Below, one piece after another: positions 1 to 64,000 of a stretch of 64,000 nt of DNA. This stretch comes from Micromonospora sonneratiae. GTDB taxonomy: Bacteria; Actinomycetota; Actinomycetes; Mycobacteriales; Micromonosporaceae. Position numbers and translations under genes: made by a program. The notes below the pieces were generated by a model. The model ran no database searches and was not told where the DNA came from. It saw only the letters and a list, made by a program, of their open reading frames with translations. The stretch covers positions 13,551 to 77,550 of the forward strand of contig NZ_JBHTMP010000017.1 in assembly GCF_042679305.1 (NCBI RefSeq), given 5' to 3'. The stretch's first letter is position 1. Every line of letters starts with the position of its first letter.

Positions 1-1
1 G

Positions 2-2059
2 ATCGACCCGGTCATCGGCCGGGATGCCGAGATCCGTCGGGTCATCCAGGTGCTGTCCCGCCGTACCAAGAACAACCCGGTCCTGATCGGTGAGCCGGGC
101 GTGGGCAAGACCGCCATCGTCGAAGGCCTGGCCCAGCGCATCGTCGCCGGTGACGTGCCCGAGTCGCTGCGCGACAAGAAGCTGGTCTCGCTCGACCTCG
201 GCGCGATGGTGGCCGGCGCACAGTACCGGGGCCAGTTCGAGGAACGACTCAAGTCCGTACTGGAGGAGATCAAGAACTCGGACGGCCAGGTCATCACCTT
301 CCTCGACGAACTGCACACCGTCGTCGGTGCCGGCAAGGGCGAGGGCTCGATGGACGCCGGCAACATGCTCAAGCCGATGCTGGCCCGGGGCGAACTGCGG
401 ATGGTCGGCGCGACCACCCTCGACGAGTACCGCGAGCACATCGAGAAGGACCCGGCGCTGGAGCGCCGGTTCCAGCCGGTGCTGGTCGGGGAGCCGACCA
501 TCGAGGACACCATCGGCATCCTGCGCGGGCTCAAGGAACGCTACGAGGTCCACCACGGCGTACGCATCACCGACGCCGCCCTGGTCGCCGCCGCGTCGCT
601 CTCCGACCGCTACATCACCGACCGATTCCTGCCGGACAAGGCGATCGACCTGGTCGACGAGTCCGCCTCCCGGCTACGGATGGAGATCGACTCGCGTCCG
701 GTCGAGGTGGACGAGATCGAGCGGGCGGTACGCCGGCTGGAGATCGAGGAGATGGCGCTGGCCAAGGAACCGGACCCGGCCTCGGCGGAGCGGCTGACCC
801 GGTTGCGCAAGGAACTGGCCGACAAGCGGGAACAACTCACCGCGCTCAGCGACCGGTGGAAGCTGGAGAAGGACCACATCACCCGCATCTCCACCGCCAA
901 GGAGGAGCTGGAGCGGCTCGGTGGCGAGGCCGAGCGGGCGGAGCGCGACGGCGAACTGGAACGCGCCGCCGAGCTGCGCTACGGCCGGATCCCCGAGTTG
1001 CGGGCCGACCTCCAGCGGGCCGAGGCGGAACTAGCCGGCATCCAGGCCGACGGCGCGATGCTCAAGGAGGAGGTCGGGGCGGACGACATCGCCGCCGTGG
1101 TCGCCTCATGGACCGGCATCCCGGCCGGTCGGCTGATGGAGGGCGAGACTGCCAAGCTGCTGCGGATGGAGTCGTCCCTGGGAGCCCGGGTGATCGGGCA
1201 GGCCGAGGCCGTCGCCGCCGTCTCCGACGCGGTCCGGCGGGCGCGGGCCGGGGTCGCCGACCCGGACCGGCCCACCGGCAGCTTCCTCTTCCTCGGCCCC
1301 ACCGGGGTCGGGAAGACCGAGCTGGGCAAGGCGCTGGCCGAGTTCCTCTTCGACGACGAGCGGGCCATGGTCCGCATCGACATGAGCGAGTACGCCGAGA
1401 AGCACTCGGTGGCCCGGCTCGTCGGTGCCCCGCCCGGCTACGTCGGGTACGAGGAGGGCGGCCAGTTGACCGAGGCGGTACGCCGCCGGCCGTACTCGGT
1501 GATCCTGCTGGACGAGGTGGAGAAGGCCCACCCGGACGTCTTCGACGTGCTGCTGCAGGTCCTCGACGACGGTCGGCTCACCGACGGGCAGGGTCGTACG
1601 GTCGACTTCCGCAACGCGATCCTGATCCTGACCTCGAACCTCGGCTCGGCAGTGATCGCCGACCCCACCCTCTCCGACGAGCAGCGTCGGGACGCGGTGC
1701 TGGCGGTGGTGCGTTCCCACTTCAAGCCGGAGTTCCTCAACCGACTCGACGACATCGTGGTCTTCGCGGCGCTGACCGGTGAGGAGCTGCGTTCCATCGT
1801 GGACATCCAGATCGGTCGGATGCGTCGGCGGTTGGCCGACCGGCGGCTCACCCTGGACGTCTCCGACGATGCCCGCACCTGGCTGGCCGAGCACGGGTAC
1901 GACCCGATCTACGGTGCTCGGCCGCTGCGCCGGCTGGTGCAGTCGGCGATCGGCGACCGGCTGGCCAAGGCGCTGCTCTCCGGTGAGGTGCGTGACGGAG
2001 ACACGGTCCGGGTGGAGTTGGCCGACGGCAAGGACAGCCTGACGGTCGGCGCGGCCTGA
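2..2059 (+). CDS. clpB: ATP-dependent chaperone ClpB, 5'-truncated; C-terminal ~685 aa are present
   Basis: The reading frame is open from base 2 ([47 protein letters not shown]). Two AAA+ modules are present with Walker A motifs GEPGVGKT and GPTGVGKT, plus the middle coiled-coil domain and a stop at 2057-2059. The first listed Met at position 50 is internal to the protein. Confidence 0.95.
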
Positions 2060-2068
2060 TCGACGGAG

Positions 2069-2113
2069 CACCGGCGTACCTCGGTCCTGGTTCAGGGTCG
2101 AGGTACGCCGGTG
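2069..2113 (+). terminator. Intrinsic-terminator-like hairpin downstream of clpB
   Basis: Perfect 15-bp inverted repeat CACCGGCGTACCTCG / CGAGGTACGCCGGTG with a 15-nt loop, located 10 nt after the clpB stop codon. Confidence 0.6.
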
Positions 2114-2144
2114 TCGCCATATCGCGGGTGTCGTCATATCACCG

Positions 2145-3164
2145 TTGGCGAATCAATCGGGCGATACCGAAGGTCCAACCAGGACGGTAGCGTCGGGCAC
2201 CGTGAGCCACTCCAATCCAGCGGCCCGGCCACCCCGGCCCTCCAATGTCACCCTCGCCGGCCACCTGCAACTCGCGGCCATGGTGTTGCTGCTGGTCAAC
2301 GTCGGTACACAGATCGCCGGAGCGATCCATTACGACGGCGTGATCGATCGGGCTGGTCGGCTGAGCAGGGTCGACCCGGAGTTGGTGTCGTTGGAGCACG
2401 GCGGCAACGTATTTACCACCGTCGTGGGTACGGTGCTGGCCACCCTGCTGGCGGTGGTGTTTGCGGCCTGCCTCGTGCCACTGCGCCGGGGCAGCAACGT
2501 GGCACGGATACTCATCCTCGTCGCTGCCGGTCTCATCCTGCTGGCCTGCCTCGGCCCGGTCGGGGCCGGCGCGCTGTTCCTGCCGATCGCCTTCATGGCC
2601 TCCCCTTTCCTGGCGGAGGAGCCCTGGTCGGACGTATCGACGCCCGGCGAGACCGAGGCACTGTCCAGGGAGGACGCGTTCTACGAGGCGTTGCTGGACC
2701 CGGCCACCGACCTGTTCCACCTCGGGGTCGGTGCCAGCGCGTTCATCGTTTTCGGTCTGATGGTGGCGGTCGCGGTGCTGGTGCTGCTGCCGTCGGCCAA
2801 CCGCTTCTTCGTACCCCGGCCGGAGGTGCCGGCGTTGCCATGGCCGATGCCGATGCCGATGCCGATGGCTGGCCAGGTCTACTACGGTCACCCGGGTACC
2901 CACTTCCCGCCGGCACATCCGCATCCACAGGGATATCCGTATGTGTTCGTGTACCCGGCCGGGTACTGGCCAGCCGGCGTACCGGGCATGCCAGCCGGCC
3001 CGCAGCCGGACTCGGTCGGCCCGACGGACCCGTCGGACTCGCCCTGGCAACCCGACCCGTCGGACCCGCCCAGCCAGCCGGAACCGGCCGCCCCTGCGAG
3101 CGGACCGGACTCGTCGGGATCCTCATCCTCGGGGGAGGCCTCACCACCGCCGTCCGCCAGCTGA
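2145..3164 (+). CDS. Hypothetical polytopic membrane protein with a Pro-rich C-terminal tail
   Basis: Long ORF with several hydrophobic segments (LLLVNVGTQIAGAI, ILILVAAGLILLACLG, FIVFGLMVAVAVLVLL). A (PM)4 repeat and a P/S/D-rich tail follow. The start codon is uncertain. Confidence 0.5.
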   Translation: MANQSGDTEGPTRTVASGTVSHSNPAARPPRPSNVTLAGHLQLAAMVLLLVNVGTQIAGAIHYDGVIDRAGRLSRVDPELVSLEHGGNVFTTVVGTVLATLLAVVFAACLVPLRRGSNVARILILVAAGLILLACLGPVGAGALFLPIAFMASPFLAEEPWSDVSTPGETEALSREDAFYEALLDPATDLFHLGVGASAFIVFGLMVAVAVLVLLPSANRFFVPRPEVPALPWPMPMPMPMAGQVYYGHPGTHFPPAHPHPQGYPYVFVYPAGYWPAGVPGMPAGPQPDSVGPTDPSDSPWQPDPSDPPSQPEPAAPASGPDSSGSSSSGEASPPPSAS

Positions 3165-3245
3165 CCTGGTCGACCCTTGCCGGGATGCGGCCGTGCACAC
3201 GTTTGTTACCGTCACCGGCCGATCGGGTTGGAGAGGACGGGGCGA

Positions 3246-3902
3246 ATGAACGGCACGCTGGCGTACGTCGTGGTCACGCTGAGTTGTCTTGTCGCGGTTG
3301 CCGGGGTGGTGGTGGCCGTCCTCGCCGTACGGGCGGCCCGGAAGAAGGCGGAGCAGGCCGCCAAGGCGACGAAGACGCCGGCCGACCCGTTCCGGTCCGC
3401 CGACGATGACGCCGACGCGCTGCGGGGGGATCCACGACGGCTACAGCCCGGCGACATCGTGGAGATCCGGCACACGTCGTACGGCGTGCGCGGCACACTA
3501 CGCTTCACCGAGGGGGACTGGAGCTGGACCGAGCACCTGCTCGACGACGCCGGTGGCACGAAGCGCTGGCTCTCCGTCGAGGAGGATCCCGACCTGGAGC
3601 TGGTGCTCTGGACCGAGGAGCCGGCAGCGACGGTGACCCCCGGCAAGCCCACCATCAACTTCGACGGGCGGCGCTTCACCCGCAAGGAGTCGGGCCGGGC
3701 CCGGTACACCGCCATCGGCACCACCGGGCTCAACCCGACCGGCACCGTGGCCTACCACGACTACACGGCCGGCGAGGCGCGGCTGTCGTTCGAGTCGTAC
3801 GGCGACAGCGGCAAGTGGGAGGTGGGCCGGGGCGAGCGGCTGCATCGGGCCGAGGTGCAGATCTACCCACAGGCCGGCCAACCTGGCAAGGTCATCAGCT
3901 GA
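3246..3902 (+). CDS. DUF4178-family protein (N-terminal TM helix)
   Basis: ORF chosen from Met 3246 (MNGTLAYVVVTLSCLVAVAGVVVAVLAV). The sequence resembles the DUF4178 family that commonly precedes DUF4247, DUF350 and spermidine synthase genes. Its stop TGA overlaps the ATG of the next gene. Confidence 0.6.
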   Translation: MNGTLAYVVVTLSCLVAVAGVVVAVLAVRAARKKAEQAAKATKTPADPFRSADDDADALRGDPRRLQPGDIVEIRHTSYGVRGTLRFTEGDWSWTEHLLDDAGGTKRWLSVEEDPDLELVLWTEEPAATVTPGKPTINFDGRRFTRKESGRARYTAIGTTGLNPTGTVAYHDYTAGEARLSFESYGDSGKWEVGRGERLHRAEVQIYPQAGQPGKVIS

Positions 3903-4474
3903 TGCTCGTCACCCTCGACGCCCCGTACGCCGACACCTCGGCCGCCGACCTCAGCTTCGCGCTCGAATCGGCCGAGCGGCCGGCCCTGTACGTGCTCGAC
4001 CTCGTCCTGCCTACGACGACGTCGGCCGACCCCGCAGGAAGCCAGCCCTCCGACCCCGCAGGGAGCCAGCCCTCCGGCGACGACGGGGTACGGCTGCGGC
4101 TGCGGCTGCTCGGGGCCTCACACCAGGTGACGGTGAGCGCCTCCGGTCTCGACTTCGTCGAGACTGTCGCCTGTCTGCCCGGTCGGCAACCCGACCTGCC
4201 CGCCACGGTGGAGGACGCCGCCACCGGCTACCGGTTCACCGCGCGGGTGCTGCGCCTGAACAGCGCGGAACTGGCCGCCCGGTCCGCCGCACTGCGACAG
4301 GAACTCGCCGACGACCCGTACGCGTTGGTCGGGGTCTTCCCCGGCGGGCCGGACGCGATCACCGCGTTGCAGGCCGGAGTCCATGCTGGGGCCGGGATCG
4401 GCTGGCGGACCTGGCATGCCTATCCACAAACCGGAGAACTCGTCGAAACCGAAACGACGGTGAGGATGCGATGA
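3902..4474 (+). CDS. Hypothetical protein (operon member)
   Basis: Its start overlaps the upstream stop (TGATG) and its stop overlaps the downstream ATG (ATGA). No recognisable motif. Confidence 0.5.
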   Translation: MLVTLDAPYADTSAADLSFALESAERPALYVLDLVLPTTTSADPAGSQPSDPAGSQPSGDDGVRLRLRLLGASHQVTVSASGLDFVETVACLPGRQPDLPATVEDAATGYRFTARVLRLNSAELAARSAALRQELADDPYALVGVFPGGPDAITALQAGVHAGAGIGWRTWHAYPQTGELVETETTVRMR

Positions 4475-4896
4475 CGTACCGCAGATGGTTCATCATAGGT
4501 GGGGTGTTTGCGCTGGTCGGAGCGCTGGTGGCGAGCTTCGCCATCTTCTACGGCAGCTTCTCACCGCGCGGCTATGTCAAGGATCGGTACACCCGGGCGG
4601 CGTCCCAGGACATCGGCCAGCAGGCCATGGCGTACACCTCCCGGAAGTCGCCCAGCGCGGTGGCCGCCGAGGTCACCAAGGCCTGGAAGCCCGCCGACCA
4701 GTACGTCGACGGCAGCGGCGTGTACCTGCGCTACGACGACGACTCGGTGGTGATCCTCCCGACCGCCGCCGGCTCGCTGATCCTGTTGGAACGGATGACG
4801 ACCGCCTACCCGCGCTACCGCAGCACCGTCGGTAACTCCTGGGGTTGGGGTCGGGGCACCACGGTCCGGGGCGGTGGCCCCGGCTCAGGCAAGTAG
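4471..4896 (+). CDS. DUF4247-family membrane-anchored protein
   Basis: N-terminal TM helix (WFIIGGVFALVGALVASFAIFYG) and ATGA overlap with the upstream gene. The sequence fits the DUF4247 family found in this conserved cluster. Confidence 0.6.
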   Translation: MTYRRWFIIGGVFALVGALVASFAIFYGSFSPRGYVKDRYTRAASQDIGQQAMAYTSRKSPSAVAAEVTKAWKPADQYVDGSGVYLRYDDDSVVILPTAAGSLILLERMTTAYPRYRSTVGNSWGWGRGTTVRGGGPGSGK

Positions 4897-4951
4897 TCCG
4901 GGCGGCAGCCCGTCACCCCCTCAACACCCCTCACCCTTGGAGTCGAAGTTG

Positions 4952-5371
4952 ATGACCCTCGCCACCGACCTGCTGGTCACCCTCGCGTACGGCGTGGTCG
5001 GCGTCCTGCTCATGGGGATCGGCTACGTCCTGGTCGACGTCGCCACCCCGGGCCGGCTACGGGAACTGATCTGGGTCGACCGGAACCGTAACGCCGCACT
5101 GTTGCTGGCCTCCAACCTGCTCGGCGTCGGCATCATCGTGGTCGCCGCCATCGTCAGCAGTGCGGACGACTTCGTCGCCGGGATCATCGGCAGCGCCGCG
5201 TACGGCATCCTCGGTCTGGTCATCATGTCCGCCGCGTTCCTGCTGCTCGACCTGGCCACCCCGGGCCGGCTGGGTGAGATCCTGGTCGACCCGGAGCCGC
5301 ACCCGGCGGTCTGGGTCTCCGCAGTGATCCACCTCGCCACCGGTGCCGTCGTCGCCGCGGCGATAAGTTGA
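4952..5371 (+). CDS. DUF350-family small membrane protein
   Basis: Two repeated halves, each with the hallmark (L/V)LDLATPGRLxELI motif of DUF350. GGAG is located 9 nt upstream of the ATG. Confidence 0.7.
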   Translation: MTLATDLLVTLAYGVVGVLLMGIGYVLVDVATPGRLRELIWVDRNRNAALLLASNLLGVGIIVVAAIVSSADDFVAGIIGSAAYGILGLVIMSAAFLLLDLATPGRLGEILVDPEPHPAVWVSAVIHLATGAVVAAAIS

Positions 5372-6198
5372 TGGCGGTCAAGAAGGGCGCTGCGGCGACG
5401 AAGGCCGCAGGCAAGAACGAGGGCTGGAAGGCCTTCGGCTGGATCATGGGCGTTACGGCGGCCATCATCGCCGGCATCCTCGTCTTCTCGGACACGGACA
5501 ACGACACCATGGTGCCCGCGCCGACCGCCACCGAGCGCACCGACACGGTCGCGATCCTCACCCGGGCCAGCCAGGCACAGAACATCTGCTACGGCTGGCA
5601 ACTGGAGGGCGGCTACCGCAGCGACGCGGTCAGCGTCGGCTCCAACCTCGGTGACAACGTGCCGGTCGACGAGGACCCGACCCGCTGCCCGCGCTGGATC
5701 CTGGTCACCGCCGACGTCAACTACACGTCGGAGAGCAGCGAGAGCAACGACTGGGTCTACGTCAACGTGAGAAGCTCCAGCGACCTTTCGACGATCGGCT
5801 TCACGGCCGGGTTGGAGCAGCTCGGGGTCGACGACGACGCCTTCCTCGACGAGCCGGGCTGGGCCATCACCCGGGCCGCCGTCTTCCTACCGCTGCTGGC
5901 GGCCGAGCATGGGCTGGCTGAGCCCGTACCGGTCGTCACGGCGGATCCCGACCCCACCGCGTCGGTTCCGCCGCTACCCGCCGCAGGCAACGACTTCCTG
6001 CGCGACCGCTGGGCCTACCTGCTCGGCGTGGCAGGCCTACTGCTCGTCACGGTGCTGTTCGTGACGATCGGACTGGTGCAGCGCCGGCGTCGGTCGGCCG
6101 AACTCGTCGCCGCCGAACGTCGTGCCGCGTTGATCGCCGAGCGGCGGGCCAGCCGTGCTGGCGGATCAACGTTCTCCCAGAGCAAACGGAAGAAATGA
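5371..6198 (+). CDS. Hypothetical membrane protein (N-terminal and C-terminal TM helices, basic tail)
   Basis: ATGA overlap with the DUF350 stop codon. TM helices WIMGVTAAIIAGILVF and YLLGVAGLLLVTVLFVTIGLV. Confidence 0.6.
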   Translation: MAVKKGAAATKAAGKNEGWKAFGWIMGVTAAIIAGILVFSDTDNDTMVPAPTATERTDTVAILTRASQAQNICYGWQLEGGYRSDAVSVGSNLGDNVPVDEDPTRCPRWILVTADVNYTSESSESNDWVYVNVRSSSDLSTIGFTAGLEQLGVDDDAFLDEPGWAITRAAVFLPLLAAEHGLAEPVPVVTADPDPTASVPPLPAAGNDFLRDRWAYLLGVAGLLLVTVLFVTIGLVQRRRRSAELVAAERRAALIAERRASRAGGSTFSQSKRKK

Positions 6199-7778
6199 CC
6201 ACCACCACCTCACCCCCTGCCCCACCGACCGTCCCCCGCTGGCGGCTGGCCCGCGCCTCCGTACTGGTCGCGGTCTTCGTCTGTGCCGCCTGCGGGCTGG
6301 TCTACGAACTCGCCCTGGTCGCGCTCGGCAGCTACCTGATCGGCGACACGGTGGGGCAGGCCTCCATCGTGCTCGGCGTGATGGTCTTCGCGATGGGTGT
6401 CGGCGCGCTGGCCGCCAAACCCTTCCAGTCGAAGGCCGCTGCCGCGTTCGCGGCCGTGGAACTCACCCTCGCGTTGCTCGGCGGACTCTCCGTGCTCGGG
6501 CTCTACGCCGCCTTCGCCTGGCTCGACCTCTACGCCCCCGCGCTGGTCGCCACCGCGTTCGTACTCGGCCTGCTGATCGGTGCGGAGATTCCGCTGCTGA
6601 TGGTGCTCCTCCAGCGCATCCGTGAGCAGTCCGCCGGCAGCGCGGTCGCGGACCTGTTCGCCGCCGACTACGTCGGTGCCCTCCTCGGTGGGCTGGCCTT
6701 CCCGTTCCTGCTGATGCCCGTCTTCGGGCAACTACGCGGCGCGCTGGTCGTCGGCGCGGTGAACGCGATCGCCGGACTCGCCCTGGTCTTCACCGTCTTC
6801 CGGAAGGACCTGAGCCGCCGGGCACGTACCGTGCTCACCGCCGGCTCCGTCGTGGTCATGGTCTGCCTCGGGTACGCCTACGCGGTGGCGCACGACTTCG
6901 AGGTGACCGCACGTCAGCAGCTCTACCGTGATCCGGTGGTGCACGCCGAGCGCAGCCGCTACCAGGAGATCGTGCTGACCCGGTCGGTTCCGATGGTCTC
7001 GCAGGGCGTCACCGACCTGCGCCTCTACCTGAACGGGGACCTCCAGTTCAGCTCCGTCGACGAGTACCGCTACCACGAGGCGATCGTGCACCCGGTGCTG
7101 CGTGGCACCCGGGGATCGGTGCTGGTGCTCGGCGGTGGTGACGGGCTGGCCGTACGGGAGGTGCTGCGCTACCCCGACGTGAACTCGGTGACCGTGGTCG
7201 AGCTGGACCCGGCGGTGGTGCAGTTGGCCCGGACCGAGCCGCAGCTGCGCACCCTCAACCGTGGGGCGTTCGACGACCCCCGGGTACGCCTGGTGCACAC
7301 CGACGCCTTCGGCTGGCTGCGGGAGGTACGTGAGCGGTTCGACGCCGTCATCGTGGACCTGCCGGACCCGGACGAGACCGCCACCGCGAAGCTCTACTCG
7401 ATCGAGTTCTACACGCTGGTCCGGGCGGTGCTGGCCGACGGGGCGCGGATGGTGGTGCAGTCCGGCTCGCCCTACTTCGCGCCCCGGTCGTACTGGTGCA
7501 TCGAGCAGTCGATCCGTGCCGCCGGTTTCGCCACCACCCCGTACCACGTGGACGTGCCGTCCTTCGGCGACTGGGGCTTCCATCTCGCGAGCGCGGGTCC
7601 GGCCGCACCGGCGCTCGGCCTACCCGCCGACGTGCCGCAGTTGCGCTATCTCGACGCCGGCACGCTCGAAGCCGCCACCCACTTCCCGCCGGACCGGTCG
7701 CGGGTCGACGTGCCAGCCTCGACGCTGCTGCACCCCCGGGTGCTGGAGTTCGCCCGCGCCGAGTGGCGTAGCTACTGA
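6195..7778 (+). CDS. speE: Polyamine aminopropyltransferase (spermidine-synthase-like) with N-terminal polytopic membrane domain
   Basis: The C-terminal half carries the spermidine synthase fold motifs VLVLGGGDGLAVREVL, VTVVELDP and VIVDLPDP. The N-terminal ~200 aa contain 6-7 TM helices. ATGA overlap with the upstream gene. Confidence 0.8.
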   Translation: MTTTTSPPAPPTVPRWRLARASVLVAVFVCAACGLVYELALVALGSYLIGDTVGQASIVLGVMVFAMGVGALAAKPFQSKAAAAFAAVELTLALLGGLSVLGLYAAFAWLDLYAPALVATAFVLGLLIGAEIPLLMVLLQRIREQSAGSAVADLFAADYVGALLGGLAFPFLLMPVFGQLRGALVVGAVNAIAGLALVFTVFRKDLSRRARTVLTAGSVVVMVCLGYAYAVAHDFEVTARQQLYRDPVVHAERSRYQEIVLTRSVPMVSQGVTDLRLYLNGDLQFSSVDEYRYHEAIVHPVLRGTRGSVLVLGGGDGLAVREVLRYPDVNSVTVVELDPAVVQLARTEPQLRTLNRGAFDDPRVRLVHTDAFGWLREVRERFDAVIVDLPDPDETATAKLYSIEFYTLVRAVLADGARMVVQSGSPYFAPRSYWCIEQSIRAAGFATTPYHVDVPSFGDWGFHLASAGPAAPALGLPADVPQLRYLDAGTLEAATHFPPDRSRVDVPASTLLHPRVLEFARAEWRSY

Positions 7779-7922
7779 CCTGCGTGTCATTACCACAACG
7801 ACGTGGTGGTTCGGGTCGTCACGCTAGCGACGTGCAGATACGGTGAGTTCTCGTCACAAGGGCAACATCAGAGGCAAGGGTCCGGCGGTCCGGTTGGCGG
7901 GCAGCCCTACGGAAGGAGCACC

Positions 7923-8678
7923 GTGTCGGTTCCGATGAGTCCGGTTGCGCCGGCGGGCGGGCAGCGCCCGGGCGTCGTCAGCATTTCCAGCTATCTACTT
8001 TTCCTGGTCGCCGGGTTGCAGGTGCTCGGGCTCATCATGGCGCTGATGGTGATGAGCACCTTCAACGAGGTCTACGAGGAGCTGTACGCCGGTACCGAGA
8101 TCGCCGATGCGGCCACCACGATCGCCACGATCACCCTGATCGGTACGTCGATCGTCAGCCTGCTCATCGCGGCGGGTCTGGTGCTGCTGGCCATCTTCAA
8201 CCTCAAGGGCAAGAACCCGTCCCGGATCGTGACCTGGGTCGTGGGCGGCATCTTCGTCTGCTGCTCCGGCTTCGGACTGCTGGGGTCGGCCGTCGGCGGC
8301 ATGATGCCCACGGAGACGGGTGGCACCACGACCGGGCCGGATCCGGCCGAGGTCCAGGAGGTCCTGTCCGACCGGCTGCCCGGCTTCTACGAGCCGCTCA
8401 GCCTCGCCATCAACGTGATTACGGTGATCGCGCTGCTGGTGTCGCTGATCCTGCTGGCCCTGCCCGCCGCCAACGAGTACTTCCGTAAGCCCCAGGCTGC
8501 CGGCTGGGAGCCGCCGGTACCGGGTGCCGCCTACCCGGGATACCCACAGGCGCAGCAGCCGTACCAGACCGAACAGCCGCCGTACCCGGGCCAGCAGCCG
8601 CCGTACCCCGGCGGGCAGCAGCCGCCGTACCCGGGTGGGCAGCAGCCGCCGTACCCGCCGGCACCGCCGGCGAGCTGA
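7923..8678 (+). CDS. Membrane protein with C-terminal QQPPYPGG repeats
   Basis: Four hydrophobic helices followed by a Q/P/Y tandem-repeat tail. AAGGAG lies just upstream of GTG 7923. ATG 7935 is an alternative start. Confidence 0.55.
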   Translation: MSVPMSPVAPAGGQRPGVVSISSYLLFLVAGLQVLGLIMALMVMSTFNEVYEELYAGTEIADAATTIATITLIGTSIVSLLIAAGLVLLAIFNLKGKNPSRIVTWVVGGIFVCCSGFGLLGSAVGGMMPTETGGTTTGPDPAEVQEVLSDRLPGFYEPLSLAINVITVIALLVSLILLALPAANEYFRKPQAAGWEPPVPGAAYPGYPQAQQPYQTEQPPYPGQQPPYPGGQQPPYPGGQQPPYPPAPPAS

Positions 8679-8700
8679 TCGCAAAAGGTAGATCGTCGCG

Positions 8701-8746
8701 GATCCCCCCGAGTAGGTTCCAGTATCCAGGGACACTCGGGGGGATC
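8701..8746. terminator. Perfect 13-bp inverted repeat hairpin between the repeat-tailed membrane protein and the SDR gene
   Basis: GATCCCCCCGAGT (20-nt loop) ACTCGGGGGGATC, followed by TTTCAATTC. Confidence 0.5.
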
Positions 8747-8801
8747 TTTCAATTCGCGTATCCACCCCGGCCATCGACCGCGCCGACCTGAGGAGACCGC
8801 C

Positions 8802-9653
8802 GTGTCCACAGCGCCCGACCCGCACCGCGCCGATCCCGACCCGGCTGCGCCGTACCCGCCGTCGCCGGGTTCGGGACGACGGGCGATCATCACCGGGGCG
8901 ACGGCCGGGATCGGCGCGGCGTTCGCCCGGCGGCTGGCCCAGGACGGCTGTCGGCTCGTCCTCGTTGCCCGGGACGAGCAGCGGCTGGCCGAGTCGGCGG
9001 CGGAGCTGTCCGACCGCTACGGCGCTACGGTGACCGTGCTTCCGGCGGATCTGTCCACTGACGAAGGCTGTGCAGCGGTCGAGGAGCAGCTCCGCGAGCC
9101 GGTGGATCTGTTGGTCAACAACGCCGGCATCAGCCTCAACCGCTCGTTCCTGCGCTCGACCGTGGCGGACGAGACGCGGCTGCTGCGGCTCAACGTGCAC
9201 GCGGTCATGCGGCTGACCCTCGCCGTACTGCCCGGCATGGTCGATCGTCGACATGGGGCAGTGATAAATGTCTCTTCGGTTGCTGGCTTCGGCGCACTGA
9301 TGCCCGGATCGACCTACCCGGCCAGCAAGGCATGGGTGACAAATTTCAGCGAGTCGATGGCCCAGTCGGTACGACGCTACGGCGTACGGGTGATGGCGCT
9401 CTGCCCCGGCTACACCCGTACGGAGTTTCACGACCGGGCCGGCATCAACATGTCGAAGACGCCCGGGTGGATGTGGCTGCGGGCCGATGACGTGGTCCGG
9501 GATGCCCTACGTGACCTGGGGAAAGGCAAAATCGTCAGCGTTCCCGACTGGAAGTACAAGGTCGCCGTCTTCGGTATGCGGCACACGCCGGGCGGGCTGC
9601 TGCGGGCGGTCGGACGCAAGGGCCGGGGACGGCTCGGACGTGAGGAACGGTGA
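8802..9653 (+). CDS. SDR-family NAD(P)-dependent oxidoreductase
   Basis: TGATAGIGAAFA Rossmann motif, NNAG motif and catalytic YxxxK region. GGAG lies upstream of the GTG start. Confidence 0.85.
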   Translation: MSTAPDPHRADPDPAAPYPPSPGSGRRAIITGATAGIGAAFARRLAQDGCRLVLVARDEQRLAESAAELSDRYGATVTVLPADLSTDEGCAAVEEQLREPVDLLVNNAGISLNRSFLRSTVADETRLLRLNVHAVMRLTLAVLPGMVDRRHGAVINVSSVAGFGALMPGSTYPASKAWVTNFSESMAQSVRRYGVRVMALCPGYTRTEFHDRAGINMSKTPGWMWLRADDVVRDALRDLGKGKIVSVPDWKYKVAVFGMRHTPGGLLRAVGRKGRGRLGREER

Positions 9654-9845
9654 TCCGACAACTGTTCGACAAATCTGTTCGCAGCCGGTTTTCCGGTCGT
9701 GCAGACGGGACGGTGGGCCCCACGTTGGAACCGGTTGGATTGATACGGAGAGTAGTCGGATAGGGCTGTCTCTGACCCTTCCGCAGCCGTGCCAGTCCGT
9801 ATCTGCCCGGGTCATCCGTTCGGTCAATAGAGTCGCGCAGTACCC

Positions 9846-10394
9846 TTGTCCGCCATGGGGGACCACGACGACCTGCGTAAATTCATCACTGACCTAGCTG
9901 TTGTACATGGACGGGTGGTGTTGTCGTCAGGTCGAGAAGCGGACTGGTACGTCGATCTGCGTCGCGTGACGCTCCATCACGCGGCGGCACCGTTGGTTGG
10001 TCGGGTACTCCTCGACCTCACCTCAGACTGGGAGTACGACGCGGTCGGTGGCCTGACGCTGGGCGCCGACCCGGTAGCCCTCTCGATGCTGCACGCGGCT
10101 TCCGCGACGCGGCCTGGGCTGGACGCCTTTGTGGTACGTAAATCAGAGAAGACGCACGGGTTGCAGCGTCGGATCGAAGGCCCGAATGTGGCCGGCCGCC
10201 GGGTGTTGGCGGTGGAAGATACCTCGACAACGGGGGGCAGTGTCCTCACCGCCGTCGAGGCGTTGCAAGAGGCCGGGGCCGAAGTCGTGGGTGTTGCGGT
10301 TATTGTTGATCGTGGCGCCGGCGACGCGGTGCGAGCCGCCGGATTGCCGTACCGGGCGGCCTATACGTTGGCTGACCTCGGCCTTGTGGCCTAA
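9846..10394 (+). CDS. pyrE: Orotate phosphoribosyltransferase
   Basis: PRPP-binding motif VLAVEDTSTTGGS and overall OPRTase architecture. The start is TTG 9846 or ATG 9855. Confidence 0.85.
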   Translation: MSAMGDHDDLRKFITDLAVVHGRVVLSSGREADWYVDLRRVTLHHAAAPLVGRVLLDLTSDWEYDAVGGLTLGADPVALSMLHAASATRPGLDAFVVRKSEKTHGLQRRIEGPNVAGRRVLAVEDTSTTGGSVLTAVEALQEAGAEVVGVAVIVDRGAGDAVRAAGLPYRAAYTLADLGLVA

Positions 10395-10451
10395 AAATTT
10401 GCCGATTCGGATCTGCTGATATGCAGGCGGGTCGATGCTGCTGGTGGAAGG

Positions 10452-19523: not shown

Positions 19524-20549
19524 ATGCCCATCGCTTCCCCCGAGGTCTACGCCGAGATGCTCGACCGTGCCAAGGCCGGCCGGTACGCGTATCCCGCGAT
19601 CAACGTGACGTCCTCGCAGACCCTCAACGCCGCCCTGAAGGGCTTCGCCGACGCAGAGAGCGACGGCATCATCCAGGTGTCCACCGGTGGCGCGGAGTAC
19701 CTCTCCGGTCCGAGCATCAAGGACATGGTCAGCGGTGCGGTCGCCTTCGCTGCGTACGCCCGCGAGGTGGCCAAGAACTACCCGGTGAACATCGCGTTGC
19801 ACACCGACCACTGCCCCAAGGACAAGCTGGACAAGTTCGTCCGTCCGCTGATGCAGATCTCGAAGGAGCGGGTGGCGCGCGGTGAGGAGCCGCTGTTCCA
19901 GTCGCACATGTGGGACGGCTCCGCCGTGCCGGTCGCCGAGAACCTGGAGATCGCCGCCGGGCTGCTGGACGAGGCCGCCCAGGCCAAGATCGTCCTGGAG
20001 ATCGAGGTCGGCGTCGTCGGTGGTGAGGAGGATGGCGTCGAGAACGCCATCAACGACAAGCTCTACACCACCATCTCCGACGGTCTGGCCATGGTCGAGG
20101 CGCTCGGCCTCGGCGAGAAGGGCCGCTACATGGCGGCGCTGACCTTCGGCAACGTGCACGGCGTGTACAAGCCGGGCAACGTCAAGCTCCGCCCGGAGAT
20201 CCTCCGGGAGATCCAGGACGCGGTCGCCGCCAAGTACGGCAAGGACAAGCCGCTCAGCCTGGTCTTCCACGGCGGGTCCGGTTCGCTGCTCTCCGAGATC
20301 CGCGAGGCGCTCGACTACGGCGTGGTGAAGATGAACATCGACACCGACACCCAGTACTGCTTCACCCGGCCGGTCGCGGACCACATGCTCCGCAACTACG
20401 ACGGCGTGCTGAAGGTGGATGGCGAGGTCGGCAACAAGAAGCTGTACGACCCGCGGGTCTGGGGCAAGCAGGCTGAGGCGGGCATGGCCCAGCGGGTCGT
20501 CGAGGCGTGTGAGCACCTGCGCTCGACGGGCACCAAGCTCGGCAAGTAG
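19524..20549 (+). CDS. fba: Class II fructose-bisphosphate aldolase
   Basis: MPIASPEVYAEMLDRAKAGRYAYPAINVTSSQTLNAAL and Zn-ligand histidines in HTDHC and HGGSG contexts. Confidence 0.95.
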   Translation: MPIASPEVYAEMLDRAKAGRYAYPAINVTSSQTLNAALKGFADAESDGIIQVSTGGAEYLSGPSIKDMVSGAVAFAAYAREVAKNYPVNIALHTDHCPKDKLDKFVRPLMQISKERVARGEEPLFQSHMWDGSAVPVAENLEIAAGLLDEAAQAKIVLEIEVGVVGGEEDGVENAINDKLYTTISDGLAMVEALGLGEKGRYMAALTFGNVHGVYKPGNVKLRPEILREIQDAVAAKYGKDKPLSLVFHGGSGSLLSEIREALDYGVVKMNIDTDTQYCFTRPVADHMLRNYDGVLKVDGEVGNKKLYDPRVWGKQAEAGMAQRVVEACEHLRSTGTKLGK

Positions 20550-20576
20550 GCGCTGAGCGCCCGCTGACAGCACACC

Positions 20577-20625
20577 GTACGGCCGGTTTCCCACCCGGGG
20601 AGCCGGCCGTAGGCCTTTCTGCCCG
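20577..20625 (+). terminator. Terminator-like hairpin after fba
   Basis: ACGGCCGG ... CCGGCCGT stem followed by CTTTCT. Confidence 0.45.
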
Positions 20626-20647
20626 GGATCCCGTTCCGCCTGCTTTC

Positions 20648-20727
20648 CCCGGTAACCGGGTAACCGGGTAACCGGGTAACCGGGTAACCCGGGTAACCGG
20701 GTAACCCGGGTAACCCGGGTAACCCGG
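20648..20727. repeat. Microsatellite: about ten tandem copies of CCGGGTAA / CCCGGGTAA (GGTAACC core)
   Basis: A perfect head-to-tail 8/9-mer array. It is intergenic and is not covered by any credible ORF. Confidence 0.9.
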
Positions 20728-20939
20728 CAGCGTGCCGGGTAGGGGCACGGAAGAGGGCCCGGTGGCACAGGGCGACCAGGCCCTCCTGCCGGATCCTGGG
20801 GAGGGTTCCGGTCCCCTATTTCTAGTCGAGCCGATGGTCACCCGCACCGGCCGCTTGCGTGACGAACACCTCGGCCGTTCAGCCAACCAACCGCTCACAC
20901 CACTCGCCACCGGGGTGCTGCGCCAGGTTGAATGGTCCG

Positions 20940-21368
20940 ATGCAGAATCTGTTGCCCGAACCGCCTGCCACGCTCCTGCCCGGCGACCCGGCCGCCGAGG
21001 CGGCCCTCGCCCAAGCCGAGCAGGCGCAGACAGACGAGGCGTACGCCGCAGCTGCGGCACAGTTCCCGACCTTCAGCGCGGCCTGGGCTGCGCTGGCCGC
21101 GCGGGCCTTCGCCGCCGGCCAGGTCGTCCAGACGTACGCCTTCGCGCGGACCGGCTACCACCGGGGCCTGGACCAGCTGCGCCGTAGCGGCTGGAAGGGG
21201 CACGGTCCGGTACCGTGGGCGCATGGTCCCAACCGTGGCTTCCTGCGCTGCCTGCACCTGTTGTCCCGAGCTGCCGGCGAGATCGGTGAGTCGGACGAGG
21301 CAGCCCGGTGTGCCCAGTTCCTCCGCGACTGCGACCCGGCCGCAGGCGACGCGCTCGCCGGCAGCTGA
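20940..21368 (+). CDS. DUF3151-family protein
   Basis: Ala-rich helical protein (FPTFSAAWAALAARAFAAGQVVQTYAFARTGYHRGLDQLRRSGWKG). This family is typically encoded next to fba in actinobacteria. The start is assigned to Met 20940. Confidence 0.65.
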   Translation: MQNLLPEPPATLLPGDPAAEAALAQAEQAQTDEAYAAAAAQFPTFSAAWAALAARAFAAGQVVQTYAFARTGYHRGLDQLRRSGWKGHGPVPWAHGPNRGFLRCLHLLSRAAGEIGESDEAARCAQFLRDCDPAAGDALAGS

Positions 21369-21563
21369 GCCGGTCAGCCGGCAGTCGGGCAGGCCGAACC
21401 GATCCTCGCCCAGCCCCCTGCCGGCTCACTACCGCGTCAGCCCGACCTGCCACTACCTCAGCCTGACCCGCCACTACCGGCCGATCAGTCGCTGATCACG
21501 CCGGTTGGTGGCGTCGGTCTCCAGCTGATGCGTCCGTCCCCGGCTGAAGATCCTGGTTGCGCC

Positions 21564-23810
21564 CTACAGCCCCTCGGCCACGGCAGCGGCGATCTTCAAC
21601 CAGGCATCCTTGGTGGCGGAGGAGAGCTGGCCGTACCGGATCGGCTCCCCGGCGTCGATCAGGCGTTCGTACGGGGCCAGTAGGACGGCTCTGGTCCGGG
21701 CCGCGAAGTGCTGTTGAATCGCCGGCAGGTCGATCTCCTTGCGTGACGGTGGCATCGACACGACCGTCACCGCCTGCCGGACCAGGCGCTGTCGTCCGCT
21801 CTGTTCGAGATGGTCGAGCATCCGCGCCGCAGTCTCGGCCGAGTCGTTCCGGGCCGACATGGTTATCAGTAGCTGGTCGGTCGCGTCGATCGCGGCCTGC
21901 CAGTTCTGTGCCCGTACGTTGTTACCGGTGTCCACGAAGATCAACTTGTAGAACCGGCTGACCACCTCACGGAGTTCGGCGAACGCGCTGGCCGTCAGCA
22001 TCTCGCCACCGGTGGCGGACTCGTCGGAGGCGAGTACGTCGAACATGCCCTCGCCCTGAGAACGGACATACTGGGACAGGTCGCCGACCCGCCCGTGCGC
22101 TCCCTGGAACTGGCCGAGATCGCGGAGCAGGTCGCGGACGGTACGGGCGTGGAAGTCCTGCTGCGCCCGCATCCCGAGGGTGCCCTGGGTCTCGTTGTTG
22201 TCCCAGGCCAGCACGTACCCGCCACGCCTCTGACCGAAGGTCATCGCCAGCAGCAGGATCGCCACGGTCTTACCGGCGCCGCCCTTGGGATTGACGACGG
22301 TCACCTGCCGCAGGCCGCCGAAGTTACGGCGGACGGTATCGATGTCCTGCCTGACCTCCTGCTCGTGCCGGCCGGGTGAGAGCCGTACCAGACCCAGCGA
22401 GGTCCGGTTGACCGCAGCCCGGAGGCCCATGGTGGCGACCGGGTCGGGTGGGCGGACCGCCCGGCGACGTGCGAACTCGTCGGCCGTCGGGGCCGAGTTT
22501 TCCGGCGTCCAGACTGGTTCGGGATAGGCCGGCCCGGGTTGGGGCGGCATCCGGACCACACCGGGGGCGTCCTGGAACGGCTGCTGCGGTACCGGGGTGA
22601 CACCGGGATACCGCTCGCCCCGGGGACCGGGGATCCCCGGTGGCGTCGGTGGTCCGGGCGGTACGGCATCGCCCGGCCGGTACACCGGTGTCGGCCAACC
22701 GGGCATCGGTGCCGGCGGTCCGGGAGGTGCCGGCGGGTGCATGGACGGCGTGGGCGGATATCCGGCCGGAGTCGGGCGTGCGGGGCCGGGAGGAGCCGCA
22801 GGAGAACCGGTTCCGGCCGGACTGGTCGGGTGGGCCGCTGGCTCCGGTGCGGGCGGGTACGGTGCTCCGCCGGGCGGCGATACCGGGTGGGATCCGCCGC
22901 CGGGCGGCGATACCGGGTGGGATCCGCCCTGGGGCGGCGACTGCCGGGGCTCGGGAGCCCGGGGAACAGGTGGTGCGGCGGTGCCACGGGCCGTCGGCGG
23001 GCGCTGCGGAGGTTGCGCCCACGGCGACTGTGCGGCCTGCGGCAGGGTGGCAGGTCCTTCGGCGGGCTCGGGGCCACCGACCATCGGGGTGTCCATGGTG
23101 AACGGTTGGTCGAGGGTGACGGGCAGAGCGGCGCGGGTCGACGCTCTGCCAGCGACCGGGTCGGAGTTGGCCGACGGCTCGGAACCGGCTTCCGGGTCGG
23201 GACCCTGCTGATCCGGGGCAGCCGGCCGGTCGGTGTCCGACTCGGGCTGGTCACCGAGTTTCGGCTGCGGCTGGTCACTGGCGGGTGCTGCCGGAACACT
23301 CGGGTTGCCCGGGCCCAGGTCGGTGCCGGGGGACACCGGTGCGGTGGGGGGAGTTGGCGGCCCGACCACGGGCCAGGCGCGGGTGGGCAGGTCCGCCGGT
23401 GGCGTGCCCTGCTGGTTCGGCGGGACCGGGCCCGGCCCGGGCGGGTACGACGGCGGCCCGGGTGGCGTTGCCTGCTGGTTCGGCGGTCCGGGTGGGTAAG
23501 TCGGCGGCCCGGGCTGGTACGTCGGCGGACCGGGTGGGTACGACGGCGGACCGGGTGGGTACGACGGCGGTCCGGGCGGATAGACCGGGCCGGGTGGCGT
23601 GGCCTGCTGGTTCGGCGGGACCGGTCCGGGGACTGGCGGGTGGGCGAGGGGAGCGCCATGGCCGGGGTGACCGCCGTCGGGTTGTGGCTGCCCCGGACTT
23701 GCCCACGGCTCTGCCGCCAACTCGTCCGGTGCCCAGAACGGCTCGACATCGCGCTGTGGGATCGCTCCCTGACCTGGTACGTGAACCCGGTCCGTGTGCT
23801 CGTCCTGCAC
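21564..23810 (-). CDS. MinD/ParA-family P-loop ATPase with ~480-aa proline-rich N-terminal region
   Basis: C-terminal deviant Walker A (VVNPKGGAGKTV) and a ParA/MinD core. The N-terminus contains long PPGPP / PPSYPPGP repeats. The precise start is uncertain. Confidence 0.7.
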   Translation of the reverse strand: MQDEHTDRVHVPGQGAIPQRDVEPFWAPDELAAEPWASPGQPQPDGGHPGHGAPLAHPPVPGPVPPNQQATPPGPVYPPGPPSYPPGPPSYPPGPPTYQPGPPTYPPGPPNQQATPPGPPSYPPGPGPVPPNQQGTPPADLPTRAWPVVGPPTPPTAPVSPGTDLGPGNPSVPAAPASDQPQPKLGDQPESDTDRPAAPDQQGPDPEAGSEPSANSDPVAGRASTRAALPVTLDQPFTMDTPMVGGPEPAEGPATLPQAAQSPWAQPPQRPPTARGTAAPPVPRAPEPRQSPPQGGSHPVSPPGGGSHPVSPPGGAPYPPAPEPAAHPTSPAGTGSPAAPPGPARPTPAGYPPTPSMHPPAPPGPPAPMPGWPTPVYRPGDAVPPGPPTPPGIPGPRGERYPGVTPVPQQPFQDAPGVVRMPPQPGPAYPEPVWTPENSAPTADEFARRRAVRPPDPVATMGLRAAVNRTSLGLVRLSPGRHEQEVRQDIDTVRRNFGGLRQVTVVNPKGGAGKTVAILLLAMTFGQRRGGYVLAWDNNETQGTLGMRAQQDFHARTVRDLLRDLGQFQGAHGRVGDLSQYVRSQGEGMFDVLASDESATGGEMLTASAFAELREVVSRFYKLIFVDTGNNVRAQNWQAAIDATDQLLITMSARNDSAETAARMLDHLEQSGRQRLVRQAVTVVSMPPSRKEIDLPAIQQHFAARTRAVLLAPYERLIDAGEPIRYGQLSSATKDAWLKIAAAVAEGL

Positions 23811-23898
23811 AGTCCACCTCCCCCTTCCTTGCCCGAGGATATGCCGGTCGATCAGTATCAGCCGGGCAGCGAAGCCAACCGCAGCCTCGCACAGGAGA

Positions 23899-24885
23899 TC
23901 AGCGGTCGAACACCGCCCATGCGCCCGGCTCGATCCACCACGAGCGTTTCCGGCTCAGCTCGCCGGCCACCCCATCGTCCAGGTACGGCAGGCTGCCGTC
24001 GCGGGGCGTGATGGCGACAGCTCGCCCGCGAGCCCGCCGTACCTCGATGCGTACCCGCTTTTTACCTAACCGTGATCGGGTGACAACCGGAACGGCCACA
24101 GCGACCTCGATTACGCCGTTGGCGGGGTCGGCCCCGGTCAGCAGGGGAACCGGGTCGAGCGTGGCGTAGCCGTTGCCGTTGCCGACCGCGCAGGCCATGA
24201 TCGGGTCGTCGCCCTCGGAGAGAACGGCGTCGTCGACCTCGACCCGACCACGCCAGGGCAACGGTCGGCCGTCCTCGTCGGCGCCACCGAGCAGGGCGCC
24301 GTCGAGGGTGACCGAGCCACCGTCGTTGCGGAGCAGGTCGAGCCGGCGGACCCGGCCGTCGAGTACGGCGGCGGCCACCTCCGCCGGATCACGGGGCAGT
24401 CCCAACTGTCCGGCCAGATCGGCGTGATCGCTGCTCCGGGCCGGGTCGAGGGGGAGGATCGCGACCGGTGGAAGGTCGGGAACGGTTCGGTTGCCGGCGA
24501 GGTCGGCGGGACGCCGGCTGGGCGGCGGGGCGTACCGGCGGACCAGCCGACGCATCACGGCCCGTAACTGTCCGTCACTGGCGGTAGCAACCACGAGTCG
24601 GGTCTTGCTGTCGTCGTCCGGCCAGGTGAGCCCGTCCGGCCGGGCGGGACCGTCAAGTCTGGATAGCACCGCGTCGATTTCCTTGTCGGAGTTCGCGGTG
24701 ACCGTTTCGACCCGTGCACCCCGGGTCGTGAGAGCATCTGCGCAGTTCAGCACGGGTACGCGCGGTGTCTCTGCGCATTTTTCGTCGCCCGGTCCGGGTG
24801 CGGATCCGCAGCAGGCACCACCGCTGGCACAGCCTGCCGAGTCATCGCGACCGGCTCCGAGGGTGAGCAGCACCACGTCGTACAC
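23899..24885 (-). CDS. Hypothetical protein (conserved actinobacterial, Cys-rich N-terminus)
   Basis: 328-aa ORF directly upstream of, and co-directional with, the MinD-like ATPase. No assignable motif. Confidence 0.5.
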   Translation of the reverse strand: MYDVVLLTLGAGRDDSAGCASGGACCGSAPGPGDEKCAETPRVPVLNCADALTTRGARVETVTANSDKEIDAVLSRLDGPARPDGLTWPDDDSKTRLVVATASDGQLRAVMRRLVRRYAPPPSRRPADLAGNRTVPDLPPVAILPLDPARSSDHADLAGQLGLPRDPAEVAAAVLDGRVRRLDLLRNDGGSVTLDGALLGGADEDGRPLPWRGRVEVDDAVLSEGDDPIMACAVGNGNGYATLDPVPLLTGADPANGVIEVAVAVPVVTRSRLGKKRVRIEVRRARGRAVAITPRDGSLPYLDDGVAGELSRKRSWWIEPGAWAVFDR

Positions 24886-25007
24886 GTAGGTGTCCTCCTG
24901 CCTCTCACACGGCCTCTGCCGGCCGGGTCGTCACTTCTTGTTAATCTGGGCCCTCGGGCTCGCCGCGCGGTCGCCACCTGGCACCCGGGCCCCGTGAAGG
25001 CGGGTAG

Positions 25008-26300
<1,293 letters not shown>

Positions 26301-26309
26301 CCCACCCCA

Positions 26310-26338
26310 CCCCTGCCCCTGCCCCTGCCCCTGCCCCT
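26310..26338. repeat. (CCCCTG)5 microsatellite immediately after the purA stop
   Basis: Five perfect tandem hexamers. Confidence 0.9.
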
Positions 26339-26343
26339 ATGCG

Positions 26344-26402
26344 TTGATCATGAAGTTGTTGTCGCAAAAACCGGCGTGTCGCGGTGACAACTTCATGATC
26401 AA
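26344..26402. repeat. 59-bp palindromic element, copy A (TTGATCATGAAGTTGTTGTC ... GACAACTTCATGATCAA)
   Basis: 16-20-bp stems with a loop containing AAACCGGC. It is homologous to the copy at 27447-27505. Confidence 0.85.
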
Positions 26403-26493
26403 CCCGGGCGGGCAACGCGGGTGGGGCGTGGGAAAGTTATCCACAGGGGGCGTTCCGTTACCCGGGGTTATCCACAGGGGCTTGGATTGATCT

Positions 26494-27450
26494 TTGCGGG
26501 CCGCGACAGTGGCCTCCATGGATTCGATGACGCTGATTCGGAAGATTGCCGCTAGCCAGGACGGGACCGTCACGCTCACCCAGGCGAACGCGGCTGGTCT
26601 GACCGTTCACGAGGTGCACCGACTGTGCCGTTCCGGACGTTGGCGTCGCCTGGCCAGAGCCGGCTATCTCGTTGATGCCGACCGGTACGCGGAGATCCCG
26701 CGCCGGGTACGCATCCGGGCCGCCGTCGCGTCGTTCGGCCGGAGTGCGGCGGCGGTGCTGGACACTGCCGCAGAGCTGCACGGGATCGCGGGCACTCGGC
26801 GGACGGAGGCGATTCACGTCTCCCTGCCAGGTCCAGCCGTCCGGCCCAGCCGGGACACCGATCCAGCTGTGATCATCCATCAACTGACCATCGGTGCGGC
26901 GCAGCTCTGCGACGTGGCGGGTATCCCGGTCACTCGTCCGGTGCGTACGGTTGCCGACATCATCGTCCGCGCGGACCGTTTCACGGCCGTCTCGGTGCTC
27001 GACTCGGCGGTCAACCGCCAGGTTGTCACGGCAGAGGAGTTCGCGATGATTCCGGGGCTGATCCGTGGCCGACGTGGTGCCGTCGCCGCTCGCGGTTACC
27101 TTGCCGAGTGCGATGGACGCGCCCAGTCGCCGCTGGAGACAAGGTTGAGGCTGCGGTGTGTGGACGGCAGGGTGGCGCCTGACGTGTTGCAGCATGAGGT
27201 TCGCGACCGGGACGGCTGTCTGCTCGGCGTCGGTGATCTGGCCTGGCTGGCGGCACGCCTGATCGGGGAGGCGGATGGCCGGGAGGTGCACGGCACGCCT
27301 GAGGCCGTCTACCAGGACCGGTGGCGGCAGAACCGGATCGTCAATGCCGGTTGGCGGATTCTGCGGTTCACCTGGGACGACACGATGCGGCCGGACTACA
27401 TCCCGTTCGTCGTCCGGAATGCGCTCGCTGCCTCCCCTCTACCGCGTTGA
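26494..27450 (+). CDS. DUF559/AbiEi-like endonuclease-domain protein (very-short-patch-repair-like C-terminus)
   Basis: The C-terminal region (GREVHGTPEAVYQDRWRQNRIVNAGWRILRF) resembles the DUF559 family common in actinomycetes. The gene is flanked by the two palindromic elements. The true start may be at Met 26518 or 26527. Confidence 0.6.
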   Translation: MRAATVASMDSMTLIRKIAASQDGTVTLTQANAAGLTVHEVHRLCRSGRWRRLARAGYLVDADRYAEIPRRVRIRAAVASFGRSAAAVLDTAAELHGIAGTRRTEAIHVSLPGPAVRPSRDTDPAVIIHQLTIGAAQLCDVAGIPVTRPVRTVADIIVRADRFTAVSVLDSAVNRQVVTAEEFAMIPGLIRGRRGAVAARGYLAECDGRAQSPLETRLRLRCVDGRVAPDVLQHEVRDRDGCLLGVGDLAWLAARLIGEADGREVHGTPEAVYQDRWRQNRIVNAGWRILRFTWDDTMRPDYIPFVVRNALAASPLPR

Positions 27451-27505
27451 TCATGAAGCTGTTGTCCGAAACCGGCCCGATTCTGGACAACAACTTCATG
27501 ATCAA
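27447..27505. repeat. 59-bp palindromic element, copy B
   Basis: TTGATCATGAAGCTGTTGTCC ... GGACAACAACTTCATGATCAA. It begins at the stop codon of the DUF559 gene and its loop again contains AAACCGGC. Confidence 0.85.
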
Positions 27506-27540
27506 CGGGGAGGGAGGGGGGGCGCGTAGGATCGGGCATC

Positions 27541-28794
27541 GTGCGCGTACTTCTCATCGGAAGCGGCGGGCGGGAGCATGCGCTCGCGCTCGGCCTGGCC
27601 GCTGATCCCTCGGTCCAGCAGCTCACCGCCGCCCCGGGCAACCCCGGCATCGCCACCGTCGCCGAGTTGCGCCAGGTGGACGCCGTCGACCCGGCCAGCG
27701 TCGCCGCGCTTGCGGTGGAGACCGGCGCCGACCTCGTGGTGATCGGCCCGGAGGCCCCGCTGGTGGCCGGGGTCGCCGACGCCGTACGCGCCAAGGGCAT
27801 CGCCTGCTTCGGCCCGTCCGCCGCCGCCGCGCAACTGGAGGGCTCGAAGGCGTTCGCCAAGGAGATCATGACGGCGGCCGGGGTGCCGACCGCCCGCGCC
27901 CCCACCTGCGTGACCGCCGAAGAGGCGGAACACGCGCTGGACGACTTCGGTGCGCCGTACGTGGTCAAGGACGACGGGCTGGCCGCCGGAAAGGGCGTGG
28001 TGGTGACCGACGACCGGGCCGTCGCGCTGGCCCACGCGGCTGCCTGTGAGCGGGTGGTGGTCGAGGAGTACCTCGCCGGACCCGAGGTTTCGCTGTTCGT
28101 GGTCACCGACGGCGAGGCAGCGGTGCCGCTGCTCCCGGCACAGGACTTCAAGCGGATCGGCGACGGCGACACCGGCCCGAACACGGGTGGCATGGGGGCG
28201 TACGCGCCACTGCCCTGGGCGCCGGCCGGACTGGTCGACGAGGTCATGCGCGACGTGGTGCATCCGACGCTGGCCGAGATGCGTCGCCGGGGCACGCCCT
28301 TCGCCGGCCTGCTCTACGTCGGCTTGGCGATCACCGCCACCGGTCCGAAGGTGATCGAGTTCAACGCCCGGTTCGGCGACCCGGAGACCCAGGTCGTACT
28401 CGCCCTGCTGGAGACGCCGCTGGCCGGGCTGCTGCACGCCGCCGCGACCGGCACGCTCGGCCAGCAGCCACCGCTGCGCTGGCGGCCGGGTTCGGCGGTC
28501 ACCGTCGTGGTCGCCGCCGCGGGCTACCCGGACGCGCCGCGCACCGGTGATGTGATCACCGGTGCGGACCAGCCCGGGATCATCCACGCCGGCACCCGTC
28601 GGGACGCCGACGGTACGTTGCGCTCCTCGGGCGGCCGGGTCCTCTGTGGTACGGCCATCGGCCCGGATCTCACCGCTGCGCGGGAAGCGGCGTACGCCCT
28701 GGTCGACGGGGTTGGCCTGGCCGAGTCCCAGCATCGGCGGGACATCGCCCTGGCGGCGGCGCAGGGACGGATCCAGCCCCCGACCGCCGGCTGA
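27541..28794 (+). CDS. purD: Phosphoribosylamine-glycine ligase
   Basis: MRVLLIGSGGREHALALGL N-terminus and ATP-grasp motifs. GTG start preceded by GGAGGGAGG. Confidence 0.95.
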   Translation: MRVLLIGSGGREHALALGLAADPSVQQLTAAPGNPGIATVAELRQVDAVDPASVAALAVETGADLVVIGPEAPLVAGVADAVRAKGIACFGPSAAAAQLEGSKAFAKEIMTAAGVPTARAPTCVTAEEAEHALDDFGAPYVVKDDGLAAGKGVVVTDDRAVALAHAAACERVVVEEYLAGPEVSLFVVTDGEAAVPLLPAQDFKRIGDGDTGPNTGGMGAYAPLPWAPAGLVDEVMRDVVHPTLAEMRRRGTPFAGLLYVGLAITATGPKVIEFNARFGDPETQVVLALLETPLAGLLHAAATGTLGQQPPLRWRPGSAVTVVVAAAGYPDAPRTGDVITGADQPGIIHAGTRRDADGTLRSSGGRVLCGTAIGPDLTAAREAAYALVDGVGLAESQHRRDIALAAAQGRIQPPTAG

Positions 28795-28818
28795 TGGTCC
28801 AGGCCGGGGGCTGAGGGC

Positions 28819-30165
28819 TCAGGCCCGGTCGTCGGGGCGGTCCCGGCGGGCGGTGGAGATCCACTGCTCGCCGAGCGGGACCGGTCCCTCGTCCAGCGGG
28901 GCGGTGACCGGGGCCGGCGGATGGATGGGTGGCTCGTCCAGGGCCTGTAGCGACGGCAGGGGAATGGCCACCAGCGCGACGACGAGCAGCGCCACGGCCA
29001 GGACCAGGAAGGCCGGCCGTACGCCGAGCCACTCCACGAGTGGTCCGGCCAGCAGATATCCGGCTGGCCCGGCGGCGTACGCGGACGAGGTCATCACCCC
29101 TACGACGCGCCCGCGCAGGTGCTCCGGCGTACGGGTCTGCATCGCGTAGTTGGCCAGCGGGTTGATCGGGCCGTACATCAGCCCGGTCGCCGCGGCCAGG
29201 GCGATCATCGCCGGGTACGGCGGCAGCGCGGCCAGCCCGACCAGGGCGATGCCGGTGCCGACCAGGGCGATCACGAACGCGGTACGGCGACGGATCCGGT
29301 GTCCCAGGCCACCGAAGAGGAGCGCCCCGACGATTCCGCCGGCGCTCATCGCCATCACGATGGTGCCCAGTCGGGACGGCGCACCCTGGGCGACGAAGTA
29401 CGCCGGCAGGATGACGCCCTCCGACGGTAGGTAGAGCGCCACGAGTGCCATGGTCAGCAGGGCGATGGTTCGCAGCAGGCGGTCCCGCCAGACGAAGGTC
29501 AGGCCCTCGACGGTGCCGTGCCAGATGCCCGCTGGCCGGGTCTCGGGCCGTCCCGCCCCGGGCAGCCGTACTGCCGCGATCAGCAGCATGGAGAGTACGA
29601 AGCCGGCGGCGGTCACCCAGAGGGTGCGTTCCGGGCCGAAGGCGGCGATGAGTACGCCACCGACGCCGGGGCCGACGAGGAAGGCGACACCCCACATCGC
29701 CTCGTGGACGCTGTTGGCCCGGTCGATCCGCCAGCGTGCCGCCGCGGCGGCGGCCGGCAGCATGGTCTCCCGTGCGGTGAGCCCGGCCGGGTCGAAGACC
29801 GCGCCGAGCACGGCCAGTACGACGATGGCGGCGATGTTCAGCCCGAGGGTGGCGTCCAGGATCGGGATCGCCGCGACCGAGGCGGCCGACAGGGCGTCGG
29901 AGACGATCGAGGTCCGCCGCCGACCGAGCAGGTCGACCACGGTCCCGGAGAGCAGACTGGAGACCAGCAGTGGCAGGGCGGTGGCCGCCGCGACGATACC
30001 GGCGGCGGTCGGGCTGCCGGTGCGTTCCAGGACCAGCCAGGGCAGCGCGACGGTGGCCACCCCGTTTCCGGTGCCGGAGAGCAGCGTCGCCGCCTCGACC
30101 AGCAGGAGCGGGCCCAGGCGGCGGGCGGGCGGTCCAGGGGTCGCCGGCGGCCGGCGGCTGGCCAT
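28819..30165 (-). CDS. MFS transporter
   Basis: 12-TM profile, MFS motif-A-like GLGHRIRRR. AAGGAG lies 9 nt upstream of ATG 30165. The upstream ORF extension was rejected. Confidence 0.8.
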   Translation of the reverse strand: MASRRPPATPGPPARRLGPLLLVEAATLLSGTGNGVATVALPWLVLERTGSPTAAGIVAAATALPLLVSSLLSGTVVDLLGRRRTSIVSDALSAASVAAIPILDATLGLNIAAIVVLAVLGAVFDPAGLTARETMLPAAAAAARWRIDRANSVHEAMWGVAFLVGPGVGGVLIAAFGPERTLWVTAAGFVLSMLLIAAVRLPGAGRPETRPAGIWHGTVEGLTFVWRDRLLRTIALLTMALVALYLPSEGVILPAYFVAQGAPSRLGTIVMAMSAGGIVGALLFGGLGHRIRRRTAFVIALVGTGIALVGLAALPPYPAMIALAAATGLMYGPINPLANYAMQTRTPEHLRGRVVGVMTSSAYAAGPAGYLLAGPLVEWLGVRPAFLVLAVALLVVALVAIPLPSLQALDEPPIHPPAPVTAPLDEGPVPLGEQWISTARRDRPDDRA

Positions 30166-30351
30166 CGGGCATCTCTCCTTCGACTTGTCGGCCACGGGGA
30201 CGGACTTCTCGTCCACCGGGACCCGGCTCAGCAGCGGACGGGCGCGATTGACAGAGCATGTCATGATCGCCGTGCCGATGCGGATGAGAAACGGTTTCAC
30301 CTGCTCCGAGTGGGTGCGCCGGGGGCGGGTAGCTGGGAGGGCGACGGTTCG

Positions 30352-30996
30352 ATGGGTGGGTTCGCCAGCGCGGTGCTCGACTTCCCGACCGTCGTCTTCA
30401 CGTTCCTGCTGGTGGTCGTCATCGGCTATTGGCTGCTCGTGCTGGTCGGCGTGGTCGACCTCGACGGTGACGCCGAAGCCGGCGGATCGGTGAACCTTCT
30501 GGCCGGGCTCGGGCTCGGCGGGCTTCCGGCCACAGTGGTCCTGTCACTTCTGATCGCGGTGGCGTGGTTCGTCAGCCTCGTCGGCACCGTGCTGCTCGAC
30601 ATACTCCTCGGGCTGACCGGACTCGTCCTGGTCGTGCTCTCGGTTTTCGTGCTGGTGGTGGCGCTGGTCTGCGCCTGGTCGGTCACCCGGTTGCTGGTGA
30701 TACCGCTGCGCCACCTGTTCCCGTCCAGCGCGGGCCCTTCCCGTACCGCCTTTGTCGGCAGGTTCTGTGTCATCCGTACCGGTCGGGTGACGGTCGACTT
30801 CGGCCAGGCCGAGGTGACGGCGGAGGACGGGTCGTCCGCTGTCGTCCAGGTGCGGCAGACCGGCGACGAATCCCTTGGTGCTGGCAGCACCGCCCTCATC
30901 TACGACTACGACGCTGACGGCGAGTTCTTCTGGGTCACGGCCATCGACGCCGAACTCCGCCCGGGCCACTCGCCCCATCGACCGAAGGAAATTTGA
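30352..30996 (+). CDS. NfeD/YqiJ-like membrane protein with C-terminal OB-fold (flotillin partner)
   Basis: N-terminal TM helices followed by a beta-rich C-terminal domain (VIRTGRVTVDFGQAEVTAEDGSSAVVQV). The stop overlaps the flotillin ATG (ATGA). Confidence 0.7.
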   Translation: MGGFASAVLDFPTVVFTFLLVVVIGYWLLVLVGVVDLDGDAEAGGSVNLLAGLGLGGLPATVVLSLLIAVAWFVSLVGTVLLDILLGLTGLVLVVLSVFVLVVALVCAWSVTRLLVIPLRHLFPSSAGPSRTAFVGRFCVIRTGRVTVDFGQAEVTAEDGSSAVVQVRQTGDESLGAGSTALIYDYDADGEFFWVTAIDAELRPGHSPHRPKEI

Positions 30997-33005
30997 TGGA
31001 AGTAATCACCACCGGGCTCGGCGTTCTGTTGGGTGTCATCCTTCTTGTCGTCATCTGCATCATGTTCATCGTCAGCCGACTGTTCCGGAAGGTGGAGCAG
31101 GGCAAGGCCCTGATCATCTCCAAGGTCCGGCGGGTCGACGTGACGTTCACCGGCGCGGTGGTCCTGCCGGTGCTGCACAAGGCCGAGATCATGGACATCT
31201 CGGTGAAGACCATCGACATCGAGCGGACCGGCAACGAGGGCCTGATCTGCCGGGACAACATCCGGGCCGACATCCGGATCACCTTCTTCGTGCGGGTCAA
31301 CAAGACCACCGAGGACGTGGTCAAGGTGGCTCAGGCGATCGGTACGGCCCGGGCCAGTGACCGGGAGACCCTGCAGGAGCTGTTCAACGCGAAGTTCTCC
31401 GAGGCGCTGAAGACGGTCGGTAAGCAGCTGGACTTCGTCGACCTCTACACCAAGCGGGACGAGTTCCGCGACCGGATCATCCAGGTCATCGGCACCGACC
31501 TCAACGGTTACAGCCTTGAGGACGCCGCCATCGACTTCCTGGAGCAGACCCCGCTGGCCCAGCTCGACGCCGCCAACATCCTGGACGCGCAGGGCATTCG
31601 CAAGATCACTGAGCTGACCGCGATCGAGCACGTCCGTACCAACGAGTTCCAGCGCAACGAACAGAAGGAGATCACCCGCCAGAACGTCGACGCCCGGGAG
31701 GCCATCCTGGAGCTGGAACGCCGGCAGGCCGACGCCGAGATCAAGCAGCGCCGCGAGATCGAGACGATGCGGGCCAGGGAAGAAGCGGAGATTTCCCGGG
31801 TACGGGCCGAGGAGCGGCTCAAGGCCGAGTCGGCCGGTATCCGTACCGACGAGCAGCTCGGCGTCCAGCAGGAGAACCTGGCCCGGGAGATCGCCGTCGC
31901 GGAGAAGAACCGGGAACGGGTCATCGCGATCGAGACCGAGCGGATCGAGAAGGACCGGCTGCTGGAGGTCATCGCCCGGCAGCGGGAGACCGAACTCTCC
32001 ACCATCGCCAAGGACAAGGAGGTGGAGGCGGAGAAGCGGTCCATCGCCGAGGTGGTCCGGGAGCGGATCGCGGTGGAGAAGACGGTCGCCGAGCAGGAGG
32101 AGAACATCAAGCGCCTGCGGGTGGTCGAGGAGGCCGAGCGGACCCGGCAGGCGGTGGTGATCCAGGCCGAGGCGGAGGCGCAGGAGAACCTGGTCAAGGA
32201 CATCAAGGCCGCCGAGGCGGCCGAGCAGGCGGCCAAGCACCGGGCCCGGGAGCAGATGGTGCTGGCCGAGGCCCGCCAGCAGGCGGCCGAGTTGGAGACC
32301 CGGGCGAAGATCCGGCTGGCCGAGGGCCTACAGGCCGAGGCGGCTGCCGCAGGCCTGGCCGAGGTGCAGGTACGCGAGCGGGGTGCCGAGGCGATCGAGC
32401 GGGTCGGCCGGGCCGAGGCGATCGTCGAGCGGGAGAAGGCGCTGGCGGTGGCCGAGGCGGTACGGGAGAAGCTCAAGGGCGAGGCCGAGGGTCTGACCGA
32501 GAAGGCAGCCGCGATGGCGGCCCTCGACGACGCGACCCGTGACCACGAGGAGTACCGCCTGCGGTTGGAGGCGGAGAAGGAGATCCGCCTGGCCGGCATC
32601 GACGTGCAGCGGCAGGTCGCCGAGGCGCAGGCCAAGGTGGTGGCGGCCGGCCTGGAGAAGGCCAACATCGACATCGTCGGTGGCGACACGGTCTTCTTCG
32701 ACCGGCTGATGGGCTCGATCACGCTCGGCAAGAGCGTCGACGGTTTCGTCCAGCACTCCGACGTCGCCCAGACCCTGGCGCGGCCGTGGCTGGACGGATC
32801 CTCGAACTTCACCGACGACCTGGGCAAACTGCTCGGCGCGCTGAACACCGCCGACGTGCAGAACCTCACCGTCTCCGCGTTCCTGATGCAGCAGATCAAG
32901 GCCGGTGGGTCGAACGCGGACAAGCTGCGGGAGCTGCTGACCGCCGCGCAGCGCCTCGGTGTGGCGGAGGCGCCGGTGGCCGCCCTCACCGGCGCGAAGA
33001 AGTGA
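30996..33005 (+). CDS. Flotillin-family SPFH protein (YqiK-like)
   Basis: N-terminal TM helix, SPFH/band-7 domain and a long EA-rich coiled-coil (flotillin repeats). Confidence 0.9.
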   Translation: MEVITTGLGVLLGVILLVVICIMFIVSRLFRKVEQGKALIISKVRRVDVTFTGAVVLPVLHKAEIMDISVKTIDIERTGNEGLICRDNIRADIRITFFVRVNKTTEDVVKVAQAIGTARASDRETLQELFNAKFSEALKTVGKQLDFVDLYTKRDEFRDRIIQVIGTDLNGYSLEDAAIDFLEQTPLAQLDAANILDAQGIRKITELTAIEHVRTNEFQRNEQKEITRQNVDAREAILELERRQADAEIKQRREIETMRAREEAEISRVRAEERLKAESAGIRTDEQLGVQQENLAREIAVAEKNRERVIAIETERIEKDRLLEVIARQRETELSTIAKDKEVEAEKRSIAEVVRERIAVEKTVAEQEENIKRLRVVEEAERTRQAVVIQAEAEAQENLVKDIKAAEAAEQAAKHRAREQMVLAEARQQAAELETRAKIRLAEGLQAEAAAAGLAEVQVRERGAEAIERVGRAEAIVEREKALAVAEAVREKLKGEAEGLTEKAAAMAALDDATRDHEEYRLRLEAEKEIRLAGIDVQRQVAEAQAKVVAAGLEKANIDIVGGDTVFFDRLMGSITLGKSVDGFVQHSDVAQTLARPWLDGSSNFTDDLGKLLGALNTADVQNLTVSAFLMQQIKAGGSNADKLRELLTAAQRLGVAEAPVAALTGAKK

Positions 33006-33012
33006 CGCCCGG

Positions 33013-36000
33013 GTGGCTGAGTTCGTGACCGGGTCCACCACCGTCGAATCGGGCGACCAGAACCGGACCGCCGACCAGGCGGGGATGGACGCCGGCACCT
33101 ACGACGTACTCCGGAACCGGCTGGCGGAACGCGCCACGGAGCTGGCCCGCCGGGCCGAGCAGCTCAACGCCCGACGGCTGGACGTCTTCGGCGGCACCGA
33201 GCTGCGGCTGCTCGGCACCGAGCGGATCCGTACGCAGCACAACTGCGTACCCCGCGACATCGTGTCGGTCGGCGGGCTGATGCTGTTCGGCTACAACGTG
33301 TTCATCGGGCTGAAGCCCGAGACGACGGTGGACGACGTCTTCTCGCTGCACCGGTTCACCCGCGAGGCGGCCCCGGACACCGGCGGCGGGGAGGTCTTCC
33401 GGTTCGCCGAGGTGGACCCGGTCGAGCTTCCCGAACTGCTACGTGACCAGCAGTTCGAGCGCGACTTCGGCGAACTCTACCGGTACTACCGGGAGACCCG
33501 GCTGCTGCAACTACGGCGGACCGACGGCCGGCTGCTGGCCATCTTCCAGACCGGTCCGCGTACCGAGGACATCCGGGTCCTGCGCTGGCGGGTCGACGCC
33601 GACGGGACGATCGGCTACCTCGACAACCGGGGCGAGCGCGACCACGTGTTCCCGCCCGCGCACGACTTCGAGTGGATCGAGACCACTCGTGAGGACCACG
33701 TGCTCGGTCGGCACCCGCACATCTCGATCCGGGGCGAGGTGTTCGTCGAGACGGTCGGCGGCAACCTCACCGTGAAGATCGAGAACAACACGGAGACCGG
33801 CGAGGGCATCTACGGCGAGCCGGTGGACGAGCCGCTACAGAGCCTGGCCGACGCCGACATCCACTACGCCGTCGTCGGTCCGCTGATCCTGCTCCGGATC
33901 CGGCCGTACAAGGAGACCGAGTGGCGGCACCTGGTCTTCAACACGACCACCAAGACGGTCGTACGTCTGGACGGCATCGGACAGGCCTGTCAGCGGTTGC
34001 CGGAGGACCACGGGATCATCTTCCCCGGGGGCTACTACCTGGCCACCGGGGTCAGCCGGACCTTCGACACGGTGGTCGACGACCTCGAGTTCGAGCGGGT
34101 CATCCGGTCCACCAACGGGGAGGACGTGCTCTACGTCTTCCATGCCCGCAAGGACGGTCGCAGCCTGCTGCTGCCGTACAACGTGATCCGTAAGGAGGTC
34201 GCCACCCCGGTTCCCTGCCACGGCTACTCGCTCTTCGACGACGGCACGCTGGTGGTGTTCCGGGCGACCTCCGAGGAGCCGACCCGGGTCCACCCGATGC
34301 AGATCTGGCAGACCCCGTACCTGTCCGACACCTACTCCGCCGCCCAGCCGGTCGGCAGTGGTCCGTTGGAGCGGGTCGGTAACGCAGACCTGGTACGCGG
34401 CATCTCGGACTGCCTGTCGGTGGCCCGGATGGTGGGCGAGATGACCCCGGCGGTCGGGGTGTTCGAGGCACTGATCGCCGGGTGCACCCGGGCCTTCGAC
34501 CACTACCACTGGCTCGGCGACCCGGAACTGGACGACCTGGGCGGGCCGCTGGCCGAGGTCCGGGCGATCGCGCAGCAGGTCCTGGACGAGTTCGAGAAGG
34601 TCCAGTCGCTCACCGCACAGGCAGCGGCGACCCTGGAGGAAACCGCCGCCCGGATCGCCTCCCTGGTCCGCCGGGTACGCGGCGAAGCGCCGCTGACCGC
34701 CGACGACTGGGTACGCCAACTCGCCGGGCTGCGTCAGGCGCAGGGCCAGTTGGTGACCCTGCGTGAGCTGCGGTACGTCGACGCGGCCCGGATCGACCGG
34801 CTGGCCGCCGAACTGGCCGAGGAGTTGACCGCCGCCGCCCAGCGTGCGGTCCGGTTCCTCCAGCAGGAGGACGCCTTCGCCGACTACCACGTCGAGGTCG
34901 ACCGGTTGGCCACGGCCGCCGGCGCGATCAGCACCGTGGCCGAGGCCGGGCCGGTCCGGGACCGGCTGGCCGAACAGGCCGAAGGGCTACAGATCGTCAC
35001 CGAGGTGGTGGGCAGCCTCGACATCGCCGACGCGACCGTACGGACCGGCATCCTGGAGCAGGTCGCCGAGGTGCTGGGCGGGGTCAACCGGGTCCGGGCC
35101 ACGTTGGACGGCCGTCGGGCGCAACTGCTGGCGGCAGAGGGGCGGGCCGGCTTCGCCGCCGAGTTCGCCCTGCTCGGGCAGGCGGTCACGGGTGCGCTGG
35201 CGGTGAGCGACACCGCCGAGAAGTGCGACGAGCAGCTGGGCCGGCTGCTGCTCCAGGTGGAGAACCTGGAGTCCCGCTTCGGCGAGTTCGACGACTTCCT
35301 CGCCGAGTTGGCGACCAGACGTACCGACATCTACGAGGCGTTCTCGTCGCGCAAGCAGGCACTGCTCGACGAGCGGGCGCGCCGGGCCGACCGGCTGGTG
35401 TCCTCGGCCGAGCGGATCCTGGTCAGCGTACGGCGTCGGGTCGGCGGGCTGCGTTCCCTCGACGAGGTGAACACCTACTTCGCCTCCGACCCGATGGTCA
35501 CCAAGCTGCGCGGGGTGGCCGACGAGCTGCGTACCCTGGGCGACCAGGTGCGGGCCGACGAGCTGGAGGGGCAGGTCAAGGCCGCTCGCCAGGAGGCCGG
35601 CCGGACGCTGCGTGACCGGATCGACCTCTACCGCGACGGTGGTGACACGATCCGGTTGGGCCGGCACGCCTTCGCCGTCAACACCCAGTCGATCGACGTG
35701 ACCCTGGTTCCGCACGACGGGCGGATGATGGTCGCCATCACCGGCACCGACTACCGCGCACCGGTACGGGACGAGGCGTTCGAGCAGACCCGGGCGTTCT
35801 GGGACCAGTTGCTGGTCTCCGAGTCCGCCGAGGTGTCCCGGGCGGAGTACCTGGCCACGTCGATCCTGGCCGAGGCGGAAGCCGGCACGTCGGGACTGAC
35901 CCTCGACCTGCTGCACGAGACGGCGGTCGGCCCGGCCGGGTTGCGCGACCTGGTCCGCCGCGCGGCGGAGGGGCGGTACGACGAGGGCTACGAGCGGGGT

Positions 36001-38151
36001 GTGCACGATCACGACGCGGCCCTGATCCTCGATGCCCTGCTGCGTCTGCACACCGCGGCCGGGCTGCTGCGTTATCCGCCCGGGGCGCGGGCCGCCGCCC
36101 AGCTCTTCTGGGCGTACGGCACCGGGGACACGGCCCGGGCCGGGTGGTCGAGACGGGCCGCTTCCCTGGGCCGGGCCCGTGCCCGGTTCGGCCGTACGGC
36201 CGCCGTCGGTGAACTGTGCGCGGAACTGGCCGACGCGGCTACCGCGTACCTGCGCGAGGTCGGCCTCGACGACCAGTTGACCGCCGTCGACCTGGCCGGG
36301 GAGTACCTGTTCGAGGAGCTGGCGCGGGAATCGTCGGCCGGCATGGCTGCCGGGACGCCACGCGGGTTCGTGACCGGGGCCGGGGCGCGGACGCTGCTCG
36401 ACCGGTTCCGTCGGACGCTGGGCGGGCCGCAGTCCAGGTCGACCAAGGAGTTCGACGACGACCTGCGGGCGCTCGGTGACGACCTTGCCGCCCGGCACCA
36501 GTTGGTCGTCGCCTGGCTGGAGGCCTACCTGGGCACCGTCCCGGCCGGCGCTGCCGCCGACCCGGGAGCCGGTGTCGCTGCTGATCCGGGAGCTGGCGTC
36601 GCCGCCGATCCGGGCGGTCTCTCCGCGTACGACCTGCCGGAGGCGGTCGCCATCGAGCTGTGCGGTGCCAGCCTGCCCCGGTACGAGTCGGCAGCCAACC
36701 TGTCGACGGAGGTGGGTGGGCTGTTGGCCACCCATCGGCGCATCGTCGGGTCGAACCTGACGCTGCGACTCGACGAGACCCTGGCCCGGACCCGACGGTT
36801 CCGCAACGAGCAGGTGCCGGCCTACCGGGCCTACCAGCAGCGCCGTAACGAACTGGTGGCCCGCGAACGGCAGCGGTTGCGGCTGGAGGAGCACCAGCCG
36901 AAGGTGATGAGCGCCTTCGTCCGTAACCGGCTGCTGGACGAGGTCTACCTGCCGTTGATCGGTGACAACCTGGCCCGGCAACTCGGCGCGGTGGGTGACG
37001 GCAAGCGGGTGGACCAGATGGGTCTGCTCCTGCTGATCTCGCCACCCGGCTACGGCAAGACGACCCTGATGGAGTACGTCGCCAGCCGGCTCGGCCTGGT
37101 GTTCGTCAAGGTCAACGGTCCGGCACTGGGCTCGGCCGTCACCTCGCTGGATCCGGCCGAGGCGCCCAACGCGACCGCCCGCCAGGAGGTCGAGAAGATC
37201 TCGTTCGCGCTGGAGGCGGGCAGCAACGTGCTGCTCTACCTGGACGACATCCAGCACACCTCGCCCGAGCTGTTGCAGAAGTTCATCTCGCTGTGCGACG
37301 GGCAGCGTCGGATGGAGGGGGTGTGGGACGGCCGCACCCGCACGTACGACCTGCGGGGCAAGCGGTTCGCCGTGTGCATGGCCGGCAACCCGTACACCGA
37401 GTCGGGGCAGCGCTTCCGGGTGCCGGACATGCTGGCCAACCGGGCCGACGTGTGGAATCTCGGTGACGTGCTCGCCGGGCGGGACGAGATCTTCGCGTTG
37501 AGCTACGTCGAGAACGCGCTCACCGCCAACCAGGTGCTGGCCCCGCTGTCCACGAGGGAACGCGGCGACGTGGAGCTGCTGGTCCGGCTGGCCCGGGGCG
37601 ACGAGACGGTACGGGCGGACCAGTTGAGTCACCCGTACTCGCCGGTCGAGTTGGAGCAGATCGTCTCCGTACTGCGCAAGCTGCTGCGGGTCCAGCAGGT
37701 GGTGCTGACCAACAACCAGGCGTACATCGCGTCGGCCGCGCAGTCGGACGCGTCCCGTACCGAACCGCCGTTCCAGTTGCAGGGCTCCTACCGGAACATG
37801 AACAAGCTGGCGGAGCGGATCGTCCCGGTGATGAACGACGAGGAACTCGAGATGGTGATCGACGACCACTACCGGGGCGAGGCGCAGACCCTGGCCTCGG
37901 GGGCCGAGGCGAACCTGCTCAAGCTGGCTGAGTTGCGTGGCCGGCTCACCGCCGAGCAGGCCCGCAGGTGGGCCGAGGTGAAGGCCGGTTACCTGCGGGC
38001 CCGGGCGCTCGGCGGGGACCGGGACGATCCGGTGAGTCGTGCGGTCGGGGCACTCGGCCTGTTGGCCGACCGGGTCGGCGACGTGGAGTCGGCGATCCAG
38101 CAGGTGGGTGCCGGGGTACGCCGGGTCGAGGTGGGCGGAGCGGCCGGGTGA
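33013..38151 (+). CDS. Giant (~1713 aa) flotillin-associated protein with C-terminal ATPase motif; the family is annotated 'DNA repair ATPase' in databases
   Basis: It starts 8 nt after the flotillin stop; GTG 33013 is tentative. Largely alpha-helical with an internal 24-nt tandem repeat (AADPGAGV x2.5 at 36551-36620). C-terminal region: Walker A LLLISPPGYGKTTL (about 37040-37070) and a Walker-B-like VLLYLDDIQH. Confidence 0.8.
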   Translation: MAEFVTGSTTVESGDQNRTADQAGMDAGTYDVLRNRLAERATELARRAEQLNARRLDVFGGTELRLLGTERIRTQHNCVPRDIVSVGGLMLFGYNVFIGLKPETTVDDVFSLHRFTREAAPDTGGGEVFRFAEVDPVELPELLRDQQFERDFGELYRYYRETRLLQLRRTDGRLLAIFQTGPRTEDIRVLRWRVDADGTIGYLDNRGERDHVFPPAHDFEWIETTREDHVLGRHPHISIRGEVFVETVGGNLTVKIENNTETGEGIYGEPVDEPLQSLADADIHYAVVGPLILLRIRPYKETEWRHLVFNTTTKTVVRLDGIGQACQRLPEDHGIIFPGGYYLATGVSRTFDTVVDDLEFERVIRSTNGEDVLYVFHARKDGRSLLLPYNVIRKEVATPVPCHGYSLFDDGTLVVFRATSEEPTRVHPMQIWQTPYLSDTYSAAQPVGSGPLERVGNADLVRGISDCLSVARMVGEMTPAVGVFEALIAGCTRAFDHYHWLGDPELDDLGGPLAEVRAIAQQVLDEFEKVQSLTAQAAATLEETAARIASLVRRVRGEAPLTADDWVRQLAGLRQAQGQLVTLRELRYVDAARIDRLAAELAEELTAAAQRAVRFLQQEDAFADYHVEVDRLATAAGAISTVAEAGPVRDRLAEQAEGLQIVTEVVGSLDIADATVRTGILEQVAEVLGGVNRVRATLDGRRAQLLAAEGRAGFAAEFALLGQAVTGALAVSDTAEKCDEQLGRLLLQVENLESRFGEFDDFLAELATRRTDIYEAFSSRKQALLDERARRADRLVSSAERILVSVRRRVGGLRSLDEVNTYFASDPMVTKLRGVADELRTLGDQVRADELEGQVKAARQEAGRTLRDRIDLYRDGGDTIRLGRHAFAVNTQSIDVTLVPHDGRMMVAITGTDYRAPVRDEAFEQTRAFWDQLLVSESAEVSRAEYLATSILAEAEAGTSGLTLDLLHETAVGPAGLRDLVRRAAEGRYDEGYERGVHDHDAALILDALLRLHTAAGLLRYPPGARAAAQLFWAYGTGDTARAGWSRRAASLGRARARFGRTAAVGELCAELADAATAYLREVGLDDQLTAVDLAGEYLFEELARESSAGMAAGTPRGFVTGAGARTLLDRFRRTLGGPQSRSTKEFDDDLRALGDDLAARHQLVVAWLEAYLGTVPAGAAADPGAGVAADPGAGVAADPGGLSAYDLPEAVAIELCGASLPRYESAANLSTEVGGLLATHRRIVGSNLTLRLDETLARTRRFRNEQVPAYRAYQQRRNELVARERQRLRLEEHQPKVMSAFVRNRLLDEVYLPLIGDNLARQLGAVGDGKRVDQMGLLLLISPPGYGKTTLMEYVASRLGLVFVKVNGPALGSAVTSLDPAEAPNATARQEVEKISFALEAGSNVLLYLDDIQHTSPELLQKFISLCDGQRRMEGVWDGRTRTYDLRGKRFAVCMAGNPYTESGQRFRVPDMLANRADVWNLGDVLAGRDEIFALSYVENALTANQVLAPLSTRERGDVELLVRLARGDETVRADQLSHPYSPVELEQIVSVLRKLLRVQQVVLTNNQAYIASAAQSDASRTEPPFQLQGSYRNMNKLAERIVPVMNDEELEMVIDDHYRGEAQTLASGAEANLLKLAELRGRLTAEQARRWAEVKAGYLRARALGGDRDDPVSRAVGALGLLADRVGDVESAIQQVGAGVRRVEVGGAAG

Positions 38152-38166
38152 ACCCGCATGCCCGGG

Positions 38167-39300
38167 TCAGGTCAGTGATCGGAGGGCCTCGGGCCGGTAC
38201 GGGATGAGTTCGTCGTTCCGGCCGGAGCGGATCTTCTCCAGCCAGGCGGGATCGGTCAGGAGGGTACGTCCGGCTGCCACGAGGTCCGCCTCCTGGCGTT
38301 CCAGCAGGTCCACCACCGCCTGTAGGCCGGTGTTGTCCGCGTGCCGGAACTCCAGGAACTCCGTGCCGTCGAGCCCCACCGAGCCGACGGCGATCGTCGG
38401 GCGGCCGGAGAGCTTTCGGGTCCACCCGGCCAGGGTCAGTGGCGAGCCGGCGAATGCGGGCAGCCAGAACCGACGCGTCGAGCAGTGGAACGCGTCGACC
38501 CCGGCGGCCACCAGTGGGGCGAGGAATGCCGCCAGATCGGCTGGGGTTTCGACCAGCCGGGCCGCGTAGTCGCTGATCTTCCATTGCGAGAAGCGCAGGA
38601 TGATCGGGTAGTCCGGTGCCACCACGCTTCGGCAGGCTGCCACGATGTCGGCGGCGAACCGGGTTCGGGCGACGAGATCCCCGCCGTAGCGGTCGGTACG
38701 CCGGTTGGTCCGTTCCCAGAAAAACTGGTCGATCAGGTAGCCGTGTCCGGCGTGCAGTTCGATGCCGTCGAAGCCGAGACGTTGGGCGTCGGCGGCGGCC
38801 CGGGCGAATGCCGCGATCACCTGCTCGATCTCTGTTTCGGTCATCGGCTCGGCAACCGGTTCACCGGTGAGGGACAGCCCCGACGGACCGATCGGCGGGA
38901 CGCCCGGGTTGGGTTGGTCGTCGACCGTGCGATCGGTCCCGACGTGCCACAGTTGCGAGGCGATGCGTCCGCCAGCAGCGTGTACCGCCGAAACCACGTC
39001 AGCCCAGCCGGACAATGGCGCGGCACCGAACAGGCGTGGCACCCGGGGACTGCTGGCCGACGCCGGATGGTCGACCACCGTCCCCTCGGTGATGATCAGC
39101 CCGATGCCGTGCGCGGCCCGGCGGGCGTAGTACGCGGCGACGTCCGGGCCGGGTACGCCGTCCGGCGAGTAGTTGCGGGTCATCGGGGCCATCACCACCC
39201 GATTCGGTACGGTGAGCCGGCCGATCGTGAACGGGCGGAACAACGCCTCGACGGCGTTCGGGACGAGAGTGTTTCCGGACACTGGGATGACTTCTTTCAC
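38167..39300 (-). CDS. NADH:flavin oxidoreductase (Old Yellow Enzyme family)
   Basis: FTIGRLTVPNRVVMAPMTRN, HAGHGYLIDQF and RFSQ motifs. The GTG start at 39300 overlaps the stop of the upstream reductase (GTGA). Confidence 0.85.
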   Translation of the reverse strand: MKEVIPVSGNTLVPNAVEALFRPFTIGRLTVPNRVVMAPMTRNYSPDGVPGPDVAAYYARRAAHGIGLIITEGTVVDHPASASSPRVPRLFGAAPLSGWADVVSAVHAAGGRIASQLWHVGTDRTVDDQPNPGVPPIGPSGLSLTGEPVAEPMTETEIEQVIAAFARAAADAQRLGFDGIELHAGHGYLIDQFFWERTNRRTDRYGGDLVARTRFAADIVAACRSVVAPDYPIILRFSQWKISDYAARLVETPADLAAFLAPLVAAGVDAFHCSTRRFWLPAFAGSPLTLAGWTRKLSGRPTIAVGSVGLDGTEFLEFRHADNTGLQAVVDLLERQEADLVAAGRTLLTDPAWLEKIRSGRNDELIPYRPEALRSLT

Positions 39301-39892
39301 GCCACGTACGGGGTGGTGGCCTTCGCTTCGCGTAGCGCATGGCCCCACCAGGTGAGCTGGTCGAGGAGGGTTTTGGCGGCTGCGCCGCACTCGTCCGGCT
39401 GCCGGGGCGTCCCGTCGGCGTCGAACTGCTGCCACGCGTTCTGGAAGCTGACCGTGTCCCGGATGGTCACCGCATGCAGTTCGGCGAAGACCGGGCGCAG
39501 TGCCTCGACGGCCCGCAGGCCGCCACTGACGCCGCCATAGGAGACGAAGGCGACCGGCTTCGCGTGCCACTGCCGGTGGTGCCAGTCGATGGCGTTCTTC
39601 AACGATGCCGGGAAGCTGTGGTTGTACTCCGGGGTCACCACGACGAACGCGTCGGCGGCGGACAGCCGGGGAGACAGGTCCTGGAGGGCCCGAACGGCTT
39701 CCGGTGCCGCCTCGGCCCCGAATGCTGGCAGCACCATGGGGAGTGCGGACTCGGCCAGGTCGACGACGTCGACGATCAGGTCGGTGCGTTCGCGGGCCAG
39801 GCGGACGAACCAGTTCCCTACGGTCGGGCCGAACCGGCCCTCCCGGACGCTGCCGATCAACACGGCGAGTTGCAGAGGCTGACGAGACATGG
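39297..39892 (-). CDS. NAD(P)H-dependent FMN reductase (flavodoxin-like fold)
   Basis: MSRQPLQLAVLIGSVREGRFG...VVTPEYNHSFPASLKNAIDW is the signature of the NADPH-dependent FMN reductase family. Confidence 0.85.
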
Positions 39893-39957
39893 TGATCCTC
39901 CGGAGCCGGCGGGCGTAGATCGTGGCCAGGCGTTCGGCCACCCCCTCGAAGGATCGA

Positions 39958-39977
39958 ACCTGAACAAATGTTGAGGT
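39958..39977. promoter_or_regulatory. Candidate SoxR box (imperfect palindrome ACCTGAACAAATGTTGAGGT)
   Basis: 16/20 positions are palindromic, with the ACCTCAA...TTGAGGT half-sites resembling the E. coli soxS operator. It lies 66 nt upstream of the reductase start and 19 nt upstream of the soxR start. Confidence 0.45.
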
Positions 39978-39995
39978 CAAGTTACGCTGGTCAGC

Positions 39996-40451
39996 GTGCC
40001 CCCATCACCGGCGACCATCGAACTGTTGACCATCGGGGAACTGTCCGCCCGGAGCGGCGTTCCGCACTCGGCCCTACGGTTCTACGAGCGGCAGGGACTC
40101 GTCCACAGCCAGCGGACCACGGGGAACCAGCGTCGCTACCACCGCAGCACGCTGCGCCGGATCGCGTTCATCCGTGCTTCGCAGAACACGGGGATACCCC
40201 TGGCGGTGATCGGTGAGGTGCTGGCGCTGTTGCCCGCCGACGTGGCTCCGACCAAGGAGTTCTGGGACCGAGCCTCGGAGTGCTGGAGCAGGGAGATCAA
40301 CGATCGCATCGCCCGGCTGGAGCGGATGCGCGACCGCTTCACCCGGTGCATCGGCTGCGGATGCCTGTCGTTCGACGAGTGTGCCCTGGTCAATCCGGGT
40401 GACCAACTCGCCGATCAGGGCCCGGGGCCGCATCGGCTGCTCGGGCCCTGA
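39996..40451 (+). CDS. soxR: Redox-sensitive MerR-family activator SoxR ([2Fe-2S])
   Basis: MerR HTH (LTIGELSARSGVPHSALRFYERQGLV) and the diagnostic C-terminal CIGCGCLSFDEC cluster-binding motif. Confidence 0.9.
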   Translation: MPPSPATIELLTIGELSARSGVPHSALRFYERQGLVHSQRTTGNQRRYHRSTLRRIAFIRASQNTGIPLAVIGEVLALLPADVAPTKEFWDRASECWSREINDRIARLERMRDRFTRCIGCGCLSFDECALVNPGDQLADQGPGPHRLLGP

Positions 40452-40461
40452 TCCCTGCCGA

Positions 40462-41664
40462 CTAGCGGGCGATGGCCCGGGAGATGACCAGGCGTTGGAT
40501 CTCCGAGGTGCCCTCGAAGATGGTGTAGATCTTGGAGTCCCGGTACCAGCGTTCGACCGGGTGCTCCCGGAGGAAGCCGGCCCCGCCGAGGATCTGGACC
40601 GCCTTCTCGGTGACCGCCACGGCCACCTCACCGGCCTTGAGCTTGGCCATCGAGCCTTCGCCGGCCAGGAACGGGCGGTTGTTCCGGCCCATCCAGGCGG
40701 CCCGCCAGACGAGCAGTCGGGCGGCGTCGATCTCCATCTTCATGTCGGACAACGCGAAGGCGATGGCCTGGTTCTCGATGATCGGCCGCCCGAACTGGAC
40801 CCGCTCCTTGGCGTACGCCAGGGCGTACTCGTACGCGGCGCGGGCGACGCCGAGCGCCTGCGCGCCGACGGTCGGGCGGGACAGTTCGAATGTCCGCATG
40901 GCGGCCTGGCTGGCGGTGCGTTGCCCGGACCGGGCCCGGTCCAGCCGTTCCTGTAGCTTCTCGGGGCCACCGAGCAGGCAGCGTCCCGGTACGCGTACGT
41001 CGTCGAGGAAGATGTCGGCGGTGTGCGAGGCGCGTAGGCCGAGTTTGGCGAGTTTCCGCGTCGAGGCGAGGCCGGGCGTGTCGGGTGGTACGACGAACGC
41101 GGCCTGCCCCCGGGAGCCGAGTGTCGGGTCGACCGCCGCGGTGACCACGTGCACGTTGGCGATACCGCCGTTGGTGGCGTACGCCTTCTGCCCGGTCAGC
41201 ACCCACTCGTCGGTGGCCGCGTCGTAGACCGCCCGGGTGCGCATGGCGGCCACGTCGGAGCCGGCTTCCGGTTCGGTGGTGCAGAACGCGGCCACGGCCG
41301 GCTCGTCGACGGTGCCGAAGCACTGCGGCACCCATTCGATCAGTTGTTCCGGCGTGCCGCTGCCGTAGATGGCGGCTACGGCCAGGGAGGTGCCGAAGAT
41401 GCTCAGGCCGATGCCGGCGTCGCCCCAGAAGAGCTCCTCGCTGGCGATCGGCAGGGACAGGCCGGTCGGGTCGGCCCAGCAGGTTGCCAGGAACTCGAAG
41501 CCGTATAGCCCGACCTTGGCCGCTTCCTGGATCACCGGCCAGGGGGTTTCCTCCCGGGCGTCCCACTCGGCGGCGGCCGGGCGCACGACCTCGCTGGCGA
41601 AGCCGTGCACCCAGTCGCGTAGATCCCGCTGTTCCTCGTTCAGATCGAGCGAGAACTCGGCCAT
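40462..41664 (-). CDS. Acyl-CoA dehydrogenase family protein
   Basis: ACAD three-domain pattern with a catalytic Glu region (IFEGTSEIQRLVISRAI) and FAD/CoA motifs. Confidence 0.9.
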   Translation of the reverse strand: MAEFSLDLNEEQRDLRDWVHGFASEVVRPAAAEWDAREETPWPVIQEAAKVGLYGFEFLATCWADPTGLSLPIASEELFWGDAGIGLSIFGTSLAVAAIYGSGTPEQLIEWVPQCFGTVDEPAVAAFCTTEPEAGSDVAAMRTRAVYDAATDEWVLTGQKAYATNGGIANVHVVTAAVDPTLGSRGQAAFVVPPDTPGLASTRKLAKLGLRASHTADIFLDDVRVPGRCLLGGPEKLQERLDRARSGQRTASQAAMRTFELSRPTVGAQALGVARAAYEYALAYAKERVQFGRPIIENQAIAFALSDMKMEIDAARLLVWRAAWMGRNNRPFLAGEGSMAKLKAGEVAVAVTEKAVQILGGAGFLREHPVERWYRDSKIYTIFEGTSEIQRLVISRAIAR

Positions 41665-41665
41665 C

Positions 41666-42118
41666 TCAGGCCTTGGGGATGTCGAACAGGTTGGCGATGT
41701 TGGCGGCCAGGCCCAGGTCACCCTTTGCCTTCAGCTTGCCGGTCATGAACATCATGACCGGGTTGGCGCCACCGGAGACGATCTTGAGGAACTCGACCGG
41801 GCCCATGGTGAGGGCCAGCTTCGGCTCGCGCTCCGGGCTGGCCGGCACGGTGCAGGTGCCGTTCTCGATGACGACCTCGTAGGTGTCGGAGCCCCCGTCG
41901 GCGCGGCCGGTGATGATCCAGTGGATGACGGCGTTGGTGGAGCCGGCCCGGTCGGCGCGGAACAGTGACGGCATCCGGCCGAAGACCTCGTCGAGGATCT
42001 TGCCGCGCAGGTCGCTCTGCATCACCTGGGCGATCTTGTCGTCCGGGGTGGATTTGACGAGCTGGGCGAACTGCTTGGGGTCGACCGAGGAGAAGTTGGC
42101 CGGGTCGAAGTCAGTCAT
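41666..42118 (-). CDS. SCP2 sterol-carrier domain protein
   Basis: C-terminal KLKAKGDLGLAANIANLF and the general SCP-2 profile. The stop abuts the ACAD start. Confidence 0.8.
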   Translation of the reverse strand: MTDFDPANFSSVDPKQFAQLVKSTPDDKIAQVMQSDLRGKILDEVFGRMPSLFRADRAGSTNAVIHWIITGRADGGSDTYEVVIENGTCTVPASPEREPKLALTMGPVEFLKIVSGGANPVMMFMTGKLKAKGDLGLAANIANLFDIPKA

Positions 42119-42190
42119 TGAAGTCGCACCTTCCGGGACAAGATTAGTTACTACAGCGTAACCCTACGGGCGAGTAGGTAAGCTGACAAG

Positions 42191-42832
42191 GTGTCCACCA
42201 CACCCACCTTCAAGCGGCTGCCGCGCGCCGTACGGGAACAACAGATGCTCGACGCGGCCGTCAAGGTGTTCTCCCGGCGTGGCTTCCATGCCGCCAGCAT
42301 GGACGAGATTGCCGAGGATGCGGGGATTTCCAAGCCGATGGTCTACGCGTACCTAGGCACCAAGGAGGAACTCTTCGTCGCCTGCCTCCACCGCGAGGGC
42401 ACCCGGATGATGGAGGCGATCGCTGGTGTGATCAATCCCGAAATGCCCGCTGACCAGCGGCTCTGGCACGGGCTGAGGGCGTTCTTCCGGTTCGTGGCGG
42501 CGCACCGCGACGGTTGGGTGGTGCTCTACCGTCAGGCCCGGGGTGAGCAGCCGTTCGCCGGCGAGTTGGCTGTGATGCGCGCCCGGATGGTCGAGGTGGT
42601 CGCCGGCATGCTCGACCGGGCACTGCGGGCGGACGGCCGCGAGGTCCGCGAGATCGATCTGGAGATCCAGGCGTACGCCCTGGTCGGCGCGAGTGAGTCG
42701 CTGGCCGACTGGCTGGCGGACCGCCCTGACGCGGACCCGGACCAGTTGGCCGCCCGGATGGTCAACATTGCCTGGCTGGGGGCCGGTCAGTTGCTGAGCG
42801 GCGAGGTGTGGCGTCGCCCCACCGAAGGCTAG
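42191..42832 (+). CDS. TetR/AcrR-family transcriptional regulator
   Basis: N-terminal HTH (FHAASMDEIAEDAGISKPMVYAYLGTKEELF). Confidence 0.85.
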   Translation: MSTTPTFKRLPRAVREQQMLDAAVKVFSRRGFHAASMDEIAEDAGISKPMVYAYLGTKEELFVACLHREGTRMMEAIAGVINPEMPADQRLWHGLRAFFRFVAAHRDGWVVLYRQARGEQPFAGELAVMRARMVEVVAGMLDRALRADGREVREIDLEIQAYALVGASESLADWLADRPDADPDQLAARMVNIAWLGAGQLLSGEVWRRPTEG

Positions 42833-43053
42833 GCCGGGGTGGTGCGTCGCCGGCTGCGCCACTTCGCGGCGTACGGCAGCGCGAACAGGTACAGGCCGGA
42901 GAACAGGAGCAGGGCGAGCGGGAGCAGCGGCAGGTAGGACATCCAGAGGGCGGGCTCCTTCTGGGCCAGGGCGACGAACGCGATGACGACGGTCACCGTG
43001 AAGGTGATGGAGAGCCAGCGGTGGATTTGCCGTACCCACTTGTTCCAGTTCAA
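42829..43053 (-). CDS. Small two-TM membrane protein (74 aa)
   Basis: Compact ORF with two clear TM helices. It is convergent with, and overlaps by 4 nt, the TetR stop. Confidence 0.4.
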   Translation of the reverse strand: MNWNKWVRQIHRWLSITFTVTVVIAFVALAQKEPALWMSYLPLLPLALLLFSGLYLFALPYAAKWRSRRRTTPA

Positions 43054-43264
43054 TGGGACCTCCTCGTCAGTGAGAAACCCCGACCCGCAGCGACCTGTCG
43101 GGTGGGATGTCGATGACGGTCACGCTAGCTGCGGTCCGATGACCGGTGCTTCTCGATTCCTGATCGGTCTGGTCGGCCGATCTGCCTTGCGTGGCGACGT
43201 CTCGGCAGCGTGCTGGCGGTGACGTGCCGCCTGGTGCGATCCCGGCCCTGCCGGCCCGTCGACT

Positions 43265-44575
43265 TCACCGGGACTGGCTGACCGGCACCGTCCCGAGCGG
43301 CACCGTCCCGACCGGCACCGGCGAGTCGGCCGGGGCCGGGTCCAGCAGTGGCCCTCTCACCGACTTGTCCTCGGCCGTGGGGCCGTGGGAGGTGAGCACC
43401 ACCGGGCAGGCCAGCTCGTCCTCGACCGTGGCGACCCAGTCGCGGGGTGGTTCGTCGTACCCGGGTCGGGAGCGCAGCAGTCGACCGGTCAGCGCGGCCT
43501 GCCGGTCCAGGTCCCCGACCGGACCCGGTGCGAGCCGGTCCGTCCAGTCGTAGCGGCGACAGATCCGTAGCTGCGGACCGGCCAGGTCCAGGTGCGTCAG
43601 CGCCAGTCCGTCCACACCGCCGGCCACCTCCAGCGCGTACCGGTGGGCCACCGCGTCGAAGTGCCCGAACCGGAACCGGCCCTGCCACGGGTTGGTCGGG
43701 TTGCGCGGGTCGGCGAACGGCAGGGTCGGGTCCTCGGTCACCAGTGGCCCGGGACCGTGCCGGGTGGTGGCGGTACGCAGCACGCCGAGTCGGGTCGCCG
43801 TACCCGACATGCCGGCCTCCGCCAGCAGCCGCTCGGCGTTGGTGAACGTCGTCGTGCTCCACGTGGTGTACGGGTGGAAGCCGTGCCACTCGTCCAGCAG
43901 CACGCCCTGGGCGCCCTCGAAGACACAGGTCCCGGACCGCAGCAGCGTCGTCAGGTGATTGCCATCCACTATGGACACGCGCTCGGCGAAGGCGGTGAAG
44001 GCGGTGACACAGTCGTCCACCGGTGGGGCGTCCAGCGGGCCGAGTTCGGCGGTGAGCCGGTCACGCAGCGCGGCCAGCCGCTGGCGCAGCACGGCAGGCG
44101 TGACGCAGTCGCCCACCCGGGGTGCCTCGCCGGGGTACGCGAGGTCGTACGCCATCGTCTCGCCCACCCCCATGCCGCAGGAGCCGTGCCGGTCGGCTCC
44201 CCGGGCGACCTCGCGGGCCCGGTTCGCGGCCCGGTGGTACGGCGTGGTCAGCAGCGCCGCCCCGTCCACGGTGAGCCGGTCGAGCGCGTCCGGCACCCCG
44301 ACGGCGGCGAGGTGGTCGGCCTCGACGGCCAGCGCCAGCGGGTCGACCACCATGAACCGGGACAGGTGGGTTCGCACACCGGGTCGGAACGTGCCCGCTC
44401 CGAACTGCGCGAAGGTGTGCCAGCGGCCGTCGGGCAGGACGACGTTGTGCGCCGCCTGCCCGCCCCCGTTGAAGCGGACCACCGCGTGGACCGGCCGTGT
44501 CGCACACAGCCAGTCCACGACGGTGCCCTTGCCGGCGTCCCCGTACCCGAGGTCGACCACGATCACATGGCTCAC
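43265..44575 (-). CDS. Divergent adenylosuccinate-synthetase-like (PurA-family) enzyme, not the housekeeping purA
   Basis: P-loop GYGDAGKGT (compare QWGDEGKGK), AAHN (compare AGHT), FEGAQGVLLDEWHGFHPYTTWS and THLDLAG are conserved. The IMP/aspartate-binding motifs ([17 protein letters not shown]) are replaced. ATGA overlap with the VWA gene. Confidence 0.75.
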   Translation of the reverse strand: MSHVIVVDLGYGDAGKGTVVDWLCATRPVHAVVRFNGGGQAAHNVVLPDGRWHTFAQFGAGTFRPGVRTHLSRFMVVDPLALAVEADHLAAVGVPDALDRLTVDGAALLTTPYHRAANRAREVARGADRHGSCGMGVGETMAYDLAYPGEAPRVGDCVTPAVLRQRLAALRDRLTAELGPLDAPPVDDCVTAFTAFAERVSIVDGNHLTTLLRSGTCVFEGAQGVLLDEWHGFHPYTTWSTTTFTNAERLLAEAGMSGTATRLGVLRTATTRHGPGPLVTEDPTLPFADPRNPTNPWQGRFRFGHFDAVAHRYALEVAGGVDGLALTHLDLAGPQLRICRRYDWTDRLAPGPVGDLDRQAALTGRLLRSRPGYDEPPRDWVATVEDELACPVVLTSHGPTAEDKSVRGPLLDPAPADSPVPVGTVPLGTVPVSQSR

Positions 44576-45534
44576 AGCCGGGTGATCCGATCCGCGTCGG
44601 CCCGGACGGCGGGCAGCGGTGACACCGTGGTCGCCCGCCGGTTGGTACCCACCCGGGCGAGTGCCTTCGACACCGTCCTGGTGGTGGCCGAGCCCGCCTC
44701 GTCGAGGTCGTGCAGGCCGGTGTCGAGGTCGACGGCACCCTCGGCGAGGCCGATGGTGAGCGCGATCGTCTCGCAGACCGCGTTCAGGTCGTCCAGTTCG
44801 AGGACGTTCTGACCGAGCAGGTCCCGCCAGAAGTCCAGCACCCGCGCGTCCCCGGCGTACCCGGTTCCGGCCGGCAGCAGGTAGTAGGTGTCGTACCTAC
44901 GGGTCACCTCGTGGATCAGGTGGGCCAGCGGAACGGCCTCGGTCAACTCGTCGCCGATCAGCCTGCTCACCTCGCGCGGCTTGACCTCCGGGTAGGCCAG
45001 TTCGTCGCCGATGATGAACAGGTAGCCGCGGTGTCCCCGCCGCTCGAAACAGTCGATCGAGGTGTGCCGGGCCATGAAGTACAGGGCCAGCTCGTACGAC
45101 TCGGTCATCTGCCCGCCGCCGCCGCCCTCCAGCACGATCCGGCCGAGGTCGTCGTCCATCCGGTTGTCGGACTCGAACTGCCCGACCTGGAGCGGTACCC
45201 GGTCGCAGGTGGCGTCGCCGATCGCGCCGAACATGATCTGCGGATCGCGGGCGTACCCCTTGCGTTGCAGCAGGCCGAGCAGTTGCGGGAGCTTGGTCTG
45301 GAGCACCCGGGGTATGCGACGCATCGAGCCGGTGACGTCGAAGAGGACGGCGATCGCCAACGACTCGGGGTGTTCGGCCGAGTCACGGCTCTCCCGTGCC
45401 GCGCCGGACGGGTCGAGCGCCGGGTGGACCGTACGCGCCCCGCTGTCGCTGTAGGCGAAGGCGCTGGTGCCGGTCGACCGCCGATAGCGGTCGGCCGCGT
45501 CGTACACGTCGGTGGACCAGGTTCCACTACCCAT
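44572..45534 (-). CDS. von Willebrand factor A (VWA) domain protein
   Basis: MIDAS DxSxS motif (DVTGSM) with a downstream T and D (IIGDELAYP), in the VWA fold order. Confidence 0.7.
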   Translation of the reverse strand: MGSGTWSTDVYDAADRYRRSTGTSAFAYSDSGARTVHPALDPSGAARESRDSAEHPESLAIAVLFDVTGSMRRIPRVLQTKLPQLLGLLQRKGYARDPQIMFGAIGDATCDRVPLQVGQFESDNRMDDDLGRIVLEGGGGGQMTESYELALYFMARHTSIDCFERRGHRGYLFIIGDELAYPEVKPREVSRLIGDELTEAVPLAHLIHEVTRRYDTYYLLPAGTGYAGDARVLDFWRDLLGQNVLELDDLNAVCETIALTIGLAEGAVDLDTGLHDLDEAGSATTRTVSKALARVGTNRRATTVSPLPAVRADADRITRL

Positions 45535-45583
45535 GTCAGCCTCCAGGTCGGGTTGGGAAGGATCGAATCCAGCGGACTCGAAG

Positions 45584-46573
45584 TCAGTGGGACGAGTCGG
45601 TGGTCAGGGAGAAGGGACGGAAGACGCGCGGTCCGTACAGGCGCTCGAGCACGTCGTCCAGCTCGCCGAGCAGCCGCCAGGCGTCGTCGGGTCGGGCGCG
45701 CAGCGCCCGTTGGGTGCAGCCGTCGGCGAAGGCCCGCAGCGCCCGAGGGATGCGGTCGCCCATCAGGTACGTCATGCAGCGCGTCGCCATGGCGATGTCG
45801 GTGCCCGGACCGGGCCGGTGTCGCGCCGGCACCTCGGGCGGGTACCAGTCGGCGTACGCCGGTACCAGCGCCGGGACGGTGTCCTCGCCGATCACCGAGT
45901 AGCACCAGTCGACGAGCACCACACCGTGCTCGGTGGGCTCGATGAGTACGTGGTCGGGCAGCACCGCGCCGTGCACCACGCCGGCCCGGTGAGCGAGACC
46001 GAGCGCGACCAGCAGCCGCCGCCACATCCAGGCCGCGTCCCGGGGGTCGAGTCCGTTCGGGTAGGCCCGGTGGACCTCGGCGAGGCTGTGCAGGTCGGGC
46101 GCGGTGGCGACCACGTTGATCACGCGTCGGGCGGCGGTCGCCGGGTCCCGGTGCCGGAACGTCTCGACCAGCCGGGGCACGTACGGCAGATAGCGGGGGT
46201 CGCCCCGCTCGGCCAGCGTGCGCAGGGCGGTGGCCTCGCGTTCCATCAGGTCGTTGTTGGTCGGGTCGCGGGGGAGTTTGAGCCAGCGGCCCGACCCGAC
46301 GTCGTACAGGTCGGTCAGGTCGCCGACGTGTACGACGGCACCGAGGCGGTACGTCCCGACGATGGTGACCGCGTGCCGGGCCCGCCAGCGGGTGGTGACC
46401 CGGATGAACGCTTCGGTGGCGGCGGCCCGGTCGGCTGCGGTGGCGGTGCCGAGCCGATCCGGGTGCAGGGCGGTGACCAGCCGGCGGTACTGGCGGTCCG
46501 GCGCGACGCCGCCGAACAGTTCCTCGTCGGTGCGGGCCGTCGTGACGTGGCGTAGCGCCTCGACGAGGTTCAC
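45584..46573 (-). CDS. J-domain (HPD) N-terminus fused to a protein-kinase-like domain, possibly catalytically degenerate
   Basis: YRRLVTALHPDR is the J-domain HPD signature. Downstream, HGAVLPDHVLI is catalytic-loop-like and VDWCYS is DFG-like. The GTG start at 46573 overlaps the NUDIX stop (GTGA). The longer upstream ORF was rejected. Confidence 0.6.
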   Translation of the reverse strand: MNLVEALRHVTTARTDEELFGGVAPDRQYRRLVTALHPDRLGTATAADRAAATEAFIRVTTRWRARHAVTIVGTYRLGAVVHVGDLTDLYDVGSGRWLKLPRDPTNNDLMEREATALRTLAERGDPRYLPYVPRLVETFRHRDPATAARRVINVVATAPDLHSLAEVHRAYPNGLDPRDAAWMWRRLLVALGLAHRAGVVHGAVLPDHVLIEPTEHGVVLVDWCYSVIGEDTVPALVPAYADWYPPEVPARHRPGPGTDIAMATRCMTYLMGDRIPRALRAFADGCTQRALRARPDDAWRLLGELDDVLERLYGPRVFRPFSLTTDSSH

Positions 46574-47322
46574 CGGATCGTCTCCTCCCGCGCCGGGCGC
46601 AGCAGCGCCGGATGCAGGAGTCGGGCGTCGCCGGCCCGGTAGAGCCGGGCCCGGGGGCCGCCGCGCGCCCCACCGCGTTCGGTGGTCACGCCGGTGCTCT
46701 CCACGAAGCCGGGCACCGAGAGCACCTTCCGGTGGAAGTTGCCGGCGTGCAGCGCATGCCCCCACACCGTCTCGTAGACGGCCCGCAGCTCACCGATGGT
46801 GAACTCGTCACCGAGGAAACGGGTGGCCAACGGGGTGTACTCCAGCTTGGACCGGGCCCGCTCCAGGCCGTCGGCGACGATTCGCTCATGGTCGAAGGCG
46901 AGTTGCCGGGTGGGCAGGTCGGCCACGGGTAGCCAGGCCGCGTCCTCGGCGTCGGTGCCGGCGGCGGGATCGGGCAGGTCGGGTGCGAACGCGAGATGGG
47001 CGACCGACACCACCCGCATCCGTGGGTCGCGGTCAGGTGCGCTGTAACTGGCCAACTGCTCCAGGTGTACGCGTCGCAGCCGCTCGCCGCCGAGCCCGGT
47101 CTCCTCGGCCAACTCGCGCCGTGCGCAGGCGGCCAGGTCCTCGTCCGGCCGTACGAAGCCGCCGGGCAGCGCCCAGAAACCCGAGTACGGCGGTTCGGCG
47201 CGACGGATCAGTAGCAGGTGCAGCGCGTCGTCACGGATGGTCAGCGCGACCACGTCGGCGGTCACCGCGACCGGGGGAAACGCCTGTGGGTCGTACGCGG
47301 CGAGGAAGTCCTCTTCGGTCAC
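46570..47322 (-). CDS. NUDIX hydrolase fused to an NrtR-like C-terminal winged-helix domain
   Basis: Nudix box GGFVRPDEDLAACARRELAEETGL with a C-terminal wHTH-like domain (FTIGELRAVYETVWGHALHAGNFHRKV), as in Nudix-related transcriptional regulators. Confidence 0.75.
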   Translation of the reverse strand: MTEEDFLAAYDPQAFPPVAVTADVVALTIRDDALHLLLIRRAEPPYSGFWALPGGFVRPDEDLAACARRELAEETGLGGERLRRVHLEQLASYSAPDRDPRMRVVSVAHLAFAPDLPDPAAGTDAEDAAWLPVADLPTRQLAFDHERIVADGLERARSKLEYTPLATRFLGDEFTIGELRAVYETVWGHALHAGNFHRKVLSVPGFVESTGVTTERGGARGGPRARLYRAGDARLLHPALLRPAREETIR

Positions 47323-47406
47323 AGCGCCAGTTCTCCTCGTTCTGAGAAAATCTCAAGAAGAGAATAACTGGTGATCGTTTCGGCCACCAGTCCCCGGTAC
47401 GGTCGA

Positions 47407-47961
47407 CTACCTCGTGAACGGAGACCTCGGAAGCTGCGGCAGGGGTGGCCGATCACCCGCCTCGTCGATGACGGTGATCTGCCACCGGACGACCGGGGCT
47501 GCCAGCATCCGGCCGGCGTACCAGCCGAGGGTGCCGGCGGCGATGAGGATCGCCCCGGAGAGGTAGTAGACGGTCAGGTCGCCGAGGTCGACGGTATGGG
47601 CGACCCGGTTCAAGATGATCAGCAGCCCATCCCGATCCAGACAGTGCGGACCGCGGACCTCATACCGTCCGAAGTGTGTCAATGCAACCCCCAGGCTGGC
47701 ACCGGTGCCAGCCTGGGGAAACGCATCCTCAGCGAGGCAGTGGTTCGAGCGCCTCGCCGGCCGACTCTGCTCGCCAGCCGCCAGGGGCCCGTGCCCCGGC
47801 ACGAGGATGTCGAACACCTCGGACCGCATGCGTGAGCAGACCGAGGGCGGCGCATCCGGGTCGACGGTGCCGCTCCGCCAGCCCTGCCACATTCCGAAGG
47901 CCGCGACGATCAGGGCACCGGCGGTCAGCACGGCCAGCCGGGTCCTGCTCTCCGTTCCCAT
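47407..47961 (-). CDS. Hypothetical membrane protein
   Basis: N-terminal and C-terminal TM helices, no motif. Confidence 0.45.
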   Translation of the reverse strand: MGTESRTRLAVLTAGALIVAAFGMWQGWRSGTVDPDAPPSVCSRMRSEVFDILVPGHGPLAAGEQSRPARRSNHCLAEDAFPQAGTGASLGVALTHFGRYEVRGPHCLDRDGLLIILNRVAHTVDLGDLTVYYLSGAILIAAGTLGWYAGRMLAAPVVRWQITVIDEAGDRPPLPQLPRSPFTR

Positions 47962-48006
47962 GTCGCCAGTGTCGGAGAGGAAGGCAAGTGTCGATGGAGG
48001 GCCGGA

Positions 48007-48882
48007 TCACTCCGTCACTGGCAGGTCGTCCTGACGGATCGAGCCGATCAGGTGCGGTTTGCCGGAGGTCTCGTCGTACAGGGTGAAGTCGCGGTCGGCC
48101 GTCGTGCTGAACGCGACCGTGCCGGGCAACGTGATCGGCGTCTTGAACGACACGTCGACCGTGTACGCGTCGGGCAGCCGGCCGGCGAACGCCGCCAGGC
48201 ACCGGGCCTTGCTCCACATGCCGTGCGCGATCGGGCGCGGGAAACCGAACATCCGGGCTCCCAGCCGGGAGGTGTGGATCGGGTTGTGGTCGCCGGAGAC
48301 CCGGGCGTAGTCCGTACCCACCCGGCGATCCACCTGCCACCGGGCGGTAGCCGCCGGCGGTGCCGGTCGGTCCGCCGCCGCTGGCCGCTGGCCGTCCGTC
48401 GTCCGCTGCTCCCGGCTCAGGTACGTCGACACGCCCAGCCAGGCCACCACCCCGTCGATCGCTGCCGTGGCCACGACGTCGAACTGCTGTCCCCGGTCGT
48501 GCGGGCGCAGGTCGACGGCGCGTACCGACAGGTCGACGGGTTGTCCGGCGTCGATCGGCCAGTCCAGACTGATCCGGTTGGCCACATGGACCAGGCCGAC
48601 CAGCGGGACGGGGAAGTCCGGCGCGGACATCAGTTGCAGGGCGAGGGGAAACGCCATCACGTGCAGGTACGTGGCCGGCAGCGTGTCGGTCAGCCGGAAA
48701 CCACACACCCGGTCGTACGCGGCCAACCGGTCCCGGTCGACGGTGACGTTCCGGAGCAGGAGTTCGGAGTCGGGCAGGGTTTCGGGCCGGGGTGCCCGAC
48801 CCGGCCAGGGGAGCAGCCCGACGGCCGCCCGACGGTGGAACGGCCCGGTTGCCGGCATTCTGGTCAGTTCGACAGTGGACAT
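48007..48882 (-). CDS. MaoC-family (R)-specific enoyl-CoA hydratase/dehydratase, double hot-dog (HtdX-like)
   Basis: The MaoC motif VSGDHNPIHTS is in the C-terminal hot-dog. The gene sits next to a FabG4-like gene, as in mycobacterial Rv0241c-Rv0242c. Confidence 0.8.
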   Translation of the reverse strand: MSTVELTRMPATGPFHRRAAVGLLPWPGRAPRPETLPDSELLLRNVTVDRDRLAAYDRVCGFRLTDTLPATYLHVMAFPLALQLMSAPDFPVPLVGLVHVANRISLDWPIDAGQPVDLSVRAVDLRPHDRGQQFDVVATAAIDGVVAWLGVSTYLSREQRTTDGQRPAAADRPAPPAATARWQVDRRVGTDYARVSGDHNPIHTSRLGARMFGFPRPIAHGMWSKARCLAAFAGRLPDAYTVDVSFKTPITLPGTVAFSTTADRDFTLYDETSGKPHLIGSIRQDDLPVTE

Positions 48883-50373
48883 CTAAGCCCCCAGGAGGCT
48901 CTGGCCGCAGACGCGGACGACGTTGCCGGTCACGCCCCCGGACGCGGGCGAGGCGAACCAGGCGACGGTCTCAGCCACATCGACCGGCCGCCCGCCCTGC
49001 GCCATGCTGTTCATCCGTCGCCCGGCCTGCCGCAGCAGCGCCGGCATCCGGGCGGTCATCGCCGTCTCGATGAATCCGGGCGCGACCGCGTTGATGGTGA
49101 TGCCCCGACCGACGAGCACCGGGGCCATCGACTGCACCAGCCCGATCACCCCGGCCTTGGAGGTGGCGTAGTTGGTCTGCCCCCGGTTGCCGGCGATGCC
49201 CGCGATCGAGGAGACCCCGATCAGCCGGCCGCCCGTCGGGATCAGGTCGCGGGCCAGCAGCACGTCGTTGATCCGCTCCTGGCTGGAGAGGTTGACCTCC
49301 AGCACCGAGTCCCACCAGGCCGGGTCCATCCGGGCGATCGTCTTGTCCCGGGTGATGCCGGCGTTGTGGACGACGATGTCCACCCGTCCGTGTCGGCCGG
49401 CGAAGTGGTTCGCCAGTCGGGTCGGCGCGTTGGCCGCGGTCAGGTCGAGCTGTAGCGCCGTACCCCGGATGGAGTTCGCGACCTCGGCCAGCGTGTCGCC
49501 GACGGGCGGTACGTCCAGCGCGACGACGTGCGCACCGTCGCGGGCCAGCACCCGGGCGATGGCCGCGCCGATTCCCTGCGCCGCGCCGGTGACCAGCGCG
49601 ATCCTGCCGGCCAGTGGCCGGTCCCAGTCGACGTACGGCTGGTCGGCGGGCTGCCAGCCGACCCGGATCACCTGGCCGGAGACGTAGGCGGACCGGCCGG
49701 AGAGCAGGAAGCGCAGCGTCGACTCGATCGCGTACTCCGCGCCCGGGGTGACGTAGACGAGTTGGGCGGTCGTACCGCGCCCGAACTCCTTGCCGATGCT
49801 GCGGGTCAGGCCCTCCAGCGCCCGCTGGGCGGTGGCCTCCCGGGGTGACGCGCACACCTCGGGCGGGCTGCCGAGCACGATCACCCGGCCACTCGGTTGC
49901 AGGGTACGGGCGTGGGCGTGGAAGAAGTCGTAGAGCGGACGCAGCCCGGTCGAGTCGATGATCCCGGTCGCGTCGAAGATGAGCGCCGCGTTACGCGGCA
50001 CCTGGTCGGTCCCGGGCTCGGCCGGTGCGATGGCCACCGTGGTTTCCGGACCAGCCGCTGCCGTGGCCTCCGACTCGGCTGATGTCGGTGCCGCCGGATC
50101 GGGTGAAGCCGGTGCCGCCGGATCGGTGGGTGTCGTCAGTGGATTCGCGACCGCCATGAGCGGGTCGCGTACCTCGACGCCGGCACCGCCGAGCAGAATG
50201 GCGACCGGTGCGCGCATCCGTCCGTTGGGTGCGGCGTCGAGCAGGACCGGGCCGGGGACCAGCGGGTCGCCGGGGCGGTATCGGCGCAGCCGGGGCGGGT
50301 CGGGCAAGCCGAGGCGTCTGACCAAGGCACGACCTGATCCGGAGCGGGCAAAGGTCGCGTACCTGTCGCTCAT
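48883..50373 (-). CDS. fabG: FabG4-like high-molecular-weight 3-oxoacyl-ACP reductase (N-terminal flavodoxin-like + SDR)
   Basis: SDR motifs VTGAAQGIGAAIA, NNAG and YATSKAG follow a ~190-aa N-terminal extension. Confidence 0.85.
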   Translation of the reverse strand: MSDRYATFARSGSGRALVRRLGLPDPPRLRRYRPGDPLVPGPVLLDAAPNGRMRAPVAILLGGAGVEVRDPLMAVANPLTTPTDPAAPASPDPAAPTSAESEATAAAGPETTVAIAPAEPGTDQVPRNAALIFDATGIIDSTGLRPLYDFFHAHARTLQPSGRVIVLGSPPEVCASPREATAQRALEGLTRSIGKEFGRGTTAQLVYVTPGAEYAIESTLRFLLSGRSAYVSGQVIRVGWQPADQPYVDWDRPLAGRIALVTGAAQGIGAAIARVLARDGAHVVALDVPPVGDTLAEVANSIRGTALQLDLTAANAPTRLANHFAGRHGRVDIVVHNAGITRDKTIARMDPAWWDSVLEVNLSSQERINDVLLARDLIPTGGRLIGVSSIAGIAGNRGQTNYATSKAGVIGLVQSMAPVLVGRGITINAVAPGFIETAMTARMPALLRQAGRRMNSMAQGGRPVDVAETVAWFASPASGGVTGNVVRVCGQSLLGA

Positions 50374-50429
50374 GGGCGTAGCCTACTCGTCAGTAGGGTA
50401 GTGGCAACCCGGGTTGGGAAGGGGAAACC

Positions 50430-51722
50430 GTGCAAACCGTACGTCGTGTCGCGGTCATCGGGGGTAACCGGATCCCGTTCGCCCGCTCGGGTGGACGCTA
50501 CGCCAACGCATCGAACCAGGACATGCTCGGCGCGGCGCTGGATGGTCTGTTGGCCCGCTTCGGCCTCGCCGATCAGCGGGTCGGTGAGGTGGTTGCCGGG
50601 GCAGTGCTCAAACACTCCCGCGACTTTAACCTGACCCGCGAGGTGGTGCTCGGATCGCGGCTCGACCCGCACACCCCGGCGTACGACATCCAGCAGGCCT
50701 GCGGCACCGGGCTGGAAGCCGTGATTCTGGTGGCCAACAAGATCGCCCTCGGGCAGATCGAGGTCGGCATCGCCGGTGGCGTGGACACCACATCGGACGC
50801 CCCGTTGGCGGTCAACGAGGACTTCCGGCGTGCCCTGCTGAACATCAACCACTCCCGTACGGCCGCTGCCCGGCTCCGGGCCGCCACCCGGTTGCGTCCC
50901 ACCCACCCGTTCCGGCCGGAGACCCCGCGCAACGCCGAGCCGCGTACCGGACTGTCCATGGGCGAACATGCCGCGATCACCGCCCGACAGTGGGGGATCA
51001 GCCGTGAGGCGCAGGACGAGTTCGCGCTGCGCTCGCACCAGCGGCTGGCCGCCGCCTACGATCGCGGCTTCTTCGACGACCTGATGACGCCGTACCTCGG
51101 GCTGACCCGGGACCAGAACCTGCGGCCGGACACCAGCCTGGAACGGCTGGCCGCCCTCAAGCCGGTCTTCGGCAACCGGGGGCCGGACGCCGCCCTGGCC
51201 ACCATGACCGCCGGCAACTCCTCCCCGCTGACCGACGGCGCGTCGACCGTCCTGCTGGCCTCCGAGGAGTGGGCCGCCGAGCACCACTTGCCGGTGCTGG
51301 CGTACGTCACCTTCTCCGAGGTGGCTGCCGTCGACTTCGTACACGGCGACGAGGGGTTGCTGATGGCCCCGGCGTACGCCGTACCCCGGATGCTGGCCCG
51401 GGCCGGGCTGGCGCTGAGCGACTTCGACTACTACGAGATCCACGAGGCGTTCGCGTCGCAGGTGCTGGCCACCCTCGCCGCCTGGGAGTCGCCCGAGTTC
51501 TGCGAGAACCGGCTGGGGCTGGCCGCGCCGCTCGGACCGATCGACCGGAGCCGGCTCAACGTCAACGGCTCCTCCCTGGCCGCCGGGCACCCGTTCGCGG
51601 CAACCGGCGGGCGGCTGGTCGCCACCCTGGCCAAGCTGCTGGCCGAGCGGGGCTCGGGTCGCGGACTGATCTCCATCTGTGCCGCCGGTGGCCAGGGCGT
51701 GGTGGCGATCCTGGAACGCTGA
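50430..51722 (+). CDS. Acetyl-CoA C-acyltransferase (thiolase)
   Basis: Thiolase active-site cysteine context (QQACGTGLEAV) and the C-terminal CAAGGQG. Confidence 0.9.
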   Translation: MQTVRRVAVIGGNRIPFARSGGRYANASNQDMLGAALDGLLARFGLADQRVGEVVAGAVLKHSRDFNLTREVVLGSRLDPHTPAYDIQQACGTGLEAVILVANKIALGQIEVGIAGGVDTTSDAPLAVNEDFRRALLNINHSRTAAARLRAATRLRPTHPFRPETPRNAEPRTGLSMGEHAAITARQWGISREAQDEFALRSHQRLAAAYDRGFFDDLMTPYLGLTRDQNLRPDTSLERLAALKPVFGNRGPDAALATMTAGNSSPLTDGASTVLLASEEWAAEHHLPVLAYVTFSEVAAVDFVHGDEGLLMAPAYAVPRMLARAGLALSDFDYYEIHEAFASQVLATLAAWESPEFCENRLGLAAPLGPIDRSRLNVNGSSLAAGHPFAATGGRLVATLAKLLAERGSGRGLISICAAGGQGVVAILER

Positions 51723-51791
51723 CCCGCGCGGTGGCCCGACTGTCCAACAACTGTTTGACGGTCGCCGGTCGGGCTTCCTAGACTCCCCAAC

Positions 51792-52343
51792 ATGTCTTTG
51801 GGAGATGGGTCGGCAGAGCGTGATCCGACCGTCGAGTTGCGGGCACTGGCCCATCCTGTCCGGCTGCGGATCCTCTCCCTGCTCACCGCGACGGAGATGA
51901 CCGCCGCCGAGGTCGCCCGGGAGTTGGACCTCACCCACGCCAACGCCAGCTACCACCTGCGCCACCTGCTCGACGCCGGCGTCATCCAGATCGCTGGCGA
52001 GGAGCGCATCCGGGGCGGGGTCGCGAAACGCTACCGGTACGACGCGACGCGCGACTTCGACCGACGCCGGCCGTCGCCGGATGGTGCCGAACCGACCCGC
52101 GACCATCGCCTGCTCTACGCGACGCTCGCCACGGAACTGCGCCGTCGCAGCCAGCAGGCCCGCCGTTCGTCGAACAACTTCCTCACCGACGCCGAATTCT
52201 GGATCGACCCGGAGACCTGGCAGGCCGTACGGGAACAGATCGCCAACGCCGCCGAGACGTTGCACCGGGCGGCACAACCGCCCCGCGCCCCCGGAGCGGT
52301 CCGGGTGAGCGCCACCGTCGCGTTGTTCCAGATGGAGGACTGA
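51792..52343 (+). CDS. ArsR-family HTH transcriptional regulator
   Basis: LAHPVRLRILSLL...AEVARELDLTHANASYHLRHL. Confidence 0.8.
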   Translation: MSLGDGSAERDPTVELRALAHPVRLRILSLLTATEMTAAEVARELDLTHANASYHLRHLLDAGVIQIAGEERIRGGVAKRYRYDATRDFDRRRPSPDGAEPTRDHRLLYATLATELRRRSQQARRSSNNFLTDAEFWIDPETWQAVREQIANAAETLHRAAQPPRAPGAVRVSATVALFQMED

Positions 52344-52344
52344 G

Positions 52345-53610
52345 GTGGGCACCATGACATCCACGTTGGCGCCCCTGCGACACAGCGCCTTCCGCTACCT
52401 GGCTGCCGGCCGGTTCACCACGATGCTCGGCAACGCGATCGCACCGATCGCCCTGGCCTTCGCCGTACTCGACCTGACCGGCTCCGTACGCGATCTCGGG
52501 CTGGTCGTCGGTGCCCGGTCGTTGACCAACGTGCTGTTCCTGCTCTTCGGCGGGGTACTGGCCGACCGGCTGCCCCGGCAGGCGGTGATGGTGGTGGCCT
52601 GCACACTGGCCGGGGCCACCCAGGCGGCGGTCGCCACGTTGGTGCTGACCGACACCGCGACGATCCCACTGCTGATCGCGCTCGGTGCGGTCAACGGGGT
52701 GGTCACCGCGTTCGCGTTCCCGGCCGCTGCCGCACTGATGCCCCAGACCGTGCCGGCAGACCTGTTGCAGCCGGCCAACGCCCTCAACCGGCTCGGCGTC
52801 AACGCGGCCATGATCGGTGGTGCGTCGCTGGGTGGCATCCTGATCGCCGCTGTCGGCCCCGGCTGGGGGCTGGCCGTCGACGCGGCCACCTTCGCCCTGG
52901 CCGGGCTGACCTTCGCCCGGATCCGTGTCACCGGTGTCCGGGACCGGTCGACGTCCCGGCCCAGCACCTGGACCCAGTTGCGCGAGGGCTGGACCGAGTT
53001 CGCCTCGCACTCCTGGCTCTGGAGCGTGGTGCTCGGCTTCATGCTGATCAACGCGGCGTTGACCAGCGGGGTCAACGTCCTCGGTCCGGCCGTCGCGGAC
53101 GACACGATCGGCCGACGGTCCTGGGGCATCGTGTTGGCCGTCCAGACCGCGGGCATGGTCGTCGGGGCACTGGTGGCGTTGCGGATCCGGGCCCGCCGAC
53201 TGCTTCTGCTGGGGGTGGTCTGCATGATTGCCCAGGCGCCGGTGCTGGTGGCGCTGGCCTGGACCCCCCGGCTGGCCGTACTCCTGGTCGTCGGATTCGT
53301 CGCCGGCCTGACCATGGAGCAGTTCAGTGTCGCCTGGGAGACCTCGATGCAGCAGCACATCCCGGCTGACCGGCTGGCCCGGGTCTACTCGTACGACGCA
53401 CTCGGTTCGTTCCTGGCCATTCCGATCGGGCAGATCGCCGTCGGCCCGGTGGCGTTGGCGATCGGCACCGGACCGACCCTGTTGGCCGCCGCTGGTCTCG
53501 TGGTACTGGCGGTGCTCGGCATGGTGGCCAGCCCGGGCGTACGTCGGCTGGAGAATGTCGCCCGGCCCAGCGTGACCGATCAGGTGCCGGCAGTAGCGGG
53601 AGCCGCCTGA
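52345..53610 (+). CDS. MFS transporter
   Basis: 12-TM profile, adjacent to the ArsR-like gene (1-nt gap). Confidence 0.8.
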   Translation: MGTMTSTLAPLRHSAFRYLAAGRFTTMLGNAIAPIALAFAVLDLTGSVRDLGLVVGARSLTNVLFLLFGGVLADRLPRQAVMVVACTLAGATQAAVATLVLTDTATIPLLIALGAVNGVVTAFAFPAAAALMPQTVPADLLQPANALNRLGVNAAMIGGASLGGILIAAVGPGWGLAVDAATFALAGLTFARIRVTGVRDRSTSRPSTWTQLREGWTEFASHSWLWSVVLGFMLINAALTSGVNVLGPAVADDTIGRRSWGIVLAVQTAGMVVGALVALRIRARRLLLLGVVCMIAQAPVLVALAWTPRLAVLLVVGFVAGLTMEQFSVAWETSMQQHIPADRLARVYSYDALGSFLAIPIGQIAVGPVALAIGTGPTLLAAAGLVVLAVLGMVASPGVRRLENVARPSVTDQVPAVAGAA

Positions 53611-53621
53611 TCAGCCCGGCC

Positions 53622-55454
53622 GTGTCAAGGGTTGGTCACAGGGCGGTTGGTGGGCAGGCGCTGCGAGCAGGGATTTACTACCCTCGTCAGGTGACCACCA
53701 CGCCACTGCCCCAGCCCGAGCCGGCGTTCATCCCGCCGTCCACCATGGAGCGACCGTCGGCCGTGCCCCGCCCCGGTCTCGGACGGGGCGCGCAGATCGG
53801 ACTCGGCCTGGCGCTGCTGGCCCCCGCCCTGATCGCCCTGCTCTGGTCGTACGTGATCCCGTCCGTGTCGACCCTGCTCAAGAGCTTCCAGAAGGACAAC
53901 CTGATCGGGCCGCCGAAATCCGTAGGTACGGCGAACTACGAGCAGTTCGCCGAGATCGGTCTTGGCTCGTTCGGGTTCGGCCTGCTGCTCGGCCTCGTAC
54001 CGCTGCTGGTGGTGTTGGTCGTCGCGCCGCTACTGGCCTTCGTTGCCGATCGTGCCGGCCGCGTCGGCCGACTGGTCACCCGGGGGCTGCTGGCCGCCCC
54101 GCTGGCCTGCTACGCACCCACCGCACTCGCCACTGCGTGGCGGGCGTACCGGCTCGAGCCTGGCGCGTGGATGGAAAGCCCGTACGCCAGCACGCTCAGC
54201 ATGGCCGCCGCGATGAGCTTCGGCCTGGTGGTCGCGGTCGCCGGCACCCTGTTCCTGAGTGCGGTACGGCGTCGTCCGGCGGGTGGCGGTGGGCGCGGGC
54301 TGGCGCTGCTGGCGGTTGGCGCCACCCTCGGCCTCGGGGTCGTCGCCGCTGCGCTGCAGTCCTCCACGTTGCAGTTCACCATCACCGGTGCGGGCACCGA
54401 GCGTGAGCTTGCCACGCCCACCTTCCTCGTCATGCAGCACGGCTTCCGGATGCTCAACATCGGACTGGCCGCAGCGGGATCCACCGTGCTCCTCGTGCTG
54501 CTGGCGCTACTCGGTCTGGTCGCCGTCGGACTGCTGATCCTCACCCGTACCCGGATCGAGTTCGACGGGTGGCGGGATCGCCCGGCACCGTCGACCGAGG
54601 CGGCGGCCGTGCAGCCGGCCGAAACAGCTTCGCAGCCGGCCGGGGTACCGGTGGCGCAGCCGACCGGGATGGTGGCGGTGGGACGCCGGTCCAACCCGGT
54701 CGCCCTGGTCCTGCTGGCCCTCGGGCTGGTGGTCTTCCTCGCTGTCGTGGGCTACGCACTGTGGCCGTGGTTGCGAAGTTTCTTCGGTGACACCGCGCCC
54801 CTGCCCGACCGGTTCTCGACCGGATCGGTGCTGGTCAACACCTGGGGGCCGACGCTGATCTCGGCGGTGGTCTCGGTGGGCATCGCCGCCCTCGGCGGCT
54901 TCGCGATCGGCGGTCTGCGCCCGCTGGGCCGCTTCAGCGAGGCGCTGCTGCTGTTGTTCGCCCCCTGGTTCTTCGTCGGCAGCGGTCCGCTGCTCATCGC
55001 CAACTACCTCCGGGCCCGCGATCTCGACCAGATCAACACGTTCATCGGGCTGATCCCGCCAAGCTGGGTGTCCATTCCCGCCCTGGTGGCGTTCACCCTG
55101 CTGTTCCGGGGGCAGCAGGCCCGTTGGCGGGCCGGCAGCGGCTTCGTGTCGAGCATGCTGCTGCCCGCGCTGCCGATGCTGGGGCTGGCCGGGCTGCTGA
55201 CCTGGTTGCTGGCCGCGCAGGACCTGATCTGGCCGTACGCCGTCGCCCAGGCGGCAGAAATGCTGCCGGCACCGGTCGTGCTTCTCCTCACCGGTGGTAC
55301 GAGTGCGTTCCGTGGTGGCGCGGCATCCGAGGCGATCGGCCTGGCCCTGCCGATTCCGATGGTGCTGTTGCTGTTGGCCGCCTTCGCGGCACTCCAGGTC
55401 TTCTACCTGGACCGGCTGGCCATCCGGGCCGGCCGGTCCGAGCAGCGGGCGTAA
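53622..55454 (+). CDS. Large polytopic membrane protein (ABC-permease-like duplicated domains)
   Basis: At least 12 TM segments. The start is uncertain; Met 53742 is an alternative. Confidence 0.5.
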   Translation: MSRVGHRAVGGQALRAGIYYPRQVTTTPLPQPEPAFIPPSTMERPSAVPRPGLGRGAQIGLGLALLAPALIALLWSYVIPSVSTLLKSFQKDNLIGPPKSVGTANYEQFAEIGLGSFGFGLLLGLVPLLVVLVVAPLLAFVADRAGRVGRLVTRGLLAAPLACYAPTALATAWRAYRLEPGAWMESPYASTLSMAAAMSFGLVVAVAGTLFLSAVRRRPAGGGGRGLALLAVGATLGLGVVAAALQSSTLQFTITGAGTERELATPTFLVMQHGFRMLNIGLAAAGSTVLLVLLALLGLVAVGLLILTRTRIEFDGWRDRPAPSTEAAAVQPAETASQPAGVPVAQPTGMVAVGRRSNPVALVLLALGLVVFLAVVGYALWPWLRSFFGDTAPLPDRFSTGSVLVNTWGPTLISAVVSVGIAALGGFAIGGLRPLGRFSEALLLLFAPWFFVGSGPLLIANYLRARDLDQINTFIGLIPPSWVSIPALVAFTLLFRGQQARWRAGSGFVSSMLLPALPMLGLAGLLTWLLAAQDLIWPYAVAQAAEMLPAPVVLLLTGGTSAFRGGAASEAIGLALPIPMVLLLLAAFAALQVFYLDRLAIRAGRSEQRA

Positions 55455-55559
55455 GGGAACAAGGCCAAGCGGTAACCGGAACGAGGCCAAGTAGTCAGCG
55501 GAACGAGGCCGAGACGTAGAAGGATCGACGACGCCAACGGCGAGGCTGCGGCGACGCCG

Positions 55560-56120
55560 CTATTCGGTGATGCCCCACCACTGTTTGACGTTGATGGCCG
55601 CGCCACCGGCGTTGTCCCCGAGGTTCGGGTCGTTGTAGGAGAAGACCAACTGCGAACTCGGGCCGGCACTGGAATAGGACATGCAACCGCTGTCGGTGCC
55701 GACCGGGAACCAGGCACCGGCACCGTAGGAGCGGCCGTTGGCGTGCAGCCACACCGATCCTGCGGTGACCTTGGCGATCAGCATGTACCGGGGCTCGCCG
55801 GGAGCGGGCCAGCCGCTGCCCGCCACCGGTAGCTCACCCGCGATGTTCTTGGTCGTACCCCAGTAGTCGATCCGGACGGTGCCGGCGGCGGTGATCCGCA
55901 GGGCGTCCTCGGTCTCCAGACCGGCCGGTGCCGCCCACGGCGTGTGCAGGTTGCCCGGCGCGAACCACGGTGCCTGGTCGGTGAACTGTGGGGCGAAGCT
56001 ACGTCGGCAGCGGCCCAACGCCGTCTCGGTTGCCGAAGCTGGTAGGCCACCGCCAACCACAGCCAGTGTGATTGTCAGCGCGGCGGTGGACACCGCCGAG
56101 ATGGTCGATCTGATCCGCAT
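55560..56120 (-). CDS. Secreted hypothetical protein (signal peptide)
   Basis: MRIRSTISAVSTAALTITLAVVGGGLPASA signal peptide. The start was assigned to this Met rather than the longer ORF. Confidence 0.55.
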   Translation of the reverse strand: MRIRSTISAVSTAALTITLAVVGGGLPASATETALGRCRRSFAPQFTDQAPWFAPGNLHTPWAAPAGLETEDALRITAAGTVRIDYWGTTKNIAGELPVAGSGWPAPGEPRYMLIAKVTAGSVWLHANGRSYGAGAWFPVGTDSGCMSYSSAGPSSQLVFSYNDPNLGDNAGGAAINVKQWWGITE

Positions 56121-56209
56121 GGTGCTTCCTCTCGCGTGGGTGGAAGGCAGCCGGTCCTGGTGCCGGACCTGACGCGCTCCTCGCTGTCGGGAGGTAGCGC
56201 CCATGCCAC

Positions 56210-56602
56210 ATGATGGGGCCCGTGTTCAAGAGGGATCGGGATCGCCGTAGGAAGAAGAAGACGAAGAAGAGCGATGCCTGCGACTACTGCGACTTCTGCG
56301 ATCCCGGCTGCGGCGACTGCAATCTCGGGCTCTTCGCCGCACTGCTGACCGTGGGATCGGTCACCGCCCGGGTGGCCCCGGTGCCGCTGGCCGACCGGGC
56401 CGGCCGGGCCGCGATCCTCGGTTACCGACGGTGGCTGTCCCACCGCTGGCCGGGAACCTGCCGGTTCACCCCGACCTGTAGCGCGTACGGCCTGGCGGCG
56501 GTCGAGCGGTACGGGCTGGCCAGGGGCGGACGGTTGGCCGCCGACCGGGTCCGCCGCTGCCGTCCCGAGGTGCCCCGGGGCACCCACGACCCGCTGCCAT
56601 AG
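56210..56602 (+). CDS. yidD: YidD-family membrane-protein-insertion efficiency factor (N-terminally extended, Cys-rich)
   Basis: C-terminal GTCRFTPTCSAYGLAAVERYG...RRCRPEVPRGTHDPLP matches the YidD signature. Confidence 0.65.
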   Translation: MMGPVFKRDRDRRRKKKTKKSDACDYCDFCDPGCGDCNLGLFAALLTVGSVTARVAPVPLADRAGRAAILGYRRWLSHRWPGTCRFTPTCSAYGLAAVERYGLARGGRLAADRVRRCRPEVPRGTHDPLP

Positions 56603-56649
56603 GCGGCCCGAACGGCAGTGGGGAATCCCGGTGGGGAAGAATTCGGTGC

Positions 56650-58074
56650 GTGACGAGTATCCCGAACGTCCTTGCCAACCGGTACGCCTCGGCAGAACTG
56701 GCCGCCCTCTGGTCGCCGGAGGAGAAGATCCGGATGGAACGGCGGCTCTGGCTGGCCGTACTCCGGGCGCAGCGGGATCTCGGCATCGCGCTGCCCGACG
56801 GGGTGGTCGAGGCGTACGAGCGGGTGCTCGACCAGGTCGACCTAGCCTCGATCGCGGCCCGGGAGCGGGTCACCCGGCACGACGTGAAGGCGCGGATCGA
56901 GGAGTTCAGCGCGCTGGCCGGGCACGAGCACATCCACAAGGGCATGACCTCGCGGGACCTCACCGAGAACGTCGAGCAGCTACAGGTACGCCGCTCGCTG
57001 GAGCTGATCCGGGACCGGGTGGTCGCCACCCTGGCCCGGCTGGCCCGCCTGGCCGTGGAGCACTCCGACCTGGTGCTGACCGGCCGGTCGCACAACGTCG
57101 CGGCGCAGGCCACCACGCTGGGCAAGCGGTTCGCGTCGGCGGCCGAGGAACTGCTGATCGCGTACGAGCGGCTGGACGACCTGATCGACCGGTACCCGTT
57201 GCGTGGCATCAAGGGGCCGGTCGGCACCGCCGCCGACCAGCTCGACCTCTTCGACGGCGACCCGGAGAAGGTCGCCGAGCTTGAGCGCCGGGTCGCCACC
57301 CACCTCGGCTTCTCCCGGGTGCTGGACAGCGTCGGCCAGGTCTACCCGCGTTCGATCGATTTCGACGTGGTGTCCGCGTTGGCGCAGACGGCCGCCGCCC
57401 CGTCGTCGCTGGCGACGACCATCCGGCTGATGGTTGGCCAGGAGCTGGCCACCGAGGGCTTCAAGCCGGGGCAGGTCGGCTCCAGCGCCATGCCGCACAA
57501 GATGAACACCCGGTCCAGCGAGCGGGTCAACGGCTTCGCGGTGATCATCCGGGGTTACCTGTCGATGATCGGCGAGCTGGCCGGTGACCAGTGGAACGAG
57601 GGCGACGTCTCCTGCTCGGTGGTCCGCCGGGTGGCGCTACCGGACGCCTTCTTCGCCGCCGACGGGCTGTTCCAGACGTTCCTCACCGTGCTCGACGAGT
57701 TCGGCGCGTACCCGGCGGTGATCAACCGCGAGTTGGACCGGTTCCTGCCGTTCCTGGCGACCACGAAGATCCTGGTCGCGGCGGTACGTCGGGGCGTCGG
57801 CCGGGAGGTCGCCCACGAGGCGATCAAGGAGCACGCGGTCGGCGTGGCGCTGGCCATGCGGGAGCAGGGGGCGACCGAGAACGACCTGTTCGACCGGCTG
57901 GCCGCCGACGAACGGCTGGGCCTGACCCGTACCGAGATCGACAAACTGGTGGCCGACCGGGCCGACTTCGTCGGCGCGGCTCCGGCGCAGGTACGGGCGG
58001 TCGCCGGGCGGGTCGCCAACGTGGTCGCGGCGCACCCGGAGGCAGCCGCCTACCAACCCGCCCCGATCCTCTGA
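56650..58074 (+). CDS. purB: Adenylosuccinate lyase
   Basis: Fumarate-lyase family signature (SSAMPHKMN) and a PurB-specific N-terminus. GTG start. Confidence 0.95.
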   Translation: MTSIPNVLANRYASAELAALWSPEEKIRMERRLWLAVLRAQRDLGIALPDGVVEAYERVLDQVDLASIAARERVTRHDVKARIEEFSALAGHEHIHKGMTSRDLTENVEQLQVRRSLELIRDRVVATLARLARLAVEHSDLVLTGRSHNVAAQATTLGKRFASAAEELLIAYERLDDLIDRYPLRGIKGPVGTAADQLDLFDGDPEKVAELERRVATHLGFSRVLDSVGQVYPRSIDFDVVSALAQTAAAPSSLATTIRLMVGQELATEGFKPGQVGSSAMPHKMNTRSSERVNGFAVIIRGYLSMIGELAGDQWNEGDVSCSVVRRVALPDAFFAADGLFQTFLTVLDEFGAYPAVINRELDRFLPFLATTKILVAAVRRGVGREVAHEAIKEHAVGVALAMREQGATENDLFDRLAADERLGLTRTEIDKLVADRADFVGAAPAQVRAVAGRVANVVAAHPEAAAYQPAPIL

Positions 58075-58138
58075 CCGGGGCCGCCCACCGGGTGGCCGCC
58101 AGCTGCGGGGCGTGGGAGTCGGCTGCGCGGTGCGGTCG

Positions 58139-58594
58139 TCAGCTGCGGGGCGTTGGAGTGGTGGCCGCGCTGCCCAGGTCGGGGGCGCTGGCCGGCTCCG
58201 AGATGGCGCCCAGGCTGGAGCTGCTGGCCGGTTGAGCGGTGTCGGTGGCCGCCAGCGGCTGGTCCGGGGGCGGTACGTCCGCCACCGGGTACGCGATCAC
58301 GGCGGTGCCGTACGCGCACAGCTCCATCCACATCTCGCCGACCTCGCGGTGGTCGAAGCGCATCCCGATCACCGCGTTGGCACCGAGGCGGCGGGCTTCC
58401 TCACCGAGTTTGACCACCGAGTCGGTACGCCATCGGGTCAGGTTCTCCGGCGCCTTCGGGTCGTACGCGCCACCGCGTAGGTTCTTGACGCCTTCCCGGT
58501 ACGGGTTACGCGTCCGAGCCATCGATGACACTACTTCGCCAAGGATCTGGCGGATCTCGTAGCCAGGTAGATGGTCCATCGTCACGACCAGCAC
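58139..58594 (-). CDS. YbjQ/UPF0145-family protein with low-complexity C-terminal tail
   Basis: MDHLPGYEIRQILGEVVSS ... GANAVIGMRFDH ... matches the YbjQ fold family. Confidence 0.7.
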   Translation of the reverse strand: MLVVTMDHLPGYEIRQILGEVVSSMARTRNPYREGVKNLRGGAYDPKAPENLTRWRTDSVVKLGEEARRLGANAVIGMRFDHREVGEMWMELCAYGTAVIAYPVADVPPPDQPLAATDTAQPASSSSLGAISEPASAPDLGSAATTPTPRS

Positions 58595-58725
58595 GTTGTC
58601 GATGTTGTCAGAGAAACTGGTGGCCCATTTGTGAGGTCTGCTCGCGTCGGCGTGTTCTGCGAAACGGCGCGGCGCGGACGCCCGGGGGGTTCCGGGGACG
58701 TCCGCGCCGCGACGATCACGAGTGG

Positions 58726-59409
58726 CTATACGCCGGACACCGAGGTGATCCAGGCCCGGCTGGCGGCGACACTGCCATAGTTCTGGATGCTCTGGCCGTC
58801 AGCGGTCGAAGCCACCCCAACCTGCGCACCGTTGTAGAACTCGGGCCCACCCGAGTCGCCCCGCCACGCGTTTCCGTTGATCCGGCTGCTGCGGATGGCC
58901 GGCCCGCCGTACGCGTCGGTCGCGCTGGTGCTGGTGACCCGTACGCTGGCGGTCTTGAGCTGGGACGACGCGGAGCAGCCGCTGTAGCAGGTCATGCCCC
59001 AGCCGTAGATCGAGTTGGTGGAGCCGATTGGCGGGTTGGCGCTGGCCAGCGTCACGTAGGTGGTGCTGACCGCGCTGTCGAGTTGGAGCAGGGCCAGGTC
59101 GTAGCGGGACGACGACGAGACGACGTTGCGGGTCACGCCGCCGGAGGCCCGGTAGACGCTGCCGACGCGTACCGACATGGTTCCGCTGACGCAGTGCCGT
59201 GCGGTGAGCACCCAGCGGGACGAGATGATCGTGCCGGAGCAGGTGAACGAGCCGTTGCTGAAGACGGCAGCGGCCCAGGGGGCCGAGGAAACCGTGCCGC
59301 CGCCGATGATCGGCTGCGGGCCGGCGGGGGCGGCCGAGGCGGTGGCGGGGGCGGCCAGCACGCCGGCGAGGGCGGTGGCGAACACTGCCGTGACGAAGCG
59401 CAAGCGCAT
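58726..59409 (-). CDS. Secreted S1-family (trypsin-like) serine peptidase
   Basis: Signal peptide, IIGG, TARHC (His), DLALL (Asp) and GDSGGP (Ser). AAGGAG lies 8 nt upstream of the ATG. Confidence 0.9.
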   Translation of the reverse strand: MRLRFVTAVFATALAGVLAAPATASAAPAGPQPIIGGGTVSSAPWAAAVFSNGSFTCSGTIISSRWVLTARHCVSGTMSVRVGSVYRASGGVTRNVVSSSSRYDLALLQLDSAVSTTYVTLASANPPIGSTNSIYGWGMTCYSGCSASSQLKTASVRVTSTSATDAYGGPAIRSSRINGNAWRGDSGGPEFYNGAQVGVASTADGQSIQNYGSVAASRAWITSVSGV

Positions 59410-59609
59410 GGATGGGCTCCTTCCGAGGGGTGGCACCCGGGGTCTCCGGGTCGGTGAGCCGCCGCAGGCGGTGACTTGTCCGCCGTACGGGTTGACGCAA
59501 CGGAACGTTCGGCGTGAATGACCGGACGTTCCGACGCCACACGCTAGGACGAGCGCCATCCATTCACAAGTATCAAACAAAAGTTGACCATCCCGGTCGG
59601 GTCATACGA

Positions 59610-59693
59610 GCCGTCGACCGGGTCGTCACCTGGGTCGTCACCTGGGCCGTCGACCGGGCCGTCACCCGGGCTGTCGAGGCGTCGACCGGGTGG
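59610..59693. repeat. Seven tandem 12-nt units (GTCGTCACCTGG / GCCGTCGACCGG) in the ~400-bp leader of the GDT1-family gene
   Basis: Visible 12-nt periodicity. The region is non-coding (no credible ORF) and also contains a 9-bp inverted repeat at about 59497-59527 and an AT-rich stretch at about 59728-59760. Confidence 0.8.
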
Positions 59694-59818
59694 CGGAACT
59701 GGTGCTTGTTTGGTGGGGAAACAGGCTGTCTGCGTAAAAAGTAGGTAATACTGTTACGGAGGGGCTGGCGTCCCACGTCGCGCTCGTCCCGCACCCGGTC
59801 CGGCCGGGAAGGATCCCG

Positions 59819-60424
59819 ATGACGTACGTACTCGTCGCGCTCGGCACGTTCGTCCTGATCCTGCCGGTGGAGCTGCCGGACAAGACCTTCGTCGCCACCC
59901 TCGTGCTCAGCACCCGCTATCACCCGTTGCCGGTCTGGCTCGGGGCGGTCACGGCGTTCGGGGTGCAGAGCGTCCTCGCGGTCGCGGCGGGCACCCTGTT
60001 CGCCCAACTGCCCCGGCTTCCGGTGGCGCTGGCCGCCGCAGGGCTGTTCGTGATCGGCGGAATGCTGCTGCTGCGCGGCGCGCGACAGGCGGACGCCATG
60101 GAGTCCGAGGAGGAACGGCGGTACGCCGACCAGGTTCCCGTGGGCCGGCGGGGCTGGCGGGCGGCCGGCGCGAGTTTTGTGGTGCTGTTCACTGCCGAGT
60201 GGGGGGACCTGTCCCAACTGCTCACCGCCGGACTGGTGGCCAGTGGGAAGCCACCGGTGGCCGTGTTCGTCGGATCATGGCTGGCGCTGGCGGTGGTCTC
60301 CGGCGCAGCTGTGCTGCTCGGCCGCTGGTTGTTGCGTAGGGTCCGGCTCTCCCTGGTGCGGTATGTCGGGGCCGGACTGTGCTTCGCGCTCGCTATGATC
60401 ACTGCGTTCGGCGCACTCCGCTGA
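59819..60424 (+). CDS. GDT1/TMEM165 (UPF0016) family cation transporter
   Basis: Two E-x-G-D-(K/R)-(T/S) motifs (ELPDKT, EWGDLS) in a 6-TM protein. Confidence 0.85.
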   Translation: MTYVLVALGTFVLILPVELPDKTFVATLVLSTRYHPLPVWLGAVTAFGVQSVLAVAAGTLFAQLPRLPVALAAAGLFVIGGMLLLRGARQADAMESEEERRYADQVPVGRRGWRAAGASFVVLFTAEWGDLSQLLTAGLVASGKPPVAVFVGSWLALAVVSGAAVLLGRWLLRRVRLSLVRYVGAGLCFALAMITAFGALR

Positions 60425-60616
60425 GCGCGGCGGTGCCCTTCGCCGGGCGCGGTGATGTGACCGATTTGGGGCGACAACCGTACCGCGGAGTAACCGGCTA
60501 CCTGCCGCGTGCCGGGATGACCGGTGCGTCACCTGCTCTCCCTGCCAGGTACGCTGGCCTTGCTCGCCCCTCGAGGGGCCGGATCCCCAAACTCCGTACA
60601 CAGTCAGGAGTGCCCC

Positions 60617-60880
60617 GTGCCTCGCGTCGTCGTCGACGTCATGCTCAAGCCGGAGATTCTTGATCCCCAGGGCCAGGCTGTCGCAAACGCGCTGCCGCGG
60701 CTGGGCGTCAACGATGTGTCCTCCGTACGTATCGGCCGCCGGGTCGAGATCGAGTTCTCCGGTGAACCGGACCTCGACCGCGCCCGGGAGATCGCGGACA
60801 AGCTGCTGGCCAACCCGGTGATCGAGGACTTCTCGATCCGGTTGGTCGAGGCGGACGACACCGAGGGCGCTCGGTCGTGA
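60617..60880 (+). CDS. purS: Phosphoribosylformylglycinamidine synthase subunit PurS
   Basis: [19 protein letters not shown]... AGGAG lies 6 nt upstream of the GTG. Confidence 0.9.
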
Positions 60881-61556
60881 CCGCCCGCGTCGGTGTGGTG
60901 ACCTTCCCCGGTTCACTCGACGACGGGGATGCCGCCCGGGCGGTACGGATCGCCGGTGCCGAGGCCGTACGCCTCTGGCACGACGACCCGGACCTGCACG
61001 GCGTCGACGCCGTGGTGCTGCCCGGCGGTTTCTCCTACGGCGACTACCTGCGCTGTGGTGCCATCGCCCGGTTCGCCCCGGTCATGCAGACGATCGTGGC
61101 CGCCGCCCAGGGCGGAATGCCGGTACTCGGCATCTGCAACGGCTTCCAGATCCTGTGCGAGTCGCACCTGCTGCCCGGCGCGTTGACCCGCAACGAGCAC
61201 CTGCACTTCCGCAACCGCGACCAGGTGCTACGCATCGAGTCGGCGGGTACGGCGTGGACCAACGTGTTCCAGCCCGGCCAGGAGGTGCTCGTCCCGGTCA
61301 AGAACGGTGAGGGGCGCTACGTCGCCGACCAGCGCACCCTGGACGAGCTTGAGGCGACCGGTCGGGTGGTGGCCCGCTACGTGGGCGGCAACCCGAACGG
61401 CTCGCAGCGGGACATCGCGGCGATCACCAACGAGGCCGGCAACGTCGTCGGCATCATGCCCCACCCGGAGCACGCCGTGGAGGCGCTGACCGGCCCCTCT
61501 CTCGACGGCCTCGGCTTCTTCACCTCGATCCTCAAGCACCTGGCGGGAGCGCCGGC

Positions 61557-61560
<4 letters not shown>
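60877..61560 (+). CDS. purQ: Phosphoribosylformylglycinamidine synthase subunit PurQ (glutaminase)
   Basis: GVVTFPGS...[14 protein letters not shown]...GICNGFQ. The GTG start overlaps the purS stop (GTGA). Confidence 0.95.

Positions 61561-64000
<2,440 letters not shown>

Follow-up and report, generated by a model that had tools for sequence, protein, structure and literature searches.

A gene cassette of Micromonospora sonneratiae that links a YqiJ/YuaF-like protein and a flotillin to a large MoxR-like AAA+ ATPase, and a possible role in scaffold remodelling

What would a large protein that databases name "DNA repair ATPase" do immediately behind a flotillin gene? The question is raised by a locus of Micromonospora sonneratiae, analyzed here within a 64,000-nucleotide stretch of contig NZ_JBHTMP010000017.1 (the window). 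Three tightly spaced ORFs run in the same direction on the plus strand: A (30352-30996), B (30996-33005), and C (33013-38151). Their GC3 values are 0.85, 0.94, and 0.92, respectively, and the encoded proteins match M. sonneratiae entries P0121 and P0001 at 100% identity. Since the GC3 frame signal continues unbroken along the 5.1-kb ORF of C, this gene carries no frameshift, and the possibility of a pseudogene, raised in a previous sequence-only reading, can be set aside. A, B, and C are clearly coding, intact ORFs. Apparent A-B and B-C gene fusions in two related loci (L030 and L075) proved to be artefacts, as stop codons are present.

Both gene junctions differ slightly from that reading. 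The A/B junction is TGATG (stop TGA at 30994-30996, start ATG at 30996-30998), a 1-nt overlap and not the 4-nt ATGA coupling placed at 30996, and C, given as 1,713 aa after 8 nt, follows B after a 7-nt spacer, with an annotated GTG start at 33013 and a product of 1,712 aa. A second possible start is the ATG at 33085, as alignments with homologues begin only at about residue 20-28. The locus is flanked by a divergent MFS transporter gene upstream and a convergent OYE-type flavin oxidoreductase gene downstream; as these genes are unrelated to it and lie on the opposite strand, A-B-C forms a self-contained unit. A promoter and terminator scan returned nothing above chance. The features are as follows.

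30352-30996, plus strand: gene A, multi-pass membrane protein of 214 aa, probably YqiJ/YuaF (short NfeD)-like, whose beta-rich C-terminal domain may be OB-like (GC3, hydropathy, YqiJ comparisons)
30996-33005, plus strand: gene B, 669-aa YqiK-type flotillin by homology (BLASTP to YqiK, flotillin-1 profile match, hydropathy)
33013-38151, plus strand: gene C, 1,712-aa soluble protein with a predicted DUF3686 beta-propeller, a helical stalk, and a MoxR-like AAA+ module (100% identity to P0001, GC3, Pfam)
33139-34509, plus strand: DUF3686 region of C, a predicted long helix at the N terminus and, after it, a beta-propeller of roughly 7 blades (Pfam residues 44-500, AF2, Foldseek)
34327-36537, plus strand: helical stalk, small beta domain, and helical domain of C (AF2 secondary structure; DUF7902, E=6e-30)
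36544-36614, plus strand: 24-nt tandem repeat, 3.0 copies, AADPGAGV units in a disordered linker (TRF score 93)
36928-37599, plus strand: AAA+ module of C
37642-38148, plus strand: conserved C-terminal helical domain of C (AF2 helices at model residues 351-517)

The flotillin assignment of B agrees with the sequence-only reading. B shows 30% identity over 454 aa to Escherichia coli YqiK (BLASTP E=1e-37), and its family profile matches flotillin-1 (9bq2, E=6.5e-6) as well as prohibitin. Its architecture is that of an N-terminal transmembrane segment (a single one by hydropathy, residues 1-34), an SPFH domain, a long Glu/Ala/Arg-rich coiled coil (E, A, and R dominate residues 200-540), and a C-terminal extension. 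B itself matched neither Band_7 (PF01145) nor Flot (PF15975) of Pfam even at E<=10. Close homologues, named "flotillin family," bear PF01145, which is present in about 40% of the homologues of at least 80% identity among the matches listed, so that the failure of B to match seems to reflect a score near the limit of the model and not a missing domain. By homology, then, B is a bacterial flotillin of the YqiK/COG2268 type within the SPFH superfamily.

The identity of A is less firmly established than that of B. Hydropathy places hydrophobic segments at residues 2-40 and 49-120. Comparison with E. coli YqiJ gave a BLASTP E value of 1e-3, and the family profile aligned to YqiJ with an hhalign probability of 87% (E=4e-6). 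The top PDB match of the profile, YuaF (2k14), was nonsignificant (E=0.58); the Pfam NfeD and YqiJ models matched neither A nor any of 22 members of its family, and a distant homologue in locus L091 gave a weak YqiJ_N match. Thus, of the earlier designation as a YqiJ-like NfeD protein, the YqiJ part holds at the profile level and the NfeD part is weak at the sequence level; we regard A as a probable YqiJ/YuaF-like protein with multiple transmembrane segments.

C was previously described as mostly helical, a description that captures its long stalk but is incomplete. Pfam matches comprise DUF3686 (E=2.9e-222, aligned over the full model length), DUF7902, AAA, and AAA_5, and hydropathy analysis revealed no transmembrane segment, as for a soluble protein. 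The AF2 model (mean pLDDT of 83) contains strands at residues 66-434, and Foldseek matches of the N-terminal region in the PDB are beta-propellers with E values of 1e-4 to 1e-6, namely, those of Elp1, the clathrin terminal domain, PON1, prolyl oligopeptidase, and tricorn. Residues of about 66-434 are therefore predicted to form a beta-propeller. The stalk that follows has helices of 48-58 residues in the AF2 model and carries DUF7902 at nt 34870-35121, beyond which Pfam found nothing in the middle and C-terminal portions of the protein. Next come a small beta domain (AF2, residues ~880-918) and a helical domain with an invariant EGYxxGVHDxDA motif at residues ~992-1003; G997, H999, D1002, and R1027 are invariant alignment columns, and Pfam gave no match for residues 930-1195. 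The C-terminal helical domain, likewise devoid of a Pfam match, contains an EPPFxLQGSYRNMNK motif (nt 37762-37806) and the invariant residues P1586 and R1595. The internal 24-nt repeat encoding AADPGAGV was confirmed by TRF at 36544-36614, where AF2 pLDDT falls below 50 (residues 1180-1200). In a subregion alignment of close relatives the length of this linker is hypervariable, and at this position P0027 carries another repeat. Within the hypervariable linker, the 24-nt repeat is an expansion specific to the species.

The ATPase motifs noted in the sequence-only reading were both located, Walker A (GYGKTT) at nt 37048-37065 and the Walker B-like LYLDD at nt 37234-37248. The module further contains a beta-hairpin before sensor 1, the sensor 1 motif MAGNP from nt 37378, and an Arg-finger region, PDMLANRAD, at nt 37423-37449. 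It is closest to the MoxR ATPases (AAA_5, clade 7) CbbQ and NorQ, followed by midasin and dynein. Walker B reads LYLDD-IQH and not the canonical hhhhDE, with DD nearly invariant in the C family; hydrolysis may therefore be slow or switch-like. The Walker A lysine, the sensor 1 asparagine, R1478, and R1595 are kept across relatives of C at 26-80% identity, a pattern which implies that C would be a functional and strongly constrained ATPase. Read directly from the sequence, the loop that follows beta2 (NGPALGSAVTSLDP) has no aromatic pore-loop motif of the kind found in threading unfoldases.

These features speak against the database name itself. That C is a DNA repair ATPase is hardly credible, as the name derives only from that of Pfam DUF3686 ("ATPase involved in DNA repair") and from weak, P-loop-only matches to RuvB (E=1.9e-3 in Pfam and 4.6e-4 in NCBIfam; the curated cutoffs are 27 and 282 bits, respectively), whereas Pfam detected no DNA-binding or nuclease domain in C, its structural neighbors are MoxR chaperones, and its obligate gene neighbors encode membrane proteins. 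Our search found no literature on DUF3686/PF12458, nor any that pairs "DNA repair ATPase" with flotillin. The doubt that the sequence-only reading had cast on the label was thus well placed.

MoxR family ATPases usually act with a VWA partner. In one alternative, C would serve a different target as a MoxR-type maturation chaperone, for example in cofactor insertion or complex assembly, with the flotillin cotranscribed for coregulation or localization only. C shares only 14-16% identity with MoxR family members (CbbQ, NorQ, and RavA) and midasin/Rea1, differs from them in Walker B (DD rather than DE) and in the roughly 1,300 residues of propeller and stalk fused N-terminally, and lacks a VWA/MIDAS partner. 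No VWA gene is conserved near C in 80 loci, nor is a candidate substrate gene conserved nearby, and B-C adjacency is near universal down to 28% identity, which is hard to explain by coregulation alone. We consider this alternative improbable.

Gene neighborhoods gave the clearest evidence of association. B lies directly upstream of C on the same strand in all 76 informative loci (those with upstream sequence), which span Actinomycetota, Myxococcota, Acidobacteriota, and one Clostridia MAG, and the order of a ~200-aa protein, a ~650-aa Band_7 protein, and C is kept in 9 of 10 distant representatives (26-37% identity), the exception being a solo homologue of C (L082). The large ORF is thus conserved beside flotillin, and the suggestion of a membrane-scaffold-associated ATPase machine is supported by this linkage. 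A homologue of A precedes B in 61 of the 76 loci; some 20 Streptomyces loci lack A or have a truncated copy. Apart from A, B, and C, no flanking gene is conserved across the 80 loci; one candidate for a fourth gene, seemingly conserved upstream in 26 loci, is in fact the shadow ORF of a PucR-type regulator gene that runs divergently in Streptomyces. Identity of C is 75-80% within Micromonospora and 70-80% across actinobacterial orders and declines smoothly with taxonomy, reaching about 50% in Myxococcota, as would fit an inheritance that is largely vertical; the architecture is retained to 26% identity. In some genomes the cassette adjoins envelope stress genes, with the orders CesT_Tir-PspA-A-B-C (L092), A-B-C-DUF2170-PspA (L094), and YjfI-PspA-...-A-B-C (plasmid pQBR103), and TelA is its neighbor in L086, L087, and L093. 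A tblastn search with the PspA operon proteins of pQBR103, PspA included, detected none of them either in the window or among the 80 related loci, and a CesT/Tir-PspA dyad was found beside the M. sonneratiae cassette neither among its neighbors nor by tblastn.

Large size, a propeller "sensor," and a Walker B of the DD type are features typical also of STAND NTPases. C has these traits, HipA or RNA ligase genes lie near some loci, and the cassette is carried by megaplasmid pQBR103, so an anti-phage or conflict system might be envisaged, in which C is the sensor ATPase and the membrane proteins are membrane-disrupting effectors. However, none of the three proteins has a significant match in PADLOC-DB 2.0 (the best, IetA at E=1.4e-3, covers about 30 P-loop residues only). 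Among 50,697 phage records the cassette does not occur, and of 72,556 plasmid records only 13 carry it, for the most part those of megaplasmids or chromids. Nor is there a nuclease, TIR, or protease effector; the genes flanking the cassette in the window are housekeeping genes, and the identity pattern fits vertical inheritance. We therefore judge a defense role very improbable. Among the roles proposed in the sequence-only reading, membrane remodelling and envelope stress gain from the PspA, CesT/Tir, and TelA neighbors, and conflict or defense gains nothing from the PADLOC, phage, and plasmid data.

The association of A, B, and C is not new. Ravi et al. (mSystems 2024, PMC11237479) described the same operon as PspA-associated YqiJ/YuaF, Band-7/flotillin, and a "novel AAA+ ATPase," gave the Dokdonia donghaensis ANH61663.1 neighborhood as an example, mentioned an "abbreviated" form, and proposed a role in sub-membrane dynamics, in one paragraph of contextual inference with no experiments. 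A further counterpart is found on pQBR103 of Pseudomonas fluorescens SBW25. The M. sonneratiae locus has the same triad in the same order (YqiJ-like, Band-7/flotillin, beta-propeller/coiled-coil/AAA+) but, unlike the full form, no CesT/Tir, PspA, or polyamine genes nearby. It is an ordinary orthologue of a cassette already in the literature, and very probably represents the abbreviated, PspA-less form. The yqiJ-yqiK loci of E. coli and Shewanella (SO1376-SO1377) contain homologues of A and B in the same order and with tight spacing but lack C. B is 116 residues longer than YqiK, and an alignment of the C-linked B proteins revealed a common C-terminal extension of roughly 90 residues that is missing in YqiK and partly missing in the pQBR103 protein.

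From this synteny and architecture, we infer that C most likely docks onto flotillin and acts as a remodelling motor under membrane or envelope stress. B would insert through its N-terminal transmembrane helix and oligomerize into a flotillin/SPFH cage on the cytoplasmic membrane face, with A as a small membrane partner. C would assemble into a ring through its single MoxR-type AAA+ module, and its propeller and long helical stalk, judging from synteny, would dock the ring onto the flotillin assembly. Through ATP turnover, C could then assemble or disassemble the scaffold or free the partners that it sequesters, and this remodelling may serve membrane or envelope stress maintenance alongside PspA-type proteins from other loci. 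Such a mechanism would resemble that of Vps4, an ATPase recycling a membrane-bound polymeric scaffold of ESCRT-III (PspA, Vipp1), a likeness to which the PspA genes linked to the cassette in some genomes add, or that of midasin/MoxR pulling on a partner. On balance, we lean toward the explanation that combines the cassette identity with a scaffold-remodelling motor; the remodelling mechanism taken by itself is tentative. A narrower and rather doubtful version makes C a dedicated ATP-driven assembly/disassembly motor of flotillin cages, a midasin-like single ring that would hold the flotillin C-terminal cap with its propeller and stalk and so extract subunits. The points that we counted against a remodelling motor are the lack of a VWA partner and of an aromatic pore loop, the DD Walker B, the solo L082 homologue, the loss or truncation of A in Streptomyces, the failure to detect PspA in the window and the 80 related loci, and the uncertain interdomain arrangement of the AF2 model (pTM of 0.52).

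The same synteny evidence would also accommodate client-directed quality control, in which membrane proteins that are damaged or have not assembled are gathered by the flotillin cage, and C, instead of remodelling flotillin itself, acts on these clients by extracting them, unfolding them, or handing them over. This follows the logic of HflK/C-FtsH or prohibitin-m-AAA, minus the protease domain. Pairing of an SPFH scaffold with a functionally coupled membrane AAA+ machine recurs (HflK/C-FtsH, discussed in PMC13086221), and the Foldseek propellers include peptide-gating ones (prolyl oligopeptidase and tricorn). Nevertheless, neither C nor the cassette has a protease or other effector domain, C lacks a canonical aromatic pore loop, and, in contrast to FtsH and m-AAA, it has no transmembrane segment and belongs to a different AAA+ clade, being MoxR-like and not FtsH- or Clp-like; B, too, differs from HflK/C in being a flotillin-type SPFH protein. 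We regard this alternative as unlikely.

Flotillins occur widely in bacteria, yet how they work is disputed and the phenotypes associated with them are mild. A flotillin clade to which a ~1,700-residue ATPase is obligately linked provides a concrete enzymatic entry point, and the cassette ties flotillin to the PspA envelope stress network. The name "DNA repair ATPase," borne by thousands of database entries, is almost certainly wrong. Should C indeed act as a motor of flotillin cages, no other organism would offer an earlier example of a flotillin scaffold regulated at the expense of energy, and the enzyme would give a handle on the actual role of bacterial flotillins.

The window is high-GC, actinobacterial DNA, and it carries three consecutive genes on the plus strand within 30352-38151: A (YqiJ/YuaF-like membrane gene), B (YqiK-type flotillin gene) and C (giant AAA+ gene).

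30352-30996, plus strand: A, 214 aa, GC3 0.85
30996 (ATG)-33005, plus strand: B, 669 aa, GC3 0.94
33013 (GTG)-38151, plus strand: C, 1712 aa, GC3 0.92

The products of B and C are 100% identical to Micromonospora sonneratiae database proteins, and the GC3 frame signal is unbroken across the 5.1-kb C ORF. Third-position GC and this continuous frame signal indicated that A, B and C are real genes and that C is not a pseudogene; thus, the three-ORF arrangement proposed in the sequence-only reading stands, with its coding signal intact and free of frame breaks. Two details of that reading were amended: the A/B junction is TGATG with a 1-nt overlap rather than ATGA, and C is annotated as 1712 aa beginning 7 nt past the B stop, not 1713 aa at 8 nt. 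An ATG at 33085 is a possible alternative start of C. Upstream of the operon lie purA, an AbiEi-like ORF and purD. A adjoins a divergent MFS transporter gene, and C borders a convergently oriented gene for an OYE-type flavin oxidoreductase. Since these neighbors are unrelated, we consider A-B-C a self-contained unit. Scans for consensus promoters and terminators were uninformative. The divergent starts of the MFS gene and A are only ~51 nt apart (window 30301-30351), so either their promoters overlap or one start is mis-set. The ORF between purA and purD (26494-27450, plus strand, 318 aa) combines AbiEi_4 antitoxin-like and MTES_1575 (REase-like) domains at a GC3 of just 0.78.

B is a membrane-anchored flotillin. 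The single protein gave no match to Pfam or NCBIfam, but BLASTP aligned it with E. coli YqiK over 454 residues (E=1e-37), its family profile matched flotillin-1 and prohibitin structures, and its close homologues, annotated as flotillin or YqiK, contain PF01145. It has a single N-terminal TM helix followed by a long coiled coil rich in Glu, Ala and Arg. Flotillins linked to C share a conserved C-terminal extension (WLDG...DL..LL...DV.NLT; B residues ~575-669, window ~32720-33002), which is missing in E. coli YqiK and partly missing in the protein of pQBR103, the P. fluorescens SBW25 megaplasmid bearing a PspA-linked form of the cassette; C may dock at this extension. For A, hydrophobic segments span residues 2-40 and 49-120, and the C-terminal domain is beta-rich. 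A matched E. coli YqiJ at E=1e-3 in pairwise BLASTP and, as a family profile, with 87% probability and E=4e-6 in hhalign; against the PDB, YuaF was the best match, at a non-significant E of 0.58. Pfam NfeD/YqiJ models matched none of 22 A-family members, and the A homologue of the distant locus L091 showed a weak YqiJ_N match. A is thus probably YqiJ/YuaF (short NfeD)-like, a link less firm than that of B to YqiK.

C lacks TM segments and matches Pfam DUF3686 at residues 44-500 (E=3e-222), along with DUF7902 and, weakly, AAA and AAA_5. Using a diverse alignment, AlphaFold2 produced two confident models (residues 1-1200 and 1195-1712; mean pLDDT 83 and 87, respectively), which predicted the following order of parts:

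N-terminus: helix, 40 residues
residues 66-434: beta-propeller, with exclusively propellers as PDB neighbors
residues 440-873: stalk of very long helices
after the stalk: small beta domain
residues ~992-1003 (window ~35983-36018): invariant EGYxxGVHDxDA, in a second helical domain
before the AAA+ module: disordered linker, site of the repeat
after the linker: AAA+ module, one copy
after the AAA+ module: conserved helical C-terminus

The protein had been described as mostly helical; this is not so, as ~370 residues of its N-terminal part are beta. The EGYxxGVHDxDA domain, which has no Pfam match, contains invariant G997, H999 and D1002 and also R1027, and the motif could serve in binding or catalysis. 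The 24-nt tandem repeat proved real, with three copies at 36544-36614 encoding AADPGAGV x3 in a linker with pLDDT <50. This linker varies by 0 to ~25 extra residues among close relatives, and at the equivalent position Plantactinospora P0027 carries an unrelated, independent repeat, EAGSAGG x3. The repeat is ordinary slippage in a tolerant linker and not a functional feature.

Both nucleotide-binding motifs were found as reported, Walker A (GYGKTT) at nt 37048-37065 and Walker B (LYLDD-IQH; residues 1408-1412) at nt 37234-37248. At the second acidic position of the latter, Asp replaces the Glu that usually serves in catalysis, a substitution nearly invariant across the family. By sequence and models, C is a soluble MoxR-like AAA+ protein, conserved at its catalytic site, that carries a propeller and a stalk. 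An alternative is a MoxR-type maturation role unrelated to flotillin, which we regard as quite improbable; a VWA partner is absent, which counts against a standard MoxR system. Extraction of clients by C is somewhat less improbable, though still unlikely. Two features of C, a pore loop without aromatics and the DD form of Walker B, speak against simple threading.

The C family is large and constrained, comprising >6,500 sequences at E<=1e-10 in a 90%-identity clustered collection and 1,411 representatives at E<=1e-3 in a 50%-identity set. Even homologues as distant as 26% identity are still ~1,600-1,900 residues long, and identity between actinobacterial orders is unusually high (70-80%). A scan of species-representative genomes yielded 80 loci, 76 with upstream sequence. 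A B homologue lay directly upstream of C on the same strand in all 76, including Myxococcota, Acidobacteriota and a Clostridia MAG, whereas an A homologue was detected in 61. In Streptomyces, A is absent from ~14 loci (e.g., L033, L038, L040, L045, L049, L055, L059, L065, L070 and L074) and, in ~7 others (e.g., L025 and L080), is cut down to the TM part with loss of the OB-like domain, while B and C remain intact. The invariant core is thus B plus C. Clustering of all flanking ORFs from the 80 loci revealed no further conserved gene with one exception, a divergent PucR-type regulator (GGDEF_2 + HTH_30) directly upstream in ~26 Streptomyces loci (e.g., L044:1459-2691, minus strand), a candidate dedicated regulator of the cassette. 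A conserved ORF upstream of the Streptomyces cassettes was rejected as a shadow ORF of this regulator gene.

Among ten distant representatives located on contigs (26-37% identity), nine kept the triad, and the linkage of B and C is near-obligate. The exception (P0382, 26% identity; L082:7253-12830/L083), in a Bacteroidota-like context, has neither a flotillin nor a YqiJ-like neighbor; a PRiA4_ORF3-domain gene precedes it. PspA recurs in four extended contexts: L092 (CesT_Tir-PspA-A-B-C), L094 (A-B-C-DUF2170-PspA), L085 (PspA downstream of the cassette) and pQBR103 (YjfI-PspA-rhomboid-DUF2491-DUF350-DUF1190-GspS-A-B-C). TelA (toxic-anion/tellurite resistance family) likewise recurs, adjoining the cassette in 3 of the 10 distant loci (L086:13176-14303, L087:747-1955 and L093:13502-14608); a term search of the PSP paper PMC11237479 returned no "TelA". 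A defense system, another reading of such a cassette, is very unlikely: PADLOC defense models gave no significant match, and the C family occurs in 0 of 50,697 phage records and just 13 of 72,556 plasmid records.

Ravi et al. 2024 (PMC11237479) describe three-gene operons with one gene for a 3TM protein of the YqiJ/YuaF prototype, sometimes with CesT/Tir-PspA alongside, and report PspA-less abbreviated operons to be widespread. The architecture seen in this locus and the gene contexts of pQBR103 and L092 establish that their AAA+ protein is the DUF3686 family. The locus typifies a cassette that comparative genomics had already recognized and is not a new kind of system. Our literature search found no experimental work on the cassette; the study of Shewanella SO1376/SO1377 deals with a two-gene form that lacks C. 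Term searches of the 2026 Pseudomonas SPFH survey (PMC13086221) and of the PSP survey of Popp et al. 2022 returned no mention of it.

Taken together, these results support the original reading of a flotillin operon with a membrane-scaffold-associated ATPase. We propose that C would assemble into a ring, that its propeller and stalk would dock it onto the flotillin assembly, and that it would use ATP to remodel the scaffold in membrane or envelope stress. A role in DNA repair, as the database name "DNA repair ATPase" implies, is highly improbable: as suspected, Pfam/NCBIfam scans, the domain scan of C and the literature gave the label no backing. The DUF3686 family, whose annotation is wrong, is well suited to experimental study.

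Follow-up and report, generated by a model that had tools for sequence, protein, structure and literature searches.

The locus considered here raises the question of what task could unite four such disparate proteins as a Nudix enzyme fused to a winged helix (Nudix-wHTH), a J-domain kinase-like protein, a VWA protein and a PurA-like nucleotide ligase. Their genes form an operon within a 64,000-nucleotide stretch of Micromonospora sonneratiae DNA (hereafter the window). Our main new result is that three of them, the J-domain pseudokinase, VWA and PurA-like genes, also travel together in phages and plasmids. The operon is neither PurA, PurZ, a TerY-P triad nor a catalogued defence system, and no study or description of the role of the trio was found in the literature searched.

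Anatomy of the operon and its tandem operator

The sequence-only reading had proposed four coupled genes on the minus strand, and the open reading frames, the GTGA overlap joining genes 1 and 2 (46573-46570) and the 49-nt gap between genes 2 and 3 (45535-45583), which contains a GGAGG ribosome-binding site, all bear this out. The junction between the VWA and PurA-like genes had been given as ATGA at 44572-44575; it reads GTGA (44575-44572), and the start codon of the PurA-like gene is therefore GTG. The start of gene 2 at 46573 matches a 100% identical 329-aa Micromonospora sonneratiae protein. Profile and structure searches support all four domain assignments, including the pseudokinase call, and the GC content of the operon is like that of its surroundings. 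The features are as follows:

47335-47364, minus strand: tandem operator of two units (TTCTCttcttGAGA, TTCTCAgaacGAGg), presumed Nudix-wHTH binding site
46570-47322, minus strand: gene 1, Nudix-wHTH, NrtR-family protein of 250 aa
46873-47253, minus strand: Nudix domain (aa 24-150) with intact Nudix box GGFVRPDEDLAACARRELAEETGL, E 1.5e-23
46636-46821, minus strand: winged helix (aa 168-229), NrtR_WHD 3.5e-11
45584-46573, minus strand: gene 2, J-domain/pseudokinase, with the kinase-like domain at aa ~70-329
46376-46573, minus strand: J-domain (aa 1-66), HPD at aa 37-39
44572-45534, minus strand: gene 3, VWA protein of 320 aa
45370-45534, minus strand: N-terminal tail of the VWA protein (aa 1-55), predicted flexible, with an invariant Met-Gly start
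45325-45339, minus strand: metal-binding MIDAS D66-x-T68-G-S70 of the VWA protein, completed by D177
43265-44575, minus strand: gene 4, PurA-like enzyme of 436 aa
44525-44542, minus strand: P-loop GDAGKG of the PurA-like enzyme

The gene 1 protein matches Shewanella NrtR (3gz5) along its full length (1.2e-29), with AraR (5bs6, 2e-27) as the second-best PDB match, and within NadM-Nudix it is the ADP-ribose pyrophosphatase part that its Nudix domain resembles. Actinomycete and phage copies preserve the RELxEETG core, which has degenerated in those of Rhodococcus and Agrobacterium; NrtR_WHD is also found in Agrobacterium and phage copies, the match in the Rhodococcus copy being weak and below the Pfam cut-off.

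Upstream of gene 1 lies an AT-rich intergenic region of 84 nt (47323-47406), in which a small palindrome had been noted earlier. The palindrome exists, as TGAGA-TTT-TCTCA at 47343-47355; it is not one element but the junction of two operator units (47335-47348 and 47351-47364) that overlap the promoter. The motif [TA]CTC-N5-6-GAG[AT] occurs ahead of the Nudix gene in all 77 loci compared, usually as two units, and at a density of 13.7 per kb in upstream regions compared to 0.15 per kb over whole loci, a conservation which argues that this region is probably a regulatory site, as had been proposed. A -10-like TAnRTT element is located just upstream of the operator in 64 of the 77 regions, the window's own -10 being less clear, and the copies of other lineages have upstream palindromes of their own.

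A three-gene core in actinomycetes, phages and plasmids

The co-conservation of the four genes is strong: the order Nudix, J-kinase, VWA, PurA-like is retained in about 70 of 80 actinomycete genomic loci, which include members of Micromonospora, Dactylosporangium, Actinoplanes, Catellatospora, Actinoallomurus, Actinomadura, Nonomuraea, Streptosporangium and Streptacidiphilus. The J-kinase is missing or truncated in some loci (L020, L030, L043, L053, L066, L070, L074 and L078), and no fifth conserved gene was found among the actinomycete loci compared. Since gene order and operator are both conserved, chance can be excluded. Flanking genes are conserved within Micromonospora only, with shared flanks in 44 loci; here the operon occupies a fixed housekeeping locus amid genes of fatty-acid metabolism and is passed on vertically, identity within the genus being 75-88%. 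The earlier expectation of a defence island is not borne out by this setting, and the core trio is carried by phages themselves.

The trio is present in around 200 cluster C mycobacteriophages, in at least 527 viral contigs of IMG/VR (100-500 kb for the most part, with GC ranging from 28 to 71%), and on Rhodococcus and Agrobacterium megaplasmids. The VWA protein and the PurA-like protein have GenBank phage matches with an identical spread over hosts (about 202 for Mycobacterium, 10 for Rhizobium and 6 for Vibrio), and Vibrio and Rhizobium phages, such as Vibrio Va1 and Rhizobium RHph_TM21B, possess the VWA/PurA-like pair only. Of 80 IMG/VR loci, about 76 have an adjacent PurA-like gene and about 68 an adjacent J-kinase gene, and no other ubiquitous partner gene was seen. 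The VWA and PurA-like proteins thus form an obligate pair from which the J-pseudokinase is sometimes lost, and all invariant residues are common to phage and bacterial copies.

The VWA protein is conserved to the degree expected of an enzyme: all 58 members have M1-G2, and RESRDS, DxTGS, QFE, GGG, ESY and GDE show little or no variation, lying in part within a RESRDSxxHP motif and an insert containing PLQxGQFE and LEGGGGG. It has no Pfam, NCBIfam or PADLOC match, and none of 24 diverse family members is recognised by a Pfam VWA model, those for TerY/TerF included; it does match PHROG 2971, annotated as 'unknown function' (1.5e-71). Structure predictions for the operon are of mediocre quality (pLDDT 59 and 63).

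In the gene 2 protein, the N-terminal profile matches only J-domains in the PDB, best of all that of auxilin (4.3e-5), and the HPD motif is kept in most family members. The kinase fold is supported by a PHROG 'kinase' match (7.8e-52), by CK2 and PknA profile matches and by Foldseek. Its motifs are altered, with HRD changed to HGA, N to H and DFG to DWC; family-wide, the HRD-Asp position is occupied by A, G, N or S in 57 of 57 members, and only 26 of the 57 retain the DFG Asp. Lacking the catalytic aspartate, this domain is a pseudokinase. The earlier suggestion that a signal is sensed or relayed through the VWA/kinase pair is not what the data suggest: the obligate partner of the VWA gene is the PurA-like gene, and the J-pseudokinase is dropped in some loci.

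The PurA-like ligase and a proposed mechanism

All public records call the PurA-like protein adenylosuccinate synthetase, and its membership of the family is clear (198 bits and 2.7e-58 on Pfam; 2e-31 and ~30% identity to E. coli PurA). It reaches only 155 bits on the NCBIfam equivalog, for which the cut-off is 402, and the separate canonical purA recognised earlier at 25011-26300 is confirmed with 634.8 bits. We compared 66 viral copies and the bacterial copies with E. coli PurA (numbering as in the latter). G12, D13, K16, G17, H41, Q224, T239, R272 and D333 are kept, the catalytic D13, H41 and Q224 among them. The aspartate determinants, on the other hand, are replaced throughout: V273 by H (66/66), T300 by W, F or Y, T301 by Q (65/66) and R305 by F, L or M, while R303 is deleted (66/66). 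Other changes include N38Q (65/66), T129 to C or V, R131 to M, V or L, loss of R143 and K331 to C or H, and a C-terminal tail of GTVP repeats is species-specific. The earlier observation of a kept GTP site and a replaced IMP/aspartate site therefore extends to the whole family, and the pattern points to an enzyme that is rewired rather than decayed.

What might such an enzyme do? That it makes or consumes a modified nucleotide, as originally hypothesised, is the best reading of its residues. Because the GTP site is kept, as are the residues for phosphorylating the purine 6-oxo (lactam) group, the enzyme has most likely retained the GTP-dependent activation of an IMP-like nucleotide. A 6-oxopurine would thus continue to be the substrate, judging by the retention of D13, H41, Q224 and T239; the nucleotide may nonetheless differ substantially, since of the four ligands of the IMP 5'-phosphate three are changed. 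The activated base would then be joined to a nucleophile other than aspartate, probably an uncharged one, because the aspartate pocket is replaced by an invariant His/Trp/Gln/Phe pocket.

We put at an even chance the reading of the locus as a self-repressed operon encoding a three-protein machine common to actinomycetes and large phages, which would work as follows. The Nudix-wHTH protein most likely binds the TCTC-N6-GAGA tandem that covers the promoter of its own gene, and by analogy with its family would be released on binding an ADP-ribose-like nucleotide. The VWA protein, the constant companion of the ligase, may present the nucleophile or form part of the active complex. Our guess for the J-domain pseudokinase, from domain identity alone, is a non-catalytic adaptor that would bring DnaK to the complex; such an adaptor would be frequent and dispensable, and DnaK coupling would not be essential to the core, given that some phages have only the VWA and PurA-like genes. 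As lytic phages possess the same trio, its output would be directed to nucleotide metabolism or to taking over the cell, and not to defence signalling of the classical kind.

Alternative readings and relation to known systems

The strongest alternative, which we nevertheless regard as unlikely, starts from the NrtR link, which could place the module in NAD/ADP-ribose metabolism. The trio would repair or exploit NAD+ breakdown, with the NrtR-type protein sensing ADP-ribose and the PurA-like enzyme acting on an ADP-ribose- or NAD-related nucleotide, for instance by GTP activation and subsequent attack of a nitrogen nucleophile, and phages would deploy it against NAD-depleting immunity. The affinities of gene 1 described above favour this, as does the presence of the Nudix-wHTH gene within nine viral loci, six of which have Nampt (NAMPT_N + NAPRTase) inside the cassette; RHph_TM21B has NMNAT/Nudix and PRTase genes about 3 kb upstream, and the lost 5'-phosphate ligands N38, T129 and R143 fit a bulkier 5' substituent. 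However, no NAD gene lies near the trio in about 70 of 80 viral loci, the invariant D13, H41 and Q224 (lactam deprotonation and phosphorylation) would be needless for an ADP-ribose substrate, NrtR-family regulators also control non-NAD genes (AraR being the second-best PDB match), and the VWA protein and J-pseudokinase are left without a role.

Base hypermodification is improbable. Here, the ligase would turn a 6-oxopurine of the nucleotide pool, DNA or tRNA into an N6-substituted adenine-type base, without the later lyase step and in this unlike the PurZ route; no PurB-like lyase is linked in actinomycete or viral loci, so that an N6 adduct would persist. The enrichment of the module in large phages, a group in which DNA modification is common, its grouping with PurZ-type synthetases by PHROG and the polynucleotide kinase gene adjoining the ScottMcG cassette are consistent with this, but the PurZ model gives weak scores (below), the viral loci revealed no dATPase, pyrophosphatase or polymerase gene as a linked partner, and the actinomycete module is a stable chromosomal operon with a metabolite-type repressor. 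We know of no report of a modified base in cluster C phages.

We find it equally improbable that the product of the ligase is a toxic or signalling nucleotide for anti-phage defence or abortive infection, the phage copies being decoys or anti-defence versions. The kinase-like domain weakly matches the defence kinases MkoA (3e-9) and PD-T4-6, megaplasmids carry copies, and bacterial copies seem to be repressed in the manner typical of costly systems; yet the VWA and PurA-like proteins lack PADLOC matches, the Micromonospora locus is fixed, vertically inherited and unremarkable in GC, and the phage copies are not degenerate decoys, because they share all invariant residues with the bacterial ones.

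That the gene encodes an additional adenylosuccinate synthetase isozyme under special regulation, its neighbours being incidental, as family homology and the public name would have it, is very improbable in view of the equivalog score, the replacement of all aspartate determinants in every member and the co-inheritance of the neighbouring genes across phyla and phages. Least credible of all is a TerY-P-like phospho-signalling triad in which the kinase phosphorylates the VWA protein on signal: the analogy, drawn earlier from the adjoining VWA and kinase-fold genes, founders on the absent catalytic aspartate (0 of 57), the sparse DFG Asp, the lack of TerY/TerF matches and the absence of a linked PP2C phosphatase gene from actinomycete and viral loci.

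Compared to a true TerY-P triad (TerY VWA, Ser/Thr kinase and PP2C phosphatase), the operon shares a VWA gene beside a kinase-fold gene, but has a pseudokinase, a non-TerY VWA protein, an added J-domain and a PurA-like ligase, and no phosphatase. GAK and auxilin combine a kinase or adaptor domain with a J-domain that recruits Hsc70. The gene 2 protein likewise unites kinase fold and J-domain in one chain, but its domain order is reversed, its kinase is dead and its hosts are bacteria and phages, and the likeness is an architectural analogy and no evidence of common descent. With NrtR and AraR, gene 1 shares a Nudix domain and C-terminal winged helix along the full length and a palindromic operator at its own promoter. 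Its score of 128, however, is below the NCBIfam equivalog cut-off of 400, and it has an intact catalytic box, which is degenerate in classical NrtR; the operator consists of tandem short TCTC-N6-GAGA units, and the operon that it presumably controls contains no NAD gene in this window.

PurZ, the N6-succino-2-amino-2'-deoxyadenylate synthase of Z-genome phages, uses aspartate as co-substrate and has DatZ, MazZ and DpoZ as partners. It is, like the present enzyme, a phage-borne PurA paralogue with changed substrate use, and both belong to PHROG 1211, but the PurA-like protein scores only 31-57 bits on the PurZ model (cut-off 300), its aspartate pocket is gone, and DatZ, MazZ and DpoZ are not linked in viral loci. 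With PurA itself (EC 6.3.4.4) it shares the fold, the family, the P-loop GDxGKG, D13, H41, Q224, T239 and the guanine-specifying D333; it differs in that V273, T300, T301, R303 and R305 have given way to H, W, Q, a deletion and F, and in its invariable linkage to a VWA gene.

Layout and probable regulation of the cassette

The cassette comprises four genes on the minus strand, preceded by two putative operator units upstream of the first gene.

Genes of the cassette and its putative operator (window coordinates)
46570-47322, minus strand: gene 1, Nudix-wHTH protein (ORF call)
45584-46573, minus strand: gene 2, J-domain/pseudokinase (ORF call)
44572-45534, minus strand: gene 3, VWA protein (ORF call)
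43265-44575, minus strand: gene 4, PurA-like enzyme (ORF call)
47335-47348 and 47351-47364: putative operator units (motif match)

The GTGA overlap of genes 1 and 2 (46573-46570) and the 49-nt spacer between genes 2 and 3 are present as the sequence-only reading had described them, and the spacer contains a GGAGG ribosome-binding site; the junction of the VWA and PurA-like genes, previously given as ATGA, is in fact GTGA at 44575-44572. The start codon of gene 2 is fixed by a 329-aa Micromonospora sonneratiae protein that is 100% identical to its product. The GC content of the cassette (0.70-0.77) is similar to that of its flanks, which argues against a recent insertion and rules out a recently acquired island. 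An Rfam scan of 42800-48100 returned no riboswitch, and a scan for sigma-70 promoters and terminators found none, as expected for an actinomycete of 72% GC.

Lipid-metabolism genes flank the cassette (40462-42832 and 48007-50373; functions read from translations, not profiles). One flank has acyl-CoA dehydrogenase, SCP2-like and TetR regulator genes, the other has genes for a MaoC-like dehydratase and for a ketoreductase, and their positions are conserved across Micromonospora. Between the MaoC-like gene and the cassette lies a 184-aa ORF (47407-47961, minus strand) without a Pfam match. Its position holds no counterpart in 44 Micromonospora loci whose synteny is otherwise intact, and the ORF has the look of an insertion specific to the lineage that displaced the usual promoter-proximal sequence.

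The product of gene 1 had been read as a Nudix enzyme fused to an NrtR-type wHTH, an assignment borne out by Pfam (Nudix PF00293, 1.5e-23; NrtR_WHD PF21906, 3.5e-11) and by the best PDB matches, Shewanella NrtR 3gz5 over its full length (1.2e-29) and AraR (2e-27). The Nudix box is intact and RELxEETG is conserved in actinomycete and phage copies. Upstream of the Nudix gene the motif [TA]CTC-N5-6-GAG[AT] occurs in 77/77 orthologous regions, which show no alignment between genera, and it usually takes the form of two tandem 16-nt units. Its density is 13.7 per kb in these regions versus 0.15 per kb across the loci, and a -10-like TAnRTT immediately precedes the first unit in 64 of the 77. The TGAGA-N3-TCTCA palindrome noticed earlier is present and corresponds to the junction of both operator units. 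Lineage-specific operators are typical of NrtR, and the Agrobacterium, Rhodococcus and one phage-contig cassette carry different palindromes at the equivalent position. The natural reading of this arrangement would be autorepression via the upstream operator. A single-mismatch match to the operator unit at 22049-22062 on the minus strand, TTCTCAGGGCGAGG, lies within chance, the expectation being 1.2 per window at that stringency.

The PurA-like enzyme, the VWA protein and the J-domain pseudokinase

The PurA-like enzyme matches Pfam PF00709 (Adenylsucc_synt; 2.7e-58, 198 bits) and E. coli PurA 1ade (2.4e-31), and falls below both equivalog cut-offs (NF002223, 155.1 vs 402; TIGR00184, 112.9 vs 395.6). 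A canonical purA had been noted elsewhere in the window, and with 634.8 bits for 25011-26300 this holds; the PurA-like gene is thus not the genome's only adenylosuccinate synthetase. In E. coli PurA, D13, H41 and Q224 serve phosphoryl transfer to the 6-oxo group of IMP, and V273, T300, T301, R303 and R305 serve recognition of L-aspartate. When these residues are mapped onto the PurA-like enzyme (E. coli numbering throughout), the window protein proves to retain G12, D13, K16, H41, Q224 and D333, as do 65-66 of 66 viral homologues, and G17, T239 and R272 are likewise conserved across the 66 viral and the bacterial copies. At the five aspartate-recognition positions the window protein has H, W, Q, a deletion and F, respectively. 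V273H and the deletion of R303 recur in 66/66 viral copies and T301Q in 65/66, while in viral and bacterial copies together T300 is replaced by W, F or Y, R305 by F, L or M, K331 by C or H and R131 by M, V or L. The ligands of the IMP 5'-phosphate have fared similarly: N38 is Q (65/66), T129 is C or V (C in the window), R143 is lost, and only T239 is kept. This confirms, for the 66 viral and the bacterial copies, the earlier statement that the GTP motifs are kept and the IMP/aspartate motifs replaced. Because the catalytic residues are retained and the aspartate determinants replaced, the alignment indicates that the enzyme presumably still works, activating a lactam with the help of GTP, and that it has a new acceptor pocket, which is conserved and for the most part non-polar. 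At its C-terminus (43265-43320, minus strand) the window protein carries a short proline/valine-rich repeat, PVPVGTVPLGTVPVSQSR, that is not found in homologues, which cover only 92-98% of the query.

The third gene had been assigned to a VWA protein with an intact MIDAS, and a complete DxTGS...D motif within a VWA fold supports this. Searches of Pfam, NCBIfam and PADLOC gave no match to the protein; at E<=1 the Pfam VWA models, vWA-TerF-like among them, match neither it nor any of 24 diverse members, and a profile of 24 VWA sequences matches nothing among PDB sequences. The family is nevertheless large (1,837 clusters at 50% identity, E<=1e-3) and strongly constrained: little or no variation is seen at R47, E48, D51, S52, H55, P56, D66, T68, G69, S70, D107, Q116, Q119, F120, E121, G139-141, E145, S146, Y147, G176, D177 and E178, a level of conservation that, on the alignment, resembles that of enzymes. 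Flexibility is predicted for residues 1-54, and every one of 58 proteins begins with M1-G2. The N-terminal glycine is present in L136, whose VWA copy lacks an adjacent ligase; such copies are too few for this to carry weight. Three unusually long representatives (P0361, P0388 and P0475) are frameshifted assemblies. Selfish elements tend toward highly conserved, important sites. The homologue P0473 harbours an intein within the invariant KGY/FIIGDE motif, and in several cluster C phages (DrPhinkDaddy, Quasimodo and CharlieB; matches H11-H14) the VWA gene is split by an insert of ~760 bp, the underlying feature being annotated 'HNH endonuclease' in two of these phages.

Gene 2 encodes a J-domain followed by a kinase fold. 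Its N-terminal profile retrieves only J-domains from the PDB (auxilin at 4.3e-5, DNAJC8 and DnaJ), the signature of helix II, HPD and helix III is present, and the predicted model reaches a pLDDT of 80-92 over residues 1-60. The kinase fold is documented by the PHROG 'kinase' family (7.8e-52), a CK2-alpha/PknA profile match and Foldseek matches to eukaryotic-type kinases; the AlphaFold models of this protein and of the VWA protein derive from shallow alignments and are good for fold assignment only. The catalytic loop reads HGAVLPxH in place of HRDxKxxN, and DFG has become DWC. Across the family the position of the HRD aspartate is occupied by another residue in 57/57 members (A in 32, G in 19, N in 3, S in 3), the DFG aspartate is found in 26 and the VAIK lysine in 51 of the 57. 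The HPD motif shows no variation among 20 sequences from actinomycetes, phages and plasmids, and the phage, Rhodococcus and Agrobacterium 'kinases' all possess it and all lack the catalytic aspartate, so that the earlier suspicion of a J-domain pseudokinase with altered catalytic loop and DFG proved correct. The pseudokinase is accessory, being absent or a remnant in five bacterial loci (L020, L043, L066, L070 and L078) and devoid of its J-domain in three others (L030, L053 and L074).

Distribution in actinomycetes, phages and plasmids

With a diverse alignment of VWA proteins as seed, genomes were scanned and the best 80 loci taken, all of which are from Actinomycetota bar one MAG labelled Terriglobales; beyond this phylum, the non-phage copies known here come from plasmids. 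The genera include, among others, Micromonospora, Dactylosporangium, Actinoplanes, Catellatospora, Actinoallomurus, Actinomadura, Nonomuraea, Streptosporangium and Streptacidiphilus. Almost all of the 80 loci share one gene order (Nudix, J-kinase, VWA, PurA-like), and the co-conservation of the four genes presumed by the sequence-only reading therefore stands. Within this set, flanks with MaoC/ketoreductase and TetR/SCP2/acyl-CoA dehydrogenase genes are confined to 44 Micromonospora loci, and no fifth conserved gene was found in the bacterial or viral loci. Because the order is kept, the flanks are specific to Micromonospora and a fifth gene is lacking, the cassette behaves as an inherited unit; in Micromonospora it is, as far as gene context can tell, a vertically inherited core locus. 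The copies in the 'Terriglobales' MAG (L070) and in a 1.2-kb 'Nonomuraea' contig (L010) resemble those of Micromonosporaceae at 72-78% identity, which suggests either an artefact of binning or contamination or a recent transfer. In one Dactylosporangium locus (L046) and five others of that genus, genes for a KptA/Tpt1-like RNA 2'-phosphotransferase and a DEAD-box helicase recur ~4 kb downstream, probably reflecting lineage synteny and not functional linkage.

The J-kinase, VWA and PurA-like genes, hereafter the trio, also travel on viruses and plasmids. A tblastn search with the VWA protein matched 220 GenBank phages, among them 202 Mycobacterium phages (Bxz1/ScottMcG/I3 type, 43% identity), 10 Rhizobium and 6 Vibrio phages, and the PurA-like query recovered identical phage groups in identical numbers. 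ScottMcG encodes gp252 'kinase', gp253 (VWA), a small gp254 and gp255 'PurA'; in Vibrio phage Va1 and Rhizobium phage RHph_TM21B the VWA gene adjoins the PurA-like gene, and every cluster C mycobacteriophage found in this survey carries the trio. Rhodococcus megaplasmids have the order J-kinase, VWA, PurA-like, Nudix, and in Agrobacterium vitis plasmids a divergently transcribed Nudix-wHTH gene is followed by the trio. Furthermore, the VWA family occurs in at least 527 IMG/VR viral contigs, many of 100-500 kb and with local GC of 28-71%. Among 80 fetched IMG/VR loci, ~76 contain the PurA-like gene, ~68 the J-kinase and 9 the Nudix-wHTH gene, most commonly in the order J-kinase, VWA, PurA-like. 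All four window proteins strongly match PHROG families. Clustering of all ORFs from 85 phage and plasmid loci yielded no ubiquitous partner except VWA and J-kinase, and no Rosetta-stone gene fusion was found. Six viral contigs (L107, L111, L114, L115, L118 and L122) have a Nampt gene (NAMPT_N plus NAPRTase) within the cassette, placed between Nudix-wHTH and VWA or else between VWA and PurA-like, and these insertions are the sole direct gene-level link to NAD salvage.

A candidate mechanism and comparison with named systems

As the reading with the best support, we propose that the bacterial cassette would normally be kept under repression by an NrtR-type autorepressor responsive to a nucleotide ligand, and that it would encode a neofunctionalised PurA-family ligase with the VWA protein as its obligate partner and the J-domain pseudokinase as a dispensable adaptor to DnaK. 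Lytic phages that infect many different hosts have the trio too, its invariant residues unchanged, and this makes a role in nucleotide metabolism or in takeover more probable for its output than signalling in bacterial defence. The strongest rival is a role of the trio in NAD/ADP-ribose metabolism, to which the NrtR-type regulator and the Nampt insertions lend weight; it leaves the retained purine-lactam catalytic residues unexplained, and NAD genes are missing from most phage copies. DNA or RNA hypermodification, defence, a redundant adenylosuccinate synthetase and TerY-P signalling are, in this order, progressively less compatible with the data.

Within the proposed neofunctionalised-ligase mechanism, a more specific version is conceivable that we regard as improbable: the PurA-like enzyme would be a protein-modifying ligase that activates a 6-oxopurine nucleotide with GTP and couples it through C6 to the VWA protein, the acceptor being the alpha-amino group of the N-terminal glycine, exposed after removal of the initiator methionine. 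DnaK, recruited by the J-pseudokinase, would load or recycle the complex, and sensing or trimming of the nucleotide would fall to the Nudix protein. It would explain why a dicarboxylate pocket has turned into an aromatic/His/Gln groove, why VWA and ligase are never separated, and why Met-Gly precedes a flexible tail in 58/58 proteins; the product, a protein N-terminally linked to a purine nucleotide, would constitute a previously undescribed modification.

The trio is widespread: it occurs in cluster C mycobacteriophages and in large uncultured phages by the hundred, whose hosts cover 28-71% GC, and in many actinomycetes it forms a fixed operon. The complete and invariant rewiring of the active site points to a new PurA-family reaction, the GTP-driven ligation of a purine-like base to a non-aspartate acceptor. 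Understanding the trio could bring to light a nucleotide metabolite, or a modification of proteins or nucleic acids, that is new, and could also expose a new phage use of the host Hsp70 system. Thousands of records named 'adenylosuccinate synthetase', 'serine/threonine kinase' or PurZ-like would need correction. Genetic work is feasible both in Bxz1-like phages and in Mycobacterium smegmatis, and a putative repressor and operator come with the bacterial operon.

Full-text literature searches retrieved no description of the gene set, in agreement with the initial impression that the combination had not been described. The sole mentions found are in SEA-PHAGES genome notes, which list a 'serine/threonine kinase' and a 'PurA-like adenylosuccinate synthetase' as C1-specific (PMC9476963). 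Public records use the labels 'adenylosuccinate synthetase', 'serine/threonine protein kinase' and 'hypothetical protein'. Two candidate precedents were rejected, a Vi01-phage paper that lists unrelated, non-adjacent genes and an unrelated Esx/MoxR-vWA preprint.

With PurA the PurA-like enzyme shares the fold, the GTP site and the catalytic residues, whereas the aspartate and most IMP 5'-phosphate determinants are found in PurA only; a redundant adenylosuccinate synthetase is rejected on the NF002223 score together with the replaced aspartate determinants. A PurZ/Z-genome function is likewise rejected, since on the PurZ model NF038379 (cut-off 300) the window protein scores 31.2 bits and phage and plasmid copies 40-57; ORF clustering of the 85 loci, as opposed to a name search, revealed no linked set of the PurZ partners DatZ, MazZ and DpoZ. 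The resemblance of the VWA-kinase pair to TerY-P triads, suggested earlier, does not hold up: the kinase is dead, lacking the catalytic aspartate in all 57 members, the VWA protein has no TerY/TerF-type match, and no PP2C phosphatase is linked among the conserved genes of bacterial or viral loci. NrtR and the cassette have in common a palindromic upstream operator, putative here and read from sequence; NrtR commands an NAD synthesis/salvage regulon, whereas this operon and its conserved neighbours contain no NAD gene, Nampt being inside the cassette only in the six viral loci, which also carry Nudix. In PADLOC 2.0 the VWA and PurA-like proteins are without a match, and the Nudix-wHTH and J-kinase proteins have domain-level matches only. 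The system fails the defining features of PurA, PurZ, the NAD-regulon NrtR, the TerY-P triad and PADLOC systems, and because of this and of the silence of the literature we rate the gene set as a whole as new, its components each belonging to a known superfamily and its biochemical function being one that we infer.
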